Source of the DNA: Candidatus Bathyarchaeia archaeon
GTDB taxonomy: Archaea > Thermoproteota > Bathyarchaeia > Bathyarchaeales > Bathycorpusculaceae
DNA: 64,000 nucleotides
Assembly: GCA_049515895.1 (NCBI GenBank)
Contig: JBEKTQ010000001.1
Coordinates: 128,001-192,000, forward strand
Reading direction: 5' to 3'
Positions 1 through 64,000 of the stretch are shown piece after piece (positions within the stretch are counted from its first letter, which is position 1; each line of letters begins with the position of its first letter). The notes beneath the pieces were generated by a model. It was given only the letters and a program-made list of their open reading frames with translations, made no database searches and was not told the origin of the DNA. The position numbers were made by a program, and so were the translations under genes.

Positions 1-130
1 TGTGTAGACCGAACATTTCCATGTCGTCGCCAGTGTTGACAATCACAGACAAATCTTCTTCTTTCACTAGCTTAGTTAGGCCTGTTAGAAATCTTGCTGC
101 TCCAACCCCGCCAGCTAAAGCTGTAATCAA
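1..130 (-). CDS. cofD: 2-phospho-L-lactate transferase (F420 biosynthesis), N-terminal part, runs off the window edge
   Basis: Not in the ORF track. Manual translation from TTG at 130 gives MITALAGGVGAARFLTGL...LSVIVNTGDDMEMFGLH, the CofD N-terminal signature (GGxG, VIVNTGDD). Confidence 0.9.
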   Translation of the reverse strand, partial: MITALAGGVGAARFLTGLTKLVKEEDLSVIVNTGDDMEMFGLH

Positions 131-147
131 TAGCTTTCACTTCAAGA

Positions 148-606
148 TTAATGGTTATGTTTCTCCGAAACCCAGTATTCATCGGCAGAGCCTTTTTCGT
201 CGACTACACATTCTTTCTTGAAAATTGGTGCTTCGCTCTTATACCTCTCAACGGCTTCTCGGAGAACGTCAAAAACTTCTGTTCGATGGGAACCGGCAAC
301 TGCAACGTAAACTAAGTCGTCCCCAACTTTGAATTCTCCTAGTAAATGGTGAATTTGAACGTCAACTATCCCGGGCTTCTTGGTTAAGTCATCGCATATT
401 TTGCCGAGAACAAGGTCGGCTTTTTCTTCATAGGCTTCAAGATGCAGCTTCTCGACCTTTTGCCCCTCGACGGTATCACCGCGCACCACTCCGATGAAAA
501 GCCCTATCGCACCAGCTTTAGGGTAGTTGGGATCCTTTCTGATGTTATCAATAACATCCTGGACGGTGAAGCTTCCTTTCTCATGGACTCCCGCTCTTGC
601 CGACAA
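148..606 (-). CDS. moaE: Molybdopterin synthase catalytic subunit
   Basis: GAIGLFIGVVR, LEAY, HR and K-x3-PIFKKE motifs of MoaE. Confidence 0.92.
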   Translation of the reverse strand: MSARAGVHEKGSFTVQDVIDNIRKDPNYPKAGAIGLFIGVVRGDTVEGQKVEKLHLEAYEEKADLVLGKICDDLTKKPGIVDVQIHHLLGEFKVGDDLVYVAVAGSHRTEVFDVLREAVERYKSEAPIFKKECVVDEKGSADEYWVSEKHNH

Positions 607-695
607 TTACAATTCTCCCTCTGTTCGGATGAACTTTTTTGGATTAATACTTCTAATGTATTTTGCTTAAAGAAGGGCTTTGAAAATAAGGGTTG

Positions 696-1340
696 CTACG
701 CTTCAGCTACTTCAGGTGTTTCCGGCTCTGCCTCGGCTTCTTTCGTCTTCACCTGAGTCTCAGGTTGGGCTATAAGTTTAGATTTCCTAATTCCAACGTG
801 CCTAAGTGGTGCAACTTCTTTAGCTTGGTTGTAAATGTCTGAAGCGATTTTGCCAAGAACCATTTCTTGGACAAACTGATCAAGCGATAGCGCTTCGGCT
901 TTTTCATGGATTGTTTTATCCATCATCTTGCGGATTATCTTTTCCTGCGAGGTTTTTATTCTTGAAAGCGTCAGCGCTGAAACGGCGATTCTGAGTTTAT
1001 ATCCGTCTTTTGTGGTTAGGTTAATCAATGAATCAACTTTGGTTGTTCTTCTTCTAACTAAGCTGCGGAGATAATCCCGTGAGTACTCATGACCTTTAAA
1101 GAGGGTCTTTGCGGTTTTCGCGTCGATCTCATTAACTTGAAAGAACATTTTCAAATAGTGATGCGAAAAATCGGCAGTTATGTCGTAAAGTGTGGCTTCA
1201 ACAACTCTGCCGATCAGCTGTTCTGGTTCTTCAGCTGGGATAGAGCCTAACTCGACGTTGCCAAAGAAGGATGGTGCAACAACCATGTACCAACCTTTTC
1301 CACGCCATTTATCTTTTACATGTCTCGTTTTTGAAGACAA
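696..1340 (-). CDS. rps3ae: 30S ribosomal protein S3Ae (eS1)
   Basis: KDKWRGKGWY..APSFFG, GRVVEATLYDIT, RSLVRRRTTKVD motifs. Confidence 0.96.
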   Translation of the reverse strand: MSSKTRHVKDKWRGKGWYMVVAPSFFGNVELGSIPAEEPEQLIGRVVEATLYDITADFSHHYLKMFFQVNEIDAKTAKTLFKGHEYSRDYLRSLVRRRTTKVDSLINLTTKDGYKLRIAVSALTLSRIKTSQEKIIRKMMDKTIHEKAEALSLDQFVQEMVLGKIASDIYNQAKEVAPLRHVGIRKSKLIAQPETQVKTKEAEAEPETPEVAEA

Positions 1341-1391
1341 AGCTATTTCTCCGAACGCGCAGTCAACATTCTCATAGAAATATTAAAAGGT

Positions 1392-2681
1392 TTACCGTTT
1401 CCTGTCTATTTTTTCTCTGTTACCCATGTATTTCCGCAAGGCCATCGGGATATTTATTGTGCCGTCTTCTTGCTGATTGTTTTCCAGCAACGCGACAATG
1501 GTTCTGCCTGTTGCTACTGCTGTCGAATTTAAAGTGTGCACAAAACCTTTCGGCGCTGCGCCTTCTTTCTCCCGATATTTTATGCCTAAGCGTCTTGCTT
1601 GGTAATCAGTGCAGTTGCTACAGGAAACAACTTCCCGGTAACCGTTTTGAGCTGGCATCCACGCTTCAATATCGTATTTTTTGGCTGCCACAGTTCCGAT
1701 ATCGCCTGTGCAAACGTTCACCACGCGATAGGGTAACTCAAGCTTTTGAAGTAGCTCCTCGGCATTAAGAAGTAGTTCTTCGTGTAGTTTGGCTGAGTCT
1801 TGTGGTTTGCAAAAAATGAATTGCTCAATTTTATTAAACTGGTGTGTGCGGAAAATGCCTCTTGTGTCTTTGCCATGGGCGCCGGCTTCTTTCCTAAAGC
1901 AGGTGCTTATTCCAGCGAGTTTTATGGGCATTTCCTGTTCTTTTAACACTTCATTCATGTACATTGCAGCCATCGGATGCTCAGAAGTGGCTATCAAATA
2001 CAGGTCTTCATTTTCCACCTTGTAGAGCACCTCGGCGAAATCTCCCATTGCCGTCACACCCTCGTATGCTTCGCGAGTCATCAAGCATGGCGGAATAATT
2101 GCTGTAAAACCTTTCTTAGCTAACTCTTCGATAGCAAGGCTCATCAGCGCAATATCAAGCATTGCAACTTGGTTCTTGAGATAGAAGAATCTGGCTCCAG
2201 AAACTTTCCCGGCCCTCTCCATGTCAATTTGATCCAAAGCTAAAGCCAGATCAATATGGTTCTTTACGGGAAACGCAAAGGTTGGGATTGTCCCCCAAGT
2301 TTTAATTTGAACATTGTCTTTGTCGTCTTTCCCAAACGGGACACTGTTATCTAGCAAATTTGGCAGTTGCATGAGGTAACTGTGGGTTTTCTGTTCTTGC
2401 TGTGTAACCTGCTTTTCGATGTTCCTTATTTTTTCGTCAACTTCCTGTGCTCTGTGAACTTCGTCATCAGCTTCTTTACGAGCTTTCTTTAGTTTGGCGA
2501 TTTCTACAGTTACCTGTTTTCTCTGATGCCGCAACTCATTTAGTTTGGTGAGGTTCACTCGCCATTCCTTATCAACATCGATCAAGTCCTCGAGCATCTG
2601 GACGCATTGGGGGTTGCCACGTTTTGTAAGATTGTTTTTTACAAGTTCGGGATTCTCTCGGATAAGCTTGATATCTAACAT
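1392..2681 (-). CDS. serS: Serine--tRNA ligase (type 1)
   Basis: MLDIKLIREN start, N-terminal coiled coil, LIATSE, FRKEAG, GIFRTHQF, SCSNCTDYQARR, HTLNST. Confidence 0.97.
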   Translation of the reverse strand: MLDIKLIRENPELVKNNLTKRGNPQCVQMLEDLIDVDKEWRVNLTKLNELRHQRKQVTVEIAKLKKARKEADDEVHRAQEVDEKIRNIEKQVTQQEQKTHSYLMQLPNLLDNSVPFGKDDKDNVQIKTWGTIPTFAFPVKNHIDLALALDQIDMERAGKVSGARFFYLKNQVAMLDIALMSLAIEELAKKGFTAIIPPCLMTREAYEGVTAMGDFAEVLYKVENEDLYLIATSEHPMAAMYMNEVLKEQEMPIKLAGISTCFRKEAGAHGKDTRGIFRTHQFNKIEQFIFCKPQDSAKLHEELLLNAEELLQKLELPYRVVNVCTGDIGTVAAKKYDIEAWMPAQNGYREVVSCSNCTDYQARRLGIKYREKEGAAPKGFVHTLNSTAVATGRTIVALLENNQQEDGTINIPMALRKYMGNREKIDRKR

Positions 2682-3169
2682 TGCCCTTACACGCAAATTC
2701 CTTACTTAAGGGACTCGGCTATTTAACCTTGCAACATAAAAAAGAAACCCTAGAACGGATATTAGTAACTTGGAAATCGCAAAGCTAGAGATCGAAGAAG
2801 AAGACGATTGAAGGTAGCACTCTTCTCCTTTCAATAAACAGTTGGTCCTGAGACTGATTAAGCCTTAAATAAAAAGACTTAACTAAAAATCCTTTAGCGC
2901 TGACTATGAAAGCATTCCAAAGCAAGCACAGACCAGGTCCTTAATCATTCTTACTTTTGATTTTCATAGCCGCGCTCATTTTAGTCAGAGAATGTAACTT
3001 ACACTTGGCCCTAAATAAATAATTGAAGGAGTTAGATTCACGAACGGAACCGGACCACCCCAAGTGGCCTTCGTTGTCTTTTCTGCTTCTATGAGATTTG
3101 GCTACGAAAGATCAATCAAAAAATAGAAGAAAGTTTGGATCTGGTTCCCTGTTTGTTTTTGTGTTGAGT

Positions 3170-3457
3170 CTACTTTTTGCTTAGGGTTATCTCCATTGTG
3201 GAAACCATTCTGGACTTGCTTTCTCCCTCTCGCGGTGGCATCTCGACTGTTCCTATTGCGATTTTTGCAACTTTGAGGTCTTTAATGAATCGGTTTCTTG
3301 CTATTTCAGCAACGTCAACAGCCGTGGTTATAGCTTGGCCTCGCGCTTTCAAAGTGATTGCATTCATGTTGCTTGAGGAGAGGCTGGTCATGATTGCCAG
3401 AACATAGCTCATCGGAGGTTTGTTTCCCACAAAGATAACGTCTGGGTTTTCAGTCAT
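3170..3457 (-). CDS. albA: DNA/RNA-binding protein Alba
   Basis: IFVGNKPPMSYVLA, LKARGQAITTAVDVAE, VSTMEI. Confidence 0.95.
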   Translation of the reverse strand: MTENPDVIFVGNKPPMSYVLAIMTSLSSSNMNAITLKARGQAITTAVDVAEIARNRFIKDLKVAKIAIGTVEMPPREGESKSRMVSTMEITLSKK

Positions 3458-3689
3458 TTTCTTTACTCCTTTTTGTGGTTTGCTTTGGTTACGTTACCTT
3501 TACTTGCGATTGCTCGTAACGGAAACGTTGACTTCCAACTAATATTGTTCCTGCTTATAAGTTCATTGAATACAAAACTCTGCAGAGCCAAAAAAGAAGC
3601 AGCATCAACTTTGCAAGCAGGCAACGGGAAAGGCTTTTCTACAGCTAAACCATAATGAGCTTTAACACCCGACAAGCCGAGAGTTACTC

Positions 3690-4325
3690 TTGCTAACGAA
3701 ACTCAAGAAAAAAGTCCAGCAAATGCTAACTTCCCAAGCGCAGGCGGCGCATAAAATAGGCCTAACTCCCAACAAAGTAAGCCTCATCGGCTTCATTCTC
3801 GCTTTTGCTTCCGCTGTCGCATACGGGATGGCTCAAAATCATATTTGGCTTTTGCTTTTTGCCACGGTTTTTCTCTTGGCTTCAGGTTTCTGCGACACGC
3901 TTGACGGAATCATTGCAAGAACCTTCCAGCAAGTAACCGTTTTCGGCGGCTTCTTTGACTCCGTTCTCGACAGGTACGCGGACGCGATAGTTTTTGCCGC
4001 CATAATAATCGCTGGGTTATGTAACCCTGCTTGGGGTGTATTTTGGGGTCCAGTCTGGGCCTTGGCTACTCTAACCGGTTCTTTCCTTGTAAGTTATAGC
4101 AGGGCAAGAGCTGAAGCTGCAGGATTAAAAATGGAGTCAGTCGGTTTCGCTGAACGGGCAGAACGAATGCTGATTTTAGCCGCTGTGAGCGTGATCGCCT
4201 TTTTCTGGTTACCTGCCTTAGGTTATGGCGTAGCCTTGTTGGCGGTGCTTTCTAACTTCACAGTTATACAAAGAGCACTCTACGTCTATAAAGAATTAAA
4301 GAGAAAAACAGTTTCAGTTAATTAA
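3690..4325 (+). CDS. CDP-alcohol phosphatidyltransferase (archaetidylinositol-phosphate synthase-like)
   Basis: TPN motif and DTLDGIIAR...GGFFDSVLDRYAD signature; several TM segments. Confidence 0.9.
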   Translation: MLTKLKKKVQQMLTSQAQAAHKIGLTPNKVSLIGFILAFASAVAYGMAQNHIWLLLFATVFLLASGFCDTLDGIIARTFQQVTVFGGFFDSVLDRYADAIVFAAIIIAGLCNPAWGVFWGPVWALATLTGSFLVSYSRARAEAAGLKMESVGFAERAERMLILAAVSVIAFFWLPALGYGVALLAVLSNFTVIQRALYVYKELKRKTVSVN

Positions 4326-4612
4326 TATCTTCTTCGGGCTCTTGAGTGACGCTCGCTTTCGGCTCTAACATTCACTATTCCTCGGTGAACAGCACACGAT
4401 ATGCAGTAGTATTTCGTGTCCACCCATGAAGCGAGAAATGTACCTTTTTGCCTGAGTTCCTTAGCTAACTGAGGTTCAACAAACGACACCCGGCGAGTAG
4501 ATCTCTTTGCTTTATCACGTGGCACCATCGCCCCGCAATTAGCGCATTGAACAAGGCTGCTACTTCCTTTGCTTCCTTTTGATCTCCCTCGGCTTTTTCG
4601 TTTAGATGGCAA
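4322..4612 (-). CDS. rps26e: 30S ribosomal protein S26e (eS26)
   Basis: MPSKRKSRGRSK, CANCGAMVPRDKA, YCISCAVHRGIV. Confidence 0.95.
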   Translation of the reverse strand: MPSKRKSRGRSKGSKGSSSLVQCANCGAMVPRDKAKRSTRRVSFVEPQLAKELRQKGTFLASWVDTKYYCISCAVHRGIVNVRAESERHSRARRRY

Positions 4613-4663
4613 TTATTTTTAACCTCTGTCTCTTCTATTTTTCACATTAAGCATTAAACTATC

Positions 4664-5572
4664 TTATATATCTGCTCTTAACTTTAACAAAGAAGCGACG
4701 TTCGCTTCCCGATTTATCAAAGGAATAATTTTTCCGTCAGCCGATGTCATCAAAGTTGTAACTCCGGGTCCATGGCCAGCGATGACACAGTTTGAATGAA
4801 TGACTACACCCACTGAAACTGCGCCTTGACGGTAAATCCTTCCGAACGAGTGGTCAGCGTCAACTATTGCAACCAAATCGCCAAGCCTCAAGCTTTCCAA
4901 TTGGTATTGGTCAACAACTGCTTTATCGAACAATTGAATATCGTAGTCTCCCGAGTTAACTTGGTTTGCACCCAGGCCTGAACCCATAACTGCAGCTGGA
5001 ACGACGTGCGTAACAGGCACTGCAAGCTTATCCTCTTTCGGCTGCGGATCCCATACCGCAAGCAATGCGGGGTCCATATTGAAGATTCTAATGTCGGGAA
5101 AATCAACCAGTTTTAAACCCGTTCCGAAGGCTTTCACAAGAATCCTGTCTCCAAGCACAAGTTTATCTAAAATGCCTGAGGGAAAATCAACTAGCACATG
5201 CTCGATTCCGCCATGCTTTCCCGTTACAACTCCTCTGCCGCCTTTGCCGTCACCATTGACTACTGTTGCTTCATTACCTACACATGATAGCACATTGAAA
5301 GCTGTGTTAGCTGCCTGTCCTGACCGTGCATCGTTTTCCTTGTTTTCTACGCTAACGCCTGGTTCTACATGGTCAGCTTCCCAACCGCACGCGGGGTCGC
5401 CGACTCTTAGATTATAGGTTATGCCTCCTACACTGGGCAGCACCAGCGGTTGTCCCGTTGCCGAGATATTGTAGACTGACCTGATGGTTGGACTGGCTAT
5501 TTCACCCATTACCGAGATTTTCATGAGTCTTTCAGCGTTCGTTTTCAGCATAAATTGTTCACCGTTGGGCAT
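4664..5572 (-). CDS. DUF4438-like family protein
   Basis: LPSVGGITYN, ADHVEPGVS, GKHGG, MGSGLG, DYDI, GHGPG motifs recalled for DUF4438; function unknown. Confidence 0.75.
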   Translation of the reverse strand: MPNGEQFMLKTNAERLMKISVMGEIASPTIRSVYNISATGQPLVLPSVGGITYNLRVGDPACGWEADHVEPGVSVENKENDARSGQAANTAFNVLSCVGNEATVVNGDGKGGRGVVTGKHGGIEHVLVDFPSGILDKLVLGDRILVKAFGTGLKLVDFPDIRIFNMDPALLAVWDPQPKEDKLAVPVTHVVPAAVMGSGLGANQVNSGDYDIQLFDKAVVDQYQLESLRLGDLVAIVDADHSFGRIYRQGAVSVGVVIHSNCVIAGHGPGVTTLMTSADGKIIPLINREANVASLLKLRADI

Positions 5573-5706
5573 TACGTCCTATCTGTGGAAGTGGCTAATA
5601 AAACTTCATGGGTGGAGTTTCCAACCGAAGCAAATCTTAAATTATGCGTCTCTTTATTGTTGCATTGGAAGTTAAGCCTCCTAAAATTGTTGGAAGTGAA
5701 ATTTCA

Positions 5707-6285
5707 ATGTCTGAAATCGGATTGAGAACAAAAATGCTAGTTCGGGACGTAATGAGCAGCCCCGTCGTCACGATGACTGAAAATGCAGCTTCTAACCTTG
5801 CTGCCGCTGCCATGGACCAGAACGATTTAGGGTGCGTAATAGTCACTAACAAGGCTGGTAAATCAATCGGCATAATCACGGAGCGGGATTTGGTTGTCAG
5901 GGTTTTAGCGAAGAATCTTAAGCCTGACACCGTGAAAGCAAAAGAAATCATGACAACCCCATTGGTCACTATTGAGCCTGAAGCGACAATCAGTGAAGCG
6001 GCGAGAAGAATGAACAGGCTAGATATCAGAAGGCTTGGCGTTATCTACAAGGGCAACCTTGTCGGCATAATCACGGCAAAAGATGTTTTAGGCGTGATGC
6101 CTGAGTTGATCGAGATAATTCAGGAAAGAACACGCATTGAAGGTGCCGCGCGCACAGAAGAAGGTGAAGAAGTTCCTCTTTCAGGATACTGTGACCGCTG
6201 CAACATTTACTCGGAAAGCCTCAAAGAACGGAACGGACAAAACATCTGCGACGAATGCCGAATTGAGCTGGAACAAGAAAAGTAA
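5707..6285 (+). CDS. CBS-pair domain protein with C-terminal zinc ribbon
   Basis: Two CBS repeats (VRDVM, GIITERD, AKEIMTTP, GIITAKD) plus CDRC...CDEC; ATG at 5707 preferred. Confidence 0.88.
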   Translation: MSEIGLRTKMLVRDVMSSPVVTMTENAASNLAAAAMDQNDLGCVIVTNKAGKSIGIITERDLVVRVLAKNLKPDTVKAKEIMTTPLVTIEPEATISEAARRMNRLDIRRLGVIYKGNLVGIITAKDVLGVMPELIEIIQERTRIEGAARTEEGEEVPLSGYCDRCNIYSESLKERNGQNICDECRIELEQEK

Positions 6286-6674
6286 GGGCAAGACTTGTTT
6301 TAGGTTTTGATTTCATATTAGTTGCCCAGTGCGTGTTGGAGCACCGCAACCCCATAACGCAGGAGGCTTTTCACAGCACTTGCTCTTTTTCTCGGGACAA
6401 ATGCGACGCCGTTGATTAAGCCGTACAAGGATAGAGCGGTCATGGTTAGGAACGAAGATTTCGAGTAAACAGCAAGCTTCAAAATTAGAAGAAACAGTTT
6501 TGAAAAAGCGCCATCCGAATTCCCTGAAACAACAATCATGCTCTTTTCATGCAACAGTTATCTTTAAAAGAAAAGTTAAGGCTTTTGTCTAATTCTGTTT
6601 GTTTCATTTGCCTGCAGGCGACCGCGATAAGTTTTTAACCAAACCATCCGCTATTCAATTGACCGTGAACTGGT

Positions 6675-8021
6675 TTGATTGTTGATTCTGTCCTTACAAA
6701 CCTCAAAGCTTACCTCAACGGGCAAATCGTCGACTGCAGCATAGCCATTGAAGACGGCAAGATCTATAAAATCGGCAAAGAAACCCAAATGCCCAGCGCT
6801 GACCAAAAGACCAACCTGAAAAGCCACCTTGTTCTGCCAGGCTTGATTGACGAGCACGTCCACTTGCGAGACGAACGGAAAGCATACAAAGAAGACTTCC
6901 AAACAGGTACCGCCGCCGCAGCGGCAGGAGGCTTCACCACCGTTTTGGATATGCCTAACAACGAGCCTGTCACAATGAGCGTCGGTGCATTGAGGGACCG
7001 TATGGGGTTAGCCCAAAGAAGAATTCTGGTTAACGTTGGCTTTTACTCTGAATTTCCAAGAAAACTTGCTGAAACCGAAGACATTGTTTCTGAAGGCGCG
7101 GTTGGGTTTAAACTTTTTATGGGTTCCCAAATAGGCGGAATAAACGTTGACGACGACGAAGAACTGCAGGACGCTTTCAAGAAAGTTGCGCCGTTAGGTG
7201 TTACTGTTGCTGTACACGCAGAAGACAAAGCCATGCTAACAGCAAATGAGAACAAACTTAAGCAAGCCAAAAAATACAGCGTTTCGGCTTTCCAAAACGC
7301 TCATTCTGAGATGGTTGAAGCAAAAGCCGTCGAACGTCTACTGAAAATAAGCGCTTCGATTGATGTGCGTTTGCATTTCTGTCACGTGTCCACGAAAGAG
7401 GGTTTGAATGCAATCGTAGAAGCGAAGAAAGCAGGCAGGACGGTAACCTGCGAAGTTACGCCTAACCACCTTTTACTGTCAACTGATGATTTGGAACGTT
7501 TGGGGCAAATGTTGATTATGGCGCCGCCGCTTCGCAGCAAAGACCAAGTTGAAGCGCTATGGAAGGGGTTGGAGTCGGGATGGTTTGATTCTTTGGGGTC
7601 CGACCACGCGCCGCATGCTTTAAGCGAGAAGGCCGCGAGCAGCGTTTGGGACGTTAAAGCCGGCGTTCCAGGGTTAGAAACTACTCTGCCTCTTATCTTG
7701 ACAGCTGTCAGGAAGAATCGCTTATCTTTGACTCAAGCAATTGAGCTTTTGGCGGAAAAGCCCGCGGAAATGTTTGGTTTGGTTGACCAGGGTCGTTTGG
7801 AGAGGGGTAAGAACGCGGATTTAACGGTGGTGGATTTCAACAGCAAATTCAAGATTGACGCTTCAAAATTCAAGTCTAAAGCTAAGTATTCCCCGTATGA
7901 CGGCTGGGAAGTTCAAGGAAAACCAGAGAAAACTTTCGTCGGCGGCCTGCTGGTTTTTGACGAAGGCGAAGTAGTCGCAAAGCCGGGCAGTGGCTCTCTT
8001 ATTCGGAGAGGCAAGATGTGA
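6675..8021 (+). CDS. pyrC: Dihydroorotase (amidohydrolase family)
   Basis: PGLIDEHVHLR, AAAAGGFTTVLDMPN, HAED, CHVST, CEVTPNHL, GSDHAPH. Confidence 0.85.
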   Translation: MIVDSVLTNLKAYLNGQIVDCSIAIEDGKIYKIGKETQMPSADQKTNLKSHLVLPGLIDEHVHLRDERKAYKEDFQTGTAAAAAGGFTTVLDMPNNEPVTMSVGALRDRMGLAQRRILVNVGFYSEFPRKLAETEDIVSEGAVGFKLFMGSQIGGINVDDDEELQDAFKKVAPLGVTVAVHAEDKAMLTANENKLKQAKKYSVSAFQNAHSEMVEAKAVERLLKISASIDVRLHFCHVSTKEGLNAIVEAKKAGRTVTCEVTPNHLLLSTDDLERLGQMLIMAPPLRSKDQVEALWKGLESGWFDSLGSDHAPHALSEKAASSVWDVKAGVPGLETTLPLILTAVRKNRLSLTQAIELLAEKPAEMFGLVDQGRLERGKNADLTVVDFNSKFKIDASKFKSKAKYSPYDGWEVQGKPEKTFVGGLLVFDEGEVVAKPGSGSLIRRGKM

Positions 8022-8506
8022 AGTTCTTAGCCGACAGTATGCTGGGAAAACTTGCACGTTGGCAACGCATGCTAGGACAAGACGTTACGTACAACGTTCA
8101 ACTGAACGATAACGAGATTCTCGATTTAGCGAAGAAGGAAAATCGTGTTGTGCTAACCAAAGATTTAGAGCTTTACCGACGCGCCGCCGCTACAGGTGTT
8201 GATGCTTTTTTTGTTGAAGGTAAATCGGAATCTGAACGGTTGGCGGAAGTTGCCGAAAGGTATGGGTTGACTTTAGCGATTGATATGGAAAAATCAAATT
8301 GTCCCGTATGCAACACGAAGCTTAAGGATACTCCTAAGGAGCAACTTTCAGACGAATTGAAGAAGAACACGTTCACTTATTACGAAAAGTTTTGGAAGTG
8401 CCCAAACTGCGGACAAATTTACTGGCAGGGAGCCCACTGGAAGCAAATCAGCAATACTCTAGGTGAAGCGCGAACGAAACTGCAAAAAATAAAAGAAAAA
8501 AGTTGA
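8018..8506 (+). CDS. Mut7-C RNase domain protein (PIN fold plus zinc ribbon)
   Basis: KFLADSMLGKLARW, LTKD, CPVCN, CPNCGQIYWQGAH. Confidence 0.9.
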   Translation: MKFLADSMLGKLARWQRMLGQDVTYNVQLNDNEILDLAKKENRVVLTKDLELYRRAAATGVDAFFVEGKSESERLAEVAERYGLTLAIDMEKSNCPVCNTKLKDTPKEQLSDELKKNTFTYYEKFWKCPNCGQIYWQGAHWKQISNTLGEARTKLQKIKEKS

Positions 8507-8509
8507 GGC

Positions 8510-8752
8510 TTAAGTTAGCCATTTTAACGGTATGTCTTGGAAGGTTCCGTCGGGTAATGTCCGCCTGATAGTTATCGGCAGTATTGATGCGTCAAGTTCC
8601 TTTAAAGCTATGTCGATGGGATTAGTATTTTCACTTGCGTCCACCAAAATCGGTGCTCCCATCGAGATTTGAAGAGCTCTAGCTCCAACTATTCTTGCTT
8701 TCTCGAAGCGAGTAATCTTCGGTGGTCCAACGTTTATTTTTTGTTCTGACGT
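8510..8752 (-). CDS. rpoK: DNA-directed RNA polymerase subunit Rpo6/K, apparent non-canonical ACG start
   Basis: Missed by the ORF track. Manual translation: (T/M)[36 protein letters not shown]...PIDIALKEL...[12 protein letters not shown]...KWLT*. Confidence 0.93.
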
Positions 8753-8755
8753 ATT

Positions 8756-10438
8756 TTAGTACTCTCCAGCACCTGGATATCCGCCCATTCCACCCATGCC
8801 TCCCATGCCGCCGCCCATTCCGCCTGGAGGTGTCGGTGGACCTTTCATTTTGCCTGAAGCGATAACGTCGTCGACTTTAAGTATCATGGATGCTGCTTCG
8901 TTTGCAGACTTAATTATCTGTTTTTTTACTGAGAGCGGTTCGAAAATGTTTACTTTTGACATGTCTTGTACTTTTCCTTCTAAAACCTCGATGCCAGCCC
9001 ATGTCTCTCCTTTTTCATGTCTGGTTCTTAGTTCTATAAGTATGTCAACCGGGTCTAAGCCAGCGTTTTCAGCCAGTGTCACAGCTATAGATTCGAGGGC
9101 TTCTGCGAAAACTCTAACTGCAATCTGCTCTCTACCTGGCATTGTTTCAGCATACTTCCTGAGTACGCTTGCCATTTCCATTTCGGGAGCGCTTCCTCCA
9201 GCAACAATTTTCGGCTCTTGGATTAAGTCTCTGATAACGCAGAGTGCGTCGTGGATTGAGCGTTCTGCCTCAGCGGTCATGCGTTGCGTCGCGCCCCTGA
9301 CTAGGAGGGTTACTGCTTTTGGGTTCTTGCAGCCTTCAATGAAAGTCATCTTGTCATCGCCGATTTTGCGTTCCTCAACTAAAGCTGCGTACCCAAGATC
9401 TGAGGGTGAAATAGCGTTTATGCTTGATACTATCTTTCCGCCTGTAGCTCTTGCCAGCTTCTCCATGTCGGACTTCTTGGCTCTTCTAATAGCGATTACT
9501 CCTTTTCTTGAAAGGAAATGCTGAGCCATGTCATCTATGCCTTTTTGGCACACAACTACGTTTGCCCCTGAAGCCAAAATTTTGTTTGTCATATCTCTGA
9601 GCATCGTTTCTTCTTCTCTAAGGAAGGCTTCAATCATGTCTGGGCTTTCAATGGTTATTTTAGAATCTAACTCGGTTTTTTCGATTTCTAAAGAAGCATC
9701 TATTAATGCAATCTTTGCTTTCTCCATCCGCTTAGGCATGCCTGACTGAACGATTTCCTTGTCTAGCAGTATGCCGTTGATAAGTGTTGTATCCATAAGT
9801 GACTCGCCTGTTTTCTTCTCAACCTTTACGTCGTCAACATCTACTTTGTAGACGCCGTTTTGCTTTTCAGCGACTGCGAGCATCGCTTTAACCGCTAAAT
9901 CAGCTAAGTAATCCTTGTGTTCAGCGACGATCTTGCTCCCCATGGCAGTTGTGGCGGCTTTTTTCAGAAATTCTTCCGATTTCAAATCAACTGGCAGTGC
10001 TATTTTCTCAAGGGTTTCTAGCGCTTTTTCGGCTGCCTTCCTGTAACCGTCAATTATTACTGTTGGATGAATGTTTTTTTCGATAAGTTCTTCTGCTCTG
10101 CTGAGAAGCTCACCTGCTATTATGACTGCGGATGTTGTTCCATCTCCTGCTTCATTGTCCTGTGTCTTGGCAACTTCAACAAGCATTTTGGCGGCTGGAT
10201 GCTGAACATCCATCTCATCCAAAATAGTGCGGCCATCACTTGTTATTGTGGTGTCTCCAAAGTTGTCAACTAACATTTTATCCATGCCTTTTGGACCTAA
10301 AGCGCTCCTGACGCTTTCAGCAACAACTTTAGCGGCAGTAATGTTTCCGTGCTGCGCCTCTCTCCCGCGGGACCTGTTTGAACCCTCTTTCATAACCAGA
10401 ACGGGTACTCCCCCCGCTTGTGTTGGAAATGATGACAA
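8756..10438 (-). CDS. ths: Thermosome (group II chaperonin) subunit
   Basis: [22 protein letters not shown] motifs and a GGM-rich C-terminal tail. Confidence 0.97.
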
Positions 10439-10592
10439 ATCAAGTAAACCTCCATTTATAATGCGAACAACAACAAATATTACTAGCCATATAAGTTTTT
10501 CTAGGCGAGGTAAGCTGATTAAAGCCTAGGCGGGTCGGTTTTGCATCATTTTGTCATTTTTCGGGGTTTGCCTGTTTTCTTTTAGCCGTCGC

Positions 10593-11096
10593 TTAATAGA
10601 TTGAGACTTTCGCTATTCCTGGAATCTTTAGAAGATCGGAAATTAACTCTCCCGGGATTTTTTTCTCCACTATGAGGGTGAGTTTTGGTTCAGGCGAAAG
10701 TTCTGGGTCATCCACTATTGCCTGTCTTATGCTTAATCCTGCTCTGTTTAGGATCATGGCGGCGTTTGCCAAGATTCCCGGAGACTTTGCGTTCACCGGA
10801 GTTATTTCTAAGACCCCTAGATTGAGATGTTTAGCTATTTCTTTAAGCGAATGCCCCGCTGGCCGCATTTCTTCAAAAATAAGTTTGAGTTCCGGATCGG
10901 ATTCTATTGAGCGTAATGTCTCGTTTACCGTTCGTCGGTCTACTCCTGCGGCTCTAGCGACGCGTACTGGCGGGATTTCGATTTGGTTCAGATATATTTT
11001 GTCGCTTTGAACGCTCAAACCGTTTTCTATTAACACGCGTGCTACTTTGAGTCGTTCGGGATAGTCTTGTAGTTGGTCTTTTATCATGTTCCACAT
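10593..11096 (-). CDS. trpY: TrpY-like HTH plus ACT tryptophan-responsive regulator
   Basis: VARAAGVDRRTV HTH, C-terminal ACT domain (PGILA...ISIRQ-like LSIRQAIVDDPE); divergent from trpB2 with TRP-box-like sites between them. Confidence 0.8.
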   Translation of the reverse strand: MWNMIKDQLQDYPERLKVARVLIENGLSVQSDKIYLNQIEIPPVRVARAAGVDRRTVNETLRSIESDPELKLIFEEMRPAGHSLKEIAKHLNLGVLEITPVNAKSPGILANAAMILNRAGLSIRQAIVDDPELSPEPKLTLIVEKKIPGELISDLLKIPGIAKVSIY

Positions 11097-11157
11097 TTTG
11101 TTTCGCTTGTGTATGTTTTTGTTCTTTTAAGTATAAATGGGTTGTTTGACTTCGTCG

Positions 11158-11209
11158 CTTAAACGTACATAATTGTACACAAAAGTTTTAAATAAAACTT
11201 AAACGTACA
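11158..11209. promoter_or_regulatory. TRP-box-like operator array and TATA region of the trpY/trpB2 divergent promoter
   Basis: CGTACA 11164-11169, TGTACA 11174-11179, CGTACA 11204-11209; CTTAAACGTACA repeated at 11158 and 11198; TTTAAATA inside palindrome AAGTTTTA-AA-TAAAACTT (11183-11200). Confidence 0.7.
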
Positions 11210-11242
11210 CTTCTCTGCTTTCAATTTAAAGGACGAAAAAAC

Positions 11243-12661
11243 ATGTCGACGCCGTTGAAAAAAATATTTCTGAAAGAAGAAGATATCCCAAGAAAATGGT
11301 ACAACATAGTTCCCGATTTGCCCAAGCCGCTTCCACCCTTTATTGATCCAGCCACGAAGCAGCCCGGAGTCGGGATTGTCCCACGAATTTTTCCCAAAGA
11401 AATCATCGGTCAAGAAATAAGCCAGGAGCGATGGATAGACATTCCTGACGAGGTGCGCGAAGTCTACCGTATCTGGCGTCCCTCGCCGCTTTTCAGAGCT
11501 CTCAACCTGGAAAAAGCGTTGAAAACACCCGCTAAAATTTACTACAAGTACGAAGGCGTCAGTCCGGCTGGAAGCCACAAACCCAACACCGCCGTGCCGC
11601 AAGCGTATTACAACATGAAGGAAGGCACCAAACGTCTGTCCACTGAAACAGGCGCAGGGCAGTGGGGTTCAGCTTTGGCTTTTGCTGCAATGATTTTCGG
11701 GCTTAAAGCCACGGTTTACATGGTGCGCGCAAGTTACGACCAGAAGCCGTACCGAAAGATAATGATGAAAGCTTTCGGCGCAGAATGTATCCCGAGCCCA
11801 AGCGCTAAGACGGAGGCAGGAAGAAAAATCCTTGCTGAAGACCCAGATAACAAAGGCAGCCTCGGCATAGCCATCAGCGAGGCAGTCGAGGATGCGCTTG
11901 TCAACGAAGAGGAAACAAACTATGCGATCGGCAGCGTCTTCAACCATGTTTGCTTGCATCAGACAGTCGAAGGTTTAGAAGCTAAAAAGCAGCTTGAGAT
12001 GGTCGACGATTACCCCGATGTGCTTTACGGCTGCATAGGCGGCGGCAGCAGCTTCTCTGGGCTCATGTGGCCATTCTACTATGACCAAGTTTCCAAGAAG
12101 GCACCCAAAGAAACCAAGTTTATCGCAACAGAAGCCACAGCCTGCCCCAAAGTTACCCGAGGACAGTACCAGTATGACCACGGCGACACCGCAAAACTCA
12201 CACCGCTCGTGCCCATGCATACCATAGGTCACGATTTTATTCCTGCACCCATACACGCAGGCGGACTCCGCTACCACGGCATCGCCCCAACCATAAGCGT
12301 CCTGGTCCAAGAAAAGAAGATGACGACCGAAGCGTTCAACCAGCTGGAAGTCTTCGACGCGGCGAAGCTTTTCATACAGACCGAAGGCATAATCCCAGCG
12401 CCTGAACCATCACACGCTATCAAGGGCGCCATCGACGAGGCTTTGCGTTGCAAGAAGACAGGCGAGGCAGAAACCATCCTGCTTGTGCTCTGCGGGCATG
12501 GCTACTTCGACATGGCAGCATACGACGAATACTTCAGCGGGAACCTGCTCCCCTACGAGTACCCTGCAGAGAAAGTTGAAGAGTCAATGGAGAAACTACG
12601 CAAACTGTACCCGTGGCTCGAGGAAGTCAATAAGAAATACATAAGCTGCGAAACCCTCTAA
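11243..12661 (+). CDS. trpB2: Tryptophan synthase beta chain, type 2 (TrpB2)
   Basis: [24 protein letters not shown] (PLP Lys), [22 protein letters not shown]. Confidence 0.95.
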
Positions 12662-12820
12662 ACCCAACTCTTTCTCTTTTTTGTTTTTTTGGCATGGTTA
12701 ATCGTTTAGAACTGAGAAGGCTTGCGAGTTGATCGGCGCCGTGGAAAAGTCCGAGAATTTGTTCTTTGTGAAATGGGTTGCTTTCTTGGTTTGGGGCTTG
12801 GATTGGTCGCAGGTTGCGTC

Positions 12821-12890
12821 TAGAAATCTCCCTAAATCTCCCAAATTCTCCCAAAATCTCCCAAAATCTCCTTAAATCTCCCCAAAACCT
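12821..12890. repeat. Intergenic 10-bp-period tandem repeat (consensus CC(A/T)AAATCTC, about 6-7 copies)
   Basis: tagaaatctc cctaaatctc ccaaattctc ccaaaatctc ccaaaatctc cttaaatctc cccaaaacct. Confidence 0.85.
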
Positions 12891-12979
12891 CAAGTTCTAT
12901 TCCAGATTTATGGCAAGCAGGGAGTTCAACATAGGCATGTTTTTCTTTTCGTTCAAACAACCTAATACCAACTTAGAGG

Positions 12980-14122
12980 TTGACTTTGTCCGTTCCCGAG
13001 AAAAATCTGCCGAAAAAAAACGTGGGCTTCATCGTTAACCCAATTGCGGGAATGGGCGGTGCCGTAGGGCTAAAAGGAACAGACGGCAAAACCGTTCTAG
13101 CCAAAGCCATATCGCTAGGCGCAAAGCCGACAGCGTCGCAGCGGGCAGAAACTTTCCTCTTCGAGCTTGTTAACGTTAAGGAAAGTCTTCGATTGGTTGT
13201 TGGGGCAGAAAGTATGGGTGAAGCTGAAGCGAAGAAGTGCGGTTTCACTTGCAAAGTTGTGGGCGAAGGCAAAGAAGAAACCACGTCGAAGGATACGCAA
13301 ATCGCAGGCTATCAGATGGTAAAGGAAGGGGTTGATTTGCTAGTTTTCTGCGGCGGCGACGGAACAGCCCGCGACATTCATAAAGCCGTCGGCATGAAAG
13401 TTCCCGTACTCGGGGTTCCGACAGGCGTCAAAATGCACAGTGCCTTATTCGCGGTGACTCCTCAAGCAGCCGCAAGGGTTGCCGCCGAATACCTGTGGGG
13501 TGGGTTGCCTCTGCGTGAAGCTGAGGTGATGGATATTGACGAGGAAGCCTTCCGGAAAGGTCGTCTTTCCGCGGAACTCCACGGTTACATGCTCAGTCCG
13601 TATGAGCCCCATTTGATTCAGGGAAACAAACTTGAAAGCCCAATGACCGAAAATGAAGTACGCAACCAGGCAGCCATCGCGGTCTACATCATCGAAGAAA
13701 TGAAACCAGAAAATATTTACATCATCGGACCAGGCACAACAACCCGCACCATAAGCGACCTCTTAGACCAGAAAAAGACGCTTTTAGGAGTGGACCTTTT
13801 CCAAAACAAAAAAATAATCCTGCACGATGCAAACGAGAAACAAATACTCGAAGCCCTAAAAGGGAAAGCCGCGCAGATTATTGTGACGCCGATTGGAGGC
13901 CAAGGCTTCATTTTTGGAAGAGGAAACCAGCAGATAAGCGCCAATGTAATCCGCCAAGTAGGTCTGGACAACATTGTTGTGATCGCTTCCAAAAGCAAGC
14001 TGGATAGGCTGAAAAGTTTAAAGGTTGACACTGGCGATTCAGCCCTTGATGAAGAGTTTCGAGCCCGCGGAATTGGAGTTACAAAAGACTATAAGACCAC
14101 ACAAAAAATTGCAATCGAATAA
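12980..14122 (+). CDS. ATP-NAD kinase family protein (AcoX-like)
   Basis: GFIVNPIAGMGG..GLKGTDG, GGDGTARD, GVKMHS, GQGFIFGRGNQQ. Confidence 0.85.
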   Translation: MTLSVPEKNLPKKNVGFIVNPIAGMGGAVGLKGTDGKTVLAKAISLGAKPTASQRAETFLFELVNVKESLRLVVGAESMGEAEAKKCGFTCKVVGEGKEETTSKDTQIAGYQMVKEGVDLLVFCGGDGTARDIHKAVGMKVPVLGVPTGVKMHSALFAVTPQAAARVAAEYLWGGLPLREAEVMDIDEEAFRKGRLSAELHGYMLSPYEPHLIQGNKLESPMTENEVRNQAAIAVYIIEEMKPENIYIIGPGTTTRTISDLLDQKKTLLGVDLFQNKKIILHDANEKQILEALKGKAAQIIVTPIGGQGFIFGRGNQQISANVIRQVGLDNIVVIASKSKLDRLKSLKVDTGDSALDEEFRARGIGVTKDYKTTQKIAIE

Positions 14123-14246
14123 TTCTAAGGTCTACCCCTCCTAAACCTTGGTCGGTCCAGAGAAACCAATATCGCTTTAAATCATAATTTTGGATAATTG
14201 AAATATACCGCCAGCGATAAGTATCCGATGTTATGAGGCATTCACT

Positions 14247-15350
14247 TTGATACCTATTAACCAGCCACAAATAGGCGAAGAAGAAGTTCAAGCAGTAGTT
14301 AAAGTTCTTCGGAGCGGCATGTTAACAAGCGGGCTTGGCGCCGGTCCAGAGGTTACCCGTTTCGAGCAAGATTTCGCCAAATTTGCAGGCGTGAAACATG
14401 CTGTGGCGGTTAACACGGGCACCGCAGCTTTGCATTCGGCTATTATGGCTTGCGGCGTAAAGCTCGGTGATGAAGTTATTTTGCCCAGCTTCACATTTGT
14501 AGCCACTGCAGAAGCAATCGTCTTAGCGGGTGGGAAACCAGTTTTCGCAGACATTGACGCTGAAACCTACAATCTGTCACCCATCGCGGTGGAAAAGTCT
14601 ATAACAAGAAAAACTAAAGCGTTGCTGCCCGTGGACCTGTATGGCTTTTCAGCAGACATGAAACCCCTCAGGGAAATCGCTGAAAAGCATGGTTTAGCTC
14701 TAGTCGAGGACGCTGCCCAAGCACACGGGGCAACTTACGCCGGAAAACCTGCGGGAACCTTTGCTGACGTTGCTTGCTGGAGCCTGTACGCGAGTAAGAA
14801 CATGACCACCGGTGAGGGCGGTTTGATCACGACAGACAACGATCAAACTGAAGAGACGTTGCGGATGATTCGAACTCATGGAGAAAAAGCCAAATACGCT
14901 TCACTGATGCTTGGAAACAACTATCGCATGTCGGAAATGCAAGCTGCAATAGGGAATGTGCAATTACAGAAGCTGCCTTCTTTCTTGGCGAAACGTCGCC
15001 AAAACGCGCAGCAACTGACAAAACTTTTAGAGAAAAGTAGTAAGCTTATCCTGCCATACGAATCGGAAGACCGAAAGCATAGTTGGTACCTGTACACTGC
15101 CCGGCTCAAGGGCGGCACGGAGGCGGGCAGGAATAAGATTTTGGCGGGGCTCAAGAAGCAGGGAATCGGCGCCGAAGCCTACTACGTCAACCCGGTACAT
15201 TTGATGCCGTTTTATCGAGAGAACTTTGGAAGCGCGAAGCTGCCAGAAACGGATAAAGCGTCAACGCAGGTTCTCTCATTGCCCATTCACCCTGCAGTCA
15301 CGGCTGAACATGTTGATTGCATTGGGAAAACTCTTCTAAGCCTCTTGTAG
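14247..15350 (+). CDS. DegT/DnrJ/EryC1/StrS sugar aminotransferase
   Basis: AVNTGTAALH, PSFTFVATA, EDAAQAHGA, SLYASKNMTTGEGG, GNNYRM. Confidence 0.93.
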   Translation: MIPINQPQIGEEEVQAVVKVLRSGMLTSGLGAGPEVTRFEQDFAKFAGVKHAVAVNTGTAALHSAIMACGVKLGDEVILPSFTFVATAEAIVLAGGKPVFADIDAETYNLSPIAVEKSITRKTKALLPVDLYGFSADMKPLREIAEKHGLALVEDAAQAHGATYAGKPAGTFADVACWSLYASKNMTTGEGGLITTDNDQTEETLRMIRTHGEKAKYASLMLGNNYRMSEMQAAIGNVQLQKLPSFLAKRRQNAQQLTKLLEKSSKLILPYESEDRKHSWYLYTARLKGGTEAGRNKILAGLKKQGIGAEAYYVNPVHLMPFYRENFGSAKLPETDKASTQVLSLPIHPAVTAEHVDCIGKTLLSLL

Positions 15351-15477
15351 CTTGGTTTACGCTGAGTTTGTTTCGGTTTGTGCCGTCTCGGGTTAACTGT
15401 AAGAGTTAAATTGAACGTTGCATTATGGATAGCTGAACTTCAGGTTATTTGGATTTTGTTTATAGAGGCATGAGAAG

Positions 15478-15867
15478 TTGAGTAATGAATCGGCAGATGT
15501 TTCGCGGGTAAAAGTAAAGTTTGTAGTCGAGGGTTTAGGTCACGCGGAAGGTGAATTTGTTAGGTTTTTGGCGCCAAGAACAATTGATTACATAATCAGG
15601 AAACTTCCACTTGAAGGCAGAGCCGCCGTCTGGAAAGAAGAAGTTTACTTTGAAATCCCAATTAAGATGGGTGAAGAGAAAGCTAAGCCAACTGTGGAGC
15701 CTGGCACTATTGCGTTTTGGCCTATGGGCGGCGCCATATGCGTTTTCTACGGGACGTCTCAACCCTATAGTCCTGTTAGTACTCTTGGCAAGATAACAAA
15801 TAACTTGGACATTTTCAAGCAGGTCAAAAGCGGAATAACAATACGGCTTGAACTTTTAACTGCTTAA
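15478..15867 (+). CDS. Cyclophilin-like fold protein (DUF369/DUF3830-like)
   Basis: APRT..LPLEG..WKEEVYF, GTIAFWPMGGAICVFYG. Confidence 0.75.
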   Translation: MSNESADVSRVKVKFVVEGLGHAEGEFVRFLAPRTIDYIIRKLPLEGRAAVWKEEVYFEIPIKMGEEKAKPTVEPGTIAFWPMGGAICVFYGTSQPYSPVSTLGKITNNLDIFKQVKSGITIRLELLTA

Positions 15868-16346
15868 AATGCCAGTGAACTCTCTTTCCACATTTGCAGT
15901 AGTCTTTCGCACTCATCTTTGACGCTTTGGTCGTCACTTTTCTCGTTTAGAACCTTCAGGAACTCGACTCGTTTTGCGACAGAACGTTTCTCTGCGTTGC
16001 CACCATAGTAAAGTTCCCCTTCTAAGTATTCTTTCATGCTGAATGCTTTTTGCACAAATAGGCTAGCGGCGTCCACAGGGTTCTCGACGGCGAACTTGTT
16101 TGCCCAAATAGCTGCTTCCGTTTCCCGAAGTTGGGTTAAACCGTCAATTTCCATTATTCTTCGAATATAAGCCCTGAAAAAGTCAAAGTAACCCGCTGTC
16201 TTGATTAATTCAAGGACCTGGTTGCTTTTTTCTTTAAAATTAGCCGAGCCTTCAATTGCCAGTTTGTGTTTGTATCCTTGGTCGACTAGTTCCTTAGCGA
16301 TTTTCACTTCTTCCGCCGTGTAAACTCTTTCGGGAAACTCTGTCAA
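15864..16346 (-). CDS. Hypothetical protein
   Basis: 160-aa ORF with protein-like composition downstream of rps25e; no motif recognised. Confidence 0.7.
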   Translation of the reverse strand: MTEFPERVYTAEEVKIAKELVDQGYKHKLAIEGSANFKEKSNQVLELIKTAGYFDFFRAYIRRIMEIDGLTQLRETEAAIWANKFAVENPVDAASLFVQKAFSMKEYLEGELYYGGNAEKRSVAKRVEFLKVLNEKSDDQSVKDECERLLQMWKESSLAF

Positions 16347-16406
16347 AAGAAAACTAAACTCCCACTTTTTCGATTTAAGAAAATCAAAGGGATAAGTTCT
16401 ACAAGT

Positions 16407-16742
16407 TTATGCTGCAGGTTTGTAGATTTTGAGGTTATGGCTTCCGGAGACGAGCTGTATTGCGCCACATGTTTCAAGCTGTTCCAAAAAATCTTTTGCA
16501 GTGCTAATTCGGATGTTGTACCTTGTTGCGACCACATATGGTGTTAGAACACCCATCTTTTTGATTTCAGCGACGATTTTGTCGTTTTTAGCGTCTGGCG
16601 TCACGATGCTGGCGGCTTTTCGCTCTTTCGGAGGCCCCGCTTTTTCCTTTTTCTTCTCTTGCTTAGCTTCGTCTTGAGTGACCTGCTGCTTCTCCATCTG
16701 CTTTATGCCAAGTTTCTTTTTTCCACCCATGGATTTTTTCAC
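16407..16742 (-). CDS. rps25e: 30S ribosomal protein S25e (eS25)
   Basis: Lys-rich MGGKKK N-terminus, TPYVVATRYNIRISTAKDFL winged helix, KIY end. Confidence 0.88.
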   Translation of the reverse strand: MKKSMGGKKKLGIKQMEKQQVTQDEAKQEKKKEKAGPPKERKAASIVTPDAKNDKIVAEIKKMGVLTPYVVATRYNIRISTAKDFLEQLETCGAIQLVSGSHNLKIYKPAA

Positions 16743-16765
16743 CTTGATTTTTTTGTTCTCAACAT

Positions 16766-18274
16766 CTAGAATGGCTGGCTTATTTCAACTTTATGTCGCT
16801 CTTTCCATTCTTTGAGTGGAATGCCAAGTTTCTTTTCAACTTCGGCTCGGTGGATGGAATTCATTGTGCAGAATGGAATGATGCGTCCGTCTGGTACGGC
16901 GTAGTGGATTAGGCAGCGTTGCACTCTCTCAAGGTCAAAGTTGTACGGATCCATAAAATGCATCGATGAAAGAAGAATCGATTGTCTCTGCAAGTTACCC
17001 AGCGAGTCATAGTCGCCTTTAGTGACTACGCCTAAAACGTATTTCCTTAGGAACCCGAATTTTATGTAACGCATTGATCCGACTAAGCGTAGTTTGGCTT
17101 TGTTCTTGCTTCCCTTCGACGCTGTCTCGTAAACCTTGTTCATTACTCCTATGAACTTGTCTATGTTGCCGTATTTTGTGATTGGAACTATTTTGCCGTT
17201 TTCAATCAGAAGGTAAGTTGCCATGCCGCAGTGCGGGTGTGCGGTGAATTCTAAGTATCGTCTGTCCTTTAATGCTCCAACGGCTTTTGAAACTGGCACA
17301 ACCGTTGGGACTGGGTAGAAGTCTGAAACTTTGATTAATCCGTTTGTTTGTTCTTCGACGTTCTTCATGAAGTCGGGGATGGTGATTCGCATGCTTTCAC
17401 GTTGCTTTTGCGGTAGCCTTCCGCACAGGCTTACTGGTTGAACGTTTATGCATCTTACTATGTCGAAGTTTCTGGCGGCGAAATTGATTATGTCGCCAAT
17501 TTGTTGGTCATTTACGCCTTTAACAAGTGTGACGACAAGGACGATGCTGTCCCACCCTGCTGCACGAAGATTTTCGATCGCCTTCATTTTTGTTTCTAGC
17601 AGGTCCACACCGCGGATAAACTTGTAAACTTCAGGAGTTAACCCGTCGAACTGCAGATAAATGGTGCTGACTCCTGCCTCTTTGAGTTGTTTGCAATATT
17701 CTACGCTTTGCGAGAGTCGAAGCCCATTCGTATTGACTTCCACGTGGCTGAAACCAAGCTCTTTTGCTTTCCGAACAAAATCGAATAGTTCTTTACGTAT
17801 TGTTGGCTCTCCTCCTGAGAACTGGAGCGCCGTGGCTGCTACTGGCTTGTTTGCTCGAAGGTTTTCGAGCATGCCAATGATTTGCTCTTTGGTCGGTTCG
17901 TAAACGTAGCCTGCTGCTGCCGCGTTTGCGAAGCAGACTGGACAGGTTAGGTTGCACCTGTTTGTGACATCTATTATTGCAAGTGCCGTGTGAGATTTAT
18001 GCTCGGGGCAGATGCCGCAGTCGTATGGGCATCCGTTCTTTTTCTCGGTCCTTGGATTGGCCATGCCTTCGCCGTCGTAGCGGAATTTTTCTGCCCGCAT
18101 GTATTGGTCGTAGTCTGACCAGTAAAGTTCCTGGAAATGCCCATGTTCAGGGCAATCTTTCTTGATGAAGACTTTTTCGTCTTCTTCGTAGATGGTTGCG
18201 TCTATGGCCTTTAGGCATTCAGGGCAAATGCTTCTTGTCGGTTTGATATCTTTCATTTTTTTGCCTTCTAACAT
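16766..18274 (-). CDS. tes: Radical SAM tetraether lipid synthase (Tes/GDGT-MAS, MJ0619 family)
   Basis: N-terminal CPEC..CPEHG metal site, CPYDCGICPEH, CNLTCPVC radical SAM motif, C-terminal HPHCG, RCLIHY, IPFC. Confidence 0.85.
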   Translation of the reverse strand: MLEGKKMKDIKPTRSICPECLKAIDATIYEEDEKVFIKKDCPEHGHFQELYWSDYDQYMRAEKFRYDGEGMANPRTEKKNGCPYDCGICPEHKSHTALAIIDVTNRCNLTCPVCFANAAAAGYVYEPTKEQIIGMLENLRANKPVAATALQFSGGEPTIRKELFDFVRKAKELGFSHVEVNTNGLRLSQSVEYCKQLKEAGVSTIYLQFDGLTPEVYKFIRGVDLLETKMKAIENLRAAGWDSIVLVVTLVKGVNDQQIGDIINFAARNFDIVRCINVQPVSLCGRLPQKQRESMRITIPDFMKNVEEQTNGLIKVSDFYPVPTVVPVSKAVGALKDRRYLEFTAHPHCGMATYLLIENGKIVPITKYGNIDKFIGVMNKVYETASKGSKNKAKLRLVGSMRYIKFGFLRKYVLGVVTKGDYDSLGNLQRQSILLSSMHFMDPYNFDLERVQRCLIHYAVPDGRIIPFCTMNSIHRAEVEKKLGIPLKEWKERHKVEISQPF

Positions 18275-18343
18275 CTATGAGGTTGCGAAGTGCTTAAGAG
18301 CTAATGTGACGATAATAAGGTTTCCAAACGTTTCCTAAGGTGA

Positions 18344-19111
18344 TTGAGGGGAAAGACCATGTCGATTGACGAGAACACGCGCAGCGCCCTTCGAGAAATG
18401 GGTTTGAACGCCTACGAAATCGACGCTTATGCTACGCTTCTGGAAGTTGGGCAAATGACGGCTATGGAAATCAGTCGAGATGCTAAAGTCCCCTACAGCA
18501 AAATGTACGAGGTTCTAAACTCGCTCAAAGAAAAAGGTTGGATAAAAAGCAACGAAACCCGACCCTTCAAATATTATCCTGTGCCACCGCTCGAAGCAAC
18601 AAGGTCCACCAAGTTACGGTTGGAGGATAAGTATTTGAGTTGGGAAAACACCATCGCGGAAACTCTTCAACCCCTCTACGAAAAACGGGAACTCGTCGAG
18701 CGACCTGATATGCTCATTCTTCGAGGGCAACAAGCGGTGCTGAGCAAACTTGAAGAGGTTTTGGGCAAAGCAGCTAAAGAAGTTGTGATTGCAGCACCGG
18801 AATTTGCCAAACCCGTCATTGCTTTAGCTGAACCCTTGCTGGGAAGCGGTCTGAAGAAGACTGTTAACATTAAGCTTATGGCTGCAGGCAAAAAGGAAGA
18901 TTGGCTTTTCTTAAAGAAAATTTCTGCTTTAAACGAGTTGCGTATCCGCGACCATATGTTCGGCGGCGGCGTGATCGCTGATGGCAAAGAAGCCATGTTG
19001 TTTTTAGGCGAAGACAAGCCCACTCTCGTTATTTGGAGCAACCACGTAGGGCTAGTTGGATTCGCGCGTGAATACTTCCAGTTTCTCTGGGACTCCTCAG
19101 CAACCGCCTAG
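18344..19111 (+). CDS. TrmB family transcriptional regulator
   Basis: LREMGLNAYEIDAYATLL..A.EIS..AKVPYSKMYEVL.SL HTH plus PLD-like C-terminal domain; ATG at 18359 likely. Confidence 0.9.
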   Translation: MRGKTMSIDENTRSALREMGLNAYEIDAYATLLEVGQMTAMEISRDAKVPYSKMYEVLNSLKEKGWIKSNETRPFKYYPVPPLEATRSTKLRLEDKYLSWENTIAETLQPLYEKRELVERPDMLILRGQQAVLSKLEEVLGKAAKEVVIAAPEFAKPVIALAEPLLGSGLKKTVNIKLMAAGKKEDWLFLKKISALNELRIRDHMFGGGVIADGKEAMLFLGEDKPTLVIWSNHVGLVGFAREYFQFLWDSSATA

Positions 19112-19209
19112 ATTAACTTGCAAATTTAGAAAAACGCTTTGCTTGCTCCAAAACTTGATGCCGACAGCTTACAAAAAAAGAAGAAAGGAAGGAACTTGTT
19201 ATAAGGTTA

Positions 19210-19431
19210 TTATCTTTCCATGACTTTTCTTGCGGCTATCTCAATATCTTCCGCTTTGATGGTTTTTCTTCCAGCGTGCATCGCAAAATCCAGTGCTTCC
19301 TTGGCAATCTTTACTCCGATTTCTTCGAGAGCCTTCGCGAGTTCCTTTGCTGCTGCTTCACTTACTCTGTCAGCACCCGCTTTCTTGCATAAACGGTGCA
19401 TGGGGGCTACAGCTATTTCTAATTCTGTCAT
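19210..19431 (-). CDS. Archaeal histone (HMf family)
   Basis: [16 protein letters not shown]...[14 protein letters not shown] histone fold. Confidence 0.95.
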
Positions 19432-19565
19432 ATCGACTTCTCCACAGCCTCTTTTTCTTTTTAAAGCAATATTTAAGGTTAGCGCATCAAACTATGTGAA
19501 AAAAATTAAACATATTGCAAATAAAGAGCACAAAACCGTAAACTCTATTTTTAAAATAAGCAGAG

Positions 19566-19898
19566 GTGACTTATATGACTGTTGATTGGAAACTTAGCCA
19601 AGCAGAAGAGGTTTTCATTAATCTCTCTGAAGATTCAGAAATCACTAATTTCCTTAATCATCAAAAGAAAAGCACCAGAAACACTTACTCAGCTTACATG
19701 AGACGTCTGAAAGAATTTACTAATGAGACAGGTCAAGAAATCTTAGCAGAATTAACATACAAAAAGCAGTTTCAAGGCACGTTAGCAGAAAAAGCCATAG
19801 TTGAACTATTGCTCGATATCAGGGAGCAAAACGAGTCTAACAACGGAAAGAAGAAAGCTGCTATGTTAGTGGTTTTAAATAAGCTCAGAATGGGCTAA
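19566..19898 (+). pseudogene. Truncated tyrosine-integrase N-terminal (SAM-like) fragment fused to an unrelated tail
   Basis: ITNFLNHQKKSTRNTYSAYMRRLKEFT resembles the integrase N-terminal S-T-x-x-x-Y helix; no catalytic domain follows. Confidence 0.55.
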
Positions 19899-20143
19899 GT
19901 TTCCAGTTATAGTACGATGGTTTTATCACTTGATTTATCCATCGCGCTTAACCTTTGAGCAATACATAGCAGAAAGGGGATCAGTTTCCTCTGACATGCG
20001 CGCGCGATATGTAGTATAACAACAGATCGGCAGTTTAGTAAAATATCCTAAGTCTCTTTCTATACCTATTTGTTGTCGAGGCAATGTAGACCATATCCAT
20101 ATGCTTAAGTACCAAGTATAGAATAGTATCCTTAGGCTTTGAA

Positions 20144-20680
20144 ATGTCAAAAGTAGAGAAGAGAAAAGAAAAAAAGGACGAGCCTGACTCATTAATTAAT
20201 GCTACGGATAACACCATGGATAAAGATGCGCTAAGTAAACTTAGAGAAGAGTTATTCGCTGATATCATACCTGTGGAATCAATAAAGACTATAAGAAAAG
20301 GAAAAGAACCTAAATACTCTAATCTAGCAGCGGCTATAAAGCTAGTAGGTAAGATGTCAAGGAATGCCTACAGATTAAACCTTGAGAAAGTGTTCCAATT
20401 AGATAACTTTAGTAATCTAAATCCTAAAGAGAAGAAAGCATTGGTAAGAAAGGTCTATCCAATACTGGATCGATATTTAAAGGAGTTTGCAAGTACACAT
20501 GGCTATGATCTATCTAAGAAAGAAGTAAAGAAGACCAAACAAGGAAAAGAGATCCTCATTAAGGGAGTTAAGATGGCTACACTTCCAGAGTACGCTAAAT
20601 TCAAAAAAGAAACTATAAGTATGAGACTAGTTGGATCTGATATCTACCTAATTAAGCAGAGTGATATACCAATTGAATAG
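20144..20680 (+). CDS. Lys-rich hypothetical protein, possibly DNA-binding
   Basis: 178-aa basic ORF in the island; no family recognised. Confidence 0.65.
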   Translation: MSKVEKRKEKKDEPDSLINATDNTMDKDALSKLREELFADIIPVESIKTIRKGKEPKYSNLAAAIKLVGKMSRNAYRLNLEKVFQLDNFSNLNPKEKKALVRKVYPILDRYLKEFASTHGYDLSKKEVKKTKQGKEILIKGVKMATLPEYAKFKKETISMRLVGSDIYLIKQSDIPIE

Positions 20681-20720
20681 ATATATTAGATAGCTATCTT
20701 TTATATTACATGAACAGAGC

Positions 20721-21506
20721 ATGTCAAATGATGAAAACACGGATCTATTGCTTGGTCTGGGTTTGAGTCTTAATCAGGCAAGGGTTTATTTAGCAATACT
20801 CAAACTGGAAAAAACAACAATAGGACAGGTAGCGAAGTTTTCAAAAGTACGCAGAGAAGACGTCTATAGAATTATGCCGTCACTCGAAAAAATGGGTCTG
20901 ATAGAAAGATTAATGGGCAAACCAGCTGTAATCAGGGCTACCCCAATCTCGGATGCCTTAAGCTTTCTAGTGGCTGAAGAAAAAGTCAAATCTGATGATC
21001 GTTTAACGGGGATGCGGAGTAAAGTCCAAAAGTTGTCTCTCAAGGATTGGAAACAGCCAGTTCTTGCAGAAGAAAGCATTTACATACTGATAGCGGAAAA
21101 GAAAGCAATTTTAGCAAAGACTTCAGAACTGATTAGAAATTCAAAAAAAGAGGTCGCGTTGATTGCCGACAAGGCAAGAATCATACCGACTTTGTCTCAG
21201 TTTTCAGAAGAATGCAAGCAGGCAATAAAGAAAGGCAGTCAGATTTGCCTAATTTTTGAAGGAGACGGTCCTGACGTTTTGCTCAAAGAAAAAGTCCAAA
21301 AACTCATCGATGGCACGTCTGTTCATATCAAATTTCATCGTGAGTCTTTGAATCACTTCATAATGTCCGATGACGAGGAAGCGTTGATTACTACCTCTAA
21401 AGAAAGCGGGTTAGGCGAGAGTCCTTCTCTTTGGACAAACAACAGCAACCTCATAGGCGTTATAAGAAAAAGTTTTGAATCCGACTGGAAAGAAGCTGAA
21501 AACTAA
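20721..21506 (+). CDS. TrmB-like HTH regulator
   Basis: LGLSLNQARVYLAIL..SKVRREDVYRIMPSLEKMGLIE HTH plus PLD-like C-terminal domain. Confidence 0.88.
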   Translation: MSNDENTDLLLGLGLSLNQARVYLAILKLEKTTIGQVAKFSKVRREDVYRIMPSLEKMGLIERLMGKPAVIRATPISDALSFLVAEEKVKSDDRLTGMRSKVQKLSLKDWKQPVLAEESIYILIAEKKAILAKTSELIRNSKKEVALIADKARIIPTLSQFSEECKQAIKKGSQICLIFEGDGPDVLLKEKVQKLIDGTSVHIKFHRESLNHFIMSDDEEALITTSKESGLGESPSLWTNNSNLIGVIRKSFESDWKEAEN

Positions 21507-21915
21507 CCCTTTTTATTGTTTACTAGTGAGTTGTTTGGACACATCTGACAAAATAATCTTAGAAGTCGTTGACATAGTGTTATCCAAACTGGACTTTGTA
21601 AATAAAGAAGAGTTTTATTCAATCCTTAAGGAAAAATACAAGCTTGATAAAACTAACCTCAGCGAAAACCTTGATACATTCCAATTAGCCCTTAAGGAAA
21701 TATATGGAATCAAGCACCTCAGAGTAGAGCGGTCACTAATTAGAGTTCTACATGAAAGGGCATTAAACGGTTACTATGAACTTAGCGATGAGATTACAGT
21801 TTTTTTGTTGATGGTTAAGGTTTTTTCTACTGATGTAAACACAGAATTAGAAAAATCGAAAGAAAAACTAAGATTGTCGCATTTCTATGAGAAAGTAAAC
21901 GATGCCAAACGCTAA
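21475..21915 (+). CDS. Hypothetical helical protein (start uncertain, possibly GTG 21526)
   Basis: FYSILKEKYKL...FQLALKEIYG..HLRVERSLIR pattern resembles small TACK-archaeal helical domains. Confidence 0.55.
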   Translation: MNPTGKKLKTNPFYCLLVSCLDTSDKIILEVVDIVLSKLDFVNKEEFYSILKEKYKLDKTNLSENLDTFQLALKEIYGIKHLRVERSLIRVLHERALNGYYELSDEITVFLLMVKVFSTDVNTELEKSKEKLRLSHFYEKVNDAKR

Positions 21916-22132
21916 GGGCAGAAAGCAAAATTAGTTTTCTTTTGGTAACTTGGTGAAATTTCCAGAGACCCTTAAACGGTTAGGGCTTTTAACGAGTGCA
22001 TTCAAGGGTTTGGATGTATTCAGTAGAATTTAGCTAGTTTTCATGAAGATAAGTCTTAAATCTGCATAGCGTAGAAAGAACAGCAATAAGGGAAGAGAGC
22101 TGTTTGTCAAGACTTGAAAGCATTAGATTACG

Positions 22133-23068
22133 TTACGCTCTTGGTAAAGAAACCTCACCCATCTCGTAATAAGCGTTCTTCATTTCCTTGAAAAGAGATG
22201 CATTTCCAAAGTAGAGATTGTCTTGATACTCAATAGCCTTAACATTTACAAGCTCTTCCAGAACATATGGTAATCTGAAGTAAACTTTTGATTTAGTCCC
22301 ATATAACATAGCAATATGGTGCTCAAAAGAATCTTTTTTCCAATAGATCAATTCTTCCGCTTCTAAAGCTGGTCTATAATAACAGCTATCAACATGAACA
22401 ACCGTCTCGAGTTGAGAAATGCCAAAGGTCTCTCTTAGAGCGGAATAACGGGTCTTGATTATGTGAGAAAGAATAGATGTATTTAGCTTCTCGGGGTCAT
22501 TGTCCGTTCCAACGCAGAGTTCAGTAAACATATTTCCATATGAATATCGATTATTCTCATGCTCAACTATTTCTAAACTTTCAAGTAATTGCAGGTACTT
22601 TCTAAGTTTGATAGCTTCTTTGATAGGAAGGGCATCAATATCACTATCTGGTATAGTCTTGTTCCATTTCAATCGAGAAATAATCATTCCGATTTTACCT
22701 AAGAAAAACTTGGCTTCATTTGTTTTAGCTAATTTGTCGGATGATGCCTTCACAATTATTTTTTCTGCTCGTTCTTGCCAGATATTAAGATAATCTGAAA
22801 GATTGTTTACGCAATCATCTCTTGAGGTTGCCTCAATGGATTGAAGATTTTCTGCAACTTTAATAGCTCCAAGTCTGCGAAGAGAAAGGAATTTCACGAT
22901 TCTCTCTTCAGGGCAACGGTCGTCATGGATAATTCGAGGATAGTCAGATTGTAGCTCTGCAATCCATCCTTTTCCTTCAGGATCAAACTCAGGTTCACCA
23001 ACAGAAATGAGGTTGCCATAATGTTGAATTGCGTAATTACGAATTACAGACTTAACGCTCATTCCCAT
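22133..23068 (-). CDS. Hypothetical protein, partner of the C39-like peptidase; possible winged-helix segments
   Basis: 311-aa ORF overlapping the end of the peptidase gene. KLRKYLQLLESLEIVEHENNRYSY and VLEELVNVKAIEYQDNLYFG look like wHTH helix-plus-wing units. Confidence 0.8.
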   Translation of the reverse strand: MGMSVKSVIRNYAIQHYGNLISVGEPEFDPEGKGWIAELQSDYPRIIHDDRCPEERIVKFLSLRRLGAIKVAENLQSIEATSRDDCVNNLSDYLNIWQERAEKIIVKASSDKLAKTNEAKFFLGKIGMIISRLKWNKTIPDSDIDALPIKEAIKLRKYLQLLESLEIVEHENNRYSYGNMFTELCVGTDNDPEKLNTSILSHIIKTRYSALRETFGISQLETVVHVDSCYYRPALEAEELIYWKKDSFEHHIAMLYGTKSKVYFRLPYVLEELVNVKAIEYQDNLYFGNASLFKEMKNAYYEMGEVSLPRA

Positions 23069-23687
23069 TTTCTAATCCCTTTTCTTGCTCGAGTAATTCT
23101 TTTCCCAGAGGAAATTCTTCTAACATCCTTTGTTTCTTTTTACCTATTTTAACTTTTATTAGAACTCGGTCTTCTTCATCCCATAAGGTGACAAAGTCAG
23201 TAATTTTTGCGGTCTTTTCGCCATATATCGGGTCATTATAATAAATCTGACCACTTTCTCTTTCTATACCTGTAATCACGACAGCATGAGCGCATTTCTT
23301 TATGTGCTCTTCATCATAGAGGCGAATCCACGCTATTGGGGGTTGATCATCCCCAATTTCACTTTCTATTTCATCTAATGTATGTGAACTTAGTTTTAGT
23401 TCAAATTCAATCGAAGGAATAGAAGACGCCAATTCGCTGATCTTATTAGAGTTTAAGTTTAGAACTTTGTCTGGAAAAGTCCCATCCTTCTTTGTTTCAA
23501 TTATTTTTCCTATCTTTTCCAAATCGAAGTCTGGTACACGACTTCCTTCAAATTCATTGGCAACAAACATGAAAATCATTTTAATGCATCTTGGAACGCA
23601 AGAAAAACCATCTTCCTGACGAGGTACCACCATAGGCAAGATAGTCGAGGCGTGACAATAGCACCTGATTATGCCTAATTTGTCCAA
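23052..23687 (-). CDS. C39-like (papain fold) cysteine peptidase
   Basis: Q-x4-SC (PRQEDGFSCVPRC), HAVVITG and IYYNDP.YG give the Cys/His/Asp arrangement; no signal peptide or ABC domain. Confidence 0.82.
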   Translation of the reverse strand: MDKLGIIRCYCHASTILPMVVPRQEDGFSCVPRCIKMIFMFVANEFEGSRVPDFDLEKIGKIIETKKDGTFPDKVLNLNSNKISELASSIPSIEFELKLSSHTLDEIESEIGDDQPPIAWIRLYDEEHIKKCAHAVVITGIERESGQIYYNDPIYGEKTAKITDFVTLWDEEDRVLIKVKIGKKKQRMLEEFPLGKELLEQEKGLENGNER

Positions 23688-23999
23688 CTCGTATATCAGA
23701 TTTGCCCTTATTAGCTTGAATGGATGAGAGGATAATGTTCAATTAGGGATATTTTAAAAAACCATCCCTTTTGTTTATTCGTTCTACAGTTTGAGACCAC
23801 TTACGGCTAAGCAATATTCTTTATAAGACACTATCTATCCCATGTTTAAACAAAAAAACTAAAGGTTGAATGAGCTTGAGAAAAGCAATATTTAACTTTT
23901 TTTGTGCCTTTTAGTTTAAATTATCGACATATAACCTTGCCCAGCAGAGAAAGAAAATTATAAGAAACACTCAACAATGATAATCTTGCAGGGAAAAGA

Positions 24000-24773
24000 A
24001 TGAAGTTCATCGATGCTCATTTGCACCTATCAGATACCGAATATGTCGGTCACATTGATGAGTTAATTGCGGACGCAAAGGCTGCGGGTGTTGTAGCGCT
24101 AATGACAAATTCCATGGATTTAAGAACTTGCAAAAGCGATCTGGAAATGGCAGAAAAATACTCTGGCTTGGTTTACCCCGCCCTGGGAATTCATCCATGG
24201 AACGTAAATGTCCTCACAAACAACGAGCTTGAGCAAGTCATCGAACTGATAGCGGAGCAAAGAAGAGTGGTAAAAGCAATAGGCGAAATTGGCTTAGACT
24301 CCAAGTATGAGACCGTGTGGGAAAAGCAAATGATGGTTTTCGACAAAATGCTACGGCTTGCAGAAGAGCTTGAGCTTCCTGTGATAATCCACAGTCGCGG
24401 AACAACCGACAAAATAATAGATATGCTTCCTTCGTACCATCTTAAGCGAGTCCTGTTTCATTGGTTCGGCTATCCGTTGAGCACGCTGTCCAAAGCGATG
24501 GATAGAGGGTATTTCATCACTGAGGGGCCACCTGCAGCCTACTCGAACGGAATACGGGAAATCATAGAAAAAGTGGCGCTGACACAGTTTTTAACAGAAA
24601 CAGACGGTCCAGTCAAGTATTACAAGCTTCCCTTCAGTGGGCAACTAACTAAGCCTTCATTCATCAGCAAGGTTATTGAAGCTGTGGCTGAAATCAAAAA
24701 GATGCCGGTTGACGAGGTTGCCCAGCAAATATTTGAGAACTTTCAAGTTTTCTTTAACATAAAACTTAACTGA
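24000..24773 (+). CDS. tatD: TatD family nuclease
   Basis: IDAHLHL, GIHPW, AIGEIGLD, PVIIHSR, LTETDGP. Confidence 0.94.
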   Translation: MKFIDAHLHLSDTEYVGHIDELIADAKAAGVVALMTNSMDLRTCKSDLEMAEKYSGLVYPALGIHPWNVNVLTNNELEQVIELIAEQRRVVKAIGEIGLDSKYETVWEKQMMVFDKMLRLAEELELPVIIHSRGTTDKIIDMLPSYHLKRVLFHWFGYPLSTLSKAMDRGYFITEGPPAAYSNGIREIIEKVALTQFLTETDGPVKYYKLPFSGQLTKPSFISKVIEAVAEIKKMPVDEVAQQIFENFQVFFNIKLN

Positions 24774-24925
24774 AGCGGCTCTGAATGCCCTTAAAAGTTT
24801 TTTTTTACACTTTGAATAGGCGCTACTAAGCGTAAACTTAAATTAAACCATTCATCTATTGGGAATTGCTCTTGCGCTTTTCAAGCGTCGGACACTAAAC
24901 TATTGATTAGATGAGGATTTGGGAT

Positions 24926-25162
24926 TTGGGAAAAGTTAAGACTGATCAAGTAAAAAGAGCTGGTAAAGAACTGATGCATCGGTTTCCAGAAAAATTCAAC
25001 ACCAACTTTGACGAAAACAAGGTTGCTGTTGAAACTTTAACGCAGGGAACAACCACGCGGGTTAGGAATCAAATTGCTGGTTACATTACTCGCACAAACG
25101 CGCTGGCTAAGGCCAATTCGGGAACCGAACCGATTGAAAGTGACGAAGAAGATTCAGAGTAA
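24926..25162 (+). CDS. rps17e: 30S ribosomal protein S17e (eS17)
   Basis: (M)GKVKTDQVKR, FNTNFDENK, RNQIAGYITR; TTG start at 24926. Confidence 0.94.
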   Translation: MGKVKTDQVKRAGKELMHRFPEKFNTNFDENKVAVETLTQGTTTRVRNQIAGYITRTNALAKANSGTEPIESDEEDSE

Positions 25163-25187
25163 TCTCTCTTAAAAAAGGAAAACCTAC

Positions 25188-25565
25188 ATGATGGATGGCT
25201 ATAGGAAAGGGTGGGCACTGCGGTACCTTCGTGAAGCAAAAGCTGAGTTGGAAGCAGCAAGAAAAATCCCTTATATGGCTCCAGGATTGGTTTTAGAAGC
25301 AATCAGAAAAGCGAGAAACGCTATTTATTACAGCCTAGGCGAGCCTGCCTTCATTGAAATACTCATTCGGGAAGAAGTCCTGAAAAACCCCGCTACGACC
25401 GATTCAATTTTGCGTTTTCTAATGGAAATCGAATCAGTCGTCCAACAGATGCAACAGTTAGAAGAAGTGAACGGAGATGCAATGATGAAACAAGCAGACT
25501 CAATCGTTGGAATAGCAACTGACATCGTGGAAACGTTGACCGAAGAAAGAGTACCCAACTCCTAG
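25188..25565 (+). CDS. Hypothetical all-helical protein, HEPN-like
   Basis: WALRYLREAKAELEAA N-terminal helix resembles HEPN domains. Confidence 0.6.
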   Translation: MMDGYRKGWALRYLREAKAELEAARKIPYMAPGLVLEAIRKARNAIYYSLGEPAFIEILIREEVLKNPATTDSILRFLMEIESVVQQMQQLEEVNGDAMMKQADSIVGIATDIVETLTEERVPNS

Positions 25566-25630
25566 GTCCAACCATTGGGCGCGCAAACAATTTTAACGTT
25601 AATGTCAATTCTATATTCTAAGCGAAAACG

Positions 25631-25915
25631 ATGGTGCTTACAATAAAATTCATTGGCGCGCTACGCCACATAACAGGCAAAACGCAGTTGACCATCAACT
25701 TTGAAAAAGAAATGTCGCTGAAAGAATTGCTCGCAAGAATCAGCCAAGAAATGCCAAAGCTAGAAAAATCCTTTAGCGACCAGCAAAATGGCGATTCGAC
25801 ATCCAACGCCTTGATACTAGTCAACGGGAGGGAAATCAGCGTTTTGGAAGGTTTACAAACCAAGCTAAGTGATGGGGACGAAATCGTTTTTGTTCCCGTT
25901 GTGCATGGCGGTTGA
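25631..25915 (+). CDS. MoaD/ThiS/SAMP ubiquitin-like protein
   Basis: IKFIGALR, ILVNGREI, LSDGDEIVFVPVVHGG with C-terminal GG. Confidence 0.92.
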   Translation: MVLTIKFIGALRHITGKTQLTINFEKEMSLKELLARISQEMPKLEKSFSDQQNGDSTSNALILVNGREISVLEGLQTKLSDGDEIVFVPVVHGG

Positions 25916-25918
25916 CCC

Positions 25919-26698
25919 TTGATGATTACCTTGACAAGCGACTTTGGGCTAAAAGACCCGTACGTGGCAGAAATCAAAGGTGTGATTCTGACAATAAGCC
26001 CCAACTCAACCTTGGTTGATATAACGCATCAAGTTGAAAAATTTAACGTTCGAGCTGGTGCATTCACGTTGGCTTCCGCTGCACCGTACTTTCCCGACGG
26101 CACCGTCCACTTGGCAGTTGTTGATCCAGGGGTTGGCACAAACAGACGCGCGATAGTGATAATGACGAAAAAGGGCTACTTTGTAGGGCCTGACAACGGC
26201 GTTCTGGTTTTGGCATCCCACAGCCAAGGCATCGAACACGTGTACCAGTTGGCGAAATCGAAGTTTATGATGCCGAAGGTTTCTTGCACTTTTCACGGCA
26301 GAGACATTTTTGCGCCTGCAGCTGCATATCTCGATAAAGGTGTTCAACCCGCAGAGTTTGGACCAGAAATAGATGACCCTGTTACTCCTGAATTCGTTAA
26401 AGTGAAGTTTGATAGTGGTTCGCTAACTGGCGAGGTTTTAGATGTAGACGGCTTTGGCAATATAATCACAAATATAAACGAAAAAGACTTAGTTTGTAAA
26501 GAAGGCCAGACCGTCAACGTAGAATTTGCAGCCTCCAAGTTCCAACTTACATTTGGAAAAGCATACGCTCAGGCAAAACCCAAAGAACCCATTCTTTTAG
26601 TTGGCAGTCACGGTTTTTTGGAAATCGCTTTAAATCAAGCAAGCGCAGCCGAAAAATTCCATGTGAAAGCTAGAGACAAAATCAAAGTCGTGGCCTAA
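25919..26698 (+). CDS. SAM hydroxide adenosyltransferase (DUF62, fluorinase/chlorinase family)
   Basis: ITLTSDFG, VVDPGVGT, GPDNG, TFHGRDIFAP, DGFGN, LEIA. Confidence 0.92.
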   Translation: MMITLTSDFGLKDPYVAEIKGVILTISPNSTLVDITHQVEKFNVRAGAFTLASAAPYFPDGTVHLAVVDPGVGTNRRAIVIMTKKGYFVGPDNGVLVLASHSQGIEHVYQLAKSKFMMPKVSCTFHGRDIFAPAAAYLDKGVQPAEFGPEIDDPVTPEFVKVKFDSGSLTGEVLDVDGFGNIITNINEKDLVCKEGQTVNVEFAASKFQLTFGKAYAQAKPKEPILLVGSHGFLEIALNQASAAEKFHVKARDKIKVVA

Positions 26699-27669
26699 AG
26701 GGTCTTCACAACTTTTTCGATCACGTCAACGGGGTTCTCTAACTCCGCAAGATTACTTTTTACATCAAATCTTTTGCAAAGATACTTCTTCGCGTAAGCC
26801 AGTACTCCTCGTTCTGTTGTGGCAAATAGCGGGAACCCCTTCTTGGTCAAGTAACGGTTAACGTTGGTTTTCGCCATGTCCGAAACGGCTATGCTGGGGA
26901 CACCTTGGAGCGCTGCTTCCCTCGCAATCGTTCCACCGTAGCTAACGACTAAATCCGCGTTTGCAACCAAGTTTGCTGAATCCACAAATCCTTCTTTGAA
27001 TCCGAAGGCTTCGCCTTGCGTGCTGTATCTTTCTATGAAATGAACATTGCCTAGCTTGCCGAGTTTCTCTGCCATCAATTTTGCGAGGTCTTGCTTGCCT
27101 CCCGCGTAAGCAGCTTTGGTTTCCATTTGTCTGATAACTATAAGCGGCTTCTTTAGTCCGTCAATTTTTCTTTGCTTGAAGTCCTTAATCCAAGCGACCT
27201 CGTCGACGCCTTTGAAAGGAACCCTATTTTTGGCGCAGTGCTGAGTGACAAAGCTTTTCGGCAGCGCCTCCGACACAACAACCGTGTGCGCAAAAGGTAT
27301 TGTTAGCTGGTTGACGGCTGTGGCATGTGGGGTGTCTGCGGTTAAGATGATTGGGATTCCGAGGCCGAAGGCTGTTCGGCAAAGTTCAACCGATTGATGT
27401 GCGATGGCGACGTCTGGGGGGTTATCCTTGAAAAGCTCGGCGAACCCCATTACTCGTTCGGCGCTTTCTTTAAGCCTTGAGGTAAGTGTGGACGGGTTGT
27501 ATTTGCCTATGACGATTGGTTTTTCATCGAGAATCTTAGCCATCGGCAGCGTGTCTGGGTGTTCACGCGTCGTAAAAACGTATTCATGCCCCGCTTTCCT
27601 TAGCCGCTGTCCGATAGCTGACCCATACCTCACGTGTTTGCCCGTGCATGCGTCATACCAAATTTTCAT
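26695..27669 (-). CDS. DUF354 family protein (GT-B fold)
   Basis: MKIWYD..TGKHV, FKGVDEVAWI, GGTIAREAALQGVPSI. Confidence 0.85.
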   Translation of the reverse strand: MKIWYDACTGKHVRYGSAIGQRLRKAGHEYVFTTREHPDTLPMAKILDEKPIVIGKYNPSTLTSRLKESAERVMGFAELFKDNPPDVAIAHQSVELCRTAFGLGIPIILTADTPHATAVNQLTIPFAHTVVVSEALPKSFVTQHCAKNRVPFKGVDEVAWIKDFKQRKIDGLKKPLIVIRQMETKAAYAGGKQDLAKLMAEKLGKLGNVHFIERYSTQGEAFGFKEGFVDSANLVANADLVVSYGGTIAREAALQGVPSIAVSDMAKTNVNRYLTKKGFPLFATTERGVLAYAKKYLCKRFDVKSNLAELENPVDVIEKVVKTL

Positions 27670-28178
27670 TTCTTCACCTTGCGCTTTGCCTCAATGAACT
27701 CTTTCCGTTTAGCTTCATATTCCTCCAAACTCATCACGAAAGCTGCTGGAACGCCTTGAGAGACAGTTTCAGACCGCACACTTTTGGTCACGACGCTTCC
27801 GCCGCCGATCACTGCTTTTTCGCCTATAGTTACGTCTGGAAGGACAGTGACTCCTCCGCCGATTACAGCGCCGTTTTTGATGACTGGTGGGGTCAGAAAG
27901 GTGCTTTTCGGGTACTTGTCATTTAAAATTGAACTGTTAGGCGCGATGAACACGTCATCGCCTAGTACGACGCCGTTTGAGATTGTTACGTGTGCCTGTA
28001 TGTTGCAGTTTTTGCCTATAACCACGTTTTTGCCTATGTCACAGAAACTACCGATGAGGGTGCCGTCGCCGATTTTTGTGTTATCGCCAATCACAACGTA
28101 ATTCCAGATTGCCACGTTTGCGCCTATCTGGACGTTTGCTCCAGTGACTACACCTACGCCTTTCTTTGGATTCTGCAT
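27666..28178 (-). CDS. Hexapeptide-repeat N-acyltransferase (WbpD-like)
   Basis: Left-handed beta-helix repeats (IGDNTKIGDGTLIG), NDKYP, GVPA. Confidence 0.88.
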   Translation of the reverse strand: MQNPKKGVGVVTGANVQIGANVAIWNYVVIGDNTKIGDGTLIGSFCDIGKNVVIGKNCNIQAHVTISNGVVLGDDVFIAPNSSILNDKYPKSTFLTPPVIKNGAVIGGGVTVLPDVTIGEKAVIGGGSVVTKSVRSETVSQGVPAAFVMSLEEYEAKRKEFIEAKRKVKK

Positions 28179-28251
28179 AAACTCTCCTTGCGGGCTCCAG
28201 ATTTAAATAGTTTAAGCTTAACATTGAGTTTCTAAGGGTGGATGCAAGCAT

Positions 28252-29136
28252 TTGACCAAAGAAACAGTTCTGATTATAGGTTTAGGCGAAATCGGGCATA
28301 CTCTTTTCGCATTGTTTACTGAGCAGAAAAAAAGCTTCAGCATTTACGGCTTGGATTTAGATGAAACAAAGATGCGTCAGCAAGGACAAGATAGAAATCA
28401 CCTTCCACGCTCGGTTGACACCGTGCATATCTGCTTGCCCTGCGGTTCCCAAGAAAAATTCGTAGACGCTGCTGCTGGCTACATTGAAGAGTTTAAGCCG
28501 AACCTTGCAATTGTCAACAGCACAGTCCCGCCGGGAACCACCTTGAAGGTCGCGGCAAGATGCAACTGTCTGGTTGCACATTCACCGTCGCGTGGTGTAC
28601 ACAAGAATGCTGAGCATATGATTTGGGAGATGAAGCGCTGGACGAAGTACGTTGGCGGCGCAGACGCGGCTGCTGCAGAGCTTGCCCGAGCCCATTTTGA
28701 AAAACTGGGTTTAAAAGTGAAGGTGCTCAAAAGCTGCACGGAGACGGAACTCGCCAAGCTTTTCGAGACAACTTACCGTGCGTGGATGATTGCATGCTTC
28801 CAAGAGATGCACAGGATTTCCAGGGCTTTCGGCGCCGACTTTAACGAAACAGTCGATTTCCTTGAGGATACCCACCGCCTGCGGTTCGACAGGCCAGTGA
28901 TGTTTCCAGGCGTAATCGGCGGACACTGCTTAATCCCAAACACTGAACTGCTGCTGGATGCTTATGACTCGGAGTTTCTCCGTTTGATTTTGAAGTCTAA
29001 CGAAAAGCGCAAGAAGGAAGTCCAGGACGAGGCTGTCAGAGCGGAAGTTGCGAAGGTTGCCGCGAGGGCTGTGGCGTTGGAGAAAGAGCTTGCGGGAGAA
29101 AAGAACGAGACCATTGAGCCAAACCAGTGCGGGTAA
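28252..29136 (+). CDS. UDP-glucose/GDP-mannose dehydrogenase family protein, short form
   Basis: IIGLGEIG, NSTVPPGTT, ELAKLFETTYR, GGHCL catalytic Cys; appears to lack the usual C-terminal domain. Confidence 0.85.
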   Translation: MTKETVLIIGLGEIGHTLFALFTEQKKSFSIYGLDLDETKMRQQGQDRNHLPRSVDTVHICLPCGSQEKFVDAAAGYIEEFKPNLAIVNSTVPPGTTLKVAARCNCLVAHSPSRGVHKNAEHMIWEMKRWTKYVGGADAAAAELARAHFEKLGLKVKVLKSCTETELAKLFETTYRAWMIACFQEMHRISRAFGADFNETVDFLEDTHRLRFDRPVMFPGVIGGHCLIPNTELLLDAYDSEFLRLILKSNEKRKKEVQDEAVRAEVAKVAARAVALEKELAGEKNETIEPNQCG

Positions 29137-29292
29137 GTATTTCCGGCAACCTCTTTTGCAAATGCTTCATCCTGAATTTAGCGTTTGCAAGCAACTTTTC
29201 ATCAGACGCTTTTTCTGACGGAATTTCTCTTTGAAGATGATAACATTAATACGAACAGAGATACAATAAATGGCAACGCTCGCGTGAACCTA

Positions 29293-30096
29293 ATGAAGTT
29301 AGATGTTGTGCTTTTGACCAAAAACAGCCTTAAACCCTGTTTATCTGAGTGTGTGGAATCCATTTACCGCAACGTACCCGTTAACAGGCTTCTTGTGGTA
29401 GATGGCGGAAGCACTGACGGCACCTTGGAGTTGCTGCGAAAATACCCTAACGTCAAAATCATAGAGGACCTGCAAGGGACAAGGGCGAGCGCGCGGCAGA
29501 AAGGGATTAAAGCGGTAGAGACAGACTGGCATATTCACGTTGACTCTGATGTCATTCTTTGCGAAAACTGGTTCAGCAAGGCTTGGGAAAACGTTGCAGA
29601 CGATGTCGGAGCGGTTTGGGGCGTGGCGGTGCCGAATGAGAAACATTACTACAACGCGACTTACGCAATGTCCAAGCTGTACCGAATAAGCGTAAAAGAC
29701 TTGATGGTTAGGCAGATGCGCAGCGAACGCTGCATGATGCATGACACCCTCATCCGAACAAGCACGGTTCGGGACATAAAGATCCCCCCGAACCTGCACA
29801 TCTATGAGGACGACTACATAGGTAAACACATAATTCAGAAGGGGTACAGGTTCTTGAAAGTCACCGAACCCTACTGCCTGCACAACGTAACGCCCAACGA
29901 GCGCACCCAAAGCTATGTCACAACAGGCTACCTGCTGAAAACGTACCACTACGGGCGGTTCAGCCAGGTTCTCCGATGGGTTTTGCTGGCGATTCCCAAG
30001 TCAGCATGGATATTTGTCGTGACCAGAGATTTCCAAGCGTCCAAAACCAACTTCATAAGCAACGTCTTAGTTTTCAAAGGATGGCTGGCAGCTTAA
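29293..30096 (+). CDS. Glycosyltransferase family 2
   Basis: VVDGGSTDGT, HVDSD DxD, IYED; ATG at 29293. Confidence 0.92.
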   Translation: MKLDVVLLTKNSLKPCLSECVESIYRNVPVNRLLVVDGGSTDGTLELLRKYPNVKIIEDLQGTRASARQKGIKAVETDWHIHVDSDVILCENWFSKAWENVADDVGAVWGVAVPNEKHYYNATYAMSKLYRISVKDLMVRQMRSERCMMHDTLIRTSTVRDIKIPPNLHIYEDDYIGKHIIQKGYRFLKVTEPYCLHNVTPNERTQSYVTTGYLLKTYHYGRFSQVLRWVLLAIPKSAWIFVVTRDFQASKTNFISNVLVFKGWLAA

Positions 30097-30205
30097 AACG
30101 AAATGCCTCTTGCCGTTCCTCAAGTTCATCTAAGTTATTTCCAGAAAACTAAATTAAGTCTCATAATGCTTTAGTGAATAAGCCCGAAGGGTAAAGGTTG
30201 CCAAT

Positions 30206-31015
30206 TTGACGGAAAAAGTTGATGTTGTCTTTCTGACAAAGAACAGCATTAAGCCATGCCTAAAGGAATGCTTGGACTCTGTGTACGCCAATGTTCCAGT
30301 CGGGCGCCTTTTAGTAATTGACGGCGGCAGCACTGACGGAACTTTAGATGTCGTCAAGAGCTACGCTAATTGCGAAATAATTGAAGATTCTGGCGGTAAC
30401 AGGGCAACTGCAAGGCAGAAAGGCATTGAAGCTGCCGAAACAACGTGGCACCTACACGTTGACTCAGACGTCGTTTTATGCAAAGACTGGTTCAAAGCCG
30501 CAGAGAAGCTTCTTAACCCAAAGGTCGGTGCCTTGTGGGGAGTAACAATCCCGGGCGACAGGCACATTTACAACCAAAACAAATCGATGGCGATGCTTTA
30601 CCGCAAAGACACGATTGACTATATTATGCAGCAGAGAAACCTGAAACGCTACCTGACTCACGACACGTTGCTGCGGACAGAAGCGGTTAGAGATATCAAA
30701 ATACCCGCTGACCTGCATCAATGGGAAGACCACTTCATCGGGCAACATGTAGTCGCCAACGGTTACGAGTGGCTGAAAACCCGTGAACCATGCTGCCTTC
30801 ACTATTTCCACGAAGGCATGAGCTGGAAAGAGTTCGTAGAAAACGGCAAACTCGCAAGAAAAGTCAAGTCATACACCAACCGCCAAATACTCTTGAGAGT
30901 TGGTTTAGCTGTTCCCAAGGCGCTATGGATAATTATGGCGACAGGAGACTTTACCGCTGGCAAGCAACAACTGGAAAACTACGTAGGTTTAGCTAAGGGC
31001 TGGTATGGCATTTAG
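30206..31015 (+). CDS. Glycosyltransferase family 2, tandem paralog of the previous gene
   Basis: VIDGGSTDGT, HVDSD, WED; shares LTKNS.KPCL.EC and VRDIKIP with the upstream GT2. Confidence 0.92.
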   Translation: MTEKVDVVFLTKNSIKPCLKECLDSVYANVPVGRLLVIDGGSTDGTLDVVKSYANCEIIEDSGGNRATARQKGIEAAETTWHLHVDSDVVLCKDWFKAAEKLLNPKVGALWGVTIPGDRHIYNQNKSMAMLYRKDTIDYIMQQRNLKRYLTHDTLLRTEAVRDIKIPADLHQWEDHFIGQHVVANGYEWLKTREPCCLHYFHEGMSWKEFVENGKLARKVKSYTNRQILLRVGLAVPKALWIIMATGDFTAGKQQLENYVGLAKGWYGI

Positions 31016-31078
31016 CTTTCCCCGTTTGAAATAAGCGTTCTTTTCGTAGACGATTTAAGATCGGGAAAAAATAGGCGG

Positions 31079-32047
31079 TCAATCAATTTTCTTAAATGTT
31101 AAAATGGAGAATTTGGATTTACATCTTTCATGTTCTAGTTTGAAGCCGGTTTCATGAAATTTTCTTAAAATTGCCTCTCTGATTTCCTCTGAGTGAACCT
31201 CGACTAAATAACAATTGATTTTTCTAAGAATTTCAGCTGGTACCTCGATTATGCTTTCCTCTGCTCCCTCGCAGTCAAACTTGGCGACATCCGCCCCACT
31301 TTCCTTGATGACTTCAGATATGTCTCTAATTTTTATTTCCCTACTTTTGGACCCCATGTTCAACAAGCCAAAGCCAATGTCGACTTCGTCAAACTGGATT
31401 GTCTTAGTTCCGTTTTTGTTGCCTATCCCCGCTTGGTAGACTTCAGCGTCGATTTTGTTTAGACTTATGTTTTTCCCGATCCATTGAATATGCTCTTCCA
31501 CTGGTTCGTAAATAATTATTCTTCTTGCTTTCTTGGACCAGAAGTATGCTGCAGATTCACCTTCAAAACCGCCGATGTCTAGGACAACTTTGTTTTGGCA
31601 ATCGCATTCATATTCGCCTGCCTGCAGTTCTTTTACACAAGTTAGCATTGAAGCTGACCCGACAGCTTGGAAGTCGCCGTTTTTAACGTGAAATGTGCCC
31701 CTTTCTATTTGGTTGACGGCGAAGTCCCGCATAAGGTCACATACGAGCGGCGTCAGTTGGGAACTGCAAACTACCTCGCTGTTTTGCCCCTTTATTCTGA
31801 AGAGGTCATCACTTTCCTGAGTTATAGAGTAATTCGCCAAAATTGAGTAAGAATCTCTGAACACTCGGAACTGCGGCCAAGTCAGACTAAAAGTCAAGCC
31901 GTTTCTAAAAGTTACTGATTTTCTGTTTTTTTTCCGTTTCATCGATAACACGACAAGAGGGTTTTTGGTTATCGTAAGAGTTCTCCACACTACGCTTAGC
32001 TTGACCATGCCGTTTTCCTTATCAATCCCTTGTTGATTGCGCTTCAA
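31079..32047 (-). CDS. FkbM family methyltransferase
   Basis: VVLDIGGFEGES, IIIYEP, AKFDCEGAE, VEVH. Confidence 0.88.
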   Translation of the reverse strand: MKRNQQGIDKENGMVKLSVVWRTLTITKNPLVVLSMKRKKNRKSVTFRNGLTFSLTWPQFRVFRDSYSILANYSITQESDDLFRIKGQNSEVVCSSQLTPLVCDLMRDFAVNQIERGTFHVKNGDFQAVGSASMLTCVKELQAGEYECDCQNKVVLDIGGFEGESAAYFWSKKARRIIIYEPVEEHIQWIGKNISLNKIDAEVYQAGIGNKNGTKTIQFDEVDIGFGLLNMGSKSREIKIRDISEVIKESGADVAKFDCEGAEESIIEVPAEILRKINCYLVEVHSEEIREAILRKFHETGFKLEHERCKSKFSILTFKKID

Positions 32048-32288
32048 ACTGTAAACTTCTGATTTAAGGTTTTGTGTTTTTGATGTCTGACTTCACTTTT
32101 GGGTATTCGGAGAAGGTTTCTTAAGGTCATTTCAGGATATTTTACCCTTCAACAAATCGAATGGACGCAATTGTGAAGAGTCAAAAACAATTGCCGGTCG
32201 GGGACTTAAAAGAATATAACTATAACTTTAATAACAATTTTAATAAAATAACGGATATAAAAAAACATGCTTGGTTATGTGACAATCA

Positions 32289-33131
32289 ATGGCACGCTAC
32301 GTTCTCCTATACACATTTAACCGGACCGACGAAACATCGCTACACCGTTTGATTCGCCTTCAAAGGATGAACCCAAAAATAACGATTGTTCCCGTCTTCG
32401 GAGTGCCACAAACCATTTCTTTCCCAATACCTAAACTTCCAAAAAGGTACAGGCAAACTTTTAATTGGGAAGCTTGCAGGTCAAAACCGCTTTTCGAAAT
32501 TACTAAGGCGATAAACAAGTCAGTTGAATCGTTTCGTCGAAGAAACGAGCTGAACGAAACACAAAAACTTGTTAAGAAACTTGGCCTGAGTCTGTACTGC
32601 GATTTTACACCTATCGGGAAAACAAATCAGGACTTAGCAATCATAAACTGGTTCAAAGAGCAAGGAAAAAACCTCGACTTTGACCTCATGGTTTATTTTG
32701 AGTATGACATGTTTACTACCCGAACAATAGAGGACTTGTACTCACCATACCTGGATTATGATGCGGGTTTCGTCGACTACCGAGTTTCTGAGCCATCGTG
32801 GATGTGGCATGATCGCCCATCGGGCTCCAAACGCTCCGTTTGCAGGTGGCTAAAAAAAATTAAAGCTGAACCAATCATTTATCGTTCCTTCTTTCCGGGG
32901 CACTTCCTATCCCGCAAAGTTCTCGAGAAACTCGTTCAGCATCGGATGCCCAACGCTTTCTGCGAAATGCGTTCTCCTTCAGTTATAACTGGGCTAGGCT
33001 TCAGGGTTGGAGCGCTTAATTTTCCAAAGATCCACGTTACAATTGAAGAAAGCGGGATTTTGGAAGCTGAAATTAAGGCAAACTCAAGTTTTGGAATTTT
33101 TCATCCCGTTTATGGTGATTTCGATTTCTGA
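32289..33131 (+). CDS. Hypothetical protein, possible GT-A fold glycosyltransferase
   Basis: 280-aa ORF in the glyco cluster with FEYD (DxD-like) and a C-terminal FHPV. Confidence 0.65.
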   Translation: MARYVLLYTFNRTDETSLHRLIRLQRMNPKITIVPVFGVPQTISFPIPKLPKRYRQTFNWEACRSKPLFEITKAINKSVESFRRRNELNETQKLVKKLGLSLYCDFTPIGKTNQDLAIINWFKEQGKNLDFDLMVYFEYDMFTTRTIEDLYSPYLDYDAGFVDYRVSEPSWMWHDRPSGSKRSVCRWLKKIKAEPIIYRSFFPGHFLSRKVLEKLVQHRMPNAFCEMRSPSVITGLGFRVGALNFPKIHVTIEESGILEAEIKANSSFGIFHPVYGDFDF

Positions 33132-33209
33132 TACTTACTCTTTTGGAAAGCCTAAATCAGCGAAAAGCATTAGGGTGGACTATAACAAAGGTAATAGCGT
33201 GGTGGATGG

Positions 33210-34523
33210 TTGAAAACCGGCATCTTTGGCGGGGGATTAACGGGATTAACGTTGGATTACCTGTTAAGCCAACGGAGTGTTGACGTTGAGCTTTTGGAGA
33301 AAGAAAAGGAACTAGGCGGACTGATGAGAACCCTCCGAGAAGACGGTTTTGCATTCGATTGGGGCGGTTCTCATATCATTTTTTCAAAAAACAAAGAAGC
33401 ATTAGATTTCATGCTCCGCCTTCTTGGCGAAAACAAGGTGCTCGATAAAAGGAATACTAAAGTGCTCTATAAAGGGTCATACATTAAATACCCTTTTGAA
33501 AATGGGCTGGCAGATTTGCCCAAGCAAGAGAACTTCGAGTGCCTTTACGCTTTTATCGAAAACTTGCTTGCCAAGGAAGAAGGCAAGGTTAACAAACCTG
33601 CAAACCTCAAAGAATGGTTCCACTACACATTTGGGAGCGGAATTGCTCAAAAATACCTGGTTCCTTATAACCAAAAGATTTGGAAGCACCCGTTAGAAGA
33701 TATGACTTTGGAGTGGGTAGAAAGAATTCCTAATCCTCCCGTTGCCGACATCGTGAAGTCTTCTCTTGGCATAAAGACAGAAGGGTACACGCATCAATCA
33801 AACTTTTATTATCCCCTAAGAGGCGGCATTCAAACCGTGATTGAGTCTTTAGCCAAGAACGTACAATCAAACATTACTGTTGGTTTTGAAGTCAAAAAAG
33901 TACGTAAAGAAGGCGGTTGCTGGGTCATAAGCAACGGGAAAGAAGAGAAGGTTTACGACAAAATTGTCTCAACGATTCCTATTCAAGCTTTAATCAAAGC
34001 AATGGATGCCCCCAAGCGAGTCAGAGCCGCGGCAGACGATTTGAAGTTTAATTCCTTAGTTACCGTTATGTTGGGCTTGAATACCGCGAACATCAATGAT
34101 TTTTCCTGGCTTTACATTCCTGAAGAAACCTCTTTGCCACACAGAGTAAGCTTCCCTTCGAACTATAGTTCTTACGTAACACCTCGGGGGAAATCATCTG
34201 TCCTTGCTGAAGTAACATGTAGAAAAGACGATGATACTTGGATAATGGATGATCAGGAAATTACCGACCGAGTGATCGATGATTTGCATCGGTTACACAT
34301 AATGGATAAAGAATCCGTCTGCTTCACTAAAGCTAAGCGTTCGACGTGTGCCTACGTGTTGACTGATACGAATTATGCAGAGAACTTGAAAACGGTTAAA
34401 AGTTACGTTAGCAAAGCGGGAATTGACCTTCTTGGAAGGTTTTCAGAGTTCAAGTACCTGAACATGGATGGCTGCGTTGAGAACGTCATGAATTACGTGA
34501 AGGAGAAGTTCAAAAGTAGTTGA
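33210..34523 (+). CDS. FAD-dependent oxidoreductase, UDP-galactopyranose mutase-like
   Basis: GGGLTGL, GGLMRT, FDWGGSHI, FYYPLRGG, GRFSEFKYLNMD. Confidence 0.82.
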   Translation: MKTGIFGGGLTGLTLDYLLSQRSVDVELLEKEKELGGLMRTLREDGFAFDWGGSHIIFSKNKEALDFMLRLLGENKVLDKRNTKVLYKGSYIKYPFENGLADLPKQENFECLYAFIENLLAKEEGKVNKPANLKEWFHYTFGSGIAQKYLVPYNQKIWKHPLEDMTLEWVERIPNPPVADIVKSSLGIKTEGYTHQSNFYYPLRGGIQTVIESLAKNVQSNITVGFEVKKVRKEGGCWVISNGKEEKVYDKIVSTIPIQALIKAMDAPKRVRAAADDLKFNSLVTVMLGLNTANINDFSWLYIPEETSLPHRVSFPSNYSSYVTPRGKSSVLAEVTCRKDDDTWIMDDQEITDRVIDDLHRLHIMDKESVCFTKAKRSTCAYVLTDTNYAENLKTVKSYVSKAGIDLLGRFSEFKYLNMDGCVENVMNYVKEKFKSS

Positions 34524-34536
34524 CGGCGACTTTGCA

Positions 34537-36096
34537 ATGACGATAAAGCTCAGATTAGATGTGGATTACCCTTACCCTTCAAGGTCTAAAAGTTTTCTTT
34601 ACATAGCTTTCGGCATCAAAAGGCGAAAAGGCAAAGATTATCTAAAGAACGCTCGAGTCATAGCTAAAATGATTAACGAATCGCCCAAAGACGTAATGGC
34701 TTACTGGTTCTTTACCCCGTTCACAATTCCGGACAAGGAACTGCTTGATCTGCTTAACCCGCAGAGACATGAGGTTGCCTTGCATGTTGCAATAAATCCC
34801 TATCGAGAATGGAAGATTCTTGAAAGCGAAACCGACAGAACCGTGCAGTACTTCACAATCCATGGGACGTCTCGGATTTTTACCCAGCTACTGTGGGGAC
34901 GCAAATTGGGTGAGAAACAAGCCAAGGTACCTGCTGACTTCCCCGTGAAGTCCTTTCATGAGTTCACTACTTTCAGTCTAGACCGAATATGTTTCCAGTT
35001 GGGGTTCGATGGCGGCATAAGAGAAGCTAATGCTTGGATCAGACAAGGTTTCGTCCTTTCCATGCATCCTGAATGGTTATTCAAAAAGGGCAAAAGAAGC
35101 CAACGAGGACCATTTTACGAAGTTTTGCAGGAGATATTAAAAACCTATCAAGAAATGAAAACTTTGAAAATTACATCGAACCATTTCGTAAGAATAGGAC
35201 GCAATGTGAGTGATTACGGAAAAGGTTTTGTTCCCACTGCCGAGTATCTCGAGAAGGTGATTGAGAGAGGTGTTGACGTTTTCGTTCTTCCAGAACAAAG
35301 CTGGCACCGTCTAATTCCAAATCCTCCAAGCTCTTGGAAAAAAAGTAAGGATAATGTTGCTTTGCTCGAGATAAAAAGTTACGACGACTGGTTGAACAAA
35401 GTCGGCAAGAAAACTCGTAATATGGTGAAGAAGGCTGAGAAGAGTGACATAAGAGTGGCGGTTGCTGAGCCGAGCGACCGTTTGGCCGAAGGAATATCAA
35501 AAATATTTAATGAAACCCCAATAAGGCAAGGAAGTTTCTTCACTCACTACGGCGAATCATTATCGACAGTAGCTGGCAACATGTATGAGGGTGCCAAGAG
35601 CTCCACTTTTATTGTTGCTTACCTGAACGAAGAAATGGTTGGTTTCATTCAAATAAATTGGGGTGATATAGCTGTGCTTTCTCAAATATTATCAATGCAG
35701 AAGCACTGGGATAAAGCCGTGAACAACGCACTTCTCGCTAAGGCGGTTGAAGTTTGCGCGTTGAGAGGACAACGATGGCTTGTTTACGGGAGAATAGGAA
35801 ATCACCCCTCTCTTGACAAGTTTAAGAAAAGCAATGGGTTTGAAAGCCGTCCGATAACTAGTTATTATGTGCCATTAACAAGGAGAGGAAAGATTGCTGT
35901 CCGCTTAGGATTGCATAGAGAACTGCGAGACGCTGTACCAAAGCAGTTGAAGGTTTTGATTATTCCCGTCAGAAATTGGGCAAGCAGAGTCAAGGCACGA
36001 TATCGATTTGGGTCAGAAACGGAATCGGCTGTTGTGAATAATTCAAACGACGCCCCTGCAACTAACAAAGATTTTGAAGAGAGAAATCTTGATTAG
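34537..36096 (+). CDS. Fusion of a polysaccharide-deacetylase-like domain and a GNAT/FemAB-like domain
   Basis: LRLDVD, HEVALH, TIHG, MHPE in the N-half; KKTRNMVKKAEK, AYLNEEMVGF, SLDKFKKSNGF in the C-half. Confidence 0.75.
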   Translation: MTIKLRLDVDYPYPSRSKSFLYIAFGIKRRKGKDYLKNARVIAKMINESPKDVMAYWFFTPFTIPDKELLDLLNPQRHEVALHVAINPYREWKILESETDRTVQYFTIHGTSRIFTQLLWGRKLGEKQAKVPADFPVKSFHEFTTFSLDRICFQLGFDGGIREANAWIRQGFVLSMHPEWLFKKGKRSQRGPFYEVLQEILKTYQEMKTLKITSNHFVRIGRNVSDYGKGFVPTAEYLEKVIERGVDVFVLPEQSWHRLIPNPPSSWKKSKDNVALLEIKSYDDWLNKVGKKTRNMVKKAEKSDIRVAVAEPSDRLAEGISKIFNETPIRQGSFFTHYGESLSTVAGNMYEGAKSSTFIVAYLNEEMVGFIQINWGDIAVLSQILSMQKHWDKAVNNALLAKAVEVCALRGQRWLVYGRIGNHPSLDKFKKSNGFESRPITSYYVPLTRRGKIAVRLGLHRELRDAVPKQLKVLIIPVRNWASRVKARYRFGSETESAVVNNSNDAPATNKDFEERNLD

Positions 36097-36133
36097 ACAA
36101 AAAATCGATTGGTAGTCTGAGAGGGACAAGCAG

Positions 36134-37366
36134 CTGGCAAAATTCCTAGTTATCCATCCGAACTTGGACATTTACGGCGGAGGGGAAAGAGTCTGTCACA
36201 ACGTAATAAAATCCTTGCTTGAACACGGCGAACAAGTGGAACTGTTAACTTTTGATTTTGACTCCGTGCGTTACGCCCAAATCATGGGTGAAAAATTGCC
36301 AGAGGGCATCGTTGTCCATAGCTTAGGAAAAAGGGTAGATGTTAAACCACCGTTCACCGTCTACAAGAGACGGAGCAAAATCATCAAGCTAACTAAAAAA
36401 ATCAAGGATTTAGATTACGATTACGTGTTTTCCACTCAAACACTGACGGCTTTTGAGTCAGCGTTGTTCAACGAAAAAAAGGGAAACATCGCCTACGTTC
36501 ATTTCCCAGAAATACATCACCGCTACATGAACTCGGGGTTAACCAGAAAAGCGTACTTGTGGCTGTACCAGCGGTGGCTTGACGGAGACATCAGCAAGCT
36601 GGATATGGTTTTCTGCAACAGCAACTACACGAAAGGGATGATTGAAAAATACTGGTCTAAAGATAAAATCCCGGAACCCATCGTAGCCTACCCTCCAGTT
36701 GACCTAGATCCCTTCTGGAGCAAAACTCCCCTTAAGGATAGGCTCAAGCAAGTAATCTACGTTGGACGTTTTATTCCTCAGAAGCGGCACGAGCTGATGA
36801 AGAAACTGGCGGTTGACCTTCCAGAGTTCCAGTTTCTAAGTGTAGGCGGCTTGAGGGATACGGAACAGCTATGGTTTGAAGTCTTCTCAAAGGACCTTCC
36901 AGCTAATTACAAGCTTAAACCAAACGTGCCAAGCCAAGAATTAGTGCAACTTTACGAGCAATCTAGGGTTTACTGCCATTTGATGGAGGGAGAACACTTC
37001 GGGATTTCGCCGATGGAAGCCCTGGCAAGCGGGTGCGCAACCTTGGTCCATAAGAGCGGGGGAACGGGAGAGTTCATTCCAGAGGAGTTCAGGTGGCAAA
37101 CCTACGATGACCTGAAAGAAAAGATAACCCATTGGGGAGAGCCATCTGAGAGCGACAACAGCGCTTGGGACCAGCTAAGGGGAGAACTGTGGGAAAAAAT
37201 CTCAATACTGCAACCTAAAGTTTTTCGAGAAAAAATCTGGGCCCACGTGCAGTGGCTGATGCAGCAGACAGAAAATAATATCCAGCCAGAACATAACAGT
37301 AAAGGCGATGTTAATACAAAGGGCGACAGAGCCAACCTACTGCTTGCGAATCGCTCAGAAGGTTGA
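36134..37366 (+). CDS. Glycosyltransferase family 4 (Alg11-like), probable CTG start
   Basis: KFLVIHPNLDIYGGGER, NSNYT, VGRF..KR, EHFGISPMEALASG. The first beta strand lies upstream of the track's TTG start at 36164. Confidence 0.88.
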   Translation: MAKFLVIHPNLDIYGGGERVCHNVIKSLLEHGEQVELLTFDFDSVRYAQIMGEKLPEGIVVHSLGKRVDVKPPFTVYKRRSKIIKLTKKIKDLDYDYVFSTQTLTAFESALFNEKKGNIAYVHFPEIHHRYMNSGLTRKAYLWLYQRWLDGDISKLDMVFCNSNYTKGMIEKYWSKDKIPEPIVAYPPVDLDPFWSKTPLKDRLKQVIYVGRFIPQKRHELMKKLAVDLPEFQFLSVGGLRDTEQLWFEVFSKDLPANYKLKPNVPSQELVQLYEQSRVYCHLMEGEHFGISPMEALASGCATLVHKSGGTGEFIPEEFRWQTYDDLKEKITHWGEPSESDNSAWDQLRGELWEKISILQPKVFREKIWAHVQWLMQQTENNIQPEHNSKGDVNTKGDRANLLLANRSEG

Positions 37367-38616
37367 GGACGCGAGGGTTTGATGTGAAAGTTTTGTATTT
37401 AGCTAACCCTCTAATGGGTGGAACAGGAGGGGACAGGAGAAGTTTCGAAGTTCTCCAGCGGGTTGGGCAGCATCGAATAGAGCCCGTCATTGTTGTGGAT
37501 GAGTTCGTTCTAGAAAAGATGAAAAGCGAAGGAAACCCGTTTTGCCGCCGTTACAAGATTTACAGCATTAAGCGTCCAAACGTTGTCTACGACCGGTATT
37601 TTCGAAGTGCCAGCCGAGCAGCGCTTGATTACTTTTCAATATTCAAAACCGCCAACCTAATAACAAGCATTGCAGGCACCGAACATGTAGACCTCATTGT
37701 TTCTCACCATGAAAAAACAGATTTCTTGCTTGAAGCCTATTTCGCCGCAAAAAAACTTCGCGTTCCATGGACCTGCGTTTTTCAGCTTCCGCTTTTTCCG
37801 CCTTATGTATCCAGCGTTTGGCGACCAGTTAGAGGCGCGCGCAAAATCTATATGTATGCTCTTTACGCTAGGCTGTACGCTCTTGTTTCTCAAGCCTTAG
37901 CGTCAACTGTGCCTTTTGCTGTCAGCCCTTCGATAGAGCTTGAAACCAAAAGGTACCTGGGCAAAAGCAGCAAAATGCTTGTTTTGCGTCCTGGCGTGGG
38001 TGTGGATAACGAGAAAATGCAGCGGGTTTCCGCTGCGCATGAACCGGTAGATGTCTTTTTCTTTTCACGGCTTGCTCCCGAAAAGGGAATATACGATTTG
38101 CCCCAAATTGCTGCGGAGATGGCGAAGGTTAAGCCAGACTTGAAGTTCTTGTTCGGCGGCCGATTCGGCGCTGTTTTGTTTCGGGATAATTTTGAAGGTT
38201 TAGTTGCGAAGAATCAGCTTGGCGACCGCTTAGTGTATAAGGGGTTTCTTAGGCAGAAAGAACTGTACGCACTTGTGAAGGCAGCCAAAGTCCTGGTTTA
38301 TCCCAGCAGGCACGACGCGTTTCCTTTGGTTATTCTCGAAACCTTAGCGTGTGGCACACCCGTCGTAGCCTACGACATCCCAGCTGTAGGGACCAATTTT
38401 CCAGCAGACATCGTTAAACCAGTTCCCGTCGGAAACACCAAACAAATGGCTGCGGAAGCATTAAAAATCGTTAACAATCAGGACCTTCGAGAGAAGATTT
38501 CCCAAAAAGCTACGGCTTTCACGGCTCAATATTCGTGGGAGAACGTTGCTGTCGCAGAAGTTGAAGCATACAACAGGCTATTTGCCAAATTCAATAATCC
38601 GACCGAGCCAGTTTAA
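37363..38616 (+). CDS. Glycosyltransferase family 4
   Basis: GGDRR, SRLAPEKG, PSRHDAFPLVILETLACGTPVV; start probably GTG 37384. Confidence 0.9.
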   Translation: MRTRGFDVKVLYLANPLMGGTGGDRRSFEVLQRVGQHRIEPVIVVDEFVLEKMKSEGNPFCRRYKIYSIKRPNVVYDRYFRSASRAALDYFSIFKTANLITSIAGTEHVDLIVSHHEKTDFLLEAYFAAKKLRVPWTCVFQLPLFPPYVSSVWRPVRGARKIYMYALYARLYALVSQALASTVPFAVSPSIELETKRYLGKSSKMLVLRPGVGVDNEKMQRVSAAHEPVDVFFFSRLAPEKGIYDLPQIAAEMAKVKPDLKFLFGGRFGAVLFRDNFEGLVAKNQLGDRLVYKGFLRQKELYALVKAAKVLVYPSRHDAFPLVILETLACGTPVVAYDIPAVGTNFPADIVKPVPVGNTKQMAAEALKIVNNQDLREKISQKATAFTAQYSWENVAVAEVEAYNRLFAKFNNPTEPV

Positions 38617-38882
38617 AGCAGCATCGCCGCTAAAACTCGGTTTAACTCATCTCTGTTTTTGACTCCGCGAAAGATGGCTTTTCCGCTTGTGTAGAGTCGA
38701 AAAGAGAAGCCTTCGAATGCTAACTCAAAAATTATTCCTGCGATCTTGTTGTTTACTGTGGCTTTCTTTAAGATATTGGCGATAACTTCATCCTTCTTCT
38801 CGTACTTGAAAAAAACGATGACGTCTTTCTCCGCTCCGCAAGTTCCTTCCACCCGTGCCACGTAGTCTTCAAGGGTTGGCAT
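38613..38882 (-). CDS. Small hypothetical protein ending the Fe-S operon
   Basis: 1-nt overlap with sufS; GTCG and FRLYTSGKAIFRGVKNRDE (TBP-like/beta-rich pattern). Confidence 0.7.
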   Translation of the reverse strand: MPTLEDYVARVEGTCGAEKDVIVFFKYEKKDEVIANILKKATVNNKIAGIIFELAFEGFSFRLYTSGKAIFRGVKNRDELNRVLAAMLL

Positions 38883-40114
38883 TAAAGTTGCTCAATCTCC
38901 TTTAAAACCTCAACAAAGCGGTCAACTTCTTCGGGTGTGTTGTAAATGTAAAAGCTCGCCCTCGCAGAGGAATGAAGTTTCAGGACCTCTTGGTGCAGGG
39001 GTTGCGCACAATGGTAGCCGCTTCTGATCATTATGCCATAGTTATCGCAGATAAGGGCAACGTCGTGCGACGATAAGCCTTCAACGCTGAAGGATATTAT
39101 GCCACATCTTTTGGATAGGTCGCTAGTACCGTGGATTGTGATTTTGTTGCATTCATGCATGCGTTCAAAGGCGTGCCGGGTTAACTCTTTCTCGTGGCTT
39201 TGAACATTATTCATGCCTACAGCTTGAAGGTACTTCACGGCTTCGCTTAACCCAATGGCACCACAGATATTCGGAGTGCCTGCTTCAAACTTCCATGGCG
39301 GGTCATTCAACGTTATGCTGCAGCCACGACCTTCGCTGAATTCCACTTCCTTGATCATTTCGCCTCCACCTTGGAACGGCGGCATCCCTTCAAGCAAAGC
39401 CTTCTTGCCGTAAAACACGCCTATCCCTGTGGGTCCGAGCATTTTGTGTCCTGAAAAGGCAAGAAAATCCGCATCTAAATCTTGGACGTCAACAATTAAA
39501 TGTGGCACTGACTGGGCGCCGTCCACGAGCATTAAGGAGCCGTTGTCATGGGCAGCCTTCGTGACGCGTTTAACATCGTTAATTACTCCTGTGACGTTTG
39601 AAACGTGGCTTAAGCAGGCAATCTTCGTTTTTTTGGAGAATTTGCCTTCGAAATCTTCATAATCCAGGGTGCCGTCGGCTTTCACGTTGGCGTATTTGAT
39701 GGTGAACCCTCTAAGTTTAGCGGTGATTTCCCAGGGCACGATGTTGCTGTGGTGTTCCATCAAGGAAACCAGTACCTCGTCGCCTTTGCACAGGTTGCTT
39801 AGTCCCCAGGAGTACGCGACCAAGTTGATGGCTTCGGTTGTGCCTCTGACAAAAACGACCTCTGAGGGTTCTTTGGCGTTTATGAACTTCGAGATTTTTT
39901 CCCGTGACTTTTCGTAAAGGTCAGTGGCTTCTAAAGATAGAGTGTGGACTGCACGGTGAATGTTGCCATTGTGGTTTTCATAAAAGTTGGCTTCAGCCTC
40001 AATTATCTGGCGGGGTTTCTGAGTTGTTGCAGCATTATCAAAATAAATCAAAGGATAATTGTTAATCTTGCGCTTCAGTATCGGGAAATCCTGGCGAATC
40101 GCTTGTATGTCCAC
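38882..40114 (-). CDS. sufS: Cysteine desulfurase, class II (SufS/CsdA type)
   Basis: YFDNAATTQKP, MEHHSN, VDGAQ, FSGHKMLGPTG, RSGYHCAQP. Confidence 0.94.
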   Translation of the reverse strand: MDIQAIRQDFPILKRKINNYPLIYFDNAATTQKPRQIIEAEANFYENHNGNIHRAVHTLSLEATDLYEKSREKISKFINAKEPSEVVFVRGTTEAINLVAYSWGLSNLCKGDEVLVSLMEHHSNIVPWEITAKLRGFTIKYANVKADGTLDYEDFEGKFSKKTKIACLSHVSNVTGVINDVKRVTKAAHDNGSLMLVDGAQSVPHLIVDVQDLDADFLAFSGHKMLGPTGIGVFYGKKALLEGMPPFQGGGEMIKEVEFSEGRGCSITLNDPPWKFEAGTPNICGAIGLSEAVKYLQAVGMNNVQSHEKELTRHAFERMHECNKITIHGTSDLSKRCGIISFSVEGLSSHDVALICDNYGIMIRSGYHCAQPLHQEVLKLHSSARASFYIYNTPEEVDRFVEVLKEIEQL

Positions 40115-40116
40115 GA

Positions 40117-40629
40117 TTATTTCTCTGCCTTTTCTTCTGTCTTAAGCCTCTTGGACAGTAGCTTTGCCAGTTCTTCTTCTTCCAGTGCCTGTTTTTCTTC
40201 AAAAGTGTTTTCCGCAGGCATCCAATTGGGGATCGCGACGTCTCTCTGCTTGAAGTACTGTCGTATCGCACGTTTCAAAGCGCCAACGGCGAGTACTCCG
40301 CAATGGAATTTGACGCTGGGTAAGCCGCCGATTTCCTCCGTGACCTTCTTCCAAGTTACGTCTTGCCACGCTTGCTCAAGGCTTAAGCACTTAATCATTT
40401 CCGTGACAATACTGGATGTGGCGATATTTGCGGCGCAGCCGTAGCTTTCGAAGCTTGCCTTCTCTATGATGTCTTTGTCGGTTATTTTTAGGTAGAACGT
40501 TATCATGTCTCCGCAAGCTGGGTTCCCAGCCACTGCCACGACTGTAGCATCATCCATTTTTCCAAGGTTCTTAGGGTTCCTGAATAAATCCATAACTTTA
40601 GGGTTGTAAGGTAAAGGTATACGCGACAT
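40117..40629 (-). CDS. iscU: Fe-S cluster scaffold IscU/NifU-N
   Basis: NPKNLG, GNPACGD, GCAANIA, LPSVKFHC. Confidence 0.93.
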   Translation of the reverse strand: MSRIPLPYNPKVMDLFRNPKNLGKMDDATVVAVAGNPACGDMITFYLKITDKDIIEKASFESYGCAANIATSSIVTEMIKCLSLEQAWQDVTWKKVTEEIGGLPSVKFHCGVLAVGALKRAIRQYFKQRDVAIPNWMPAENTFEEKQALEEEELAKLLSKRLKTEEKAEK

Positions 40630-41853
40630 TTAATCAACTCCTGTTGAGCCAACTATTCCCCGAATACGGTTAACTGATGGAGGCAAGACGCTTAAAACGT
40701 AATCTATATCCTGTTCTGATTGGTAACGTGTGGTTTTCATGAGAATACTGCCATGCGCTTCACTGAACCTGCGTCCGATAGCAACGAGAACATGGCTTGG
40801 CTGAAGCAGTCTTCGACTGCAGGCGCTGCCGCTAGAAACGTAAACACCTTTTAAGCTTAGCTCGATAGTTAATGCTTCGCCCTCAGCTCGCAGAATGCTG
40901 ATGTTAGCATTGTCTGGCGATCGCTTTTCACCTTTGGGACCATTAAAGCGTAGGTCATCGAGTTCTGCGAATATACCGTCAACAAGTCTATCGCGGAGAG
41001 TACGCATCTTTGCGACGTTTGCTTCGAAGTTTTGGGTTGCCAACTCACAAGCTTTAGTAAAGCCGACGATTAAGGGGGTGTTTTCGACTCCTGGCCAAAG
41101 TTTCTGTGTGCCTATTTGCCCTTCAAGAATGCGCTCCATGTTTATTCCATCTCGAAGGTACATTGCTCCCATTCCGCGTGGACCCAAAATTTTGTAGCTG
41201 CTGAATGTTGCTAAGTCAACGTTTAGGTTTTGTACATTAATAGGTATTCTGCCGTAGGCGTCGGAGGCGTCTGTGTGAAAGAGGGTTTCATGGTTTTTGG
41301 CTTTAACAATGTCAACTGCTTCCTTAATCGGTTGCACCGTTCCAATCTCGTTGTTTACGGCTGAAACGCTTACGATAACGGTTTCGTTGTCAACTGCTTC
41401 TTTGAGCTTCTCGAGGTTTATGAAGCCGTCAGTGTTAACTGGAATCTTCTGCATTGTGAATCCGAACTTTTGCATCATTTCAGCAACCTGCAACACATTG
41501 ATTGGTTCAATTTCGGAGATGACAATTTTTTTGCCCATGCTTTTTCGTGCAAAACATGAACCCATTATCGCAAGGTTGTTTGCTTCTGTTTCGCCTGGGG
41601 TGAATGTAATGTCTTCAAGGTTTTTCGCGCCTATTGACTTGCTGATTGTCTGGAAAGAGTTCATTATGACTTCAAAGGCTTCCCAGCCTGGCTTGTGGGT
41701 AAGCGTCGGGTTACCGTAGGCTTTCTTGTTAAAGTAAGGCAACATTTCGTCAATGATTTCTTGAGGAACAATGCTAGAGTTCTCGTTGTCCAAGTAGACC
41801 TCGTGGGTTATGCCTTCATGTAATTTTAGAAGTTCCTTCACGTTTTCAACCAT
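40630..41853 (-). CDS. iscS: IscS/NifS-like class I cysteine desulfurase homolog with a divergent PLP site
   Basis: YGNP, TEANN, NNEIGTVQPI, SSYK, SSGSACS; several PLP-binding residues are substituted. Confidence 0.85.
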   Translation of the reverse strand: MVENVKELLKLHEGITHEVYLDNENSSIVPQEIIDEMLPYFNKKAYGNPTLTHKPGWEAFEVIMNSFQTISKSIGAKNLEDITFTPGETEANNLAIMGSCFARKSMGKKIVISEIEPINVLQVAEMMQKFGFTMQKIPVNTDGFINLEKLKEAVDNETVIVSVSAVNNEIGTVQPIKEAVDIVKAKNHETLFHTDASDAYGRIPINVQNLNVDLATFSSYKILGPRGMGAMYLRDGINMERILEGQIGTQKLWPGVENTPLIVGFTKACELATQNFEANVAKMRTLRDRLVDGIFAELDDLRFNGPKGEKRSPDNANISILRAEGEALTIELSLKGVYVSSGSACSRRLLQPSHVLVAIGRRFSEAHGSILMKTTRYQSEQDIDYVLSVLPPSVNRIRGIVGSTGVD

Positions 41854-41999
41854 ATAATATCCTTCCTGCCAATGGGGATTAGATAACTCGTCATTTTTAA
41901 TATCTTAATCAAATAGAAAAATGTAGCTGAAAATTAACGCGAAACGCCGCTAACACTATTAAACTAGCAAATTCAATATGCTGTTTGAATGGCGAGTTC

Positions 42000-44234
42000 A
42001 TGTTGAAGATTGCTGAGTTGCCTGTTCCAGACCAAGTAAAAGAAATCCTGCAGAACATGGGAATTGTAGAGCTTTTCCCGCCTCAGGAAGACACCATACG
42101 GGCAGGTGTGTTGGAAGGCCAAAATATCGTGTTAGCCAGCCCCACAGCGTCTGGGAAAACGTTGATTGCTGAACTCTGCTCGCTCAAACATGTGTTGGAA
42201 AAAAACGGCAAAGTAGTTTATCTCTCGCCGCTTCGAGCTCTGGCAAGCGAAAAATTCGAAGAATTCAGAAAATACACTTCCATCCGTAAACAGGACGGAA
42301 GAAAAGTTTCTGTTGGCATCAGTACAGGTGACTTTGATACTGCTGACAACTGGCTCGAACGTTACGACATAATCGTCACAACCAACGAGAAGGCTGATTC
42401 TCTTCTGCGGCACCGGGCCAAATGGATGAATGAAATCTCGCTTGTGGTAGCCGACGAAGTTCACCTTCTCAATGATGCAGGGCGTGGTCCCACTCTTGAA
42501 ATTGTTTTGGCCAGGCTGCTGCAGGTTAATCCTGACATTCAAATCTTAGCGCTGAGCGCCACAATAAACAACGTTGACGAAATAGCGGGCTGGTTAAACG
42601 CCAAGTACATTGTCACCGAATGGCGTCCAGTCAGCCTAAAGGAAGGCGTGCTTCTGCATGATGAAATCCAATTCAAGGACGGCGACGCAAAAAGAATTGA
42701 GCGGAAAACACGGTACCCGACAATAAACCTCGTTCTAAACACTCTGAAGACTGGCGGTCAAGCCTTGGTTTTTGCTTCAACACGAAAAAACGCGGTTTCA
42801 GCCGCCAAAACCATTTCTCAGCACACAGGCGAAGTCTTATCCAAACCCATGAAGAGGTCGCTTGAGCATGAGGCTGAAAAAATCCTCTCCGCTGGCGAGC
42901 GAACTCAAATTAGCGACACCTTGGCTGAGCTTGTTCGATGCGGAACTGCTTTTCACCATGCAGGGTTGGCAGGTGCTCACCGCAAGCTCATTGAAGATTC
43001 GTTCAAGGAAGGCAAGATCAAAGTTTTGACGGCAACCCCGACTTTGGCTTTCGGCGTTAATCTCCCAGCAAGGACAGTTATTATTCAAGATTACAGGCGT
43101 TTTGAGCCGGGCTATGGCAACTACCCCATTAGCGTGTTAGAGTACAAGCAGATGGCAGGAAGGGCAGGCCGACCAAAATACGACAAGGTAGGCGAATCCA
43201 TTCTTCTCGCCAAAACTTCGGATGAAGCCGACTACTTGATGGAAGGCTACGTTTTGGCTAAACCAGAGCGGATTTGGTCCAGGCTGGCAGTTGAAAAAAT
43301 CATGCGTGGACATGTGTTGTCAACTGTTGCATCGGATTTTGCTCATACGGAAAACGGGATTTACGAGTTCTTCGGAAAAACATTTTACGCTTACCAGTAC
43401 GACGTTAAATCTATCAAGAGTATTATCGGTAAAATCTTAAAGTATCTCTACGAAGAGGAAATGATCGGCGTAAACGGAGACGAAATCTACGCTACAATGT
43501 TCGGCAAACGAGTAAGTGAACTCTATATCGACCCCTTGTCGGGCGTTGTTATCCGTGAAGCCCTCAAAAACAAGCCCAAGGAACCAACAGATTTTGGTCT
43601 GCTGCATTTGATTTCTCACATGCCTGACATGGGGCCAGTCATGCGGCCCTACGCACGGGAAGTTGACCCGCTTGCGCTTGCTTTAGAGAAGCATCGCGAT
43701 GAACTTTTTATTGATGTACCAAATGAGTGGGAGGACCGTTTTGGCTTTGAAGAGTTTCTTGGCGAAATCAAAACTGCTCTTGTGATGAAGAGTTGGGTTG
43801 AAGAGGTAAGCGAGGAAAACCTGATCCAGCAATTTAACGTGCAGCCAGGCGACCTGTACCGCACGATTGAAAACGCGAAGTGGCTTCTTCACGCAACGGA
43901 CGAACTAGCAGGGTTGTTTGGATACAAAGAGGTTCGCCCCTTAACCAGCGAGTTGGTCGAACGGGTTTCTAAAGGCATAAAGAAAGAACTCCTGCCCCTC
44001 GTTCGGCTCGAGGGCGTCGGCAGAGTCCGCGGACGCATAATGTTCGACGCAGGCTACCGAACCATCGAAGACATAAAACATGCTTCTGTGGAGGAATTAA
44101 CTAATCTGCCGCTGATGGGTCCAAGACTTGCCAAAAAAATTAAGGAACAGGTCGGCGGCTTCGTGAAAAAGGACACTTGGGAAAAACTCAGCAGCGAGCA
44201 GGATTTTAAGCAGCGAGCGCTGTCTGAATTTTAA
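42000..44234 (+). CDS. hel308: Ski2-like DNA helicase Hel308/Hjm
   Basis: PTASGKT, DEVH, LSAT, FHHAGL, QMAGRAGRP, HhH tail and C-terminal QRALSEF PIP-like motif. Confidence 0.95.
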   Translation: MLKIAELPVPDQVKEILQNMGIVELFPPQEDTIRAGVLEGQNIVLASPTASGKTLIAELCSLKHVLEKNGKVVYLSPLRALASEKFEEFRKYTSIRKQDGRKVSVGISTGDFDTADNWLERYDIIVTTNEKADSLLRHRAKWMNEISLVVADEVHLLNDAGRGPTLEIVLARLLQVNPDIQILALSATINNVDEIAGWLNAKYIVTEWRPVSLKEGVLLHDEIQFKDGDAKRIERKTRYPTINLVLNTLKTGGQALVFASTRKNAVSAAKTISQHTGEVLSKPMKRSLEHEAEKILSAGERTQISDTLAELVRCGTAFHHAGLAGAHRKLIEDSFKEGKIKVLTATPTLAFGVNLPARTVIIQDYRRFEPGYGNYPISVLEYKQMAGRAGRPKYDKVGESILLAKTSDEADYLMEGYVLAKPERIWSRLAVEKIMRGHVLSTVASDFAHTENGIYEFFGKTFYAYQYDVKSIKSIIGKILKYLYEEEMIGVNGDEIYATMFGKRVSELYIDPLSGVVIREALKNKPKEPTDFGLLHLISHMPDMGPVMRPYAREVDPLALALEKHRDELFIDVPNEWEDRFGFEEFLGEIKTALVMKSWVEEVSEENLIQQFNVQPGDLYRTIENAKWLLHATDELAGLFGYKEVRPLTSELVERVSKGIKKELLPLVRLEGVGRVRGRIMFDAGYRTIEDIKHASVEELTNLPLMGPRLAKKIKEQVGGFVKKDTWEKLSSEQDFKQRALSEF

Positions 44235-44236
44235 CT

Positions 44237-45571
44237 TTAGCTTTTCGCGAACTTTTCCGCTTGCTCAACTGAAGTGCCCAAGTAGTTTTTCGGGTTCAAT
44301 GCCTCTTCGATTTCCGCTTCTGAAAGTTTCCCGCTTACGAATTTATCTTGCAGCAGGACCCGTTTGAAGTCTTTTTTCTCTGCTGTGCTTTGAATCGCTA
44401 GTTTACGCAGCAACTCATGGGCTTCTTGCCTGTTCACGCCTTTCTTTGTCAACGCCATCATTACCGCTTCGGACATAGCACGACCTTGAGTTAAATTTAG
44501 ATTCTGCAGCATCCGCTGCTGGTCAACTCGCAAGTTCGCGATAACATCACACATCAAGCTAAGAATGTAGTCGAGGAGAATGTTTGATTCTGGAAAAATA
44601 AACCTTTCAGCAGACGACTGCGTTAAGTCTCTTTCATGCCAAGTTACCATGTTCTCCAACGATGGCGCAGTGAGGCTTCGGACGATTCGTGCCAAACCGC
44701 AAATGCGTTCGCATGTTTCTGGGTTCTGCTTGTGAGGCATAGTGGAGCTGCCGACCTGCTTGCTAGCTTCAAACGCCTCTGAAAGCTCGCCGATTTCTGG
44801 TCTCTGCAGTTCGCGGATTTCAGTTGCAAAATTCTCAAGCGAAGAAGCAACCATGGCGTAAATACATACTAGTTCAGCGTACCGGTCTCTTTGGACAATT
44901 TGGGTTGAAATCTCGGCGGGGCGAAGACTTACCTGTTTCATGACCAGGTCCTGAATTTGCTCTGCATGTTCGCCTAACCCAGCTTGGGTGCCGACTGCGC
45001 CGCTTATTTTGCCAATTAAAACCCGCTTTTTGCACTCGTTTAAGCGTTCAATGTGCCTGTTGACTTCGTAGCCCCAAACCGCAAACTTGAAACCCAGAGT
45101 AATCGGCAAAGCATGTTGCCCATGGGTTCTACCAATCATTACTGTTTCTTTGTGCTGACCGGCCTGCATTTGCAGAGTCCCCTTCAAATCCAAAAGCTTC
45201 TTCTCGATAAGAGCCATTGCGTCTTTCAGCTGTAACGCATTGGCCGTGTCAACTACATCGTAGCTTGTTGCTCCCAAATGCACATATGCACCGCTTGACC
45301 CGCAAACCTCGGCGAGCGCTCGGACAAGCGAGGCGACGTCATGCTTTATTTCTTTTTCAATGGCCTTCACGCGGTCGACTTTAACGTATTTTGTGGAAGC
45401 CATTGTTGCGATTTTTTCCGCGTCTTTCTTTGGAATGTTGCCTACTTCAGCGTGTGCTAAAGCTAGAGCGGCTTCGACCTGAAGCAGCTTCTGGATACGG
45501 TTTTCTTCCTGGAAAATTTTCAGCATTTCTGCAGTGCCGTAGCGGCCAGTATCTATCGGTAGGATTGGCAA
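44237..45571 (-). CDS. purB: Adenylosuccinate lyase
   Basis: KHDV, HLGATS, GRTHGQHA, GSSTMPHKQNP, WHERDL. Confidence 0.96.
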   Translation of the reverse strand: MPILPIDTGRYGTAEMLKIFQEENRIQKLLQVEAALALAHAEVGNIPKKDAEKIATMASTKYVKVDRVKAIEKEIKHDVASLVRALAEVCGSSGAYVHLGATSYDVVDTANALQLKDAMALIEKKLLDLKGTLQMQAGQHKETVMIGRTHGQHALPITLGFKFAVWGYEVNRHIERLNECKKRVLIGKISGAVGTQAGLGEHAEQIQDLVMKQVSLRPAEISTQIVQRDRYAELVCIYAMVASSLENFATEIRELQRPEIGELSEAFEASKQVGSSTMPHKQNPETCERICGLARIVRSLTAPSLENMVTWHERDLTQSSAERFIFPESNILLDYILSLMCDVIANLRVDQQRMLQNLNLTQGRAMSEAVMMALTKKGVNRQEAHELLRKLAIQSTAEKKDFKRVLLQDKFVSGKLSEAEIEEALNPKNYLGTSVEQAEKFAKS

Positions 45572-45754
45572 GTTAGTGTTCCCTCAGGTTGAAGGATATG
45601 CCAGATTAAAGATTAATGTTTTGTCAAGTTAAAGAGCTGTTTGATGGGCCTTCCACTTTGTGCCACCGTTCAGATATACAAGAAAGGTGGAATGTGTTCC
45701 CGCCGCTGGCCGTTAATGGTTTGCTCCGAATGGGGGCATCTTGGAGTTGGTTCT

Positions 45755-46489
45755 CTACTTCCACTTTGTCAATATCTCTTCACGTCGGAAGGTAGCTATA
45801 CTGAAGTAGAATAAAGCCAAGTCAACAAATAAAATGGCAACGGAAATAATCAAGAGGTTCTCTGGGTTTAGTGTTATCACGCCTATCTCGCCCGCAAGGT
45901 AAATGACCATGAACGGAATGAACATAATGCCCCCAACCGAGTTGGCAGACCGGACATCACTCACTCTTGATGAGGCGATGATGCTCAATTCTATGCTCAA
46001 TACTGCCGCAATTGGCACAAGCAGAAATATGACCGCGATGCTCCAGCTAGGATATAAAATGTAACCGAGCTCGCTATAGGTTAATCTGTCCATGAGCACC
46101 ATGAAGATTGATAACCCAGACCACGATGCCAAGGCAGGAGGAATGAATGCCGCGATGCTCTTTCCTAGAAGGATCTCCCCGTCAGTCGTAGGCGTAGCAA
46201 GAAGTGGCTCAAGACTCTTTTCAACCTTTTCGCCTACTATGGCATATGAGGCAATCGCGCTGGGAAGCGTAGCTGCTGCAATCACGAAAAAGAAAGCGAA
46301 TGCGTTCAGCAATCCTGGAAGAAAGGCAGCTGGTATTCCTCCAGACTTGCTTTGTGCGTACAAGATGACTAGCGGAAAAAGAACGTCGAGAAGCAGAGGG
46401 AAAAATATAGTTCCAAGGATGATACTTCTCTTTCTCTTGAATATCTTGAGTTCTTTTGTTGCAATAATCCATGATGAGCTCAGGTTCAT
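45755..46489 (-). CDS. ABC-2 type exporter permease
   Basis: About six TM segments and VGEKVEKSLEPLLATP...ILLGK. Confidence 0.9.
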   Translation of the reverse strand: MNLSSSWIIATKELKIFKRKRSIILGTIFFPLLLDVLFPLVILYAQSKSGGIPAAFLPGLLNAFAFFFVIAAATLPSAIASYAIVGEKVEKSLEPLLATPTTDGEILLGKSIAAFIPPALASWSGLSIFMVLMDRLTYSELGYILYPSWSIAVIFLLVPIAAVLSIELSIIASSRVSDVRSANSVGGIMFIPFMVIYLAGEIGVITLNPENLLIISVAILFVDLALFYFSIATFRREEILTKWK

Positions 46490-47407
46490 TCTTGCTCCCT
46501 CACAAGTTTCAAGTAAGCATCTTCAAGACTGCTGGTGGATACAAAAACAGTTTGAATGTTGCCTCCTGCCTCAACGATTGCTCGGATAATGGCGGGGTTT
46601 TCCTTGAATGGATTTGCAAGCTCAATAGTCAGTTTGCTGTCGTCGCGAGATACGTTTCCAAGGGATAGTTTCTTCACAGAATTTAATATTGAATCGTTTA
46701 TTTGCTCTAACTGAATCACAGTTCTTCTAGCACCAACCGAACGCTCAAGTTCTTCGGGGGTGCCAATCGCCATCAGCCTTGTATTGAGTATGCCAATTCT
46801 GTCACAGATTCTTTGTGCCTCATCAAGATTGTGCGTGTTAAGAAAGATTGTCTTCTTCTCTTTTTTCAACTCAAGAATAAATTCCCTCACTGTCTTCGCC
46901 GATTCCGGGGTCCAAGTTTGCTGTCGGCTCATCCATAAACAGAATTTCAGGGTCGTGAATGAGAGACCGCGCGATTGCGAGCTTTTGCTTCATTCCCTTG
47001 GAAAATGTTCCGGCCATCATGTCCCTCTTCTCCCACAGCCCCAGCATTACGAGAAAGCGCTTGATGTTTTCCTTTCTCTTAGATTCTGTGCATTTGTATA
47101 ACTTCCCGTAAAAGTCCAGATTTTCAAACGCTGTTAGACCTTCGTAGAGGCCTACGTTGTCTGGGACTAATCCAATAATTTTCCTTATTTTTAATGCGTC
47201 CTTCTCGTTCCCCACATCGTAATCTGCAACTCTCGCCGCGCCGCTTGTCTTCGAAATCAAGCAGCACAGCATCCTTACTGTCGTCGTCTTTCCAGCACCA
47301 TTGGGTCCGAGGAAACCGAAAATCTCGCCGTCATTAACGTGCAAAGTGAGACTTTCCACGGCAGTGAGGTCGCCAAATTTTCTGGTCAGGTTTTCAGTTT
47401 CAATCAT
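46486..47407 (-). pseudogene. ABC transporter ATP-binding protein interrupted by a 1-nt frameshift
   Basis: GPNGAGKTT, FSKGMKQK, FMDEPTANLD in one frame; the continuation PESAKTVREFIL...NTHNLDEA in another; shift at the C4 run 46907-46910. Confidence 0.88.
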
Positions 47408-47588
47408 TTGTTCTTGCCTGAAGGGCTGTTTCTGGCAATGTTTAGTATCTCCTTCTGAATAACCCCGTATATAAGTCTGAATCTTAAAACGTGCCACACT
47501 TTATCTTTTTACCTGATTTCCAATTAAGTTGGGCAGAAAATTAATATTATACGGTTGCCTATGGACTTTGGAAACGTTGGTATAAATT

Positions 47589-47804
47589 ATGAGTTTTGGA
47601 ACTTCTAAAGCGTTCGGCGGCATTCAGGAAGCGTTCATCTTAGCCTTAATGCTTGTGTCTGTTTTTGCGGTTTTGTACATTAATATGAGTATCATGTTCA
47701 AGGTAAGCATTGTAGCTATTGTGTTCTCAATGATTTTCTTGATGACAATTGCCTCTCAAATTCTGCGGGAACAAAAAGAGACACGCAAGCAACAGCAAGC
47801 CTAA
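47589..47804 (+). CDS. Small membrane protein (2 TM)
   Basis: Two hydrophobic segments and a charged C-terminal tail. Confidence 0.65.
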   Translation: MSFGTSKAFGGIQEAFILALMLVSVFAVLYINMSIMFKVSIVAIVFSMIFLMTIASQILREQKETRKQQQA

Positions 47805-47922
47805 ACTTTTCAAGTTTTTCACTTTCAGTGCCCCCTTCCCTCTGCCCAAATGTCGTTTGGACGATGCTTTAAAAAGGGTTTAACGCCGTAGTGCCGTCCA
47901 TGAACAGGAGTGCAAAAGTGGA

Positions 47923-48642
47923 ATGATGCAGAATTTAATGACGAAGCCTGCCATGGCGCAACCGCTGCTTTCTTTAAACATGCCCAGTGTAGATGAGCTT
48001 TTTCCAGGGTTTGCTCCAGGCGACTTCGCGGTCCTTTACGGGTCACCGTCAGTTATTTCGTTGACTTCTCTACTTTGCATCCGAGCGCAGCTGCCAGCGC
48101 AGCTTGGCGGCTTAGGAAGCAACGTTGTCTTTGTCGACGGCGGAAACACGTTTAGGCTGTACAAAATTGCCCGTTTAGCTCAGCTTCATCAGCTTGACCC
48201 ACGGGAAGTGCTTGGACGCATCTTTATTTCACGAGCATTCACCGCTTACCAGCTGACTTCCCTTATACTTGATAAACTTGAAGAAACCGTGAAAAAATAC
48301 GATGCTAAACTCGTAGTGATTTCCGACATAGCGGGATTCTTCTTAGACAACGACGTCGCTCATGAAGAAGCGCAGAGGATTTACAGCCAAATCGTCAGTT
48401 ACCTTTCAAGCTTTGCTCGAAAACACCGAATAGTCGTTGTTGCAACTTACCTCCCCTTCTCTGACAGCCGAAGAAACACTTTGCTTCAAGAAATAACCTG
48501 CGCCAGAGCAAATACCGTTCTATCTTTCAGCAAAACCACATACACGCGGGAAGTAACCCTGGAGAAACACCCGTCCTTTGTCTTAGGCACCGCTGAGCTT
48601 CCATCCGAAAATTTAACATTAACCGACTTCATGGGTGCTTGA
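47923..48642 (+). CDS. RadA/Rad51-like protein with degenerate Walker A
   Basis: VDELFPGFAPGD, AQLPAQLGGL, VVFVDGGNTF, IFISRAFTAYQL; Walker A position reads YGSPSVISL with no GKT. Confidence 0.85.
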   Translation: MMQNLMTKPAMAQPLLSLNMPSVDELFPGFAPGDFAVLYGSPSVISLTSLLCIRAQLPAQLGGLGSNVVFVDGGNTFRLYKIARLAQLHQLDPREVLGRIFISRAFTAYQLTSLILDKLEETVKKYDAKLVVISDIAGFFLDNDVAHEEAQRIYSQIVSYLSSFARKHRIVVVATYLPFSDSRRNTLLQEITCARANTVLSFSKTTYTREVTLEKHPSFVLGTAELPSENLTLTDFMGA

Positions 48643-48910
48643 CAGCCGCCGGTACAAAACCAAGGTTTCAGGCTTGCAGATTTGGGTGGCGATTAGCTGT
48701 TAAGGCTATTAAACATGTCTTGAGTGGCCGACTCCGGCAGTTTGAGTTCTAACTTTATAACTTGAGAGCACAAAAAATTGTAGAATTCGTTAGACATCTC
48801 CATTCTGGTTCTTGCTTCTTTCGGCTTCATCAGTTTCTCACTTTTTCTTGTGTCCTATTGAGTTTAAGAATTTTATCCTCAAGAACTGTCAGTTTGCTAC
48901 ATAGGCTTTC

Positions 48911-49528
48911 TTGTCGCTTCAGCGTTGGCTTAATTTTGTCAGCGTTCAAATACTGCTTTTGCATATTGGGATGGGAGGCATGGAAATGGCTTCATGGATG
49001 GAGTACTTCGTTTGGACCATGTTCAGGCTAGCGAGGAAGCTGCGGCTAATGAGAATCCTCCGTTTCGGGACTTCAACCCATATGTTTCTAGATTATTTCA
49101 AGGGATTCGAAAAAAATCAGGCTGTGCGCGGCATTTTCGGCGATGCAACAGACGAGGTACTGAAGAACCTGAAAATCCAATTTACCTGGTTCGGGTACAT
49201 GGGCGTCGACGACAACGACGGGCACTTAATGGTTAACAAAACTTACTTGAACAAGGGCGATAAAACCGACATTTATCTGGATGTGGTCCATGAACTGTGC
49301 CATGTTAAGCAGCATCTGGAGGGGAAAGAACTGTTTAAGCTTGGATACGATTACGTGGACAGACCCACTGAAGTAGAAGCTTACCGATACACGGTGAAAG
49401 AGGCTCGGCGGCTGGGACTAAGCGACAAGAGAATTCTCAGTTACTTGCAGACTGAGTGGATGAGCAAAGAAGATTTGGAGCGGCTTGTCAAGAATATAGG
49501 AATCGACCTTAATATTGCCAAGAGTTAG
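48911..49528 (+). CDS. Hypothetical protein with HExxH zinc-metallopeptidase motif (start uncertain)
   Basis: VVHELCHVKQ and downstream EVEAY. Confidence 0.7.
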   Translation: MSLQRWLNFVSVQILLLHIGMGGMEMASWMEYFVWTMFRLARKLRLMRILRFGTSTHMFLDYFKGFEKNQAVRGIFGDATDEVLKNLKIQFTWFGYMGVDDNDGHLMVNKTYLNKGDKTDIYLDVVHELCHVKQHLEGKELFKLGYDYVDRPTEVEAYRYTVKEARRLGLSDKRILSYLQTEWMSKEDLERLVKNIGIDLNIAKS

Positions 49529-49597
49529 CGGAAACAGTAATGGCTTATTAAGGAAAAACTGAAAACCATTCTTCTTTGTGAATGTTTTGAAAAAGGT

Positions 49598-50398
49598 TTA
49601 TTGCGAGAATAGTTTCTCGTAGGGTCTTTTTGAAACTGGTAGTATCTTCTTGAATTTACGCGACATGATTTCTTTTGGGTCAGCTCCGAAGTGGCTGCAG
49701 TACTCTTTGACGAGAGCTTCAATCGTTTTGAGGTCCCGTTTTCCCGCATCCAATGTTTTGGTTCCGTTGACTGGTTCCAGAATTTCGCCGCGTTCATAGA
49801 TGACTCCGCCATGCATTCCTGTTCCGACAAATTTAGCTTTGCATTTTTCGCCTTCTTTGAGGTTCAGTCCGAGAATGACCATTACTCCGCCCGCCATGTA
49901 CTCCGCTAAGAAATCGCCTGCCGTTTGTCCGACGACGATTTGTGGAATTTTGCGTCGGAACTCTTTCATGTGTATGCCGACTCTGTAGCCTACGTAGTCT
50001 CTGACAAAGATTTTTCCTCCCCTCATTGAATTTCCCGTTACGTCTCCAGCGTGTCCATGTATGATGATTTGCCCCTCGTTCATCGTGTTGCCTGAACCAT
50101 CCTGCGCGTTGCCGTGAATCACCAGTTTGGGTCCGTTCATGAATGCGCCGAGGTCGTTTCCCGGGGTTCCGTAAACGTCGATTTGGATGTTTGTGTCAAG
50201 GTCGGTGCCGATGTACCGTTGTCCGCAGACGTTGTGTATCTCTATTCTTTCCACACCTATGCAGATTGCCTGTCTAAGCAGGGCGTTTAACTCCCTGTAG
50301 TAGAGCCCTTCAGCGTTGATTTTTAGCACGCTGTCCTCTTGTTTCGTGTATTGAAGGTATTTTGCGTCGATTTCCACTTTGTTTTTTTGTTCAAGCAT
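49598..50398 (-). CDS. Glutamate synthase GXGXG domain subunit (GltB3)
   Basis: GQRYIG, GTPGNDLGAFMNG, GDFLAEYMAGG, GTGMHGG. Confidence 0.9.
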   Translation of the reverse strand: MLEQKNKVEIDAKYLQYTKQEDSVLKINAEGLYYRELNALLRQAICIGVERIEIHNVCGQRYIGTDLDTNIQIDVYGTPGNDLGAFMNGPKLVIHGNAQDGSGNTMNEGQIIIHGHAGDVTGNSMRGGKIFVRDYVGYRVGIHMKEFRRKIPQIVVGQTAGDFLAEYMAGGVMVILGLNLKEGEKCKAKFVGTGMHGGVIYERGEILEPVNGTKTLDAGKRDLKTIEALVKEYCSHFGADPKEIMSRKFKKILPVSKRPYEKLFSQ

Positions 50399-50402
50399 GT
50401 AT

Positions 50403-51914
50403 TTATTCTCCAGCCATTTTTACGCCCAATATCCTCAGTTCAGTACGGCTTAACCCGACGCCTCTTAGCGCAAGTCGGTTGCCTCGTAAGCTTTCGATGG
50501 CGTTAATTCCCATGCCGCCCATCATGTCTTTAATCTCAACGCTCCAGCTGTTAAGCAGATTAACGAGCCGTTTGGAGGCAATGTCGGGGTTTATACGTTT
50601 ACTAATCCATGGGTCACTTGTAGCGATACCCCATGGGCACTTGCCCGTATGGCAGCGTTGACAAACGGTGCAACCCATAGCTATCAAAGCAGCAGTGGCA
50701 ATGTACACTGCGTCAGCGCCAAGAGCTATGGCTTTGAACACGTCGGCGCTGCTTCTGAAACCACCTGCTGCCACCACGGATGCCTGATTACGGATGCCTT
50801 CTTCGCGAAGCCGCTGGTCGACTTGTGCAATTGCCAACTCTATAGGTATGCCCACGTTGTCCCTGATTACTTTGGGTGCTGCGCCAGTTGCGCCTCTCAC
50901 ACCATCAAGAGCGATGACGTCCGCTCCAGCGCGAACCATGCCGCTGGCGATTGCTGCTGAATTGTGAACTGCGGCGATTTTGACTGAAATAGGCTTAGTG
51001 TAGTTTGTTGCTTCTTTAAGTGCGTAGATCAACTGGCGTAGGTCCTCGATTGAGTAGATGTCGTGTTGAGGGTAAGGCGAAAGTGCATCTGTTCCTGTTG
51101 GTATCATGCGTGTTCTAGCTACGTGCTCGGTTACTTTTTCGCCTGGCAAATGTCCGCCTATGCCTGGTTTTGCGCCTTGACCGATCTTGATTTCCACGGC
51201 TGCGCCAGCGTTGAGGTATTTGGGGTGGACTCCAAACCTTCCCGATGCCACTTGGACGATGGCGTGAGCGCCGTACTTGTAGAGACTCTGGTCTAAGCCG
51301 CCTTCTCCTGTGTTAAAGTAGGTGCCGCATTCAGTAGCCGCCCTCGCGAGGGATTCATGCACGTTTAAGCTTATGGCGCCGTAAGACATGGCTGAGAACA
51401 TTATCGGAGTGTCGAGGCAAAGCTGCGGAGCAAGCTTGGTCTTCAGGACTGTTTCCCCATTTTCCATTTCCAACTCAACCTTGTCCGGTTTCGCGCCAAG
51501 ATAGGTCCTGATCTCCATCGGTTCGCGCAACGGGTCAATTGACGGGTTAGTGACTTGGCTAGCGTTGAGCAGCAGGCGGTCCCAGTAAGTGTAATCTGGT
51601 TTGTCGCAGCCCATGCCTGTCAAGATTACTGCGCCACTTTCAGCCTGCTTCTTAAGATCCCGTATGGCTTCCAGCGTCCAGTTCGCGTTTTCTCTGTTGG
51701 CGTTAGGGTTCTTTCTTACAGTAATTGCATGCGTTGGGCAGAAGGTTACGCAGCGTTGGCAATTAACGCAGTTCTCCTCCTTGCTGCAAACTGTGTCTGT
51801 TTCTTCATCGTAGTAGTGGGTGTCGTATGTGCATTGGTTAACGCATACCTTGCAGCGTATGCACCGGTTTTGGTCCCTTTCAACAATGTACTCGGGGATT
51901 ACGTAAGTTTTCAT
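50403..51914 (-). CDS. Archaeal glutamate synthase FMN subunit with N-terminal 2x[4Fe-4S] (GltB2)
   Basis: CIRCKVC/CVNCQRC, AMSYGAIS, NTGEGG, EIKIGQGAKPGIGGHLPG, CTVCQRCHTGKCPWG. Confidence 0.95.
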   Translation of the reverse strand: MKTYVIPEYIVERDQNRCIRCKVCVNQCTYDTHYYDEETDTVCSKEENCVNCQRCVTFCPTHAITVRKNPNANRENANWTLEAIRDLKKQAESGAVILTGMGCDKPDYTYWDRLLLNASQVTNPSIDPLREPMEIRTYLGAKPDKVELEMENGETVLKTKLAPQLCLDTPIMFSAMSYGAISLNVHESLARAATECGTYFNTGEGGLDQSLYKYGAHAIVQVASGRFGVHPKYLNAGAAVEIKIGQGAKPGIGGHLPGEKVTEHVARTRMIPTGTDALSPYPQHDIYSIEDLRQLIYALKEATNYTKPISVKIAAVHNSAAIASGMVRAGADVIALDGVRGATGAAPKVIRDNVGIPIELAIAQVDQRLREEGIRNQASVVAAGGFRSSADVFKAIALGADAVYIATAALIAMGCTVCQRCHTGKCPWGIATSDPWISKRINPDIASKRLVNLLNSWSVEIKDMMGGMGINAIESLRGNRLALRGVGLSRTELRILGVKMAGE

Positions 51915-53053
51915 TGATTTTGTCCTCCCTCTAAAACATCAACCGTTTCAGTTTCACCGTTTTTGAGTCTGCACACGACTGGTTCTCCGCCTCTTGGAGC
52001 CCAGAACTTGTCGAGCTGCGGAGAAACCAACCGCATGGCTGATTCTTCTGACGACAGATAGATGTAGTCGCCGTTTGTGCCAGCTACCAACGGTCGAAGC
52101 TTGATTCTGTCGGTCAACCCTATCATCTCCCCGTGGTGAGCGACGACAATGCTAAATGGTCCATTCATTAGTAAGCTGCCGTAGGTTTGACGCAGAGTTC
52201 TGAGTAGCTGAGCTTTTTGGGGCTCCATCTGGTCGATTTCGTCCCATAGCGGCGCCGCAAGGATTTGGGCTACAAGCTCGATTGGCAGGTTTTGTTTTCG
52301 CATGAGCAAGTCTACAGCGTAAGCTAATACTTCGGTGTCTGTTTGCATGGTGCACTTGTAACCGTACATTTCCAGGTAGCGTCGGTTTATGCCGTAGGAT
52401 GAGAGTTCACCGTTGTGAATTACTGTCCAGTCCAGTATGTTAAATGGGTGCGCCCCTCCCCACCAGCCAGGCGTGTTCGTGGGGAACCTGCTGTGGCATG
52501 ACCAGAGGTATCCTTGGTAATCTTCAAGGCAGAAGAAGTCTGCTACATCTTCAGGGAAGCCTACACCTTTGAATACACCCATGTCTTTGCCGCTTGAGAA
52601 AACAAACGCTTTCCCCGTTTCTGTGTTTATACGCATGACAGTTTCAATTATGTAGTCTTCTTCGGTTTGGTTTTTAGGTCTGATTTTTTTGGGTTGAACG
52701 AAGTAACGCCAAACCAGCGGCGGATTATGAACATCAGCTGGTTTTGTCTGCATTTCTTCATCGTAGATCATGTCAAATTTCGAAGCGAGTATACGGTTGG
52801 TTTCTTCTTTCGCGTCTTTGCTTAGGTACATTATGTGGAACGCGTAGTAATCTTTGAAGTCTGGGTATATGCCGTAAACCGCGAAGCCGCCGCCTAACCC
52901 GTTGCCGCGGTCATGCATGTTCCTAACTGCACGCACGGGATCTTTTGAGCTGAAACGTTTGCGTTCTGTGTTCATCATTCCGAAGATGGCGCAGCCTGAG
53001 AAGTCCTTGTCGTCACCGAAAGGATTGATCGTTTTTTGATCTTGCATGTTCAT
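51911..53053 (-). CDS. Glutamate synthase class II glutamine amidotransferase subunit (GltB1)
   Basis: CAIFG, DRGNGLGGG, HSRFPTNT, AHPF, HNGE, TDTE, DRIKLRP. Confidence 0.92.
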   Translation of the reverse strand: MNMQDQKTINPFGDDKDFSGCAIFGMMNTERKRFSSKDPVRAVRNMHDRGNGLGGGFAVYGIYPDFKDYYAFHIMYLSKDAKEETNRILASKFDMIYDEEMQTKPADVHNPPLVWRYFVQPKKIRPKNQTEEDYIIETVMRINTETGKAFVFSSGKDMGVFKGVGFPEDVADFFCLEDYQGYLWSCHSRFPTNTPGWWGGAHPFNILDWTVIHNGELSSYGINRRYLEMYGYKCTMQTDTEVLAYAVDLLMRKQNLPIELVAQILAAPLWDEIDQMEPQKAQLLRTLRQTYGSLLMNGPFSIVVAHHGEMIGLTDRIKLRPLVAGTNGDYIYLSSEESAMRLVSPQLDKFWAPRGGEPVVCRLKNGETETVDVLEGGQNQ

Positions 53054-53054
53054 T

Positions 53055-54335
53055 TTATTGCACCACCTTCATTTTTCTCTGCAGAGTAACTGGCAACGCT
53101 GCCCAGCTGAAGTCGTCCGCCAGAAGTTGCAACTTAAATTTTTTCACGTTTACCGCATTCTTCATCAAATAGAACAGTATGCCTGCTCGTTCAATCGAGT
53201 TAACAAGAGTCATGCCCAAGATAACATTGTCCTTGAGAACCAACTTTTTGTAAATGTTGTGTTCAGAATCAAGTTTAACAAGGACTTCCAACGCGGGGTC
53301 ATCTTTAGGATTAGCCAAGCCCACGGAGACAACGGGGATGCCGAAGTACTTGAGGCTGCTCATATTTGTGCCGCCAGCATAGGTGCTTTTTTTGCCCGCC
53401 ATGTTGCAACCTGCAACCTGACCTTCCAACACCGCAAGAGGCCAAAGAGGCAAAAGACGGTTCTGGTTGAGAACGAAGTCATAAGCTTCAGCTACGTCGC
53501 CGCTGGCGTAAACGTCAGGGACACTTGTCTGCATCATACTGTCAACTACGATTCCCCTATTAGTTTTCACGGCTGTTCCCGCAACCAATTCAAGCCGCGG
53601 AATGACGCCGATTGCTACAACAACAAGGTCGCAGGGCACTTGGTCACCTTTGGTTAAGACTACTCCGCCGACTACGCTGTCGTTGCCTGGTTTGCCTATG
53701 ATTTTCTGAACCGACTGTCCGGTAATGATGTCTACGCCTGCTTTTCGAACAACGGCTTCCACAATGTCTGAGCCTTTAGGATCCAAGAGCAGACTTAGAA
53801 TTTTATCTTGCAATTCAACCATGGTAACCTTTAAGCCACGTTTCACAAGGGCTTCGGCTACGCTTATACCGATGAGTCCTGCGCCTATAACCACTGCTGA
53901 TTTAGCGTTTATGCTCGCGATTTTAGCTGCAAGGAACTGGGCGTCCTTAAGGGTTGTGAAGGTGAAAACGCCATCTTTGTCTGAGCCTTCCATCTTGGGG
54001 ACGAATGGTTTGCCGCCAGTTGCAATAAGCAGTTTTTCGTAAGGAATTTTTTCGCCGCTTTCAAGTTGGACGGCTTTTTCCTCAAAGTTTATGGTTGTAA
54101 CTTTCTTGCCTATGACTGCTTCCACGTTGTTTTCTTTCCAGAAATCCTCGGTTCGGCAATCAACTTTTTTGATGTCTGCTTTGCCGCTGACAAAATCGCT
54201 AATCATTGGACGGCTGTAATGAGAGCATGTTTCCTCGGTGATTACAGTTAGAGTTCCAACTGCGTCTACTTCTCTTATGGCTTCGACTGCGCCTATGCCT
54301 GCCGCGGAAGCGCCTACAATCACGTACTTTGCCAT
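53055..54335 (-). CDS. FAD/NAD(P)H-dependent pyridine nucleotide-disulfide oxidoreductase
   Basis: VIVGASAAG, LLIATGG, VIGAGLIG, VYASGDVAE; in operon with the glutamate synthase subunits. Confidence 0.9.
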   Translation of the reverse strand: MAKYVIVGASAAGIGAVEAIREVDAVGTLTVITEETCSHYSRPMISDFVSGKADIKKVDCRTEDFWKENNVEAVIGKKVTTINFEEKAVQLESGEKIPYEKLLIATGGKPFVPKMEGSDKDGVFTFTTLKDAQFLAAKIASINAKSAVVIGAGLIGISVAEALVKRGLKVTMVELQDKILSLLLDPKGSDIVEAVVRKAGVDIITGQSVQKIIGKPGNDSVVGGVVLTKGDQVPCDLVVVAIGVIPRLELVAGTAVKTNRGIVVDSMMQTSVPDVYASGDVAEAYDFVLNQNRLLPLWPLAVLEGQVAGCNMAGKKSTYAGGTNMSSLKYFGIPVVSVGLANPKDDPALEVLVKLDSEHNIYKKLVLKDNVILGMTLVNSIERAGILFYLMKNAVNVKKFKLQLLADDFSWAALPVTLQRKMKVVQ

Positions 54336-54782
54336 TTAAGGTTTCACCTCTTTGAAAACCAGTGCTTCGTTGGGACAGTTGGCGACGCATGCCGGCTCGT
54401 CGAAGCCTTGGCATAAATCGCACTTGGTGACCACGTGGCCTTCTTTATCCATTATTATGGCGCCGTATGGGCAAACCATTATGCAAGTCCAGCAGCCCAT
54501 GCATTTCTGTGGGTCATGAGTGACCAAGCCTGTTTTCTGGTCTTTCCGCATCGCGCCTGATAGACAGGCGGTTACGCAGGGGGCGTCTTCGCAGTGTCTG
54601 CACTGGATAGCGAATGAGACTGGCTTGTTTCGTTCTACTCTTACTCTGCTTACAGGTTTGGGGCGTTCGCTATTGTAGGCTTTGATTATGTCTTTTGATT
54701 TTGAATGTTGGACTGTGCAGTATACTTCGCATAGGCCGCAGCCCATGCAGTTTTCTTGTTTTGCAACTATTCTTTTAGCCAT
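54336..54782 (-). CDS. 4Fe-4S dicluster electron-transfer protein (CooF/DmsB-like)
   Basis: CMGCGLCEVYC, CRHCEDAPCVTAC, CMGCWTCIMVCP, KCDLC..PACVANCP. Confidence 0.92.
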   Translation of the reverse strand: MAKRIVAKQENCMGCGLCEVYCTVQHSKSKDIIKAYNSERPKPVSRVRVERNKPVSFAIQCRHCEDAPCVTACLSGAMRKDQKTGLVTHDPQKCMGCWTCIMVCPYGAIIMDKEGHVVTKCDLCQGFDEPACVANCPNEALVFKEVKP

Positions 54783-55004
54783 AATTTAAACCTCGAGTTT
54801 TCAAGTTTAGCGTGGACAAGTGAGCATGAAAATGTGCAGTTCGACGTCGCTTGTGCATAGGACGCCTTTGGTCGTGGTTGATCGTTTACCACGTTCCATG
54901 ATTGGTTTGCAGGTGTTTGCCGCCATTTTTACCACTTTATGCAAAGAGTTAGCCCATTTAAATAGCATGTATTCTATATAACTTTGTTGGTAATCATTTA
55001 TATG

Positions 55005-55020
55005 ATAGTTCACGAACTAT
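55005..55020. promoter_or_regulatory. Perfect inverted repeat, putative operator
   Basis: ATAGTTC-AC-GAACTAT directly after TTTATATG, 35 nt before the start of the AbrB-PhoU gene. Confidence 0.5.
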
Positions 55021-55054
55021 GTTATCTAAATGAAACATATATCAGGCGAGTTTT

Positions 55055-56158
55055 TTGGCTGAAAAAGACTTAGGATATAGAAGAGTCCAATGCACAGGAA
55101 GAGGCTCATACATAATATCCCTCCCTAAAGAATGGGTAACAGACCTCGACCTAAAACGAGGCAGCGAAATAGCATTCAACATAGAGCCAGACTCCACACT
55201 AATGCTTGTTCCAAGAAAAGTTCAGGAAAGAGAAGGCCGCGGCAACGCAGCTAAACCCAAAGAATACTACGTAAACATTGATCCGAAGGAAACGATTCAA
55301 TCCACATTAAGAATGATAAAATCATTATACGCGATAGGAGCCGACATAATCAGAGTCCACATTAAGAACCCGCAAGACGCAGCCAAGTACAAGAATGAAA
55401 TAAAAACCTTAGCAAGAGACAGCTTTCTGGGTTCAGAAATAATCGATGAAACATCAGATGAAATCACGATGCAAATCCTAATAAAACATTCAGAGTTTCC
55501 CATTGAAAAAGCCGTCCGAAGAATGGCAATAGTAGCGCTGTCCTCAAACAGAGACGCCATCGCCGCCCTCAAAGACCGAAACACCACTTTGTTTGATGCA
55601 GTTATCAACGCACACAACGACGTGAACCGACTGGGATTGTACGTTGTTCGCCAACTCAAATATGGTATAGAGCGAAACCTCTATCGGGAACTCGGTTTCA
55701 AAACACCCAAAGAATTCCTTCTCTACCGCATAGCTGTCAACGACGTTGAAAGCATAGCCCAAAATGCAATGAATATCATAAATAGCCTGGGTTCACTTCA
55801 AAAATTAATTGACGATGAAACGCTCTTCGTTAAAGATCCCGTGGACGAAGAAATATACAATCAACTCGTAGATTTCAGTTCGCTGGCGCAACAATCATAC
55901 GATGACGCTATTAAGGCGCTTTTCAAGCGAGATTACAAAGACGCGGAAAAGCTCATTTCAAAACGTGACTCCTTCATCACTCTTGAAAACGAATTAGTGA
56001 TGCTGATGTCCAGCAAGAAACTAGATCCTAACATCGCTTCAGCGCTGCGCATGATTTTTGATAGTTCAAGACGAATACTGGATTACAGCAGAAACATGGC
56101 AGAGCTAACCCTTAACCGAACAGTAGAAGAACAATGCTCAACGCTTGCATACAAATAG
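55055..56158 (+). CDS. Archaeal AbrB-PhoU family regulator
   Basis: RRVQCTGRGSYIISLPKEWV AbrB domain followed by two PhoU helical repeats. Confidence 0.9.
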   Translation: MAEKDLGYRRVQCTGRGSYIISLPKEWVTDLDLKRGSEIAFNIEPDSTLMLVPRKVQEREGRGNAAKPKEYYVNIDPKETIQSTLRMIKSLYAIGADIIRVHIKNPQDAAKYKNEIKTLARDSFLGSEIIDETSDEITMQILIKHSEFPIEKAVRRMAIVALSSNRDAIAALKDRNTTLFDAVINAHNDVNRLGLYVVRQLKYGIERNLYRELGFKTPKEFLLYRIAVNDVESIAQNAMNIINSLGSLQKLIDDETLFVKDPVDEEIYNQLVDFSSLAQQSYDDAIKALFKRDYKDAEKLISKRDSFITLENELVMLMSSKKLDPNIASALRMIFDSSRRILDYSRNMAELTLNRTVEEQCSTLAYK

Positions 56159-56193
56159 AGCTAGGAGAAACACATGGAATCAAAATGCAAAGA

Positions 56194-56301
56194 TGGTGCT
56201 CCGGCCGGGATTTGGACCCGGGTCCGCGACTCGAGAGGCCGCTATACTTGGTCCCTTGGGTAGAAGCCTTAGTAGGTTTGACCGGACTATACTACCGGAG
56301 C
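56194..56301 (-). tRNA. tRNA-Glu(CTC) with a 30-nt D-loop intron (position 21/22) and encoded CCA
   Basis: Acceptor GCTCCGG/CCGGAGC, anticodon arm GCGGC-CT-CTC-GA-GTCGC, T arm CCGGG-TCCAAAT-CCCGG; BHB GGTC/GACC with 3-nt bulges; intron 56248-56277; spliced length 78 nt. Confidence 0.93.
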
Positions 56302-56380
56302 ATTCGCAAAAATGTGTTCTCTAAGAAATAAATATGTTTTTATGACTTTGCATTGCAAAAAATTAGGTTTCTTTGGAACG

Positions 56381-56734
56381 CTATGTTTCCTCGTCAACAC
56401 GCAAAAAAGTCTTGATTGTTACCATCATTTTGGCCAGCCCTTTCTCTGTTATAGGCGGTTGATAGGGTATTCGCAGAACCTCCCAGCCTTTTGCTTCAAG
56501 CAACTCGTCGATTTCATTGTCCCGCTGCTGTTGCTTATCGCTTGAATGTACGGGTGTACCGTCTAAGTAAACGATTTTGCGTTTGTTCATCCAGCAGAAG
56601 TCGGGGATAGTTGATTTTAGGATTATTGGTTTCTGGGTTACCATGCCACCGGTTAATCCGGCCTTGCTTAGTTCGTTGAATAACGCGATTTCTGCTTGGC
56701 TGACTTTAGGATGCATGTTGGCTTTGTAACTCAA
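56381..56734 (-). CDS. DUF559/Vsr-like endonuclease domain protein
   Basis: SQAEIALF, IPDF, VYLDGTPVH, QRDNEIDELLEAKGWEVLRI. Confidence 0.82.
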   Translation of the reverse strand: MSYKANMHPKVSQAEIALFNELSKAGLTGGMVTQKPIILKSTIPDFCWMNKRKIVYLDGTPVHSSDKQQQRDNEIDELLEAKGWEVLRIPYQPPITEKGLAKMMVTIKTFLRVDEET

Positions 56735-56825
56735 GTTATTTCCCGAAAAGTAGGATTATATGTTATCCTTAATAAATCATATATAGTAAAACGGTCACTT
56801 TCTGCACCGGTGTAACCAAAAGCCG

Positions 56826-56928
56826 GCTTGGCGGATCGCACCTGTTAATCCAAGACGCGAATCAGAATAAGCACCTGTTTTCCCAGGGTTTGACAATCCG
56901 CGCCTTGTTCAACCGTGACCCGCCAAGC
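56826..56928 (-). ncRNA. Candidate structured non-coding RNA (long interrupted stem-loop)
   Basis: 12-bp and 13-bp helices that pair fully only on the minus strand, via G-U; no credible ORF in the region. Confidence 0.45.
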
Positions 56929-57095
56929 AATGGGTGTACCTCTTGGATGGCTATTTCTCGCAAGATAACAATTCCTTGCGCCGTATAAATGGACTTGTGG
57001 TTGTACAATTGCAACAACAAGCGTGCAAGCTTCGATAGAATTATTTGATTTTCAAAGTTGCAAATGATAGAAATTAGCGTTTGCTTGTTTCAACA

Positions 57096-57299
57096 TCAAT
57101 TTGCCGTTTGCTTTGTTTCTTCGAAAACTGCTGGCAAAAAGGTTACGTTCTCTTTTTCCGGTGCTTTTCGGTTTACGCGTCGTGGTCTTTTCTGGTCGCC
57201 TATCCAGTACATGCTCCAACCCATGAAGAAAATGAAAATTAAGGCTGGAAGAAGTAGAAGCGCAATGGTGTTTTTGCGTTTGCGTTTTTTGATTGGCAA
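57096..57299 (-). CDS. Small single-TM membrane protein
   Basis: Basic N-terminus, hydrophobic helix, GWSMYWIG. Confidence 0.6.
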   Translation of the reverse strand: MPIKKRKRKNTIALLLLPALIFIFFMGWSMYWIGDQKRPRRVNRKAPEKENVTFLPAVFEETKQTAN

Positions 57300-57523
57300 G
57301 TTTGCACCTGGCTACCTCTTATGCCGTTGGCAAGATAAGCTTTGATAACTTGTAATAATGATTCAGAATCAACAAATGGGCGAAAAAATGAAAATATTTT
57401 TTTTAAGATCAAAACCAAATCATGTGTCAGTTTCCAGTTTGGCGTCTTTAGGGTTTCCGATAGCCTTTGTGATTAGAGGAGATGAAAAAGGAAGGGTTGG
57501 ACCTTCGTCCGGTAACCATTTGG

Positions 57524-59944
57524 TTAGCTTTCGGTCTTTTTCTTCACTTCGACAGGTGGATAATCTTTTAGTCTGTCAGCCATTTCGGAAAGTTGTTTGT
57601 TAACAAGGTAATTGACTGTTCCTTCTTCGAAAGTTCCGTCCGAGCGCCTTTCTCCTGCTTTCTTTCCCGTGAGAAACTCTATTCCTTCATCTATCGTTTT
57701 GACTGAGTAAATGTTGAATTCGCCTGCTTTCACCGCTTCAATAACTTCTTCCTTTAACATCAGGTTCTGCACGTTGCTTTCAGGTATCATGACACCCTGC
57801 TGCCCCGTTAATCCTTTCAGTTTGCAGACTTCGAAGAAACCTTCGATTTTTTCATTTACTCCGCCGATGGCTTGAACTTCACCCTTCTGGTTAACTGAGC
57901 CGGTGACTGCTACATTCTGCTTTATCGGTAGCCCAGAGAGCGCTGATAGAATCGAGTATAGTTCAGTGCTTGATGCGCTGTCGCCTTCGACTCCTTCGTA
58001 GTTTTGTTCAAATACTAATCTTGCTGAGAGGCTCAACGGCTTATCTCTGATGTATTTGTCGTTTAAGTATCCGCTGAGAATCAAAACGCCTTTTGTGTGT
58101 ATGGGTCCACCCATCTTGGCTTCTCTTTCAATGTCCATGACTCCCTCTCTGCCTAAGCCTATGCTTGCTGTTACGCGCGAAGGGTTTCCGAAGGCGAAAT
58201 CGCCCATTCCCATAACGGATAAGCCGTTAACTTGCCCCACCTTTTCTTGAGCAGTGTCTATTAGGAAGAATCCGCGTTTTATCATTTCCTGGATTTTTTC
58301 TTGGATGAGTTTTGAACGGTAGACTTTTTCTTCTATCGCTTTCTTTATCTGGTCTCCCGTTATGAAATCGGAATTGTTTTGAGTAGCGTAAAAATTTGCT
58401 TCCCTAATTATGTCAGCGACATAGGCAAATTGTGTTGACAATTTGTATTGGTCTTCCACGATTCTTGAGCTGTACTCGACTAGTTTTGCGATGCCTGTTC
58501 CATCAAGGTGCTTGAGGCTTTCTTTTTCACAAAGAGTGCATACCCAGGCGGCGTATTGCTTTACTTCGTTTTCTGTTCTATCCATCACTGTGTCGAATTC
58601 TGCTTTAATTTTGAAGAGTTCCTTGAAGTCAGGGTCCAACTCGAACATCATTTGGTAGAGGTAGGGGGTTCCGATCAAAATAACTTTAGTTGTCAAAGGA
58701 ATGGGCTGGGGCTTGAGTGTTTTGACGCTGAGGAATCCGTAGCGTTCTTCAGGCTCTGCTATAGTCATGGTTTCATCTCTAAGGTCTCTTTTGAGTCCGT
58801 CGTAAGAGAATGGGTTTTGCAGTAACTCTTCCACGGAGATGATTAGGTATCCACCGTTAGCCTTATGGATTGAACCCGCGCGGATCATGCTAAAGTCGGT
58901 TGTTAAAGCGCCGAATTGTGCCTCCTTTTCTGTCTTGCCTAGAAGGTTAGGGTACGTCGGGTTTGTTTCCATGACCACAGGGGCTCCTTTCGTTTCGGAG
59001 TTGTCGATAATAACGTTTACTTCGTATTTCTTGAAGGGATCTTCTCTCATCCAAGGCATTTGGAAAGGGAACTGCTCCTGCTGTTCAGCACCTCCGCTTC
59101 TTCTGATGAACTGCTGCAGGTTATCCAACACGTCATTCTCCACGGCTTTAAGATAATCTATCACCGCAGCGTTTTCATTGTATTTCTCTCTAAGTCTTTC
59201 CACAAGATTACCAATGGAGTACAGGGCAACTTCCTTGTTCAGCTTCTTCAAGGCATCGTGGATCTGCCTTTCCATGTCGATAAGCTGCCGCATCGTGTTC
59301 CTAAATTCCGTCTCCAACATTTCCCTTTTGGCTTGCAGTCTTTCCCTCGTTTTTTGAGGCAACGCAAGCATTTCTTCATCGCTGAGTGGTTTACCGTCTA
59401 AAACTGGGATAAGTAGCAGCCCGATAGGCGTGGTTTGAATCACGAAGCCTTCGCGTTGAGCCTTCACGTTTAGCTCTTCAATCAGCTGTTTCCTTTTTTC
59501 TTCTAACTCTCGGATGGTGTTTTCTCTTCTTGCTGCGTAATCTTCACTTTCAAAAGCTTTAGGAAGCGCAGTTTTAGCGTTTTCAATAAAGTTCTTCATG
59601 TCATCTCGAAATTCTTTTCCTTTCCCCGCTGGCAACTGAATCGCTTTGGGCTCATATTGATTTCCAAAATTGTTAACGTAACACCAGTCAGGTGGTACAG
59701 GCCTGGTTCTAGCTTGTGCTTCTACGAAGCTTTTAACGGTGGATTTTCTCCCTGTTCCGGGATAACCTGCCACGTACATGTTGAAGCCGTGGTTTTTTAT
59801 TCCCAGACCAAACCTTAAGGCGCGTACGGCTCTTTCTTGTCCAATGATCTCGTCCAAAGGAGCAAGCTCCTTTGTTGATTCACATCGCATAAGGTTGGGG
59901 GGACATATCTTTCTGAGTTTTTCAAGAGGTAACTTGTTTACCAC
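57524..59944 (-). CDS. Lon-family serine protease, LonC-like (coiled-coil insert, no TM segment)
   Basis: IIGQERA, PDWCYVNNF, AGSIHKANGG, VGQVNGL, EGDSAS (Ser) and GGVNEKIEG (Lys) dyad. Confidence 0.9.
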   Translation of the reverse strand: MVNKLPLEKLRKICPPNLMRCESTKELAPLDEIIGQERAVRALRFGLGIKNHGFNMYVAGYPGTGRKSTVKSFVEAQARTRPVPPDWCYVNNFGNQYEPKAIQLPAGKGKEFRDDMKNFIENAKTALPKAFESEDYAARRENTIRELEEKRKQLIEELNVKAQREGFVIQTTPIGLLLIPVLDGKPLSDEEMLALPQKTRERLQAKREMLETEFRNTMRQLIDMERQIHDALKKLNKEVALYSIGNLVERLREKYNENAAVIDYLKAVENDVLDNLQQFIRRSGGAEQQEQFPFQMPWMREDPFKKYEVNVIIDNSETKGAPVVMETNPTYPNLLGKTEKEAQFGALTTDFSMIRAGSIHKANGGYLIISVEELLQNPFSYDGLKRDLRDETMTIAEPEERYGFLSVKTLKPQPIPLTTKVILIGTPYLYQMMFELDPDFKELFKIKAEFDTVMDRTENEVKQYAAWVCTLCEKESLKHLDGTGIAKLVEYSSRIVEDQYKLSTQFAYVADIIREANFYATQNNSDFITGDQIKKAIEEKVYRSKLIQEKIQEMIKRGFFLIDTAQEKVGQVNGLSVMGMGDFAFGNPSRVTASIGLGREGVMDIEREAKMGGPIHTKGVLILSGYLNDKYIRDKPLSLSARLVFEQNYEGVEGDSASSTELYSILSALSGLPIKQNVAVTGSVNQKGEVQAIGGVNEKIEGFFEVCKLKGLTGQQGVMIPESNVQNLMLKEEVIEAVKAGEFNIYSVKTIDEGIEFLTGKKAGERRSDGTFEEGTVNYLVNKQLSEMADRLKDYPPVEVKKKTES

Positions 59945-60302
59945 GTCAAAGTCACTTCAATAAACAGTCAAAATCAGTTACAGTTTTAATGACGTTTGCT
60001 CGGTAATTAAGTTTCTGTTGTCCTACAATTTCAGGCGCCCAAAATAATTCACAAAAACAAATGATTTTTGCAAACTCGGCGTCTAAAAATAAGTCGGATT
60101 TCGGATCAATAAGATGTTTAGTAGAAATTAAGAGGATTTTTATAGAAACCTTTAACTTCTCAGGTCAGCCGAAGCCAAATTCAAGAGTATGAAACCTGCG
60201 GCAACTTCAGTCATCCATTAAGAGTCCTCTCAACTTCAATCATCAGCAATGCGTTGTGCAGGTGGATACAGCACTAACATACTCTCAGCCGAGACATCAG
60301 AC

Positions 60303-60884
60303 CTAAAGGCAACCAGCCCAAATTTTTTTATTCTTGAGTATTTTGTGTTGAATAAATTTTCTTATGATTTCTTGATTTCTGACTTCCGGATGGAATAGGG
60401 TTCCGTAAATGTCTTTACCCTTGTGTTTTATCATTTGAACGCAATTTGGGGATTTCGCCCATATCTCAAAATCAGCAGAAGGCTCAACGCAGATGGTGTG
60501 AAGTGAATAAGCTTTCAAGCATCCAGAAACGAGCGGGTTTTCTTGGACAATGTTTACAGGGATCATCCCGATCTCTAAGCACCGTTTCAAGTGCATACCA
60601 TAAACTACTCCTATTGTTTCCATCCCCGCACATATGCCCAGTACAGGCTTTTCCGTTTTCTTGAGCCACTGAAATTTTTCTGGTTGGGATAAGGTCGCAT
60701 TGTCCTTAAGCGGGGTTCCAGAGAGGATTATTGCGTCACATGCGGTTAGTTCTTCGCTGCCCACGTCGAGGTAATGTCTAACATCGCACTCGTCTAAGGA
60801 TTTTACGACTTGAATTATAGGCAAAACAAACTCGTAATAACCCAGTGAATTGTTCTTGCAGTTCATGTCAACAATTAAGATCAT
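60303..60884 (-). CDS. Class I glutamine amidotransferase, stand-alone
   Basis: IILSG, PVLGICAG (nucleophile Cys), FHPE triad. Confidence 0.88.
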   Translation of the reverse strand: MILIVDMNCKNNSLGYYEFVLPIIQVVKSLDECDVRHYLDVGSEELTACDAIILSGTPLKDNATLSQPEKFQWLKKTEKPVLGICAGMETIGVVYGMHLKRCLEIGMIPVNIVQENPLVSGCLKAYSLHTICVEPSADFEIWAKSPNCVQMIKHKGKDIYGTLFHPEVRNQEIIRKFIQHKILKNKKIWAGCL

Positions 60885-61561
60885 TTTTCAACCAGCCGTG
60901 CCCTGTTAATCTGGAACACTCCCGAGTTTCCCCTTGCACTAGAGGTATAATCGAGGATTTCGATTTTCTTCTTGAATCGAGGTGCGTCTAAAACCGTGGT
61001 CTCGATTTCCCCACCTTCCCCAGAAGGGCTAATGCAGTATTTTTGTTGAAGCTCCAACAAGTTGGCTACTACCGTGGTATCGATTTGTTTTCCCAGCCAT
61101 TTCTCGTCAAGAGGGTAAGCGAAAACTCCCGAAATGATCACCTTAAAACATCTTTCAAGAAGCTCCTCCAGAAGGGCTTTTTGGTCATGTTTCCAAAGCG
61201 GGTTGAAACACCAAAGGTCTAGTTTGTTACATATTCGTTGAACCCGTTCTGCCTGGTAGACCGACTCAACCGCGCCCGTCACCACGCCTTGTATCTTGAA
61301 TTCCTTCACTGCCGTCACTATTGCTCCTTCTAGGTCCATGAGTTCTTTCTCCTTTTCACCCAAAGTTGTCTTCGCGACACGGGGCAAATCTAAGGCTTCC
61401 GCTTGGAGGGCAGTGATGTCGATGTTTGGCGTATGGAACATGTAGCTCTCCTTATTCTCGGACAGCAAAGTTATCAGACAAACAACTTCTTCTCTCTCCT
61501 CAGCGTAGTGAAGGGCAAGGGTGGAATCTTTGCCTCCAGAAAATAGAACTCCTAGTCGCAT
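60881..61561 (-). CDS. Diphthine--ammonia ligase family PP-loop ATPase (Dph6/MJ0570-like)
   Basis: LFSGGKDS, SYMFH, GAVESVYQ..R, PLW, GEGGEIET.VLDAP.F. Confidence 0.9.
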   Translation of the reverse strand: MRLGVLFSGGKDSTLALHYAEEREEVVCLITLLSENKESYMFHTPNIDITALQAEALDLPRVAKTTLGEKEKELMDLEGAIVTAVKEFKIQGVVTGAVESVYQAERVQRICNKLDLWCFNPLWKHDQKALLEELLERCFKVIISGVFAYPLDEKWLGKQIDTTVVANLLELQQKYCISPSGEGGEIETTVLDAPRFKKKIEILDYTSSARGNSGVFQINRARLVEK

Positions 61562-61614
61562 GGCTACCTTAAAAAAGAAAACTGGTTAATATTCCTGTTT
61601 GACGCGGTTGCTGC

Positions 61615-62811
61615 CTAGACTTTTACGTTGCAGATGTTAGGAATAGCCTTGAGCTTCTTTATTATGTCGGGGTTGACTTTTTGGTGAAGCACATACACTG
61701 ATATGGCGAAGCCGCTGTTTCCTATTTGTCTTGAATAGTTGGCTCTTATGTTTATGTCGTTATCAGCAAGAACTTTGTCGATGTTGGCGAATACGCCTGG
61801 GACATCTCGGTGATGAATGAACAGTGTGTGAACTGGTTTTTCCTCAAGCTCGATGCTTTCACCTGCGTTCACGGCATTTAAGAAGTCTCCGCCCAGAAGG
61901 AAGCTTGAAACTACACGGGCTATTTCGGTTGATGTTTCCCTTTGTGCTTCAACTGTTGAGGCTCCAAGGTGACTGCTTAGAACCACGTTATCCAGCTCTT
62001 TCAGCTTGTTTTTGAATTCGCCGTCTTCAGCTTTGGGTTCATCAGCGTAAACGTCAAGTGCGGCGCCAGCTATTTTTCCCTCTTTCAACGCTTTGTATAG
62101 TGCCTTTTCGTTTACGTTGTTGCCTCTTGAAGTGTTAACCAGGTAAGCTGTTGGCTTCATCATCCTGAGTTCTTTTTCGCCGATTACTGTTTCCTTTCCG
62201 GCTGGAGTATGAACGCTCAAATAATCTGCTTTTGCAAGAACCTCTTCTTTCGTTACGAATTTTATTCCTGAGTCATAACATGGCTTAATGTCAAAGCCAA
62301 TGACTTCCATGTCAAAGCCGCGGCGTGCAATTTCAGCTAGTTTTTGCCCGATTCTTCCGCAGCCTAAAATACCCAAAGTTTTGTAAGATAGCTCGTTACC
62401 TTTTAGCTTCGCTTTTTTCCATTTACCGCTTTTTAGCGACTGGTGGGCTTGGGGAGTTTTTCTGGAGATGGCAAGCATTAAGCCAATGGTTAATTCTGCC
62501 ACTGCATTAGTGCTTCCGTAAGGCGCAGATTTTACAACTATCCCGTTTTCTGACGCTGCTGGCACATCAATATTGTCGAAGCCTACTCCTGCTCTTCCGA
62601 TAATTTTGAGTTTGCCTCTCGTGCCTGCTTCAATAACTTCTCTTGTAACTTTAGTAGCGCTTCGCACAATTAATGCGTCAAAGCCGCCTATGTCAACAAC
62701 AAGCCTATCCGAGTCTCTTTTCTGGGTATCTGTTTCTATCCCAGCGTTTAGAAGCAGTTGCAATCCTTCTTTTTCTAAACCATCGTTTAATAATACTTTC
62801 ATTTCAGCCAA
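61615..62811 (-). CDS. serA: D-3-phosphoglycerate dehydrogenase with C-terminal ACT domain
   Basis: VRSATKV, RAGVGFDNID, GCGRIG, NTSRG, LDVY..EP, HLGAST.EAQ, HRDVPGV. Confidence 0.92.
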   Translation of the reverse strand: MAEMKVLLNDGLEKEGLQLLLNAGIETDTQKRDSDRLVVDIGGFDALIVRSATKVTREVIEAGTRGKLKIIGRAGVGFDNIDVPAASENGIVVKSAPYGSTNAVAELTIGLMLAISRKTPQAHQSLKSGKWKKAKLKGNELSYKTLGILGCGRIGQKLAEIARRGFDMEVIGFDIKPCYDSGIKFVTKEEVLAKADYLSVHTPAGKETVIGEKELRMMKPTAYLVNTSRGNNVNEKALYKALKEGKIAGAALDVYADEPKAEDGEFKNKLKELDNVVLSSHLGASTVEAQRETSTEIARVVSSFLLGGDFLNAVNAGESIELEEKPVHTLFIHHRDVPGVFANIDKVLADNDINIRANYSRQIGNSGFAISVYVLHQKVNPDIIKKLKAIPNICNVKV

Positions 62812-62915
62812 CTCCCCCTATGCTTAGCAACTTGGTGATTTAAGCTGATTGGCAAACAGCAATATTAAATATTCCCGATAGCTAACGGTTTTGTATTCCC
62901 TTTCAGCTTGAGCCT

Positions 62916-63218
62916 TTATTTTTTCAGGGCGGCGACTTGTTGTTTGCTCATTCGCATTGTGGCAATATTGAACGTTGATACTTCGTGGCAGTATGGACAT
63001 CGCAGTCGACGCGTGTTTCCACGGTAGAGAGAGATGAAGCTGGCTCCTGGAACCCAGTGATAGTTGAACTGCTTTTTGCATTTTGGGCATGTTAACCTCG
63101 AAACAGCATGAGGACCATACCTGGGAAGCAACATAAAAACTGCTATGAAAACTACCGCTGTAACTATAACGTAGATTACGAGAAGATCTACCATGCCTTT
63201 TCTGTTTTCAAGATGCAA
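62916..63218 (-). CDS. Small membrane-anchored zinc-ribbon protein
   Basis: N-terminal TM helix followed by CPKC...CPYC. Confidence 0.7.
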   Translation of the reverse strand: MHLENRKGMVDLLVIYVIVTAVVFIAVFMLLPRYGPHAVSRLTCPKCKKQFNYHWVPGASFISLYRGNTRRLRCPYCHEVSTFNIATMRMSKQQVAALKK

Positions 63219-63307
63219 TCGTTTTGCTTATTAATATTTAGCCTTATTTTTTCGTTTTCACAGTCAAGTTTGCGGGGTTTCGTAATTTCTTTAAAAAGAA
63301 TTGAATG

Positions 63308-64000
63308 CTAGGGCTTTTTTATGTAGCTTAATGTCTCTTCGATGTTTTGGAAGCCATATTTAACTCCGCTAAACTCCTTCCTCAGAAGTTGCACGTCTTT
63401 CTTAACCTCTTCGGGTTTACGCTTACCTTTTATAACGTTAATTATAAGGTCGCACAGGTGTTTTATGTCGCCTTCCCTGAAGCCCCTTCGAGTTACATCT
63501 TGGAAGCCGATTCTTAGCCCTGAAGGATCCTCTTTGCTGCTCTGGTCATCGTAGGGCAAGAGGTTCTTGTTGAGAATTATGTTTGCCTCTTCGAGGTCTT
63601 GAGCAATCTTGTTGCCGCCGCCGAAACTCCGGATATCAACCGCGATTTGGTGAGATTTAGTGAAGCCTTTTTTCTCAGCGATAACTTTAATCCCATTCTC
63701 AAATAGGTATTGCCCAGCAGTCTGAGCGTTTTTCACTATCTGCTTTGCGAGATCCACTCCAAAAAGCTTCATTTCTAAAGATGCAACACCGAGCGCTGGC
63801 AACCTGCCAAGGTGGGTGTTCGAAGCGGTAAGTGGGAAAATGGCAAACTGAATTTTCTTCACGGCTTTCTCCAGGCCCGGATTGTTTTGGTTCCCCATTA
63901 TGACGCCGCCTTGAGGACCAGGAAAAGTTTTGTGAGTTGAAGAAGTGACAAAATCTGCTCCTTCCCGCAACGGATCTTGGAATTGGCCACCAGCAATTAA
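63308..64000 (-). CDS. glyA: Serine hydroxymethyltransferase, C-terminal part (5' end outside the window)
   Basis: LIAGGQFQDP upstream of the track start, SSTHKTFPGPQGG (PLP Lys), NKNLLP, PSGLRIG. Confidence 0.95.
   Translation of the reverse strand, partial: LIAGGQFQDPLREGADFVTSSTHKTFPGPQGGVIMGNQNNPGLEKAVKKIQFAIFPLTASNTHLGRLPALGVASLEMKLFGVDLAKQIVKNAQTAGQYLFENGIKVIAEKKGFTKSHQIAVDIRSFGGGNKIAQDLEEANIILNKNLLPYDDQSSKEDPSGLRIGFQDVTRRGFREGDIKHLCDLIINVIKGKRKPEEVKKDVQLLRKEFSGVKYGFQNIEETLSYIKKP

Follow-up and report, generated by a model that had tools for sequence, protein, structure and literature searches.

Whether a protease can ride on the archaeal replication clamp, PCNA, is the question raised by two overlapping genes in the window, the whole 64-kb stretch of archaeal DNA analysed here. 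In both archaea and eukaryotes PCNA is an organiser of replication and repair; the partners known from archaea comprise polymerases, nucleases, helicases and the clamp loader, along with a small number of proteins whose activity is unknown. A PCNA-riding protease, if true, would add proteolysis to archaeal clamp biology. The initial annotation proposed a clamp-associated protease with a PIP-like tail, encoded with a partner protein and belonging to no named system.

A two-gene cassette on a discrete insertion

The ORFs of the protease and the partner overlapped on the minus strand, as the initial annotation stated:

23052..23687, minus strand: C39-like cytosolic cysteine protease ORF, 211 aa from TTG 23687 (ORF scan, Pfam, fold)
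22133..23068, minus strand: partner ORF, 311 aa from ATG, of a family without a Pfam model (ORF scan, profile searches)
23052..23068, minus strand: overlap of protease end and partner start, 17 nt (ORF scan)

The protease stop was TAA (23052-23054), and the partner had ATG codons at 23068 and 23062. An alternative protease start was present at ATG 23633 (M19); the database call of the protease was 175 aa from M37, a start that would delete Cys30. The 17-nt overlap suggests translational coupling of protease and partner.

The protease was present in 15 and the partner in 22 of 401 genomes of the class, and the protease lay immediately upstream of a partner gene of the same orientation in 14 of the 15 genomes (17 of 18 places). 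The 18 fetched loci plus the window contained 19 partner ORFs and 17 protease ORFs; at the two loci lacking a protease ORF, the protease C-terminus was cut by the contig end (L028) or a 24-residue remnant was left (L027). In the species collection, the partner was downstream in all 14 strong protease loci (one partner being split into two ORFs) and in 0 of 9 weak C39-like matches. ORFs overlapped in 12 of 17 pairs. Protease and partner are a strict, usually overlapping two-gene cassette, and the co-occurrence proposed initially as a check was borne out in both samples. No conserved third gene was found within 8 kb of the pair loci, nor a fused protease-partner protein among proteins of 339-2000 aa, the latter being weak evidence. 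In one protein (P0076) the protease tail read into a partner-like N-terminus, which may be a frameshift or read-through.

The GC content was 0.35-0.39 across 19-24 kb of the window vs. approximately 0.43-0.50 on either side, and both genes were carried by a 4.4-kb AT-rich insertion:

19463..19476, plus strand: direct repeat AAAGCAATATTTAA, left copy, 14 bp (repeat search, empty-site alignment)
23882..23895, plus strand: direct repeat, right copy, 14 bp (repeat search, empty-site alignment)
19477..23881, no strand: AT-rich inserted island, absent from same-genus genomes (GC, abutting flanks)
19964..21508, plus strand: other island cargo, a 178-aa ORF and a TrmB-like regulator (profile match, genus comparison)

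Same-genus genomes had the empty site, in which flanks 16501-19476 and 23882-27698 abutted with a 14-bp overlap in the alignment. The 14-mer bounding the insertion had two copies genome-wide, both at the island ends (whole-genome search). The island is a discrete insertion with clean bounds; the AT-rich island claimed initially was upheld by the GC drop as well as by the empty sites, and the locus provides a small, cleanly bounded insertion together with its empty site. The unit of 178-aa ORF and TrmB-like regulator was multi-copy in the genus and elsewhere unlinked to the protease-partner pair. No tRNA genes or Rfam families were detected in the 64-kb window, which gave no tRNA as an attachment site. 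The sole match in a search for an integrase on the island was sub-threshold and SAM-like (19566-19898, E 0.055). The same-genus pair at L025 was rejected as a shared insertion site; the L025 genome had the empty site, with its pair several kb away.

The distribution of the pair was patchy (7 of 401 genomes in the phylum sample). Pairs from the same genus shared only 31-36% identity with that of the window, against 86-96% for PCNA within the genus, and the closest pairs (63-70%) sat in other families. Two pairs each were present in three genomes, and a Methanomethylicus record held a 56%-identical pair. By sequence comparison, the cassette appears to have moved horizontally.

The protease and its C-terminal motif

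Peptidase_C39_2 (PF13529, clan CA) matched the protease at 27.4 bits (cut-off 24), with the alignment covering residues 98-153 only. Q24, C30, H134 and D152 were all intact, with the Gln six residues ahead of the catalytic Cys:

23598..23618, minus strand: codons Q24 (23616-23618) to catalytic C30 (23598-23600) (relatives' alignment)
23232..23288, minus strand: codons H134 (23286-23288) to D152 (23232-23234) (relatives' alignment)

Among 49 aligned relatives, H116 was invariant and Q6, C12 and D134 were at least 90% conserved (193-aa numbering). The protease model matched 19 PDB chains at E ≤ 0.001 (Foldseek), led by PCAT1, PeiR, ComA and 3erv; the match to 8vp5_B had E 1.8e-5 and TM 0.58. Maximum 19-residue hydropathy was 1.27, and therefore no membrane segment was indicated. 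Two initial claims, of intact catalytic residues and of no signal or transporter domain, agreed with these results and with the stand-alone length of 211 aa. The protein is a soluble papain-fold (C39-like) cysteine protease, with predicted proteolytic activity.

The papain fold and the Gln/Cys/His/Asp arrangement were those of C39 peptidases (PF13529; PCAT1, ComA). Bacteriocin-processing C39 enzymes of the PCAT/ComA type come with an ABC transporter and double-glycine leaders, whereas the window protease was stand-alone, soluble and without both; the 146 neighbours surveyed at 18 pair loci included no ABC transporter, double-glycine leader peptide genes were absent near pair loci, and longer relatives were looked for and not found. 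The nearest solved folds were double-glycine peptidases (PCAT1, ComA, 6mpz), and the window encoded a ThiS/Urm1-like protein ending in GG (25631-25915), with a similar gene near the L025 same-genus pair. Both observations would be consistent with a deconjugase of Gly-Gly-ended ubiquitin-like modifiers (SAMP, Urm1 or ThiS type) on PCNA or PCNA-bound proteins, much as USP1 acts on eukaryotic PCNA. This was judged improbable: the ThiS-like gene lay outside the insertion, in a conserved flank also present in pair-less genomes, other pair loci were without such a gene, and specificity is unreadable from the fold, which PeiR, staphopain and AvrRpt2 share.

The C-terminus of the protease carried the motif that suggested a link to PCNA:

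23112..23132, minus strand: PIP-like motif QRMLEEF (Q186-F192), with KKK before it (sequence, conservation, complex model)
23055..23111, minus strand: variable low-confidence C-terminal tail beyond the motif (relatives, protease model)
44211..44231, plus strand: comparison motif QRALSEF at the C-terminus of a Hel308-type helicase (ORF 41985-44234, Pfam), outside the system (sequence)

QRMLEEF and the helicase terminus both fit QxxLxxF, as the initial annotation had noticed. Mean pLDDT in the protease model was 72 at model residues 161-170 and < 50 from residue 172 onward, and the motif-bearing tail was of low confidence (disordered) and unpacked against the protease core. The strict form Qxx[LIMV]xx[FYW] was kept in 81 of 109 full-length protease relatives, in agreement with the conservation expected of a functional motif in the initial annotation. 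The Gln was one residue nearer in 5 and [LIMV]xx[FYW] stood without Gln in 18; at least [LIMV]xx[FYW] was present in 104/109, and the Gln was out of register or missing in 23/109. Three paired members had the aromatic out of register or absent (QQDLFQRL, QQDLFKRL, QQTLINL). The family consensus was [KR]2-3-Q-[RK]-[ML]-L-[ED]-E-[FYW], after a basic linker beyond the last strand, and the motif was retained while the surrounding tail varied freely. The nine unpaired C39-like relatives stopped straight after the last strand (motif tail in 0/9) and were without a C-terminal linear motif, in contrast to the window protease with its motif and downstream partner gene.

Position 8 of the motif was Pro in the window protease, which matched the PIP consensus Qxx[LIM]xx[FYW][FYW] at the first seven positions only. 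Among the 81 strict matches, the residue after the aromatic was P, D or G in 40 and hydrophobic or aromatic in 19 (V 9, L 5, I 3, F 2). Passages of PMC3504372 provide a precedent in an archaeal RNase H PIP without the second aromatic. PIP-like C-termini in the same genome were KQAKLFDF (PolD DP2), QKKISDFF (NreA), QKQLTHFF (PolY) and KQRALSEF (Hel308). The protease motif shared with archaeal PIP clients (these four, Fen1 and RNase HII) the Qxx[LIM]xx[F] core, the preceding basic residues and a flexible terminus; it differed in the missing second aromatic and in being trailed by 3-30 variable residues instead of ending the protein.

A single QxxLxxF was no commoner than chance (53 window matches of the DNA pattern vs. 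46.8 expected), and 85 motif matches fell within the last 30 residues of 3910 scanned genome ORFs. The analysis also supplies a testable list of PIP-like C-termini from an uncultured lineage. What exceeds chance, as far as sequences tell, is the conservation of the motif among relatives and not its single occurrence. The pattern Qxx[LIMV]xx[FYW] being common by chance, the motif could be a chance resemblance or a structural cap, and the pair a decaying, functionless passenger of the island; one protease remnant locus, one split partner and one protease frame with a stop would agree with decay. That the pair is such a passenger was considered very improbable, given that both proteins were conserved with uniform length (94 and 116 clusters at 90% identity), the partner family comprised 326 representatives at 50% identity whose architecture was uniform, the catalytic residues were retained, and the motif was kept in a freely varying tail that was unpacked against the core in the model.

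Modelled docking on PCNA

Protease and PCNA modelled together had a complex score of 0.82 (runs 0.84, 0.82 and 0.82; best of 3 controls 0.00). In calibration that mark was attained by 116 of the 157 complexes with solved structures and by 2 of the 215 mismatched pairs; the calibration holds only roughly for the PCNA complex because custom alignments were used as input. Runs agreed in at least 70% of contacts, and the partner chain of the complex had a pLDDT of at least 79. Protease residues 167-177 contacted PCNA residues 40, 42-47, 124-128, 200, 226-227, 243 and 245-250 in the model. These contacts correspond to the pocket of human PCNA (L47, L126, P129, P234 and Y250) as given in passages of PMC9240642.

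The tail motif is predicted to dock in the canonical PCNA pocket; the score may stem from PIP complexes that the model had memorised, because PCNA-PIP complexes have been solved many times. With that reservation, the co-folding with PCNA suggested initially placed the motif in this pocket. The clamp association of the protease was sustained in part: the motif was conserved, lay in a disordered tail, resembled the PCNA motifs of the genome and was modelled in the same pocket as archaeal PIP clients, but the second aromatic was missing and the Gln was not always in register. The word 'protease' had 0 occurrences in a review of archaeal PCNA partners (PMC4929162). That the window encodes the first protease of the archaeal PCNA interactome, on a mobile cassette with the clamp as platform or target of intragenomic or antiviral conflict and the partner as its switch, is possible, although doubtful.

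A protease recruited by PCNA could also serve accessory genome maintenance, clearing stuck or crosslinked proteins from forks in the manner of SPRTN/Wss1, with the partner recognising DNA or substrate. Docking in the complex model would suit that role, and a protease with a PCNA-binding motif is described for SPRTN/Wss1, with a PIP box in SPRTN, in passages of PMC9240642. SPRTN is, however, a eukaryotic zinc metalloprotease (HExxH) with SHP and UBZ in one chain; the window protease was C39-like and of the cysteine type, not an SprT-type HExxH metalloprotease, and had a separate partner, mobility and patchy distribution. If the PCNA association is true, the pair would offer a simple two-protein system for questions currently addressed through SPRTN in eukaryotes.

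Several neighbourhoods pointed to genome maintenance: Fen1 was directly downstream on the same strand at L025, a MrfA-type helicase was directly downstream at L024, PCNA was 2.4 kb away at L022, primase and GINS were near the L027 pair, and an XPD-like helicase was near the L016 pair. A replication or repair neighbour was present in approximately 7 of 18 loci, with no clear enrichment because chance was roughly estimated at near 30%, and several of these loci came from related genomes. Patchiness (22 of 401 class and 7 of 401 phylum genomes) and a partner without basic character also argued against maintenance, and a cassette that moves horizontally, travels on an insertion and occurs in duplicate is better explained as a selfish or conflict module. 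A maintenance role was considered unlikely.

The partner protein and the role of the cassette

The partner model (pLDDT 90.6) combined a helix and six strands (residues 1-80) with long helices and a pair of winged-helix units:

22823..23068, minus strand: partner N-terminal alpha/beta domain, residues 1-82 (model, relatives' alignment)
22535..22720, minus strand: partner winged helix 1, residues 117-178, pI 8.2 (model)
22199..22408, minus strand: partner winged helix 2, residues 221-290, with conserved HxDSxYYxPALEA, pI 5.2 (model, alignment)

The predicted architecture was that of the initial annotation, an N-terminal alpha/beta region plus two winged helices. The N-terminal domain was the best-conserved part of the partner (invariant Y17, G18, W35, Y43, P44, D50 and G67). 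The partner was mildly acidic (pI 5.8; family median 6.4), and autoregulation through DNA binding was therefore not evident. The partner had zero matches in Pfam, NCBIfam, PADLOC and PHROGs, 0 of 69 distant relatives matched Pfam over the cut-off, and the best match of its profile to PDB sequences had E no lower than 0.09. Foldseek gave 0 matches of the model to PDB and BFVD at E ≤ 0.001. A wide VIA search with the whole model returned generic winged-helix matches only (Z ≤ 8.9) and barely probed the N-terminal domain; Protein Atlas gave no usable lead for the entire partner or residues 1-95. The structure search suggested initially recognised the winged helices but yielded no specific match. 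The N-terminal domain was weakly similar to the protease propeptide 4k90_B (Z 6.5, rmsd 3.5, 73 residues aligned). From sequence and model, the partner is probably an undescribed protein family, and a new fold combination in the novel reading.

The tail may bind the co-encoded partner and not PCNA, the pair then being a protease with its inhibitor, chaperone or substrate, or a protease cleaving a winged-helix regulator, with no replication link. The tail was confined to the partner-linked subfamily (0/9 unpaired C39-like relatives), a restriction that fits partner binding just as well as PCNA binding. Partner binding would also agree with the strictly adjacent, overlapping genes, with protease fold matches that included staphopain-staphostatin (1pxv) and papain-like toxin/immunity structures (8ssm, 9l5u), and with the weak propeptide likeness of the partner N-terminal domain; cleavage of ImmR by ImmA is a parallel for the regulator switch. 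In staphopain-staphostatin and CdiA-CT/CdiI, a papain-fold protease gene lies beside the gene of a dedicated binding protein, as here; the partner (311 aa, two winged helices), however, showed no discernible similarity to either staphostatin or CdiI, and the pair was cytosolic and archaeal. The motif stayed near the PIP core across pairs just 25-35% identical, where a pair-private interface would be expected to drift, it matched the PCNA motifs of the genome itself, and its PCNA pocket model scored 0.82 vs. 0.00. Partner binding without PCNA was placed on the unlikely side, as an explanation to be reckoned with.

The explanation preferred, tentatively, is a mobile PCNA-tethered protease controlled by the partner and acting as a conflict or addiction module. 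A self-contained, coupled cassette would move between archaeal genomes, having arrived here on the 4.4-kb insertion. The tail motif would plug the PIP pocket formed by the interdomain connector loop, hydrophobic cleft and C-terminal tail of PCNA, and that contact would bring the protease to DNA-loaded clamps. We infer that the partner, co-produced with the protease, would hold, inhibit or direct it through its alpha/beta domain and winged helices. Freed of the partner's hold, the protease would stop replication by cutting the clamp region or replication proteins bound to PCNA, in a manner resembling toxin-antitoxin or abortive-infection systems. What was observed comprises the gene pair with its coupling and mobility, the protease fold and catalytic residues, and the conserved motif; docking on PCNA was modelled, and partner control, protease substrate and biological role in this scheme are inferred. 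A conflict or addiction module was taken as the most likely role because the cassette was patchy, horizontally moved, sometimes duplicated and insertion-borne. Should the cassette be a conflict module, it would show that the clamp is targeted by mobile elements of archaea, in parallel with some toxins of bacteria.

Bacterial toxins acting on the sliding clamp exist, according to the abstract of PMC12795458. The toxin-antitoxin systems SocAB and RipA/RipB are small mobile two-gene modules with a product aimed at the replication clamp, as proposed for this pair. Their targets are beta-clamps, they are not proteases, and no sequence or fold relation to the pair was seen. The pair, if the proposal is true, would be an archaeal counterpart of bacterial clamp-directed toxins.

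Protease and partner matched 0 families of PADLOC-DB 2.0 at E ≤ 0.1, and neither matched a defence or toxin family. The initial statement that the pair belongs to no named system stood against PADLOC, the sole defence-system library searched. Among the titles and abstracts listed by literature searches, none described the pair. Passages mentioning C39 in PMC4158269 and PMC6393860 concerned other loci and were rejected as descriptions of this pair. Enrichment in defence islands, which had been suggested as a check, was not seen: defence-like neighbours occurred in approximately 4 of 18 loci (L016, L021, L022 and L024; a count without statistics), the remainder having housekeeping genes. As in type II toxin-antitoxin systems, the pair was a compact two-gene operon, mobile and patchy. 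The partner had the two winged-helix folds that would suit an antitoxin (Z up to 8.9) but was mildly acidic, and the order here, in which the protease gene precedes that of the large partner, is not the one seen most often in toxin-antitoxin systems.

The protease-partner pair and its conservation

Two ORFs overlapping by 17 nt on the minus strand made up the pair, as the initial annotation had described (coordinates are window positions):

23052..23687, minus strand: C39-like protease ORF, 211 aa, TTG start
22133..23068, minus strand: partner ORF, 311 aa, ATG start

The pair is almost certainly a real, conserved and mobile two-gene module with an active-looking, predicted cytosolic cysteine protease. 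The observations of the initial annotation were confirmed and sharpened, and its interpretation was supported in part.

Pfam matches of the protease to Peptidase_C39_2 (27.4 bits; cut-off 24) and Peptidase_C70 (23 bits; cut-off 19) spanned its His/Asp half only. The Gln-x5-Cys signature (Q24/C30), H134 and D152, first read as an intact catalytic set, were all present, and each was either invariant or conserved to 90% or more across the 49 relatives of alignment A2. The AlphaFold model (pLDDT 87.4) matched C39 peptidase domains (PCAT1 8vp5_B, E 1.8e-5, TM 0.58), further ComA, C39-like 3erv and the archaeal endoisopeptidase PeiR, and more remotely staphopain and papain-like toxin/immunity pairs. 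Hydropathy reached a maximum of 1.27 and no longer relatives were found, consistent with the cytosolic protein lacking a transporter domain proposed initially; by its sequence, the protease is a stand-alone soluble protein. The database gene call for this ORF (P0001, 175 aa; start-call region 23577-23687) starts at M37, and the catalytic Cys30 is therefore lost from the called protein. Many database relatives had the same short call, and short calls are probably due to non-ATG true starts.

Co-occurrence of the two genes elsewhere was borne out. In the class sample (401 genomes), the partner was found in 22 genomes and the protease in 15, and in 14 of these 15 genomes (17 of 18 places) the two genes were direct neighbours on one strand, the protease being the upstream one. 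In 12 of 17 pairs examined, the ORFs overlapped. The sole unpaired protease place was a 62-residue match with three stops. Eight partner places had no protease match: one locus (L028) ended at a contig edge with the last 22-29 protease residues still visible, another (L027 5500-5571) retained a 24-residue protease remnant upstream of an intact partner, genome G237 had a partial partner match with two internal stops at a contig start, and the remaining five were weak partial matches. In the species-level collection, which overlaps the class sample so that the counts are not additive, the partner was downstream in 14/14 strong protease loci (split in one) and in 0/9 weak C39-like matches.

No third gene was common to the pair loci. 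Neighbours were mostly housekeeping genes, with replication or repair genes nearby in about 7/18 loci and defence-like genes in about 4/18; neither was regarded as an enrichment, the defence-island enrichment considered initially included. In a same-genus genome, protease, partner and Fen1 followed in order on one strand with short gaps (L025 8208-10827), and in L024 a MrfA-type helicase came directly after the partner. Signs of decay were a partner split into two ORFs (L084 4476-5433) and a stop interrupting the protease frame (L017 9550-9945). In a 211-aa database protein (P0076) the protease tail ran straight into a partner-like N-terminus, which might be explained by a frameshift, by read-through or by a rare fusion.

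The insertion and horizontal movement

The AT-rich island noted initially was confirmed (GC 0.35-0.39 at 19-24 kb vs roughly 0.43-0.50 in the surroundings), and is a bounded 4.4-kb insertion. It contained or was flanked by:

19463-19476 and 23882-23895: 14-bp perfect direct repeat AAAGCAATATTTAA (D18), flanking the island
19964-21508: multi-copy unit, 178-aa ORF plus TrmB-like regulator

DNA comparison with 61 genomes of the genus found the left flank (16501-19476) and the right flank (23882-27698) directly adjoining, with a 14-bp overlap, in G403, G404, G410, G420, G283, G415, G038, G399 and G324, among others. Comparing the two window junctions with three empty sites (alignment A4) placed the break exactly at AAAGCAATATTTAA, a 14-mer with no further copy across the 3.18-Mb genome. 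No integrase was recognised in the island, where a 110-aa ORF (19566-19898) gave only a sub-threshold SAM-like match in Pfam, and no tRNA gene in the window. The insertion sits downstream of an archaeal histone gene. Beyond the island, the conserved flank encodes a ThiS/Urm1-like protein with a C-terminal Gly-Gly (25631-25915) beside SAM hydroxide adenosyltransferase-type and DUF354 genes, a trio also present near the same-genus pair L025.

The 178-aa ORF/TrmB-like unit was present in three copies in this genome (81-100% identity), the two others besides the window's included, and many other genomes of the genus carried copies at 78-91% identity. Its ORF of unknown function varied from 160 to 178 aa; other copies were at L101 622-2136, L102 1585-2370 and L100 1244-2793. 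The unit showed no linkage to the pair at other pair loci, and may represent a regulatory module that is mobile or spreads rapidly.

The pair was present in 6/40 sampled same-genus genomes and in 7/401 phylum-sample genomes, two of them outside the class; named records were Bathyarchaeia plus one Methanomethylicus (56% identity). Three genomes carried two pairs each. Partners of same-genus pairs were only 31-36% identical to the window's, vs 86-96% for PCNA within the genus, and the closest pairs (63-70% identity) belonged to other families. Together with the insertion and its low GC, these findings indicate that the 1.6-kb cassette moved horizontally. Two pair-bearing contigs (L086, L087) are titled Krumholzibacteriaceae, a bacterial family, yet carry a pair of the archaeal family; the titles may reflect a binning or labelling problem.

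The favoured role, that of a conflict or addiction module, would fit a cassette that is patchy, horizontally transferred, present twice in some genomes, carried on an insertion and organised as a compact operon with overlapping genes. The abstract of PMC12795458 offers a precedent in bacterial toxins acting on the sliding clamp. A repair role resembling that of SPRTN is considered unlikely, and a deconjugase role for Gly-Gly modifiers very improbable.

The partner family

Searches of Pfam, NCBIfam, PADLOC and PHROGs with the partner gave no match, in keeping with the initial view that the pair fits no named system. Searched with a profile, 1.84 billion representatives yielded 326 relatives (E <= 0.001; 239 at <= 1e-10), those among the 150 matches listed being at most 345 aa throughout, and 0/69 distant members reached a Pfam cut-off. 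The confident model (pLDDT 90.6) bore out the N-terminal alpha/beta region and two wHTH-like segments described initially: residues 1-80 formed a helix and six strands, followed by two long helices, and winged-helix units lay at about 117-178 and 221-290. Foldseek returned nothing at E <= 0.001. The best VIA structural match was a PerR regulator (Z 8.9, 85 residues aligned, rmsd 2.3), which suggests likeness of a generic winged-helix type only; for the N-terminal domain, the best-conserved part, the whole-model search gave one weak match, to a fungalysin propeptide (Z 6.5). DNA binding is possible but not evident, since the partner has a mildly acidic pI of 5.8 (6.4 as the median of the family), with values of 8.2 for winged helix 1 and 5.2 for winged helix 2. 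The family is undescribed, and no description of the pair was found in the titles, abstracts and passages of the literature searched.

The protease tail and PCNA

A single QxxLxxF carries little meaning: the DNA pattern occurred 53 times in the window vs 46.8 expected, and in a scan of 3910 genome ORFs, Qxx[LIMV]xx[FYW] matched 85 times within the C-terminal 30 residues. Conservation of the motif, a check proposed initially, was upheld by a census of the paired subfamily, whose 111 non-redundant proteases included 2 truncated ones and left 109 to be scored. The strict form followed directly after the last strand in 81/109; Gln was one residue closer in 5/109, [LIMV]xx[FYW] lacked that Gln in 18/109, and 5/109 did not fit, 2 of those being aberrant sequences. 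Sequence beyond the motif varied freely. In the monomer model the motif lies outside the packed core, because confidence drops there from 72 to below 50. Unpaired C39-like relatives stop right after the last strand, without a tail.

Recognised PCNA clients encoded by this genome have comparable C-terminal motifs with basic residues in front of them, the helicase tail bearing the likeness pointed out initially:

PolD DP2 C-terminus (same genome): KKPKQAKLFDFSS
NreA C-terminus (same genome): FQKKISDFFKA
Y-family polymerase C-terminus (same genome): RRQKQLTHFFQAS
Hel308-type helicase C-terminus (window): FKQRALSEF

The second aromatic of the PIP consensus is missing from the protease motif, as it is from the PIP of an archaeal RNase H according to passages of PMC3504372.

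A complex model of the genome's own PCNA (15-row alignment) with the protease (49-row alignment) scored 0.82 (runs 0.84, 0.82, 0.82), vs 0.00 for the best of three controls; the same mark was reached by 116/157 solved complexes and 2/215 mismatched pairs. Runs shared at least 70% of contacts, with a partner-chain pLDDT of at least 79. Confident contacts joined protease residues 167-177 (KQRMLEEFPLG, 193-aa numbering) to PCNA residues 40, 42-47, 124-128, 200, 226-227, 243 and 245-250, that is, the hydrophobic cleft, interdomain connector loop and C-terminal tail, in agreement with the human PCNA pocket described in passages of PMC9240642. Because many PCNA-PIP complexes have been solved, this pass reflects likeness to them and may stem from the predictor's memory; the model supports PCNA binding without proving it.

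Binding of the tail to PCNA is given an even chance. The main alternative, binding of the tail to the partner, would equally account for a tail restricted to the paired subfamily. With PCNA as the ligand, the pair would be a variant of two known kinds, a PIP-bearing PCNA client and a protease with a dedicated partner; the word protease does not occur in a review of archaeal PCNA partners (PMC4929162). The module comes with a partner family that is undescribed, and with a prediction that can be tested directly.

PIP-like C-termini were also seen in a DUF72 protein (L064, whole, minus strand; VKQSQLGEFF) and a DUF488 protein (L066, whole, plus strand; PQRTLGDFGSKV), which suggests further unlisted PCNA clients of the lineage.
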